Shown here piece by piece: positions 1-22,957 of a stretch of DNA of 22,957 bases. The translations under genes were made by a program, and so were the position numbers. The notes below the pieces were generated by a model that did no database searches, had not been told where the DNA came from, and worked only from the letters and a program-made list of their open reading frames with translations. This stretch comes from an uncultured archaeon (GTDB lineage: Archaea > Asgardarchaeota > Lokiarchaeia > Sigyniarchaeales > SOKP01), in assembly GCA_964525635.1 (NCBI GenBank), contig CAZGJX010000070.1, forward strand, positions 1 through 22,957. Reading direction: 5' to 3'. Numbering within the stretch: the stretch's first letter is position 1; each line of letters opens with the position of its first letter.

Positions 1-2
1 AC

Positions 3-302
3 TTTTGGGATATCTTTCCCGGTATATATTCCCTCAACTACTATATAAGAGGAGATGCTATTGATAATGTGTTTAGATTTATGTTCGCCTTCATAGGATT
101 ATTCTTTACCGATTTACTTTTCCCCAGAAAGAAGATATTTATCAATGAAAATGAAGGAAATAATTTAAAAATCCAATTTTCGCCCATTATAATCGAGGAG
201 AAATTTAAGAGGAGCTCGTGGCATACATTATATATTTGCTTACTAATATTGATCTGTTATATCCTTATCTTTTTTGTACATATATATAATTACTTATTTT
301 AA
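3..302 (+). CDS. Membrane protein, 5'-truncated by the window edge
   Basis: Frame +3 is open from base 3 (FWDIFPGIYSLNYYIRGDAIDNV...) into the listed 69..302 ORF, so the GTG at 69 is probably internal. It has two hydrophobic segments (FMFAFIGLFF; LYICLLILICYILIFFV). Confidence 0.6.
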   Translation, partial: FWDIFPGIYSLNYYIRGDAIDNVFRFMFAFIGLFFTDLLFPRKKIFINENEGNNLKIQFSPIIIEEKFKRSSWHTLYICLLILICYILIFFVHIYNYLF

Positions 303-339
303 CCAAAGAACAAAATAAAACTTATAATGTAGATCAATA

Positions 340-825
340 ATGTTTGGAATCGATATGAATAAATTTCTTAAAATTAACCAAAAATATATTAATTGGTGTA
401 TCCCTGCTTGTATACAAAATATATTTGAATATTATGATGTAAAAATATATGATCAAAAGGATATATTTAACCTATTTACTGGAAAATATATGAAAGATCC
501 CTATTTTAAATATTATGTAGAATTGATTAACAATGAAATACCTGAATTTAAAGCGTATTATAAGGAATTCAGTGGTGATATTGATGCATTTAAAAATTTC
601 ATAATAAATCAATTAAAGCAGAGGTCACCTGTTATAATTTCATTGATTGTATTAAATGATCCACGCGCTCATGCTGGAGTCATTGTAAAGTATGAAAATA
701 ATACTTTTAGTTATTTTGATCCAAATCCATACAAAGATATCGAATTAGTAAAATCTCAAGATTTTGAGAAAATACTAATGGGGGGCAGTTATGACATCAT
801 ATTGATATTAAAAGATGATTTGTAA
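340..825 (+). CDS. Papain-fold cysteine peptidase, C39-like family
   Basis: The catalytic Q/C/H/D order typical of C39-like peptidases is present: Q-x5-C (NQKYINWCIPAC), a PVII strand, H in AHAGVIVKY and D in YFDP. No signal peptide. Confidence 0.75.
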   Translation: MFGIDMNKFLKINQKYINWCIPACIQNIFEYYDVKIYDQKDIFNLFTGKYMKDPYFKYYVELINNEIPEFKAYYKEFSGDIDAFKNFIINQLKQRSPVIISLIVLNDPRAHAGVIVKYENNTFSYFDPNPYKDIELVKSQDFEKILMGGSYDIILILKDDL

Positions 826-1576
826 AATTATAAAAAAAGAAAAAGATGATGATGTAATTAGCAACTCTTTAAGCATTAATTATTACCGAAAGACCGCTGT
901 TGAATCCGTTCTAATTCCAACTGCTTTCATACTCAGAGAACAAATCGAAAGCATTATAGAAATTGGAAATTTCCTCAAAGAAATGGCTATCAGAGCACGA
1001 GATCTAGGATTTGGCCCCCTAAGAATATATGGCTATAGAGCTAATGAAGGAGGTGTTGGTTTCGACTCAAGTACAACAAGTTATAGACCAGAAATATGCT
1101 CAGCGAACGAATATGATATAAATATGCCCGGTATCCATCCTTTAAACAGCAGATTTTTCACCCTCGATCCGGATCATCTCGATCAATTCAATTTTCATTT
1201 ATTCCTAGGTGCTCTGCTTGCAGATAATCAAATCTTTATTGTCAGAGCAGGTATAGATTCCAACGGAAATCCATTAATGTGGAAAAATGAAATCCTTTTC
1301 GCCTTCAGCTTCTTAACAAAAGATATATTCCCTGAATTAATTCTCAGACATAAAGAAAGAGCTGAAAAACCCAGCTGGGCAGAATATAATAATGGATTTT
1401 TATACCCTCACAATCTTGACGAATATATCATCCTAAATCAACTATGGTCTAATGTTCAAGAAAGTTTTATTGAAAATCAAGTATTTATCACGTCCCATAG
1501 ATTTAACTCACATACAGATTGGTACAGAGCTTGTACCATGGCAGCAGGGCTCCCTCCATCATTAGAGCATTTCTAA
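815..1576 (+). CDS. Hypothetical protein (start uncertain)
   Basis: 253-aa ORF overlapping the peptidase gene by 11 nt, with globular composition and no recognised motif. A T-rich tract follows it. Confidence 0.65.
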   Translation: MICKIIKKEKDDDVISNSLSINYYRKTAVESVLIPTAFILREQIESIIEIGNFLKEMAIRARDLGFGPLRIYGYRANEGGVGFDSSTTSYRPEICSANEYDINMPGIHPLNSRFFTLDPDHLDQFNFHLFLGALLADNQIFIVRAGIDSNGNPLMWKNEILFAFSFLTKDIFPELILRHKERAEKPSWAEYNNGFLYPHNLDEYIILNQLWSNVQESFIENQVFITSHRFNSHTDWYRACTMAAGLPPSLEHF

Positions 1577-1616
1577 TTAAAAAAAAATATTTTTCCTTTT
1601 TATTTTTTTCACTCCA

Positions 1617-2750
1617 TTATTTACATCTGGGATATGCCTTACCATCATGAATATAAAATAGATCTTGTCGCTCTAGGTTCTTGAGTTTAGCCAATGATTC
1701 TGGAAAATTACTTCTAATTTTTCCCTCATCTACCCATAGCGTCCTTAAATTTGTGAGATTTCCCATCGAATCAGGTAAAGATATAATATTATTGTTTGAT
1801 AAATTAAGAGTTTTAAGCGATTTTAATATTCCAATGGAAGATGGAAGCTTATTAATAGAATTGTTGCTTAGGATTAGATATTCCAGATTCTTTAATTCAC
1901 CTATAGTAGATGGAATCCTCTCTACTGAATTGTGGGTTAAATTTAATTCAACAAGATTTTGTAATTTTCCAATGTCAGAAGGTAATTCTCTTAAATTACA
2001 GTTATTGATTTTCAAGATTTCCAAATTTTTTAGATTTACAATGGATTTTGGAAGCTCTTCTATTTCCAAGTTTCTAAGCCTCAGACAATCAATATGAATC
2101 CCCTTAATGCTGAATGAAAAATCATAAGTTGAATCTATATCCCCATGATTATCCATATCAAAATTGAAAATAGGTTTTCTTTTTAGTTTGTCTTCTAATT
2201 CTTTTAGTGGTTTTGCCTCCGCCTCTGGAAATAGGGCCCAGAACTCCTCTCGTGTAAGATAATCCAAATGGCCCTCTATTGCTAAAAATTTATTGGCTGT
2301 TGGATACCCCTCTGAAAAGCGCTTCGCAAGCTCGTCTTTAAATATCCTTTTCGCCAACGGATCCCCTACATCCGCCAACTTCTTCAATAAAGGAATCGCC
2401 AAATTGGAATGAAGCAATCGTGAATCATAATTATTCTCAGCCCACGCTTGCAGGTTGGAGCAATGACCCCAGAACTCCTCTTCTAACGTCAAATCATGCT
2501 GCTTTTCAAGTTCTTTTACTCTTTCCTTGAATTTATATTCTTCCAATAGAGAACGCTCATAGACCTCCGCGGCGCCATCAATAGAATTAATCTCATCATA
2601 ATCCTCGATTCTTTCCATAGGGATTTGAATAAGAAGCTTCTTACAATGAATAAAATGCTCCCCATCTATATAGATAATTGTCCCGACATTATAAGGGGCC
2701 TCTAACTTAAGCGTAATGTGCTCGTTTATCTTAAATTCTGCAAATATCAA
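1617..2750 (-). CDS. Leucine-rich repeat protein with the Lokiarchaeia-type N-terminal domain
   Basis: The N-terminal motifs EFKINEHITLKLE...EEEFWGHCSNLQAWAENNYDSRLLHSNLAIPLLKKL...GDP are followed by about 5-6 23-aa LRRs (LPxxIGxLxNLxxLxLxxNxI). TTG start. Confidence 0.9.
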   Translation of the reverse strand: MIFAEFKINEHITLKLEAPYNVGTIIYIDGEHFIHCKKLLIQIPMERIEDYDEINSIDGAAEVYERSLLEEYKFKERVKELEKQHDLTLEEEFWGHCSNLQAWAENNYDSRLLHSNLAIPLLKKLADVGDPLAKRIFKDELAKRFSEGYPTANKFLAIEGHLDYLTREEFWALFPEAEAKPLKELEDKLKRKPIFNFDMDNHGDIDSTYDFSFSIKGIHIDCLRLRNLEIEELPKSIVNLKNLEILKINNCNLRELPSDIGKLQNLVELNLTHNSVERIPSTIGELKNLEYLILSNNSINKLPSSIGILKSLKTLNLSNNNIISLPDSMGNLTNLRTLWVDEGKIRSNFPESLAKLKNLERQDLFYIHDGKAYPRCK

Positions 2751-2781
2751 TTTAAATTGTGAACCTTTTATTTTATTTTTT

Positions 2782-2820
2782 TTTTGTTTTCTTTTGTTTT
2801 CTTTTGTTTTCTTTTGTTTT
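2782..2820. repeat. Tandem 10-mer repeat (CTTTTGTTTT)x3 plus a partial copy
   Basis: Read directly at 2791-2820 and preceded by TTTTGTTTT. It lies 30-70 nt upstream of the LRR gene start. Confidence 0.9.
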
Positions 2821-3009
2821 TTTATTTGTTTCCTTATATTTATAAAAGAAATTTACCGTTTTAAATTTAAGCGCCCCCACGATTTACTATTTAATATGTA
2901 AAGGATAAGTAATTAATAAATAGTTATTCTTTCAGATCAATAACAATCCACCGCCTGATCAAGACCTCTTCATAATCCTTTTAGCTCTTTACTATTGCTA
3001 CTCCTTAAT

Positions 3010-3048
3010 TAGTAAAATAGTAAAATAGTAAAATAGTAAAATAGAAAA
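3010..3048. repeat. Tandem 8-mer repeat (TAGTAAAA)x4 plus a degenerate copy
   Basis: Perfect copies start at 3010, 3018, 3026 and 3034, then TAGAAAA at 3042. Confidence 0.9.
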
Positions 3049-3154
3049 TTAGTAACTCACTAAATTAGCTAAATTATACATCTTAACTTATTAAAAATGA
3101 ATAATTTTATTGCATAATCACTATAAATTAACAGCCTTATTCCTAAAAAATATG

Positions 3155-3332
3155 CATATGATCATCATAATTCTTAATTTTTAATAAAATGTTCATAAAT
3201 TAATCCATTTTTTATAAGTAGAATGATCATATGATTATAAGAATGTTGATTCTGTGGGCAAATGGTTCACTATATGTAAATTAAGTGATCATAATAATAA
3301 TATTTATAAATAATACTTAATTAATTGATCAA
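3155..3332 (+). promoter_or_regulatory. Putative glnA regulatory region with clustered TGATCA palindromes and TATA-like boxes
   Basis: TGATCA occurs at 3159, 3224, 3286 and 3326, with a TGTTCA variant at 3190. TATA-like boxes are TTTATAAG at 3211 and TTTATAAA at 3303. Confidence 0.4.
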
Positions 3333-3424
3333 AAGATAATATGTTTTTTATACACAAAATATAAAATGTTATATGACGTGTCAATAAAAAATAAAAATTA
3401 AAATAAAAAATAATACAAAAAATT

Positions 3425-4780
3425 ATGATTGAAAAAAACGACCCTAATCGTAAAAAAATTTGCGAAAAAGTTATAGAAACTGTTAAAGAACAAAATATAA
3501 AATTCATTTATCTACAATTTACAGACATACATGGAATTATTAAATCTTTTGAAATTAATTCTAAACGTATTGAGGATTTCTTAGAAGAAGGAGAAAATTT
3601 CGATGGAAGCTCAATTACAGGTTATGGGGCGATTGAAGAAAGTGATAAAGTAGCAATTCCAGATCCAAGTACTTTTTATATTTTACCTTGGAGAAAAGAA
3701 AATAAAGTTGCTCGAGTCATCTGTGATATCTATAAACCAGATGGAGCCCGATATGAAGGCGACCCAAGATATATCCTACAAAAAACTCTGAAAAAAGCGG
3801 AGGAATTGGGATATACTTATAATTGTGCTCCTGAAATGGAGTTCTTTATTCTCAACGAGGAGATTCAGGCGAAAGGGTTCAAGCCCTCGGACATGAAAGG
3901 TTATTTCGATTACGATCCGTATGATCTCCAGGAAAAAATGAGATATACCATAGCAGAATATTGTGATGCCATGGGAATTGAAATTGAAGCCCTTCACCAC
4001 GAAGTTGCTTATGGTCAACATGAAGTAGACTTTAAATATGATAAAGCAGTTAAATCTGCTGATAATACGATTACAATTAAGACAATCATAAAGACTGTGG
4101 CTGCTTTTAATAAAATGACAGCTACATTTATGCCTAAGCCTTTTGCGGGGATTAATGGTTCTGGTATGCATGTCCACCAAAGTCTTTGGAAAGATGGGAA
4201 AAACGCTTTTTATGACGAATCGGATGAGGATAATATTTCATTAACTATGAAAAAATGGATTGCTGGACAATTAAAACACGCAAAATCAATGTGTGCCGTA
4301 TTATCAAGTTGGCCAAACTCCTATAAAAGATTAGTTCCCGGTTATGAAGCCCCTGTTTATGTTGCATGGGGTTTTAGAAATCGATCTCCTTTAATTCGTG
4401 TTCCTGATTTCCATGGCCATCCTAATGCGGCTAGAAATGAAATTCGATGCCCTGATCCTGCTGGTAATCCTTATTTACAATTTGCTGTATTGGTTGGAAC
4501 AGGTTTAGATGGACTTATTTCTGAAGATATCCAAATCCCTGAAGCCACTGATAAAAATGTGTATCATTTCTCAACAAAAGATCTTGAAAAAGCAGGAATT
4601 AATTCATTACCTGGTAGTTTAAATGAAGCTCTTAAAGAATTCAAACAATCTAATATGATGAAAGAAATTTTTGGTGATGAAATGTTTAAAAACTATTATT
4701 ATGCAAAACTTGAGGAAAATGACGCATATCGCCTTGTTGTGTCAGACTGGGAACGAGATAGATATATAACAAGATTGTAA
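3425..4780 (+). CDS. glnA: Glutamine synthetase type I (GSI-alpha-like)
   Basis: Canonical motifs are present: LQFTDIHG, FDGSSI, PEMEFF, HHEVAYGQHE, ATFMPKP..GINGSGMHVHQSLW, NSYKRLVPGYEAP, NRSPLIRVP, EIRCPDPAGNPYL. The 451-aa length fits GSI-alpha. Confidence 0.98.
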   Translation: MIEKNDPNRKKICEKVIETVKEQNIKFIYLQFTDIHGIIKSFEINSKRIEDFLEEGENFDGSSITGYGAIEESDKVAIPDPSTFYILPWRKENKVARVICDIYKPDGARYEGDPRYILQKTLKKAEELGYTYNCAPEMEFFILNEEIQAKGFKPSDMKGYFDYDPYDLQEKMRYTIAEYCDAMGIEIEALHHEVAYGQHEVDFKYDKAVKSADNTITIKTIIKTVAAFNKMTATFMPKPFAGINGSGMHVHQSLWKDGKNAFYDESDEDNISLTMKKWIAGQLKHAKSMCAVLSSWPNSYKRLVPGYEAPVYVAWGFRNRSPLIRVPDFHGHPNAARNEIRCPDPAGNPYLQFAVLVGTGLDGLISEDIQIPEATDKNVYHFSTKDLEKAGINSLPGSLNEALKEFKQSNMMKEIFGDEMFKNYYYAKLEENDAYRLVVSDWERDRYITRL

Positions 4781-4803
4781 ATTATAATTAATCTATTTAT
4801 TAC

Positions 4804-4820
4804 TATTTTTTTTATTTTTA
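4804..4820 (+). terminator. Oligo-T archaeal terminator candidate after glnA
   Basis: A T8-A-T5 tract lies ~25 nt after the stop codon. Confidence 0.45.
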
Positions 4821-5127
4821 TATTATAAGTAATCTCAAACTCAATAATATTTTCTTCCACATTCTTATAATCAGGATTTAATTCAATTGTTTTTTTATAG
4901 AAATCTTATGTAAATTCATTTTACTTAGTGTATTTAAAGGTATTATCCAAATTATACTATAATTCATACTTATTTGAATTATAATATATAGCAATATTAA
5001 TATATTGAATAATTTTCTCTTAATTAGATTTCTCAAAATAATAATTGCCAAAAAATTTAAATGTATTTTTCGATCATTGTATTTTCATATTCTTTATATG
5101 GATAAATTATAATCCAAAAAGAGAACA

Positions 5128-5163
5128 AATATTCAAAGATTTCCCATATGATTTTATAAGTAT
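5128..5163 (+). promoter_or_regulatory. Conserved promoter block, copy 1 (upstream element + BRE/TATA)
   Basis: Sequence AATATTCAAAGATTTCCCATATGATTTTATAAGTAT. The last 24 nt are identical to 8401-8424. The TATA-like TTTATAAG sits ~30 nt before the ATG. Confidence 0.75.
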
Positions 5164-5187
5164 CTAATATATAATTTTTATTGTAAT

Positions 5188-8100
5188 ATGCATAGATTTT
5201 TTAAAAAATTAAAAAGCAAATATAACAATTATTTTTTAAAATCGGTTTTAATTTTCAGTTTTATATTGATAATTTTTTTATCAAATTTCATAGTTCACAA
5301 ATTAAATATTCATAATAATAATATTTCAGAAAAAAATAAAGGTTTAAAAACTAATGATTCAGAAATAATAATACTCACACCAGAAGATATAACATACACA
5401 GAGCCAATGGAAGGGCATTATCTTGGAAAAGATTCAGATTTTATTGATTTATATTATACAATTGGGAACTCTTCAATATCTTTAGTAGATTCATATAATG
5501 GACATAATAATGTTCTTCGTTTATATGTTGATTCTAAGTTTGATTTTACAACCATGAGAAATTATTTAGAGGGAGGAGCTCAAGAAGATGAAATAATAGA
5601 ATATTATTATGCTCCTGCGTCTAATGGCTCTACTAATGCCGCCACTTACTTATATACTAAAGAAGAAGGAGAGGAGTTGGTTCAAATGAGAATGGGATGG
5701 AAATATGGAGATCTCGAATATTATTCAGGAGGTAAATGGAATATACTTACCAATGGTACATTCAGCTTGGGAAATTGGTATCATATTAAAATAATAACAA
5801 ATGATTCAGCTGATACATATGAAGTCTATATAAATAGTTCATTAATAGGTAGTAGCATTCCCTATACTTCTCCCTCTATTATTGGAGCAGATAGTATGGA
5901 AATAGCGAGTGATTCATTGAATCAGACTTTAGAATGTTATATCGATGCGATTGGACTTCCTAATAGAGATCCTTATTACAAGGAAGGAGATAATCTTGAG
6001 AAAGGTTTTTTTATTAGCTATACTAACACAACAGCATTAAATTGGACGGGTTATTCTTTAGATGGACAAGTTAATCGAACTATATTAAGGAATACAACAA
6101 TTCCTTTACCCAAAAACGGTCAACATACGATTCAATTATTTGGAAATTCTACTTTAGGAACTTATTATGCTTCGGATATAAGAGAATTTATAGTTGATTA
6201 TCATCCAATAGAGATTATTACTCCTGAAAATAAGAGCTATACAGAACCTATGAAGGGACATTTTCCCGGGAAGGATTCAGATTTTATGGACTTATATTCA
6301 GCACTTGGATCATCTTCAATATCTTTGGTTGATTCCTATAATGGACATAATAATGTTCTCCGAATAGAGGTTGGACCTTCTGAACTTACATTTATGGACT
6401 GCTTCTTGGAAGGTGGAGCACAAGAAAATGAGATAATTGAGTTTTATTATGCTCCTGCTTATAATGGATCTGTTGATAGTACTTTCTTTTATACAATGGA
6501 ACAACTGAATAAACTAGTTCAAATGAGATGGGGATGGAACTATGGAGATCTTGAATACTATGCAGGAGGTAAATGGAATATAATTACCAATGATATATTT
6601 AGCTTGGGAAAGTGGTATCATATTAAAATAATAACGGACGATTCAGCTAATAATTATGAAGTTTACGTTAATGGTGAATTAATGGGTAGCAGTATTCCGT
6701 ATACGACTTCCTCTATTATTGGAGCAGATCGGGTGACATTTGGTAGTACTTCACTGGATCAGTCTTTAGAATGTTATATCGATGCTATTGGGCTCCCTAA
6801 TAGAGATTTATATTATAAGGAAGGAGATAATCTCAGAGAAGGGCTTTTATTTAGCTATAGAAGTTCCACAAATTTAGAATGGATAGGATATACATTAGAT
6901 GGGAACAATAATCAAACAATTTCAGGGAATACAACAATATCTTTGCCCGAAAATGGTCCTCATACTCTTCAAGTATTTGGTAATTCTTCTTCTGGAAATT
7001 ACTATACTTCAAAAATAAGAGAATTTACAGTTAACTATTACCCTATAAAGATAATTAGTCCAGAGAATAAAATATACTCTGAACCCATGAGAGGATATTA
7101 TCCAGCTACATATGGATTTGAAAAGGATGAACTTGGTAATTTTCCTAATGATTGGGGTATATTTGAATATGGTGGTGGTATTGCTCGAGTAGTTGAAATA
7201 AAAGATACTCATAAGAAAGTATTAGAATTATATGATAATGTTCCAGCAGCAGGGCAATCCGTTGTATTAAATAACACATTTTCAGAACAAAACTATGGAA
7301 CTGTGGAATTTTGGATATGTAGTGATGATATTTCTAAATCATCTGGATTCTCTATAAGGAATGGGAATACTATTATTACCGGTTTTAGTATTGATAATGG
7401 TCAATTTTATACTACGATACAAGGAGGTAGTTATGCTATTCCGGGACTTACAGTGGTAAATGATCTGTTTTATCAGATTCGAATCGATTTTGAACTAACT
7501 ACAGGGAGTTATATGGGATTAAGTCAAAATAGATGTCAATTTATTATCGATGGAAATCCTTTTGGTCCATTTGAAATGTATAATATTCTTCCAGTTAATC
7601 TTGTCTCTTTAGAAACATATAGTTATGATGGAGATTATTCTTCTTTCTACGATGCAATAGGATATTCTTGGGATCCAGATTATAATATAGGTGATAATCT
7701 TAATGAAGGATTATTACTCAGCTATACAAGTACCATTCAATTAGATTGGATGGAATATTCCTTAGATGGCCAATCTAATCGAACTATTTTAGGAAATACA
7801 ACCATTCAATTTCCTGAAATTGGTCAACATACTATTCAAGTATTTGGTAATACCTCTTCAGGAAGTTATTATACTTCTGATATAAGACAATTCATAATTG
7901 ATTTATCACCACCAAGTATTATTGGTATAGATATTGTTATTGAAATAGAACTAAACAGTATATGTAAGATTCAGTGGACTTTAACAGATGAAAGTGGTGG
8001 AATTTATATGATATTAATAAATAAACAGATTGAAAGTATAGGAGAATTCACTAATAACGAAATAATTTCTATTATAGTAGATACCTCTAAAGTAGGGTAT

Positions 8101-8292
8101 TTTAATTATACTATAATAGCTATAGATCCGTCAGACAAATCTACTAGCCATTCTGTAATCGTACATGTAAAACATAAAGATACCGAATCAAAAATTCCAG
8201 GATACAATATAATTATCCTTCTTGCTATATTGTCTCTCTTCATATGTATTATAAATTATTTAATGAGAAGTAAATTCAGAATAAAAATATGA
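5188..8292 (+). CDS. Large cell-surface glycoprotein: 3 x (Ig-like frame + ConA/LamG-like insert), C-terminal Ig-like domain, Loki-CTERM-type sorting signal
   Basis: N-terminal basic + hydrophobic signal. The ~280-aa modules start at ~5365, 6208 and 7045 (I.I.TPE..TY...WYHIKI...Y.VYING...YIDA...GDNL..G...W.GYSLDG..N.TI.GNTTI.LP..G.HTIQ.FGN). Many NxT/S sequons. IPGY at 8194 is followed by a TM helix and basic tail. Confidence 0.85.
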   Translation: MHRFFKKLKSKYNNYFLKSVLIFSFILIIFLSNFIVHKLNIHNNNISEKNKGLKTNDSEIIILTPEDITYTEPMEGHYLGKDSDFIDLYYTIGNSSISLVDSYNGHNNVLRLYVDSKFDFTTMRNYLEGGAQEDEIIEYYYAPASNGSTNAATYLYTKEEGEELVQMRMGWKYGDLEYYSGGKWNILTNGTFSLGNWYHIKIITNDSADTYEVYINSSLIGSSIPYTSPSIIGADSMEIASDSLNQTLECYIDAIGLPNRDPYYKEGDNLEKGFFISYTNTTALNWTGYSLDGQVNRTILRNTTIPLPKNGQHTIQLFGNSTLGTYYASDIREFIVDYHPIEIITPENKSYTEPMKGHFPGKDSDFMDLYSALGSSSISLVDSYNGHNNVLRIEVGPSELTFMDCFLEGGAQENEIIEFYYAPAYNGSVDSTFFYTMEQLNKLVQMRWGWNYGDLEYYAGGKWNIITNDIFSLGKWYHIKIITDDSANNYEVYVNGELMGSSIPYTTSSIIGADRVTFGSTSLDQSLECYIDAIGLPNRDLYYKEGDNLREGLLFSYRSSTNLEWIGYTLDGNNNQTISGNTTISLPENGPHTLQVFGNSSSGNYYTSKIREFTVNYYPIKIISPENKIYSEPMRGYYPATYGFEKDELGNFPNDWGIFEYGGGIARVVEIKDTHKKVLELYDNVPAAGQSVVLNNTFSEQNYGTVEFWICSDDISKSSGFSIRNGNTIITGFSIDNGQFYTTIQGGSYAIPGLTVVNDLFYQIRIDFELTTGSYMGLSQNRCQFIIDGNPFGPFEMYNILPVNLVSLETYSYDGDYSSFYDAIGYSWDPDYNIGDNLNEGLLLSYTSTIQLDWMEYSLDGQSNRTILGNTTIQFPEIGQHTIQVFGNTSSGSYYTSDIRQFIIDLSPPSIIGIDIVIEIELNSICKIQWTLTDESGGIYMILINKQIESIGEFTNNEIISIIVDTSKVGYFNYTIIAIDPSDKSTSHSVIVHVKHKDTESKIPGYNIIILLAILSLFICIINYLMRSKFRIKI

Positions 8293-8391
8293 GTTCTAAT
8301 TTCTTAAAAATAACTTAAAATAATAAAAATATTAAATAATTATTTTCTTTTAGGATTGTTCATAGATACTAATTAATAAGAAATAATCTAC

Positions 8392-8424
8392 ATTCAATTT
8401 TTTCCCATATGATTTTATAAGTAT
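8392..8424 (+). promoter_or_regulatory. Conserved promoter block, copy 2
   Basis: ATTCAA-ttt-TTTCCCATATGATTTTATAAGTAT, with the same spacing as copy 1. Confidence 0.75.
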
Positions 8425-8443
8425 TCAATAAAAATTGTTTATT

Positions 8444-11400
8444 ATGGTTATATTTTTTAAAAAATTGAAGAGTAAATATAAGAATTATATTTTAAATTCG
8501 GTATTAATCTTTAGTTTTATACTAATTATACTTTTATCAAATATAGGATTTCAGGAATTAAATATAAATAATAGAAATATTATTGAAAAAAATAAATGTC
8601 AAAAATCCAATGATTCGGATATAACAATTATTTCTCCAGCGAATATAACTTACAAAGAACCAATGGAAGGGTATTATGTGGGAACTTATTTTGGACCAGA
8701 TTTATTTTTATATGAAGAAAATTGGAATTATTACAATAATGGTATGTCTGTTTTTGCACGACCAATAGATTATTTGGATGGTCATTCTGATATAATACAA
8801 TTGGAAGATAATAGCTCAGAGGATACAATGGTAATGCAATACAGTGATGGAAATTTAAAGGGACATGGATCTTGTACTTTTTGGTTTAGAATTGAAAATT
8901 CTCTTTCAGGTAAAACAAGAATTTTTGAAGGATTTTATAACATTTCTTTAATTTTATTTAATCTTTGTATTAAAGATGGAGAATGGAAATGTGTTGATAA
9001 TAATTCTTATATTACAGTTCCAAATGTCCATGATCCAATATTAAATCATTGGTATCCAATACAAATAGATTGGTGTAGTGATGGAAGTAATTGGAAAGGA
9101 TTGAATGATAATCAATGGAGTATTGTAATTGATGATATATCTTCAGGTGTTTTAACTTATAACAATAGTCTAGATTATAATCCAATACACTTTAGAATGG
9201 TAACTGCTAATGATAATATAATTAATTATAGTATTTATTATGATGCTCTTAGTTTTAGTTGGGATCTTGGTTTTACTGAATTCAACTATTTAAATGAAGG
9301 ACTAGGATTAATAATGACAAGTAGTATGAGTTTTTATTGGATAAAGTATTCTTTAGATGGTCAACCAAATCGAACAATAATAACACTTAAAGGAAACACT
9401 ACAATTCCTTTACCCTCAAATGGATTACATTTCATTCAAATATTTGGAAACAACTCATGGGGAGAAATAGTACAATCAAATATAAATTATTTTACAATAG
9501 ATTATCATCCAATTAATTTAAACACTCCAGAATCTAAGGTTTATACAGAACCAATGGAAGGTCATTACATAGGTAGAGATTTTGATTTTTTTAGTTTATA
9601 TTATGCAACAAAGAATTCTTCAATATCCAAAGTAGCATCTTATAATTTCCATAATAATGTTTTATGCTTAAACATTACTGATGATTTTAAATCTTTATCA
9701 TTAACACATTTTTTTGAAAATGTTTCAGAAGAAGATGACATAATTGAGTTTTATTATCTTCCTGCTACTATAGGCCCTTTTTCTTCAGTGATTATATATA
9801 CTTGTGAAGGAACAAATGAACTTGTCAATATAAGATTCGGATGGAATTATGGAGATCTCGAATGTTATTATTCTGGTAAATATAATTTAATTGCAGATGG
9901 AATATTTATAGCAGAAAATTGGTACCATATTAAAATAGTTACTGATGATTCAGCAAATATGTATGATCTTTATATTAATGATTTAATAATTGGGAATAAT
10001 ATACCTTATCAAAATTTATCTATTGTTGGTCCAGACAGGATTGTAGTTGGGAGTACATCGTTAGGCGAGCCTTGTGAGTCATATATTGATGCTTTTGGAA
10101 TTCCAAGTAGAAATCCTTATTATTCAGAGGGGGATAATTTAAATGAAGGATTATTACTTAGTTATACAACATCATTACCATTTAAATGGATGGGTTATTC
10201 TTTAGATGGTCAAGCTAATCGAACTATTTCAGGAAATATAACAATTCCAATGCCCGCAGAGGGGCGACACAATATACAAGTATTTGGTAATACTACTTCA
10301 GGAACTTATTATACTTCTGATATAAGACAATTTATCATTAAAACGGGAATTATTGAAATAATTACACCTGAAGATATAATATATTCAGAACCAGATGAGG
10401 GTTATTATCCCGGGACCTATGGATTTGAAAATGATAATAATGGTGCTTTTCCTAGTGGTTGGGATGATATTACTACAGATCCTACTTATTGTGAAGTTAC
10501 TATTGAACCAGAATATAAAGGGCATAATAAAGTCTTAAGATTATATGATGGATATTCGGATTCAGGATGGACAAGTCATGCTGCTACTTGTGAAGTAAAT
10601 TTTTCAACAACAACAAAGAGTACTTTAGAATTCTGGTTTCTAAAAGCCAGTGGGACAACTAGTTGTGAGTTTCAAATACGGGAAAATGAAGATATTAAAA
10701 TCGACTTTGGAGTTGATCCAGCTAATAATGGACTATGGCAATGGAGAACATCATCAGGATGGATTGAGCTTCCCGAAGAATATTATCAGGATGATGAATG
10801 GATTCATGTAAGAGTTGATTTTGATTTGGTAAATGATATAGCTAATTTTACATTAAATAATGAAGTTGTTTTGATTGATGTAGATATCTACAATAATGTT
10901 GGAAATGTAAATAAAATTAGAATGGGTACAAATACAGGATGGGAAGGTGTAGTTTATTTTGATGCTTTTAGTGTCTCGTCTGATAGTAATTACAATATTG
11001 GTGATAATCTTAAAGAAGGATTATTACTTAGTTTTACAAACACAACACAGTTAGATTGGATGGGATATTCTTTAGATGGACAAGCTAATAAAACGATTTT
11101 AGGTAATACAACAATCCCAATGCCTGCGGATGGATCACATACCATTCAGGTTTTTGGGAACAATACTTCTGGAACGTATTACGCTTCAGATATACGACAA
11201 TTTACTGTAAGAGTAGGAGATATTGAGCTTATTACTCCGGAAGAAATAACATACACAGGACCAATGGCAGGTTATTATCCGAGTACGTATGGATTTGATA
11301 ATGAGATAGTAGGAGTTGAAGGAACTGCGATTTCATTTATTAATAGATTGTATTATACTTATGGTACAGTATATGCAAGAACTTATGAATCAGAAGATCA

Positions 11401-12493
11401 TCAAATCTGTTTAGAAATGTATGAAGGTAGTGCAACTGCAAAATTACAAATTCAAAATGATTTCAATACAACTGTAAATAATGGAACTATCGAATTTTGG
11501 TTGTATCCCTACCAAACAACTCATGCGGGATCTATCATGGTAACTGCTCCACAGGGCGGTGATAATGGAATTAAAGTACAATATGGTAGTGATGGAGGAT
11601 GGGAGTATTTTAATGGACAAGCATGGATAGATATCAATGGTGCTACATATTCAGCATTAACATGGCATCATATTAGAATTTCTTGGGATTGTGATGATAT
11701 CTACTATAAGTTGTATATTAATGGAGTGGATGTATCTATTGCTCATGGTGAGGAGTTGATTTATCAAGGCAATCCTAACGATTTTGATTCATTAGCTTAT
11801 CTCGAATTAGGTTATGGATATACAGAATATAGTATTGGAAAAGAATTAATTGATGCTATCGGATATTCATGGGATCCAAACTATAATCTTGGAGATAATT
11901 TAAATGAAGGACTATTCCTTAGTTTTACAAATACAACTCAGTTAGATTGGATGGGTTATTCCTTAGATGGAAAGACAAATAGAACAATATCAGGAAATAC
12001 AACAATCCCAATGCCACAAGATGGTCCACATATCATTCAGATATTTGGGAATAAAACATCAGGAACTTATTATGCTTCTAATATACGACATTTCATAATT
12101 GATACAACAACTCCAAATATCATTGGAATAGATTTTACTATAGAAATAGAACGAAATAGTATATGTGAGATACAGTGGACTTTACTGGAAGAAAATGGAG
12201 GATCTTATATTATATTAAAAGATAATCAAGTAGAAAGTATGGGAGTATTCAATAATAATGAGATAATTACAATTAAGGTGGATACATCCAAACAAGGATA
12301 TTTTAATTATACTATAATAGCTACAGATTCGTCAGGGAAATCTTCTAACCATTCTGTAATCATACATGTAAAATATAAAGATACCGAAGTGATAATACCC
12401 GGATATAATATAATCATCCTTATTACAATATCTTCTATCATTATATGGTTTATTACATGGATAATTAAACGAAATTCAAAAATAATAATTTGA
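8444..12493 (+). CDS. Large cell-surface glycoprotein paralog: 4 x (Ig-like frame + ConA/LamG-like insert), C-terminal Ig-like domain, Loki-CTERM-type signal
   Basis: ATG 8444 is preferred over TTG 8435 because MVIFFKKLKSKY aligns with MHRFFKKLKSKY of the paralog. Modules start at ~8621, 9512, 10352 and 11222. IPGY at 12395 is followed by a TM helix and KR tail. Confidence 0.85.
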   Translation: MVIFFKKLKSKYKNYILNSVLIFSFILIILLSNIGFQELNINNRNIIEKNKCQKSNDSDITIISPANITYKEPMEGYYVGTYFGPDLFLYEENWNYYNNGMSVFARPIDYLDGHSDIIQLEDNSSEDTMVMQYSDGNLKGHGSCTFWFRIENSLSGKTRIFEGFYNISLILFNLCIKDGEWKCVDNNSYITVPNVHDPILNHWYPIQIDWCSDGSNWKGLNDNQWSIVIDDISSGVLTYNNSLDYNPIHFRMVTANDNIINYSIYYDALSFSWDLGFTEFNYLNEGLGLIMTSSMSFYWIKYSLDGQPNRTIITLKGNTTIPLPSNGLHFIQIFGNNSWGEIVQSNINYFTIDYHPINLNTPESKVYTEPMEGHYIGRDFDFFSLYYATKNSSISKVASYNFHNNVLCLNITDDFKSLSLTHFFENVSEEDDIIEFYYLPATIGPFSSVIIYTCEGTNELVNIRFGWNYGDLECYYSGKYNLIADGIFIAENWYHIKIVTDDSANMYDLYINDLIIGNNIPYQNLSIVGPDRIVVGSTSLGEPCESYIDAFGIPSRNPYYSEGDNLNEGLLLSYTTSLPFKWMGYSLDGQANRTISGNITIPMPAEGRHNIQVFGNTTSGTYYTSDIRQFIIKTGIIEIITPEDIIYSEPDEGYYPGTYGFENDNNGAFPSGWDDITTDPTYCEVTIEPEYKGHNKVLRLYDGYSDSGWTSHAATCEVNFSTTTKSTLEFWFLKASGTTSCEFQIRENEDIKIDFGVDPANNGLWQWRTSSGWIELPEEYYQDDEWIHVRVDFDLVNDIANFTLNNEVVLIDVDIYNNVGNVNKIRMGTNTGWEGVVYFDAFSVSSDSNYNIGDNLKEGLLLSFTNTTQLDWMGYSLDGQANKTILGNTTIPMPADGSHTIQVFGNNTSGTYYASDIRQFTVRVGDIELITPEEITYTGPMAGYYPSTYGFDNEIVGVEGTAISFINRLYYTYGTVYARTYESEDHQICLEMYEGSATAKLQIQNDFNTTVNNGTIEFWLYPYQTTHAGSIMVTAPQGGDNGIKVQYGSDGGWEYFNGQAWIDINGATYSALTWHHIRISWDCDDIYYKLYINGVDVSIAHGEELIYQGNPNDFDSLAYLELGYGYTEYSIGKELIDAIGYSWDPNYNLGDNLNEGLFLSFTNTTQLDWMGYSLDGKTNRTISGNTTIPMPQDGPHIIQIFGNKTSGTYYASNIRHFIIDTTTPNIIGIDFTIEIERNSICEIQWTLLEENGGSYIILKDNQVESMGVFNNNEIITIKVDTSKQGYFNYTIIATDSSGKSSNHSVIIHVKYKDTEVIIPGYNIIILITISSIIIWFITWIIKRNSKIII

Positions 12494-12595
12494 AATATTT
12501 TTATTTTTCTTCTGATTTAAGTATATCGTTAAAATTTTAATCAAAAAATCGACTTTCTATAATTTAATTAATATAAAATACTTTTTGAGAAAATG

Positions 12596-12631
12596 AATAT
12601 TCAAAGTTGTCCCAATTAATTTTATTAGTTT
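12596..12631 (+). promoter_or_regulatory. Conserved promoter block, copy 3 (diverged)
   Basis: AATATTCAAAGttgTCCCAattaATTTTATtAGT aligns without gaps to copy 1. Confidence 0.65.
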
Positions 12632-12650
12632 TAAATGACAATTTTTAAAT

Positions 12651-14795
12651 GTGTATAATAGGATTTGCTATTTAAAAAAAAAAAACAACCATAGATCAAG
12701 ATTATACTTGAGTTTTTTGATATTAATCATAATTTCAATTTCTTCATTCAGAATTATAGAATTAAATATAAATCAAGAATTTAAAGAATCGTATAACAAT
12801 AAATTCCTTAATTCAAGTAATTCCAATTTAATCATACTAACTCCTGAAAATAAAACATATAATAAACCGGATAGAGGATACTTTCCCGGAACATATGGAT
12901 TTGAAAATCATGAAGATGGAACAAATGGATTAGACATAGATTTTATTAATGAATACTATAGCGCGGGATCTAATACAGATATTAAAATAATTGAAGATGA
13001 ACTTTTTGGACATAGAAATTATTTAAAAATAAGTGATTTAAATCCATCAAACAATACATGGGCGGTCCATTATTTAGATACTCCCCAATCTTATGGAACT
13101 CTTGAGTTTTATAATTGTTATAATAATAATGTTAGTGGTTCTACGATAAGACAACAAATTATGCAATTTAGAGCTTCAGATGATACTATAGCATTTCAAA
13201 TACAAATTAACCATCATAATGGAACCTTAAATTATTTTGATGGTACTGCTTGGCAATTAATCGCAAATACAAAAGCTAATATTTGGTACCATCATAAAGT
13301 TTTATTCGATTGTAATGCAGAAATGGGAAAATTTATATGGGTTATAAAGACAAAAGATGGTACAGAAATCGTTTATTTAGATAATATTGATTTTGAAAAT
13401 AATTTTAATGGAAGGACTATAGATGAAATTTATTTTGAAACCTCAATTCAAAGTCATGGAATAGAATCTTATTGGGATGCTTTTGGATATGTTTGGGATC
13501 CAAATTATAATTATGGAGAAAATCTTAATGAAGGGTTATTATTTAGTTATAGTTATATAAATACTACATTGTTAACTTGGACTGGATATTCTATAGATGG
13601 GGAAATGAATAAAACAATAACAGGGAATTTAACTATTCCTTTACCAATCGAAAATGGAAAACATTCTATCCAAATATTTGGTACCTTACTAAATGGCACT
13701 ACTCTCTCATCAGAAGAAAGAATTTTCTCCATTTTTATAACTTTTAATAATCCATCAAGTATAGATATTGTATTAATAACGATTATTATATTGAGTGTTG
13801 CAGGTGTTTCAATACCTTCAACATATCTAATAATTAATTATGAAATCAAAAGAAAAAGTCAGAAAAAAGAAAAACAAAAAGATAGGATAACTAAGGCTTA
13901 TATTAAAAGAAAATATCTAAATAAATATATTAAAATCAGAAAAAGTCAGAGATCTCAACTAAAAATAGATCTTAGTAAATTAAGTCCAATTCCTCAAGAA
14001 ATTCCCACGATTGATGAAAGTGAGAGCTTAGCTCATGAATATAGTGAAAAGATAATCCAAAAATTCATGGATGAGAAATGTCAGGATTTTGTTGATCAAT
14101 GTGCAATGCATAAAGAGAGCTTTGATGGTCCAGGATATGAATGTTATGAATGTCATACAAAATTTTGTGTGAAATGTGCATTTACTTTAGCTGAAAAAAA
14201 CGTGGGATGTATAGTATGCGGTAAACCAATCCCAATCTTATTTAAAAATAAAAAACAAAAAAAAGCTTTAATAAAAGCAGAAACAAATGATATTATTCAA
14301 ATATTCAATTCTAATTTGAACAATATTTTTAAAAGTGAGAAAATTATGGAGAAATTTACTCAATCAGATATGAATTTAACATTTTTTGATAAAGATTTTT
14401 ATAAAAAAGTGAGAAAATTAGAATTAAATGAAAGTGAAAAACAATTATTTATTGAAGATATGATAGGTTTAACACCAAAAGAAAGATTTGATATAATAGA
14501 GAAAATGCTAGAAAGATCAGAAGAACCTAAAATTGATAATGTGGATGAAAAAATCCTCCAATATAGTCAAATCGAGGAAGATATTCAGAAGATTTTTGAA
14601 AGTAAAAATCCATTAGAAACAATTGATCAATCAAAAAATATAAATTTAACATTCTTTGATAAAAACTTTTATGATGAGTTAAAAGAATTAGAATTGGATG
14701 AAGAAGAGAAAAAAGAATTTGTTAAAGACATGCTAAGTCTTACTCCAAAAGAAAGAATACAATTTCTAAAAAAAATGAAAAAACAATCACAATAA
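12651..14795 (+). CDS. Receptor-like membrane protein: Ig/ConA-like ectodomain, TM helix, cytoplasmic RING-like Zn finger, duplicated helical domain
   Basis: Signal/anchor, then one module (~12828-13745), a TM helix IVLITIIILSVAGVSIPSTYLII and a K/R-rich juxtamembrane stretch. C-x2-H-x10-C-x2-C-x4-C-x2-C-x10-C-x2-C spans 14100-14219. Two copies of NLTFFDK.FY....LEL.E.EK..F..DM..LTPKER......M start at 14373 and 14643. Confidence 0.8.
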   Translation: MYNRICYLKKKNNHRSRLYLSFLILIIISISSFRIIELNINQEFKESYNNKFLNSSNSNLIILTPENKTYNKPDRGYFPGTYGFENHEDGTNGLDIDFINEYYSAGSNTDIKIIEDELFGHRNYLKISDLNPSNNTWAVHYLDTPQSYGTLEFYNCYNNNVSGSTIRQQIMQFRASDDTIAFQIQINHHNGTLNYFDGTAWQLIANTKANIWYHHKVLFDCNAEMGKFIWVIKTKDGTEIVYLDNIDFENNFNGRTIDEIYFETSIQSHGIESYWDAFGYVWDPNYNYGENLNEGLLFSYSYINTTLLTWTGYSIDGEMNKTITGNLTIPLPIENGKHSIQIFGTLLNGTTLSSEERIFSIFITFNNPSSIDIVLITIIILSVAGVSIPSTYLIINYEIKRKSQKKEKQKDRITKAYIKRKYLNKYIKIRKSQRSQLKIDLSKLSPIPQEIPTIDESESLAHEYSEKIIQKFMDEKCQDFVDQCAMHKESFDGPGYECYECHTKFCVKCAFTLAEKNVGCIVCGKPIPILFKNKKQKKALIKAETNDIIQIFNSNLNNIFKSEKIMEKFTQSDMNLTFFDKDFYKKVRKLELNESEKQLFIEDMIGLTPKERFDIIEKMLERSEEPKIDNVDEKILQYSQIEEDIQKIFESKNPLETIDQSKNINLTFFDKNFYDELKELELDEEEKKEFVKDMLSLTPKERIQFLKKMKKQSQ

Positions 14796-14987
14796 TATTT
14801 TTATATATAAAATTTTATTAAAATAACAATGGAAATCCGATTAAGTTAATTTATATTAATCTATACAATTTAATATATATCATATTACAAATTAAAATAA
14901 CAATTTCAAATTAAATATAAAATATATCTATAATTAATATAAGTATAATATTATCCGAAATTGACAACTAGGAATATAGAATGTATT

Positions 14988-15635
14988 ATGGCACTTGATA
15001 TAAAAGAATATGAAGATACAGTTTTAGACTATATTATAGAATATCTAAATAAGAATAGATATATAGAACTTAAAAAACTGATTCCCTATATCAAGTCTAG
15101 AGTTATCAAAACTGAAACAAACCTAAATGAAGATGGAATTTTAATAATCCTTAAATCCTTATTCAAACAGAATTTAATTGTTGAAGGTTCAAAATTAACA
15201 AAAATCAATGTATTAGAGCGCCCGCCTCTTAGGAAAAAAATATATAATTATATTAAGAGTAATCCAGGTGTTTATTATTCAAAAATATTACAAGAATTTA
15301 ATATCGGTCGGCAATCTGCTACTTGGCATCTTGAAATGTTAATTAAATTTTCTATAATAAATGAATTCAGAATTGATAATCATTTGGTGTATCATGAAAT
15401 ATCAATAGATCCATTAGAAGTTGAAAAAGCTTTTTATCTCTCAAATGATAAAGCAAAACAAATTCTTGATTATTTTGATGAAAATGGAGCTGATGGTCTT
15501 AATAAGTCTGAAATATCAACAAACCTTAATATGCATTTAAACACAGTTAAAAAATACCTTAAAAAATTAGTAGAATTTGATATTATTTTAAAGAAAAAAA
15601 TCTCAAATAGATATCTCTATTTTATCAATAAGTAA
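14988..15635 (+). CDS. Winged helix-turn-helix transcriptional regulator (tandem ArsR/MarR-like wHTH, probably three wHTH units)
   Basis: RKKIYNYIKSNPG..YSKI.....IGRQSATWHLEML.KF.II and ILDYF.....GLNKSEISTNLNMHLNTVKKYLKKLVEFDII are wHTH-like. The N-terminal part also ends in a wHTH-like LKSLFKQNLIVEG. ATG 14988 is chosen over TTG 14961 (uncertain). Confidence 0.85.
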   Translation: MALDIKEYEDTVLDYIIEYLNKNRYIELKKLIPYIKSRVIKTETNLNEDGILIILKSLFKQNLIVEGSKLTKINVLERPPLRKKIYNYIKSNPGVYYSKILQEFNIGRQSATWHLEMLIKFSIINEFRIDNHLVYHEISIDPLEVEKAFYLSNDKAKQILDYFDENGADGLNKSEISTNLNMHLNTVKKYLKKLVEFDIILKKKISNRYLYFINK

Positions 15636-15735
15636 AAAAAAAAAAATTTTAAATAATATTTAGATATACTAGGGAATTTTTAGGAGAATTCTGAAAATCT
15701 TACAACAATTTTTGAATTACTGATTCTATTTCTTT

Positions 15736-15969
15736 TTAAGTAGAAAGTATTTCTTTTTCCTTTATTAAAGATTTTTCTTCTTCTGTATTTCTTCGAGTGA
15801 TATAAGGATAATCATCAATAACCTGAAAATATTCAGGATATGCAAGTTTCCAACCTCGATTTTTAAAAATCTTCTTTCTTATCTTTCTTGTATGTAAAAT
15901 TTTTCTACTTATTCTGTTTCGTGCGTATTTCCCTTTTTTTATTTTCTGTTTGTTTGCTTTTATTGACAT
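15736..15969 (-). CDS. Small, very basic hypothetical protein
   Basis: 77 aa with a K/R-rich N-terminal half. It is co-oriented 73 nt downstream of the 255-aa gene and has an SD-like GAGGTG at 15996-15991. Confidence 0.6.
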   Translation of the reverse strand: MSIKANKQKIKKGKYARNRISRKILHTRKIRKKIFKNRGWKLAYPEYFQVIDDYPYITRRNTEEEKSLIKEKEILST

Positions 15970-16042
15970 GCTAATCCTTCATGGATTAGACACCTCGATT
16001 TTGATTATTATGATATTATTATCATTTTATTGAGAAAATGGT

Positions 16043-16810
16043 TTAATCAATCCATTTTATTCCATTTCTTAGTAAATTTGAGCTCGTGGATGATGCTCTT
16101 GTTTCATTATTTCTAATAACTCTATACCAACCGTGTAATTTTAATATCTTATGTTCTATATGATTTATTTTTCCATTTACAAATACCTTATCTTCAATTT
16201 TTAATATTTGATCAGCTATATGGTGATTTCCTGGTCCAGAACCAATTCTCTTTTTCTTTTCAATATTTATATAATTTTCATTTATAAAATCTTGTTCACT
16301 ATGAGTCGTAGGAATAAAAAACCATTCACCTTGTCTTTTAGTTCTATTTAAATTCTTATCCTTTTTAGTCATTTTTTGTGGTTTTAAAATTCTATGAGCA
16401 TCTTTAACATTTTTAATTGGAATTGCAGATTTAGGTAATTCGGCAATAAAAAGATGCTTTTCATCAAATCCACATAAATATTTTCTAATACTATCAGGAG
16501 TTTTTTGAAGTTCTTCGATATACTCTCTTTTATCGAAATCCCATCTTTTAACCATATATTTCCTCTCAGGTTCTTTTACCAACAAGATCAATTGTTGTTT
16601 ATTGGAATCTACGTCAATAACTTGTACAATACTTTCTTTATGACCTTTGAATATTCTAAAGTATTCTTTTATCTTTTTTTTTCCTTGAGTAAGTATTGAC
16701 ATTTGAAAGATATCATTATTATTTACAGCACCTCTAACGGAACTTAAAGGTCTTTTTTCGACTTCAATAGGTAATCTTGCTTTGTTAAACCATAATTCTA
16801 AATTCTGCAT
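16043..16810 (-). CDS. Conserved hypothetical protein with a C-terminal RQG(D/E)/His-rich domain
   Basis: RQGEWFFIP...GNHH...HIEH..LKLHGWYRVIRNNE resembles the uncharacterised 'RQGD...H..HxEH...GxYxV' protein family. The N-terminal part contains YLCGFDEKHLFIAELP. Confidence 0.7.
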   Translation of the reverse strand: MQNLELWFNKARLPIEVEKRPLSSVRGAVNNNDIFQMSILTQGKKKIKEYFRIFKGHKESIVQVIDVDSNKQQLILLVKEPERKYMVKRWDFDKREYIEELQKTPDSIRKYLCGFDEKHLFIAELPKSAIPIKNVKDAHRILKPQKMTKKDKNLNRTKRQGEWFFIPTTHSEQDFINENYINIEKKKRIGSGPGNHHIADQILKIEDKVFVNGKINHIEHKILKLHGWYRVIRNNETRASSTSSNLLRNGIKWID

Positions 16811-17463
16811 TATTTATCTAGAACATTTCCATCTATTTAAATGTTATCCCCGCCGCCCTCCCATATTAGAACCTAAATAAGTCTATCCTACGTAAAGATA
16901 ATTCCTAATTCATAAATATTTTAGAAGATATTCTAAATTTTTAAGAATAATGGATTATTATTTTAGCAATTATTTGAGGTGTACCAATTAAGATTTCTTA
17001 TTATTGAATTTTTCTATAAAATTTAATATAGAGTTCAATAAAATGATTAATTTACACCAAATATCCGAAGTAGCCTTTAAAGGCCACAGATGCACTATTT
17101 AAATATGCATCTATGGATCAATTTTATTTTAATGGAAAAGTGACTAATAGATATACCTCCATTCCTTATTTTTGTAAGGAAGCGCAAATGTCCACATTTT
17201 TTTTTTTCAACATTTTCCATCAATTATATTTTGATTAATAAGTAGCTTATTATAAAATAGAACGTGTTTATATATAAACTATATGGTTCTAATATCCAAT
17301 TTTCCCATTTATGTGGGAATTCCTATTCACAAATCGAGCATACATTAATATAGGTAAATTAATTTAATAATGGTAATTGGTCAATTCCAATTTTATTAGA
17401 ATACCATATTTTTAGAATAATTCATATTATTTCTATTTAGAATAAATATGGAGGTAAAATAAA

Positions 17464-18501
17464 ATGAGTAAAATCAAAACATTTAAGAAGTTTGTAGATC
17501 AGATTTTAATGAGCGATGGGATGGAAATTGGTACACCTATTATCTTAGATGAAATATCATTTGTCCCAATCATAAGACATGAAGTCCCAAGAGAAGAACG
17601 AGATTATTATTCATTAGAAGAAGCATTAAACGAAGGATTTTGTAATGTAATTGATAAAGGAAATGAAGTCGCTCATATTTTATTTCAAAATATCAGTAAT
17701 CTACCAATCTTAATCGAAGAAGGTGAAATTTTTCAAGGTCAAGGAACACAGGATAGAATGAGTGTGGGTACCATAATGGTTGAACCACAATCAAAAGTAG
17801 AAATCCCTGTTAAATGTGTACATGCCCCACATCACTTATCTTCAGGTGCATTTTTTTCACATGGAGGTAAAGCAAGTAGAGGGATGCTAAATGAGTTAAG
17901 ATCTATGAAATATGCTAATGCTATGCAAAGTATACCAGTATCATCTATTAATCAAAATAATATATGGAATAAAGTAAATGAGGAGTTAAAAGCTGAAGAT
18001 TCTATTTCAAATAAAGTTGAGTATATGCAAGGAATTGAAATTCGGCAGAAAAGAGCAAAAAAAAGAAGTAAGGATCTGAAATTTCCAGATAATACAATTG
18101 GTTTTGTCGTTATTACTGCCGAAGGTGAAATTAAAGGAATGGAAATTCATCGAACACCTCATAATTTCAACATTAGGAAAATTGGAATCCTTGAATCAAT
18201 AGAATCTAATATTTCTTGGGAAAATAAAGGAAAAGAAGCATATAAACATTCAGAAGAGAAAGTAAAAGATCTTTTTAATAAACTTTCCAGACTAGAAGAG
18301 GGAAAGGATGTCTTTAAACAAACAGAGATAGATAGTTTAACAATTAATATGGACGGAGTACATGGAGAAATACTAACATCTTCATTTTATACTGAAATCT
18401 GTCCTAAATGTAATGTTGCTAAACCGAGAAAAAAAGTATGTCCTCATTGTGGAAATGAAGAAATAGATTCAGATGAGTTTGCATTTATGAGCTTCTTTTA
18501 G
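17464..18501 (+). CDS. ARPP-1 (DUF6569)-like protein with a C-terminal zinc ribbon
   Basis: SLEEAL...N....PILIEEGEIFQGQGTQDR....IMVEP....IPVKCV...NQNNIWNKV matches the ARPP-1 pattern (GE..GG.QxR...IPV.CV...Q..VW). C-terminal CPKC-x9-CPHC. SD GGAGGT at 17450-17455. Confidence 0.75.
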   Translation: MSKIKTFKKFVDQILMSDGMEIGTPIILDEISFVPIIRHEVPREERDYYSLEEALNEGFCNVIDKGNEVAHILFQNISNLPILIEEGEIFQGQGTQDRMSVGTIMVEPQSKVEIPVKCVHAPHHLSSGAFFSHGGKASRGMLNELRSMKYANAMQSIPVSSINQNNIWNKVNEELKAEDSISNKVEYMQGIEIRQKRAKKRSKDLKFPDNTIGFVVITAEGEIKGMEIHRTPHNFNIRKIGILESIESNISWENKGKEAYKHSEEKVKDLFNKLSRLEEGKDVFKQTEIDSLTINMDGVHGEILTSSFYTEICPKCNVAKPRKKVCPHCGNEEIDSDEFAFMSFF

Positions 18502-18595
18502 ATCAAAATATCATAAATTTAATTCTTTTTTTTATCTTATTTTAATTGGTAAATAATTATAATTGTTTTTAAAATAAAATATAAAGTGAGATTTG

Positions 18596-19054
18596 TTATA
18601 GAATCATAACAAAATTAGCGAAATTCTCTCTTTCAAGAAAACCTTTCTTTTTATAAAATCCTCGAATATATGCTTGTGATTCCTTAAAATTATTAAGCAT
18701 TATTCTAACACAATTCTGTTCTTGAGCAAAATTTTTTGCATAATTTAAAAGTTCTGTTCCATGTCCCTTTCCTCGTTTTTCTTCCTTTATCACTAAATCA
18801 GAAATATATAATTCTTTACCTTGGATGAGAGGAAAATCAATCATATGCATATTTAAATATCCATTAATAGAATCTTCTTTTGAATTTAAACTCACTATAA
18901 GAATATTTATATTTCCATTTACAGAATTTTTTAATGATGACCTCATCTTTTCAATTTGATCATTGTTAAATATTAGATTCTGGCTTGTCTTATAGTCAAT
19001 TATTAGTTGAATTAATTGAGGAATGTCTGTATTTGAAGCTTTTCTTATTTTCAT
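18596..19054 (-). CDS. GNAT family N-acetyltransferase
   Basis: N-terminal IRKA...DI..L, acetyl-CoA motif A LYISDLVI....RGKGHGTELL, and FYKKKGF. Confidence 0.92.
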   Translation of the reverse strand: MKIRKASNTDIPQLIQLIIDYKTSQNLIFNNDQIEKMRSSLKNSVNGNINILIVSLNSKEDSINGYLNMHMIDFPLIQGKELYISDLVIKEEKRGKGHGTELLNYAKNFAQEQNCVRIMLNNFKESQAYIRGFYKKKGFLERENFANFVMIL

Positions 19055-19793
19055 ATTTCTAAAATATAATTCTATTGAGCATAATTATAATAATTGAAAT
19101 ACAATTTAAAAAGCCTTATAATTCAAACCTATTCTTCTTATGAAATTTAAAACTAAGAAAATTAATGATAATCTTATAAAATATTATTGGTATTATTATT
19201 TGAAATAAAATTAGTAGAATGTTATTTATTATGATAACTCTCTTTTTCAGATATAAATAATACTAAGATTTAATTTATATTATTATTTAGTTTTCTTTTC
19301 TCAATAAGAGAATCTCGAATTTTTTTAAAAAATTTGTTTTGTTCAATACGATTTAAAATAGAGGTTTCTTGATAATTCCAAGGAAAAGATGAATTAAATC
19401 TATTGAAATTAGATGCATTTTTCATATCTATTGAAACTATAACCTTAATTAAAAATATAATCTTAAGCCATTCTTATAATAAAAAGAAAAAAATAAAAAT
19501 TCTGATATTTTAAAACTTATTTTACGATTAACACGAACAAAGATAATCATAGTATTATTTTCTATTAATAATACATTATAATAGATGATTAAAACTGTAC
19601 TTTCTTTAATATAATTGTGAGATTTGATATAGAAAATTTATATTGTTATTTTTAGATTTAATATTAAAATGATCAAAATAATACTTTATTTGCTGTATAT
19701 TTAATAAAATTAGATATTAAGGAAAAGAATAAAAAAAAATAAAAATAAAGTATTTTTCTTTTACAAAAGAGAAGAATTAATGGTAAAATCAAT

Positions 19794-20186
19794 TTGGTTA
19801 AGTTAGGTTATTGTGGGGAGAGATGTGATACTTGCCCAAGATATATCGCAAGTCTAAGCACCGACTCAAATGAATTGAAGAAAGTTGCTATTTTATGGAA
19901 AAAAGCTGGATTCCGAGACGAAACAAACAATATAAATAACTTAATTTGTAAAGGATGTAATCCTGAGAAAGAATGTGCTTATGAAGATATTAGAAAATGC
20001 TGCATTAACTATAGAATTGAAAATTGCGGAAAATGTCTCAAATATCCATGTCATTTAATTAATGAAGTATTTGAAAAAACAAAAAATCTTGAATTAAAAA
20101 GTGTTAATTTATTGACAACAGATGAATTTAATAAATTAAAAATAGCTTTTTTTCAAAAAAAAGAGAATCTTGATAAAGAAAAATAA
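19794..20186 (+). CDS. DUF3795 family cysteine-rich (putative Fe-S/Zn-binding) protein
   Basis: The pattern GYCG..CDTCP...CKGC......C....IRKCC....IENCGKC..YPC is present. Confidence 0.85.
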   Translation: MVKLGYCGERCDTCPRYIASLSTDSNELKKVAILWKKAGFRDETNNINNLICKGCNPEKECAYEDIRKCCINYRIENCGKCLKYPCHLINEVFEKTKNLELKSVNLLTTDEFNKLKIAFFQKKENLDKEK

Positions 20187-20428
20187 ATAGAAATTGATTT
20201 TTCGCAATATTGTCTTAATAAGTAATTTTTATTCTCTAAATAACTATTTAATTCATTCTTATAAGTTTTCTGTAGTATTGAAATTCTTTTCAGGGATTTT
20301 AACTTATTTTTTTTTTAAGGAAACAAAGTAAAAATATATATATTCATCATTAATTTTATTTAATAACAGATAATTAAATATAATGATCAATAGTTAAGTC
20401 TAATTATATAAAGTTGTGAGTTAAAAAA

Positions 20429-20584
20429 ATGAGAAATCAATGCAATATAGGTGAAGGAGCAAAAAAATTGGATAAAAAAGAAATTAGGGTAAGAATGAAG
20501 ATTAAGAAAAAATCAGTTATAAAAATATTTGTGGCAATAATCATCTATATTAATATAATGATTATGTTTAACATCTTCCTTTAA
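20429..20584 (+). CDS. Possible small single-pass membrane protein (not in the ORF track)
   Basis: My translation gives MRNQCNIGEGAKKLDKKEIRVRMKIKKKSVIKIFVAIIIYINIMIMFNIFL* (51 aa; a shorter internal start is possible). It ends 14 nt before the TauE gene. Confidence 0.35.
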   Translation: MRNQCNIGEGAKKLDKKEIRVRMKIKKKSVIKIFVAIIIYINIMIMFNIFL

Positions 20585-20598
20585 TACGTGATTCAGTT

Positions 20599-21387
20599 AT
20601 GGAAATAATATGGTATGTTGCTATTTTAGCATTTTTTCTCGCATCAATGGATTCTATAGCAGGTATGGGATTTGGAACTGGTTTAGCACCATTGTTATTT
20701 TTACTTGGTTATAATCATCTTCAGATTGTGCCTGCATTATTAATTTCTCAAACAATATCAGGATTAATTAGTGCTTATTTTGATCATGAATTTGAAAATA
20801 TCAGCTTTTCTTTTAAACCTCTAAATGATGCTACGAGGTATGCTTTATTATTTGCTTTAATAGGGTGTATCGCAACTTTTTTCTCAATTTTTATTGCTTA
20901 TTTTGCTTTTAACATTCCTGAAAACATTATTAAAGTTTATGTTGCCTTTTTAATTATAATTATGGGCTTTATTGGAATTCTAAAATTATTTATGAAGACA
21001 GATCAGACCAATGAACGAATATTTAGACCAAAACTATTATTAGGTTTTTCAGCTGTGGCAGGATTTAATAAAGGTATTAGTGGAGGAGGATATGGTCCAA
21101 TTATCACACTTGGGCAGATATTTTCTGGAGTGTATGAGAAAAGTGCAAGAGCAATTGTAGCACTTGCTGAAGCTTTGGTTTCAATTACAGGAACCATAAC
21201 CTTTATTATTATTAGTCTTAATAAAATAGAGATAGATCTAATTTTATTGCCATCAATATTTACAGGAGCTTTTTTTGGAGCATTAATTTCACCCTATTTA
21301 GTACGAGTAATGCCAAATAAATTATGGAAACGTGTTATTCCAATATATGCTATTATATTGGGTGTTATTACTATAATTTTTATATAA
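20599..21387 (+). CDS. Sulfite exporter TauE/SafE (TSUP) family membrane protein
   Basis: About 7-8 TM helices with duplicated glycine motifs (SIAGMGFGTGLAPLL; KGISGGGYGP) and a GA.FGALI.P C-terminal motif. 262 aa. Confidence 0.88.
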   Translation: MEIIWYVAILAFFLASMDSIAGMGFGTGLAPLLFLLGYNHLQIVPALLISQTISGLISAYFDHEFENISFSFKPLNDATRYALLFALIGCIATFFSIFIAYFAFNIPENIIKVYVAFLIIIMGFIGILKLFMKTDQTNERIFRPKLLLGFSAVAGFNKGISGGGYGPIITLGQIFSGVYEKSARAIVALAEALVSITGTITFIIISLNKIEIDLILLPSIFTGAFFGALISPYLVRVMPNKLWKRVIPIYAIILGVITIIFI

Positions 21388-21424
21388 GATGTAGAAAAAG
21401 GATTTTTCCAGATTTTATTTAAAT

Positions 21425-22798
21425 TTATTCTTCAGAATATGATTCTTCTTTCTTATTTTCCCTATTATGATCTGTTTGTTTTATATCTTCTTTGGGATTT
21501 AATTTCTGTTTATCTAAAAAAAATTGAAACTCGCTCCAACCTAATTCATTATTATTAATATACCCCCGATTCTCCAAGTGTATTCTATATTCTTTAAGTA
21601 TGTTCACTACTTCATCATTAGTAAAATAACTTTTCATGATATATCCTTTTCTCTGGAGTAAATATGATGAATAATACATATAGAAACAAATTGTAATAAT
21701 CATAATAATAAAATTATTTACCATTTTTATTTGTTCCAAATTTGAAAATGTCCCGCTAAAGTCTCCTGCTCCAATTACCATAATTATTTGACCTGCAATA
21801 TAAAGTAAAGTAAATGCATATAGAAAGAAAGGTGTGTTATTTTTATTAAATAATTTTATACCCCATATTTTTCCACCTAAACTCCTAAGAACTAAAACTG
21901 CTGTAAAAAGCATCAATAAAATATCTATTAAAGATGTGAAAAAATTGCTTGCTTCATTAATACTTTCAAAAACATTTAGAAGGGCATTGAGAAAACTAAA
22001 AGTTCGATATAAAAGATATAACCATATGAATATGTAGAAAACTGAAGAATATACATTTGGTTTTTCATATTTTTTACTTTTAATAAAAAGTGAAATTTGC
22101 CAACAAGATGTAATAATCAAGATAATACATATAGCCAAATTTGTAAATACAAACCATATAAAAGGATCAGAAGAAGTTGTAGATATTGCTGTATATTGTG
22201 GTAAAAAACCAAAATAAATTCCTAAAAATAATAGAAAAGGTATAATTATTGCAATAATCAAGAAAATTAAAGAAACACTTTCTTGTTTTTTAGATGGACT
22301 ATTCCGTTTTATTAGTTTATTCTCTACTTTTTGGGATATATCCTCCATTCCAGATCTTAAAAAGAAAATTTGTGTTAAATTCCAACCGAAAAATATGGCA
22401 ATATATAATACAGGTAGCATTAAATTCCAGCCCATAAATTCTATAGGTAAATCTTGACTATAACCCGTTAAAAAATAGATTAATGTAATTATAAAACCAA
22501 TAAAGAATACAAAAATGAACACAATAATTTTATTCTTTTGAAATACCCGCTCCTCAGAGAAAAGATATGTGTCCAGACCAGGAATTAATCCAATTATCAT
22601 TAAAAAAAGAAAAGTAAGAGAAATTAAAGTTGCGATAAATAATACACCATCACCTAGTCTAAATATACTTAATAATCCAATTAAGAGTGATGATAAAAAG
22701 AAAATTAAGGTGAATAATAGATGTGAATTACTAAATATTCTATAAAAATGTTTATCTAAAAACGATTTTAGTTTATTTTTAGATTTATATTTTTGCAT
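21425..22798 (-). CDS. Polytopic membrane protein of unknown function (~10-11 TM)
   Basis: 457-aa ORF with many hydrophobic segments and a charged C-terminal tail. An SD-like GGGAG lies just upstream. It converges on the TauE gene. Confidence 0.85.
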   Translation of the reverse strand: MQKYKSKNKLKSFLDKHFYRIFSNSHLLFTLIFFLSSLLIGLLSIFRLGDGVLFIATLISLTFLFLMIIGLIPGLDTYLFSEERVFQKNKIIVFIFVFFIGFIITLIYFLTGYSQDLPIEFMGWNLMLPVLYIAIFFGWNLTQIFFLRSGMEDISQKVENKLIKRNSPSKKQESVSLIFLIIAIIIPFLLFLGIYFGFLPQYTAISTTSSDPFIWFVFTNLAICIILIITSCWQISLFIKSKKYEKPNVYSSVFYIFIWLYLLYRTFSFLNALLNVFESINEASNFFTSLIDILLMLFTAVLVLRSLGGKIWGIKLFNKNNTPFFLYAFTLLYIAGQIIMVIGAGDFSGTFSNLEQIKMVNNFIIMIITICFYMYYSSYLLQRKGYIMKSYFTNDEVVNILKEYRIHLENRGYINNNELGWSEFQFFLDKQKLNPKEDIKQTDHNRENKKEESYSEE

Positions 22799-22957
22799 AA
22801 ACTCTCCCTTTTTTAGTGAAAATAACTTTTTTAATAATTTTGAATGATATTATATCTATATATTTATGATTAGTTAAATTTAATCAATAAAATTAAACTT
22901 TATCAATATTATAAAGATACACTAGAAGTAATTAAACTTTTTTTTCTCATATTTTCT

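Follow-up and report, generated by a model that had tools for sequence, protein, structure and literature searches.

A likely kinase-free receptor–regulator pair encoded beside surface-protein genes in a Lokiarchaeial genome

Four co-oriented genes of an uncultured Lokiarchaeial archaeon, all on the plus strand of a 22,957-nucleotide stretch of DNA (the window), encode two surface proteins, a single-pass receptor and a winged-helix protein (Table 1). The locus raises the question of whether the latter two form a signalling pair across the membrane. Asgard archaea are the closest prokaryotic relatives of eukaryotes, and their transmembrane signal transduction is almost unknown. The initial annotation, made from sequence alone, had described two IPGY-anchored ConA-like proteins, a receptor, a wHTH protein, a shared promoter block and the absence of kinase or receiver domains. 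This architecture held in every part, with no histidine kinase or receiver domain in any open reading frame of the window. The frame of gene 2 opens at a TTG (8435), with the ATG at 8444 as its likely start; that of gene 4 also opens at a TTG (14961), and its start was placed at the ATG at 14988, the conserved first methionine of its family.

Table 1 Features of the four-gene locus. Positions are those of the window; aa, residues of the encoded protein.
Feature	Position	Strand	Description
Gene 1 promoter block	5131..5163	+	ATTCAA-N6-TCCCATATGATTTTATAAGTAT; continues into TATA-like TTTATAAG, ~27 nt upstream of ATG
Gene 1	5188..8292	+	Surface protein, 1034 aa
Gene 2 promoter block	8392..8424	+	Core same as gene 1 block
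Gene 2	8444..12493	+	Surface protein, four modules and IPGY–TM–basic tail
Gene 3 promoter block	12599..12631	+	ATTCAAAGTTGTCCCAATTAATTTTATTAGTTT
Gene 3	12651..14795	+	Type I single-pass receptor (topology very likely), 714 aa
Gene 3 ectodomain, aa 62-361	12834..13733	+	Single ConA-like module with small beta domain; paralogue of the gene 1 and gene 2 modules
Gene 3 TM helix, aa about 371-395	13761..13835	+	Family-typical LSVAGVSIPSTY motif, then basic juxtamembrane stretch
Gene 3 Zn finger, aa 484-523	14100..14219	+	Cross-brace type, eight invariant ligands
Tail domain copy 1, aa 554-623	14310..14519	+	Putative TF-docking domain
Tail domain copy 2, aa 641-714	14571..14792	+	Putative TF-docking domain; copy used for complex prediction
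Gene 4	14988..15635	+	Triple winged-helix protein, pI 9.1

The surface proteins are built from repeated modules. Gene 1 comprises an N-terminal signal/anchor, three ConA-like modules (each with a small beta domain), a C-terminal Ig-like domain and an IPGY–TM–basic tail, and both gene products match Laminin_G_3 (45 and 48 bits for genes 1 and 2; Pfam cut-off 27.6). Their IPG[YF][DN]–TM–basic C-terminus, a possible variant of the PGF-type ending, is found in at least 28 open reading frames genome-wide. The NCBIfam PGF-CTERM model gave no match at E up to 0.1, and a PF09721 search of this 100%-complete genome detected no archaeosortase; its sensitivity is limited, as only one of 14 control genomes gave a hit. 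As the fold search revealed, the ConA-like fold is also known in lyases and protein-binding modules; glycan binding or adhesion by genes 1 and 2 is only inferred.

Gene 3 exposes a single copy of the same module. Its ectodomain shares 29–36% identity with the modules of genes 1 and 2 (E down to 6e-40), was modelled as a ConA-like beta-sandwich (pLDDT about 80–90) and returned sialidase CBMs, lectins and polysaccharide lyases in Foldseek; homology and fold search together place gene 3 in the ConA-like superfamily. The trailing ‘Ig’ part is all-beta and modelled with low confidence (pLDDT about 50–57). All 49 homologues checked have a TM helix ahead of the tail and the basic stretch on the inner side of that helix, and we consider it very likely that the N-terminus lies outside and the C-terminus inside the cell. 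The helix is Gly/Ser/Pro-rich and unusually conserved. An RsgI-like juxtamembrane Asn-Pro autocleavage site was considered and rejected: an NP lies directly before the helix in gene 3 and in its orthologue from a genome of the same genus (G001), and is absent, by eye, from other family members. Nor was a conserved cleavage motif outside the membrane found in the receptor family. The genome encodes an M50 site-2 protease; such proteases are found everywhere, rendering its presence uninformative.

On the inner side, gene 3 carries a Zn finger whose ligands (CxxH-x11-CxxC-x4-CxxC-x10-CxxC; C10, H13, C24, C27, C32, C35, C46 and C49) are invariant in 14 sequences. Every Pfam match to it fell under its cut-off, and a profile comparison with the PDB retrieved the RIM2 Zn finger (E 1.8e-4) and the Mdm2 RING (E 5e-4). 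The finger is confined to one receptor subfamily and lies outside the core module. No Pfam domain was detected in the tail, nor any HTH domain in gene 3.

The tail itself consists of a conserved helical domain of ~70 aa, present in two copies, which is previously undescribed: it has no Pfam match, no match in the PDB (best E 0.67) and none in the ESM Atlas by features. Word-index searches with longer proteins returned few relatives, and the informative search was an exhaustive profile search of 1.84 billion proteins, which yielded 297 cluster representatives. The ectodomains ahead of the TM–tail unit are mutually unrelated, comprising ConA-like, beta-helix and catalytically dead GH9+CBM3+FN3 types. 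In the receptor denoted C75, the GH9 domain aligns with Cel9G (E 8e-132), and both catalytic base and acid are lost; given this dead enzyme, ectodomains of the C75 type are likely sensor-like. Soluble tail-only proteins of 85–97 aa also exist and are conserved in the genus.

The gene 4 product was modelled as three winged-helix domains (pLDDT 90.9). It matches HTH_24 (35.5 bits; cut-off 21.9) and HTH_20 (29.9 bits; cut-off 27) in Pfam as well as ArsR/SdpR-type models, with sigma-type matches (14.8–16.6 bits) far under their cut-offs of 184–185. Its family numbers ~27 paralogues per genome, spans pI 9.1–10.0 and retains an invariant ‘WH’ motif in the second winged helix (WH2). Based on the HTH matches and the basic pI, gene 4 is likely regulator-like; sequence-specific DNA binding is inferred, with indirect support from the basic pI and module-specific promoter motifs and in the absence of binding data. 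Two other identities were rejected. The RNA polymerase III subunit Rpc34 passes its cut-off (39.2 bits), but only profile positions 11–126 of 332, that is, winged-helix domains, are covered; the Foldseek TM-score to RPC6 is at most 0.28, and the paralogue number argues against a polymerase subunit. As for membership in ESCRT-II, Foldseek gave only generic tandem winged-helix matches.

Are receptor and winged-helix protein linked beyond this one locus? A single-protein scan with gene 4 retrieved 11 related loci. Within this genome, a gene-4-family gene lies no more than 700 nt from 12 of the 14 tail-domain open reading frames, and nine of the ten best gene-4 relatives are paired with a tail-domain frame. 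The tail domain is present in 26 of 41 related genomes. Beyond this genome, a hand count (tail E up to about 4e-11) found at least 42 of 58 tail proteins, from 40 related genomes, to have a gene-4 match within ~3.5 kb on the same contig, usually 30–70 nt downstream of the tail gene and on the same strand. With no more than 28 family members per about 4 Mb, chance proximity would be expected in about 5% of cases. Another family of the order (genomes G025, G028 and G032) has weak tail matches, and these were paired too.

Fusions and sequence divergence point to the same two partners. One related genome, G019, encodes four proteins of 985–1547 aa in which ectodomain, TM helix, tail and triple winged helix follow one another in a single frame; the NCBI record of one of them reads beta-helix repeat protein. 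In the genome under study, a 376-aa protein (C19) fuses two N-terminal TM helices to a triple winged helix without a tail. Across ten receptor–factor pairs, the distance matrices of tail and factor were correlated (r=0.68, Mantel p=0.0003), and nearest neighbours agreed for eight of the ten.

Structure prediction suggested the tail domain to dock directly onto the gene 4 protein. Tail copy 2 and gene 4 scored 0.73 in three runs, which had at least 90% of contacts in common and a partner pLDDT of at least 80, against 0.00 for the best of three controls. Of 80 solved complexes, 58 attain this mark, as do 2 of 110 mismatched pairs; the score is the model’s own confidence, obtained from self-made alignments. 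The predicted interface comprises, on the factor side, the first winged helix (WH1) and the WH2 helix with the near-invariant W113 and the invariant H114, and, on the tail side, F33, F50 and P59. Factor conservation was not enriched there, with four of 28 near-invariant positions at the interface versus about six expected (hand count). Docking of the tail onto gene 4 is a likely, model-based prediction without binding data.

Inspecting the upstream regions, we found 22 identical bases 5′ of genes 1 and 2, where none would be expected by chance. A looser pattern, ATTCAA-N4-7-TCCCA-NN-T-N-ATTTTAT, occurs only four times in the 4.45 Mb genome: once 5′ of each of genes 1, 2 and 3, and once on contig C105, 5′ of a gene for a dockerin-bearing surface protein. 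The gene 3 block is kept 5′ of the orthologue in G001, even as the flanking sequence has diverged. Gene 4 lacks the block and lies 166–190 nt from gene 3, and is therefore not necessarily co-transcribed. The motifs abutting the TATA box differ by module subgroup; the C75-type motif also occurs 5′ of a divergent, unrelated gene, and the beta-helix-type motif 5′ of three operons. Part of the similarity among promoter blocks of paralogous genes may simply be inherited from duplication.

Gene anatomy, linkage, fusions, co-divergence and motif distribution are shown. On this basis, we regard genes 3 and 4 as a likely cognate, kinase-free two-protein transmembrane signalling pair, in which capture and release of the factor, its binding to DNA, the ligand and the sign of regulation are inferred. 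In the proposed mechanism, the tail would contact WH1 and the WH2 recognition helix and so keep the factor at the membrane, off the DNA, until the ectodomain is triggered, possibly by a ligand or by some cell-surface change, and the factor is freed. The step across the membrane may be clustering, a conformational change or cleavage inside the conserved Gly/Ser/Pro-rich TM helix. The freed factor would then act on the TATA-abutting motif of genes 1, 2 and 3 and of the dockerin-bearing surface-protein gene on C105. The module is a cassette: one TM–tail unit sits behind varied ectodomains, and every version comes with a private factor paralogue and motif variant. As the fused receptor–factor forms show, the factor need not leave the membrane, unless these proteins undergo cleavage.

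The rival reading that survives best is a split membrane-tethered activator, whose tail recruits the factor to be active at the membrane in the manner of ToxR and CadC, the ectodomain modulating it without release. In its favour are the four fused proteins of G019, the tail-less C19 relative and the fact that transmembrane regulators are common in archaea (PMC10269533). However, the predicted interface covers the WH2 recognition helix and is better suited to inhibition than to activity, and the conserved soluble tail-only proteins are more readily understood as competitors or buffers in a docking equilibrium than as tethers. We therefore deem this reading unlikely.

Less plausible still, and in our view very unlikely, is that gene 4 is not a transcription factor and instead an adaptor that reads the receptor tail for sorting, turnover or anchoring, in the manner of ESCRT-II tandem winged-helix subunits or of cullin-type scaffolds. 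Its Foldseek matches do include ESCRT-II subunits, RPC6 and SelB, which are tandem winged-helix proteins and not classical regulators; there is a weak EAP30 match (E 0.06), and the invariance of the ‘WH’ motif is expected of a protein contact. Yet the structural matches are all weak, none with a TM-score over 0.31, and of a kind common to winged-helix arrays; at sequence level, the families matched above cut-off are DNA-binding HTH ones, gene 4 relatives are basic (pI 9–10), and module-specific promoter motifs are present. Finally, that the linkage merely reflects regulation of the receptor operon by the factor, with a tail that serves another role such as anchoring or oligomerisation and never touches the factor, is likewise very unlikely: local regulators are often encoded next to their targets and co-duplication alone could yield correlated divergence, but the factor directly follows the tail in four in-frame fusions, the complex prediction passes its controls, and pairing tracks the tail domain regardless of ectodomain.

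The preferred reading, a receptor that captures and releases its factor, is likely analogous, without being homologous, to anti-sigma/sigma pairs such as RsgI/SigI of Clostridium thermocellum (PMC10328401, PMC12203970, PMC6582324). Both feature several paralogous single-pass sensors with differing carbohydrate-type ectodomains (CBM3, GH-like), each encoded beside its own cognate transcription protein and without a kinase; in both, the cytoplasmic part of the sensor binds the partner (here predicted by model) and the targets include surface or cellulosome-type (dockerin) genes (here inferred). The analogy, drawn already in the initial annotation, is strengthened because paralogous receptors carry GH9+CBM3 ectodomains without catalytic acid and base. 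Unlike RsgI/SigI, however, there is no homology, and the partner is a triple winged-helix protein rather than a sigma-70 factor. The sensor is N-terminal and the docking domain C-terminal, the reverse of RsgI topology, and neither an RsgI_N domain nor a conserved Asn-Pro autocleavage site was seen; a counterpart of the RseP/ClpXP relay would be conjectural. Archaea are not known to possess sigma factors, and anti-sigma-type logic therefore had no obvious archaeal counterpart.

Other known systems resemble the pair in part. Transmembrane transcription regulators (TTRs; ToxR, CadC), which combine a TM region and a DNA-binding domain within the same polypeptide, likewise link an extracellular domain to transcription through a single TM helix without a kinase, and their definition fits the four fused G019 proteins and the C19 protein. 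Gene 3, in contrast, lacks a DNA-binding domain, and separate receptor and factor are joined via a dedicated docking domain. The TTR census by Demey et al. 2023 (PMC10269533) mentions neither Asgard archaea nor anti-sigma factors nor split systems. In E. coli, Mlc-PtsG and PutA are examples of the sequestration of regulators at the membrane by transporters or sensors. As there, a membrane protein would hold a soluble DNA-binding regulator and release or capture it according to a signal; here, by contrast, the capturing is done not by a transporter or an enzyme but by a receptor family devoted to this role, with exchangeable ectodomains and a docking domain of its own. Lastly, WH2 of gene 4 and most family members match PF24266 (HTH_HVO_0163_N), archaeal tandem winged-helix ‘predicted transcriptional regulators’, although gene 4 itself scores 28.3 bits, under the cut-off of 31. 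No link between that family and a membrane partner has been described, and our literature search on HVO_0163 found a single paper with one mention, in an acetylome list.

Of the further proposals in the initial annotation, those concerning the pair fared well: adjacency of ectodomain–TM–tail and factor genes recurs in this genome and across its family and order, natural receptor–factor fusions exist, and the predicted complex of tail and factor withstands its controls. Those concerning the ligand, lectin or adhesin function, promoter binding and tagging lacked such support. We found no support for the receptor sensing the same ligand as the ‘adhesins’, its ligand being inferred; none beyond the fold for genes 1 and 2 being lectins or adhesins, with binding and adhesion equally inferred; and none beyond motif distribution, in the absence of DNA-binding data, for gene 4 binding the shared promoter block. 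Nothing supports ubiquitin-like tagging, the Zn finger marking one subfamily and not the core module.

A bolder reading, towards which we lean by a narrow margin, is that one Asgard family invented modular kinase-free signalling. A docking domain and a conserved TM helix would couple sensor heads one-to-one to private triple winged-helix transcription factors that control a glycan-directed, partly dockerin-bearing surface proteome, making this an independently evolved archaeal counterpart of anti-sigma/sigma systems with split, fused and soluble-decoy forms. The sensor heads so grouped include pseudo-cellulases and copies of the cell’s own surface proteins. Our findings supply a clonable ~70 aa domain together with its defined partner and a candidate DNA site; one genome alone offers about a dozen natural specificity variants, and natural fusions exist as well. 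The hypothesis can therefore be tested in vitro without growing the organism. The pairs could also serve as orthogonal sensor–regulator parts. If true, the proposed signalling would explain how a large repertoire of surface proteins and glycan-degrading functions is matched to the surroundings.

Gene 3 ends in a helical domain of ~70 aa that is present twice; this domain, termed the tail, proved to be new and linked to the gene 4 family. A tblastn search of the tail against the window's own genome (G000) matched other large ORFs at their C-termini, and a gene 4 paralogue adjoined each of them; iterative profile searches yielded 14 tail-bearing and 27 gene-4-family ORFs. Twelve of the 14 have a gene-4-family member ≤700 nt away, and nine of the ten best gene 4 relatives are paired with a tail ORF. 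Outside this genome, 58 tail proteins were compared by hand with 150 of the 335 gene 4 matches; no fewer than 42 of them share a contig with a gene-4-family match lying within about 3.5 kb, a figure that is a lower bound. Most of these factor genes follow the tail gene on its own strand after 30-70 nt, and four of the unpaired tail proteins are tail-only mini-proteins. Recurrent adjacency of receptor and transcription factor, proposed as a check in the initial annotation, was thus found within and beyond the genome.

Neither Pfam, PDB nor Atlas contained relatives of the tail. When 1.84 billion representatives were searched exhaustively with a profile, 297 proteins matched at E ≤ 1e-3 (130 at E ≤ 1e-10); they range from 58 to 1906 aa, with the tail almost always at the extreme C-terminus. 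A TM helix lies upstream in 49/49 homologues checked and is itself conserved (LSxxGxSIPSxY or IGSxxxxAxSTYxY). The tail is present in 26 of 41 related genomes and, among 301 genomes sampled across the phylum, is essentially restricted to one family (56/68 genomes versus 2/232 elsewhere; E ≤ 1e-6). Weak matches in a second family of the same order are paired too (G025, G028, G032). One metagenomic representative of 293 aa, P0101, carries a TM helix, the tail and then a C-terminal stretch that, by eye only, might resemble a ubiquitin-like beta-grasp.

Comparing tail with factor distances across ten pairs revealed a correlation (r = 0.68, Mantel p = 0.0003) and concordant nearest neighbours in 8/10, and the pairs have therefore duplicated as units and diverged jointly. 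Complex prediction, likewise put forward as a check, was passed: using our own alignments (78 and 73 rows), three runs scored 0.73, 0.73 and 0.74, against 0.00 for the best of three controls. At the 0.73 mark, a benchmark accepted 58/80 solved complexes and 2/110 mismatched pairs, a calibration that is only rough with own alignments. The runs shared ≥90% of contacts, with partner pLDDT ≥80. We know of no similar complex, which makes it unlikely that the model merely reproduced a memorised structure. The predicted interface joins conserved F33, F50 and P59 of the tail to WH1 and the WH2 recognition helix, which bears near-invariant W113 and invariant H114. Binding is thus supported by the model, not demonstrated; because the tail covers this recognition helix in the prediction, we infer that it may inhibit the factor.

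Three winged-helix domains were predicted for the gene 4 protein (pLDDT 90.9), whose sequence also matches HTH_24 and HTH_20; the multi-wHTH fold of the initial annotation thus held, DNA binding remaining inferred. The C19 relative lacks a tail, is the sole unpaired protein among gene 4's close relatives and has orthologues of 377-381 aa in G001-G003. The short genes on C13 and C82 encode only WH1-WH2, the region predicted to bind the tail, and sit between a full-length factor and a beta-helix receptor. A separate class, to which ORFs of ~755 aa on C1, C43, C93 and C67 and the protein P0263 belong, begins with a gene-4-like triple winged helix and continues with about 540 residues of unassigned function; one member carries the label Helarchaeota.

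Coordinates and properties of the features discussed (window positions lie on contig C70; L, loci)
Feature	Position	Strand	Size	Description
Gene 1	window, from 5188	+	1034 aa	Laminin_G_3 match above cut-off; 3 module copies
Gene 1 C-terminus	window 8190-8292	+		IPGY, TM helix, basic tail
Gene 2		+	about 1349 aa	Laminin_G_3 match above cut-off; 4 module copies
Gene 2 C-terminus	window 12390-12493	+		IPGY, TM helix, basic tail
Gene 3 A-run	window 12675-12690	+		run of 12 A in early codons (KKKNN)
Gene 4 start	window 14988	+		ATG, matching the family's conserved first Met
Peptidase_C39-like protein	window 340-825	+		apparently outside the module
Leucine-rich-repeat protein	window 1617-2750	-		LRR_14, 103 bits; apparently outside the module
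Glutamine synthetase gene	window 3425-4780
ARPP-1 domain protein	window 17464-18501	+		apparently outside the module
C105 gene	G000:C105:7590-9668 (L045:1091-3169)		692 aa	secreted; PKD-like repeats, C-terminal type I dockerin
C75 receptor	L001:2361-5477			GH9+CBM3+fn3 ectodomain
C33 receptor	L002			GH9+CBM3+fn3 ectodomain
C13, C10, C82, C110 receptors				beta-helix/NosD ectodomain
C12, C8b receptors				short ectodomain, no match
Tail-only proteins	G000:C39:18149-18436; C10:8739-9002; C8:2031-2309		87-95 aa	no TM helix
C19 gene 4 relative	G000:C19:17276-18406 (L008)		376 aa	two N-terminal TM helices fused to gene-4-like triple winged helix
C13 short protein	G000:C13:35167-35592		141 aa	WH1-WH2 only
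C82 short protein	G000:C82:2483-2950		155 aa	WH1-WH2 only

The gene 3 product (714 aa) contains a single copy of the module of genes 1 and 2 (29-36% identity), modelled as a ConA-like sandwich and followed by a low-confidence beta domain. Then come the TM helix, a very basic stretch, a Zn finger and the two tails, each terminating in L-[ST]-P-x-E-R. The eight Zn ligands are invariant across 14 homologues; the top profile matches, both sub-threshold, are the cross-brace fingers RIM2 (E 1.8e-4) and Mdm2 RING (E 5e-4). This complete layout recurs in G001 and the metagenomic representative P0017, and the finger marks a larger subfamily with many and varied ectodomains. At the A-run of gene 3 no frameshift was seen; a slippage-prone tract is conceivable, and the G001 orthologue also has at least 10 A after its start.

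Ectodomains of the tail receptors in G000 are mutually unrelated. In the C75 receptor, the GH9 domain can be aligned with Cel9G (E 8e-132), with DGSGS in place of DAGDH and TSIACDYN in place of NEIACDYN; because catalytic base and acid are both lost in this alignment, we infer, without binding data, a non-enzymatic binding module. The acid motif of the C33 receptor reads NRVALDYN, and both receptors keep the GH9 fold without its catalytic residues (C33 judged without its N-terminal part).

The locus lies in a genome of 4.45 Mb and 26.8% G+C. The features that had been read from sequence alone were confirmed: four co-oriented genes (5188-15635); genes 1 and 2 as IPGY-anchored proteins of repeated ConA-like modules, each about 290 aa; one such module outside, a TM helix, an eight-ligand Zn finger and a duplicated helical domain in gene 3; no kinase or receiver domain in the window; and a promoter block shared by genes 1-3. 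The IPG[YF][DN]-TM helix-basic tail ending resembles the PGF-CTERM sorting signal and occurs in at least 28 ORFs of G000, yet no exosortase/archaeosortase gene (PF09721) was matched there in a search of limited sensitivity.

Upstream of genes 1 and 2, 22 bases are identical (none expected by chance), and a looser pattern, ATTCAA-N4-7-TCCCA-NN-T-N-ATTTTAT, has four sites genome-wide: before genes 1, 2 and 3 and before the C105 gene (about 0.003 chance matches estimated for the last). The C105 protein, whose dockerin scores 39.7 bits (PF00404; cut-off 22.9), is only marginally similar to genes 1-3 (E about 1e-3, to the C-terminal Ig-like domain), which argues against the motif being merely inherited through duplicated genes. 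In genes 1-3 the block passes into a TATA-like box, 22-27 nt ahead of each start codon; this arrangement suggests leaderless transcripts with a putative factor site just upstream of the TATA box. Before the G001 orthologue (same genus) the gene 3 block is retained and the flanking intergenic sequence is not. A 44-nt block common to the C75 receptor gene and the unrelated, divergently oriented gene beside it has a core, TTTACCAkATGATCTTAwATAG, that is similar to the window's block, and AAATTTCAC-N6-kTCCAA is common to three beta-helix operons. Paralogous factors with paralogous TATA-adjacent sites would be expected if the factors are related activators or repressors that act locally, with binding as yet inferred from sequence alone.

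Genes 3 and 4 are likely a signalling pair. In the preferred mechanism, the sensor would hold its factor sequestered and a surface signal would cause its release; whether regulation has this inhibitory sign could go either way. The conserved TM helix is rich in Gly, Ser and Pro, making dimerisation or intramembrane cleavage conceivable; G000 has a site-2 protease gene, but such genes are universal. The main rival is a split regulator active at the membrane. It is favoured by the C19 protein and by receptor-factor fusions, a further proposed check, found four times in G019: one, read fully (985 aa), comprises beta-helix plus PKD, TM helix, tail, a 12-residue linker and triple winged helix, and each of the others forms one ORF (1547, 1038 and 1107 aa). 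NCBI lists one fusion under the name beta-helix repeat protein. The conserved soluble tail-only proteins (85-97 aa), of which those on C39, C10 and C8 have counterparts in G001-G003, and the short WH1-WH2 proteins might add further layers, for instance as decoys.

The RsgI/SigI anti-sigma/sigma pairs of Clostridium thermocellum (PMC10328401, PMC6582324) follow the same logic, including CBM3/GH-type sensors and a dockerin-bearing target, but share no homologous part, and the topology is reversed. A census of transmembrane transcription regulators (PMC10269533) covers fused forms and mentions neither Asgard archaea nor split systems; the literature searched held no description of the tail or its pairing. 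The system likely represents a known principle, in which a membrane protein sequesters its partner transcription protein (itself inferred here), built from new parts. The present analysis contributes the putative docking domain that unifies the receptors, its linkage within and across genomes, the fusions and the interaction model.
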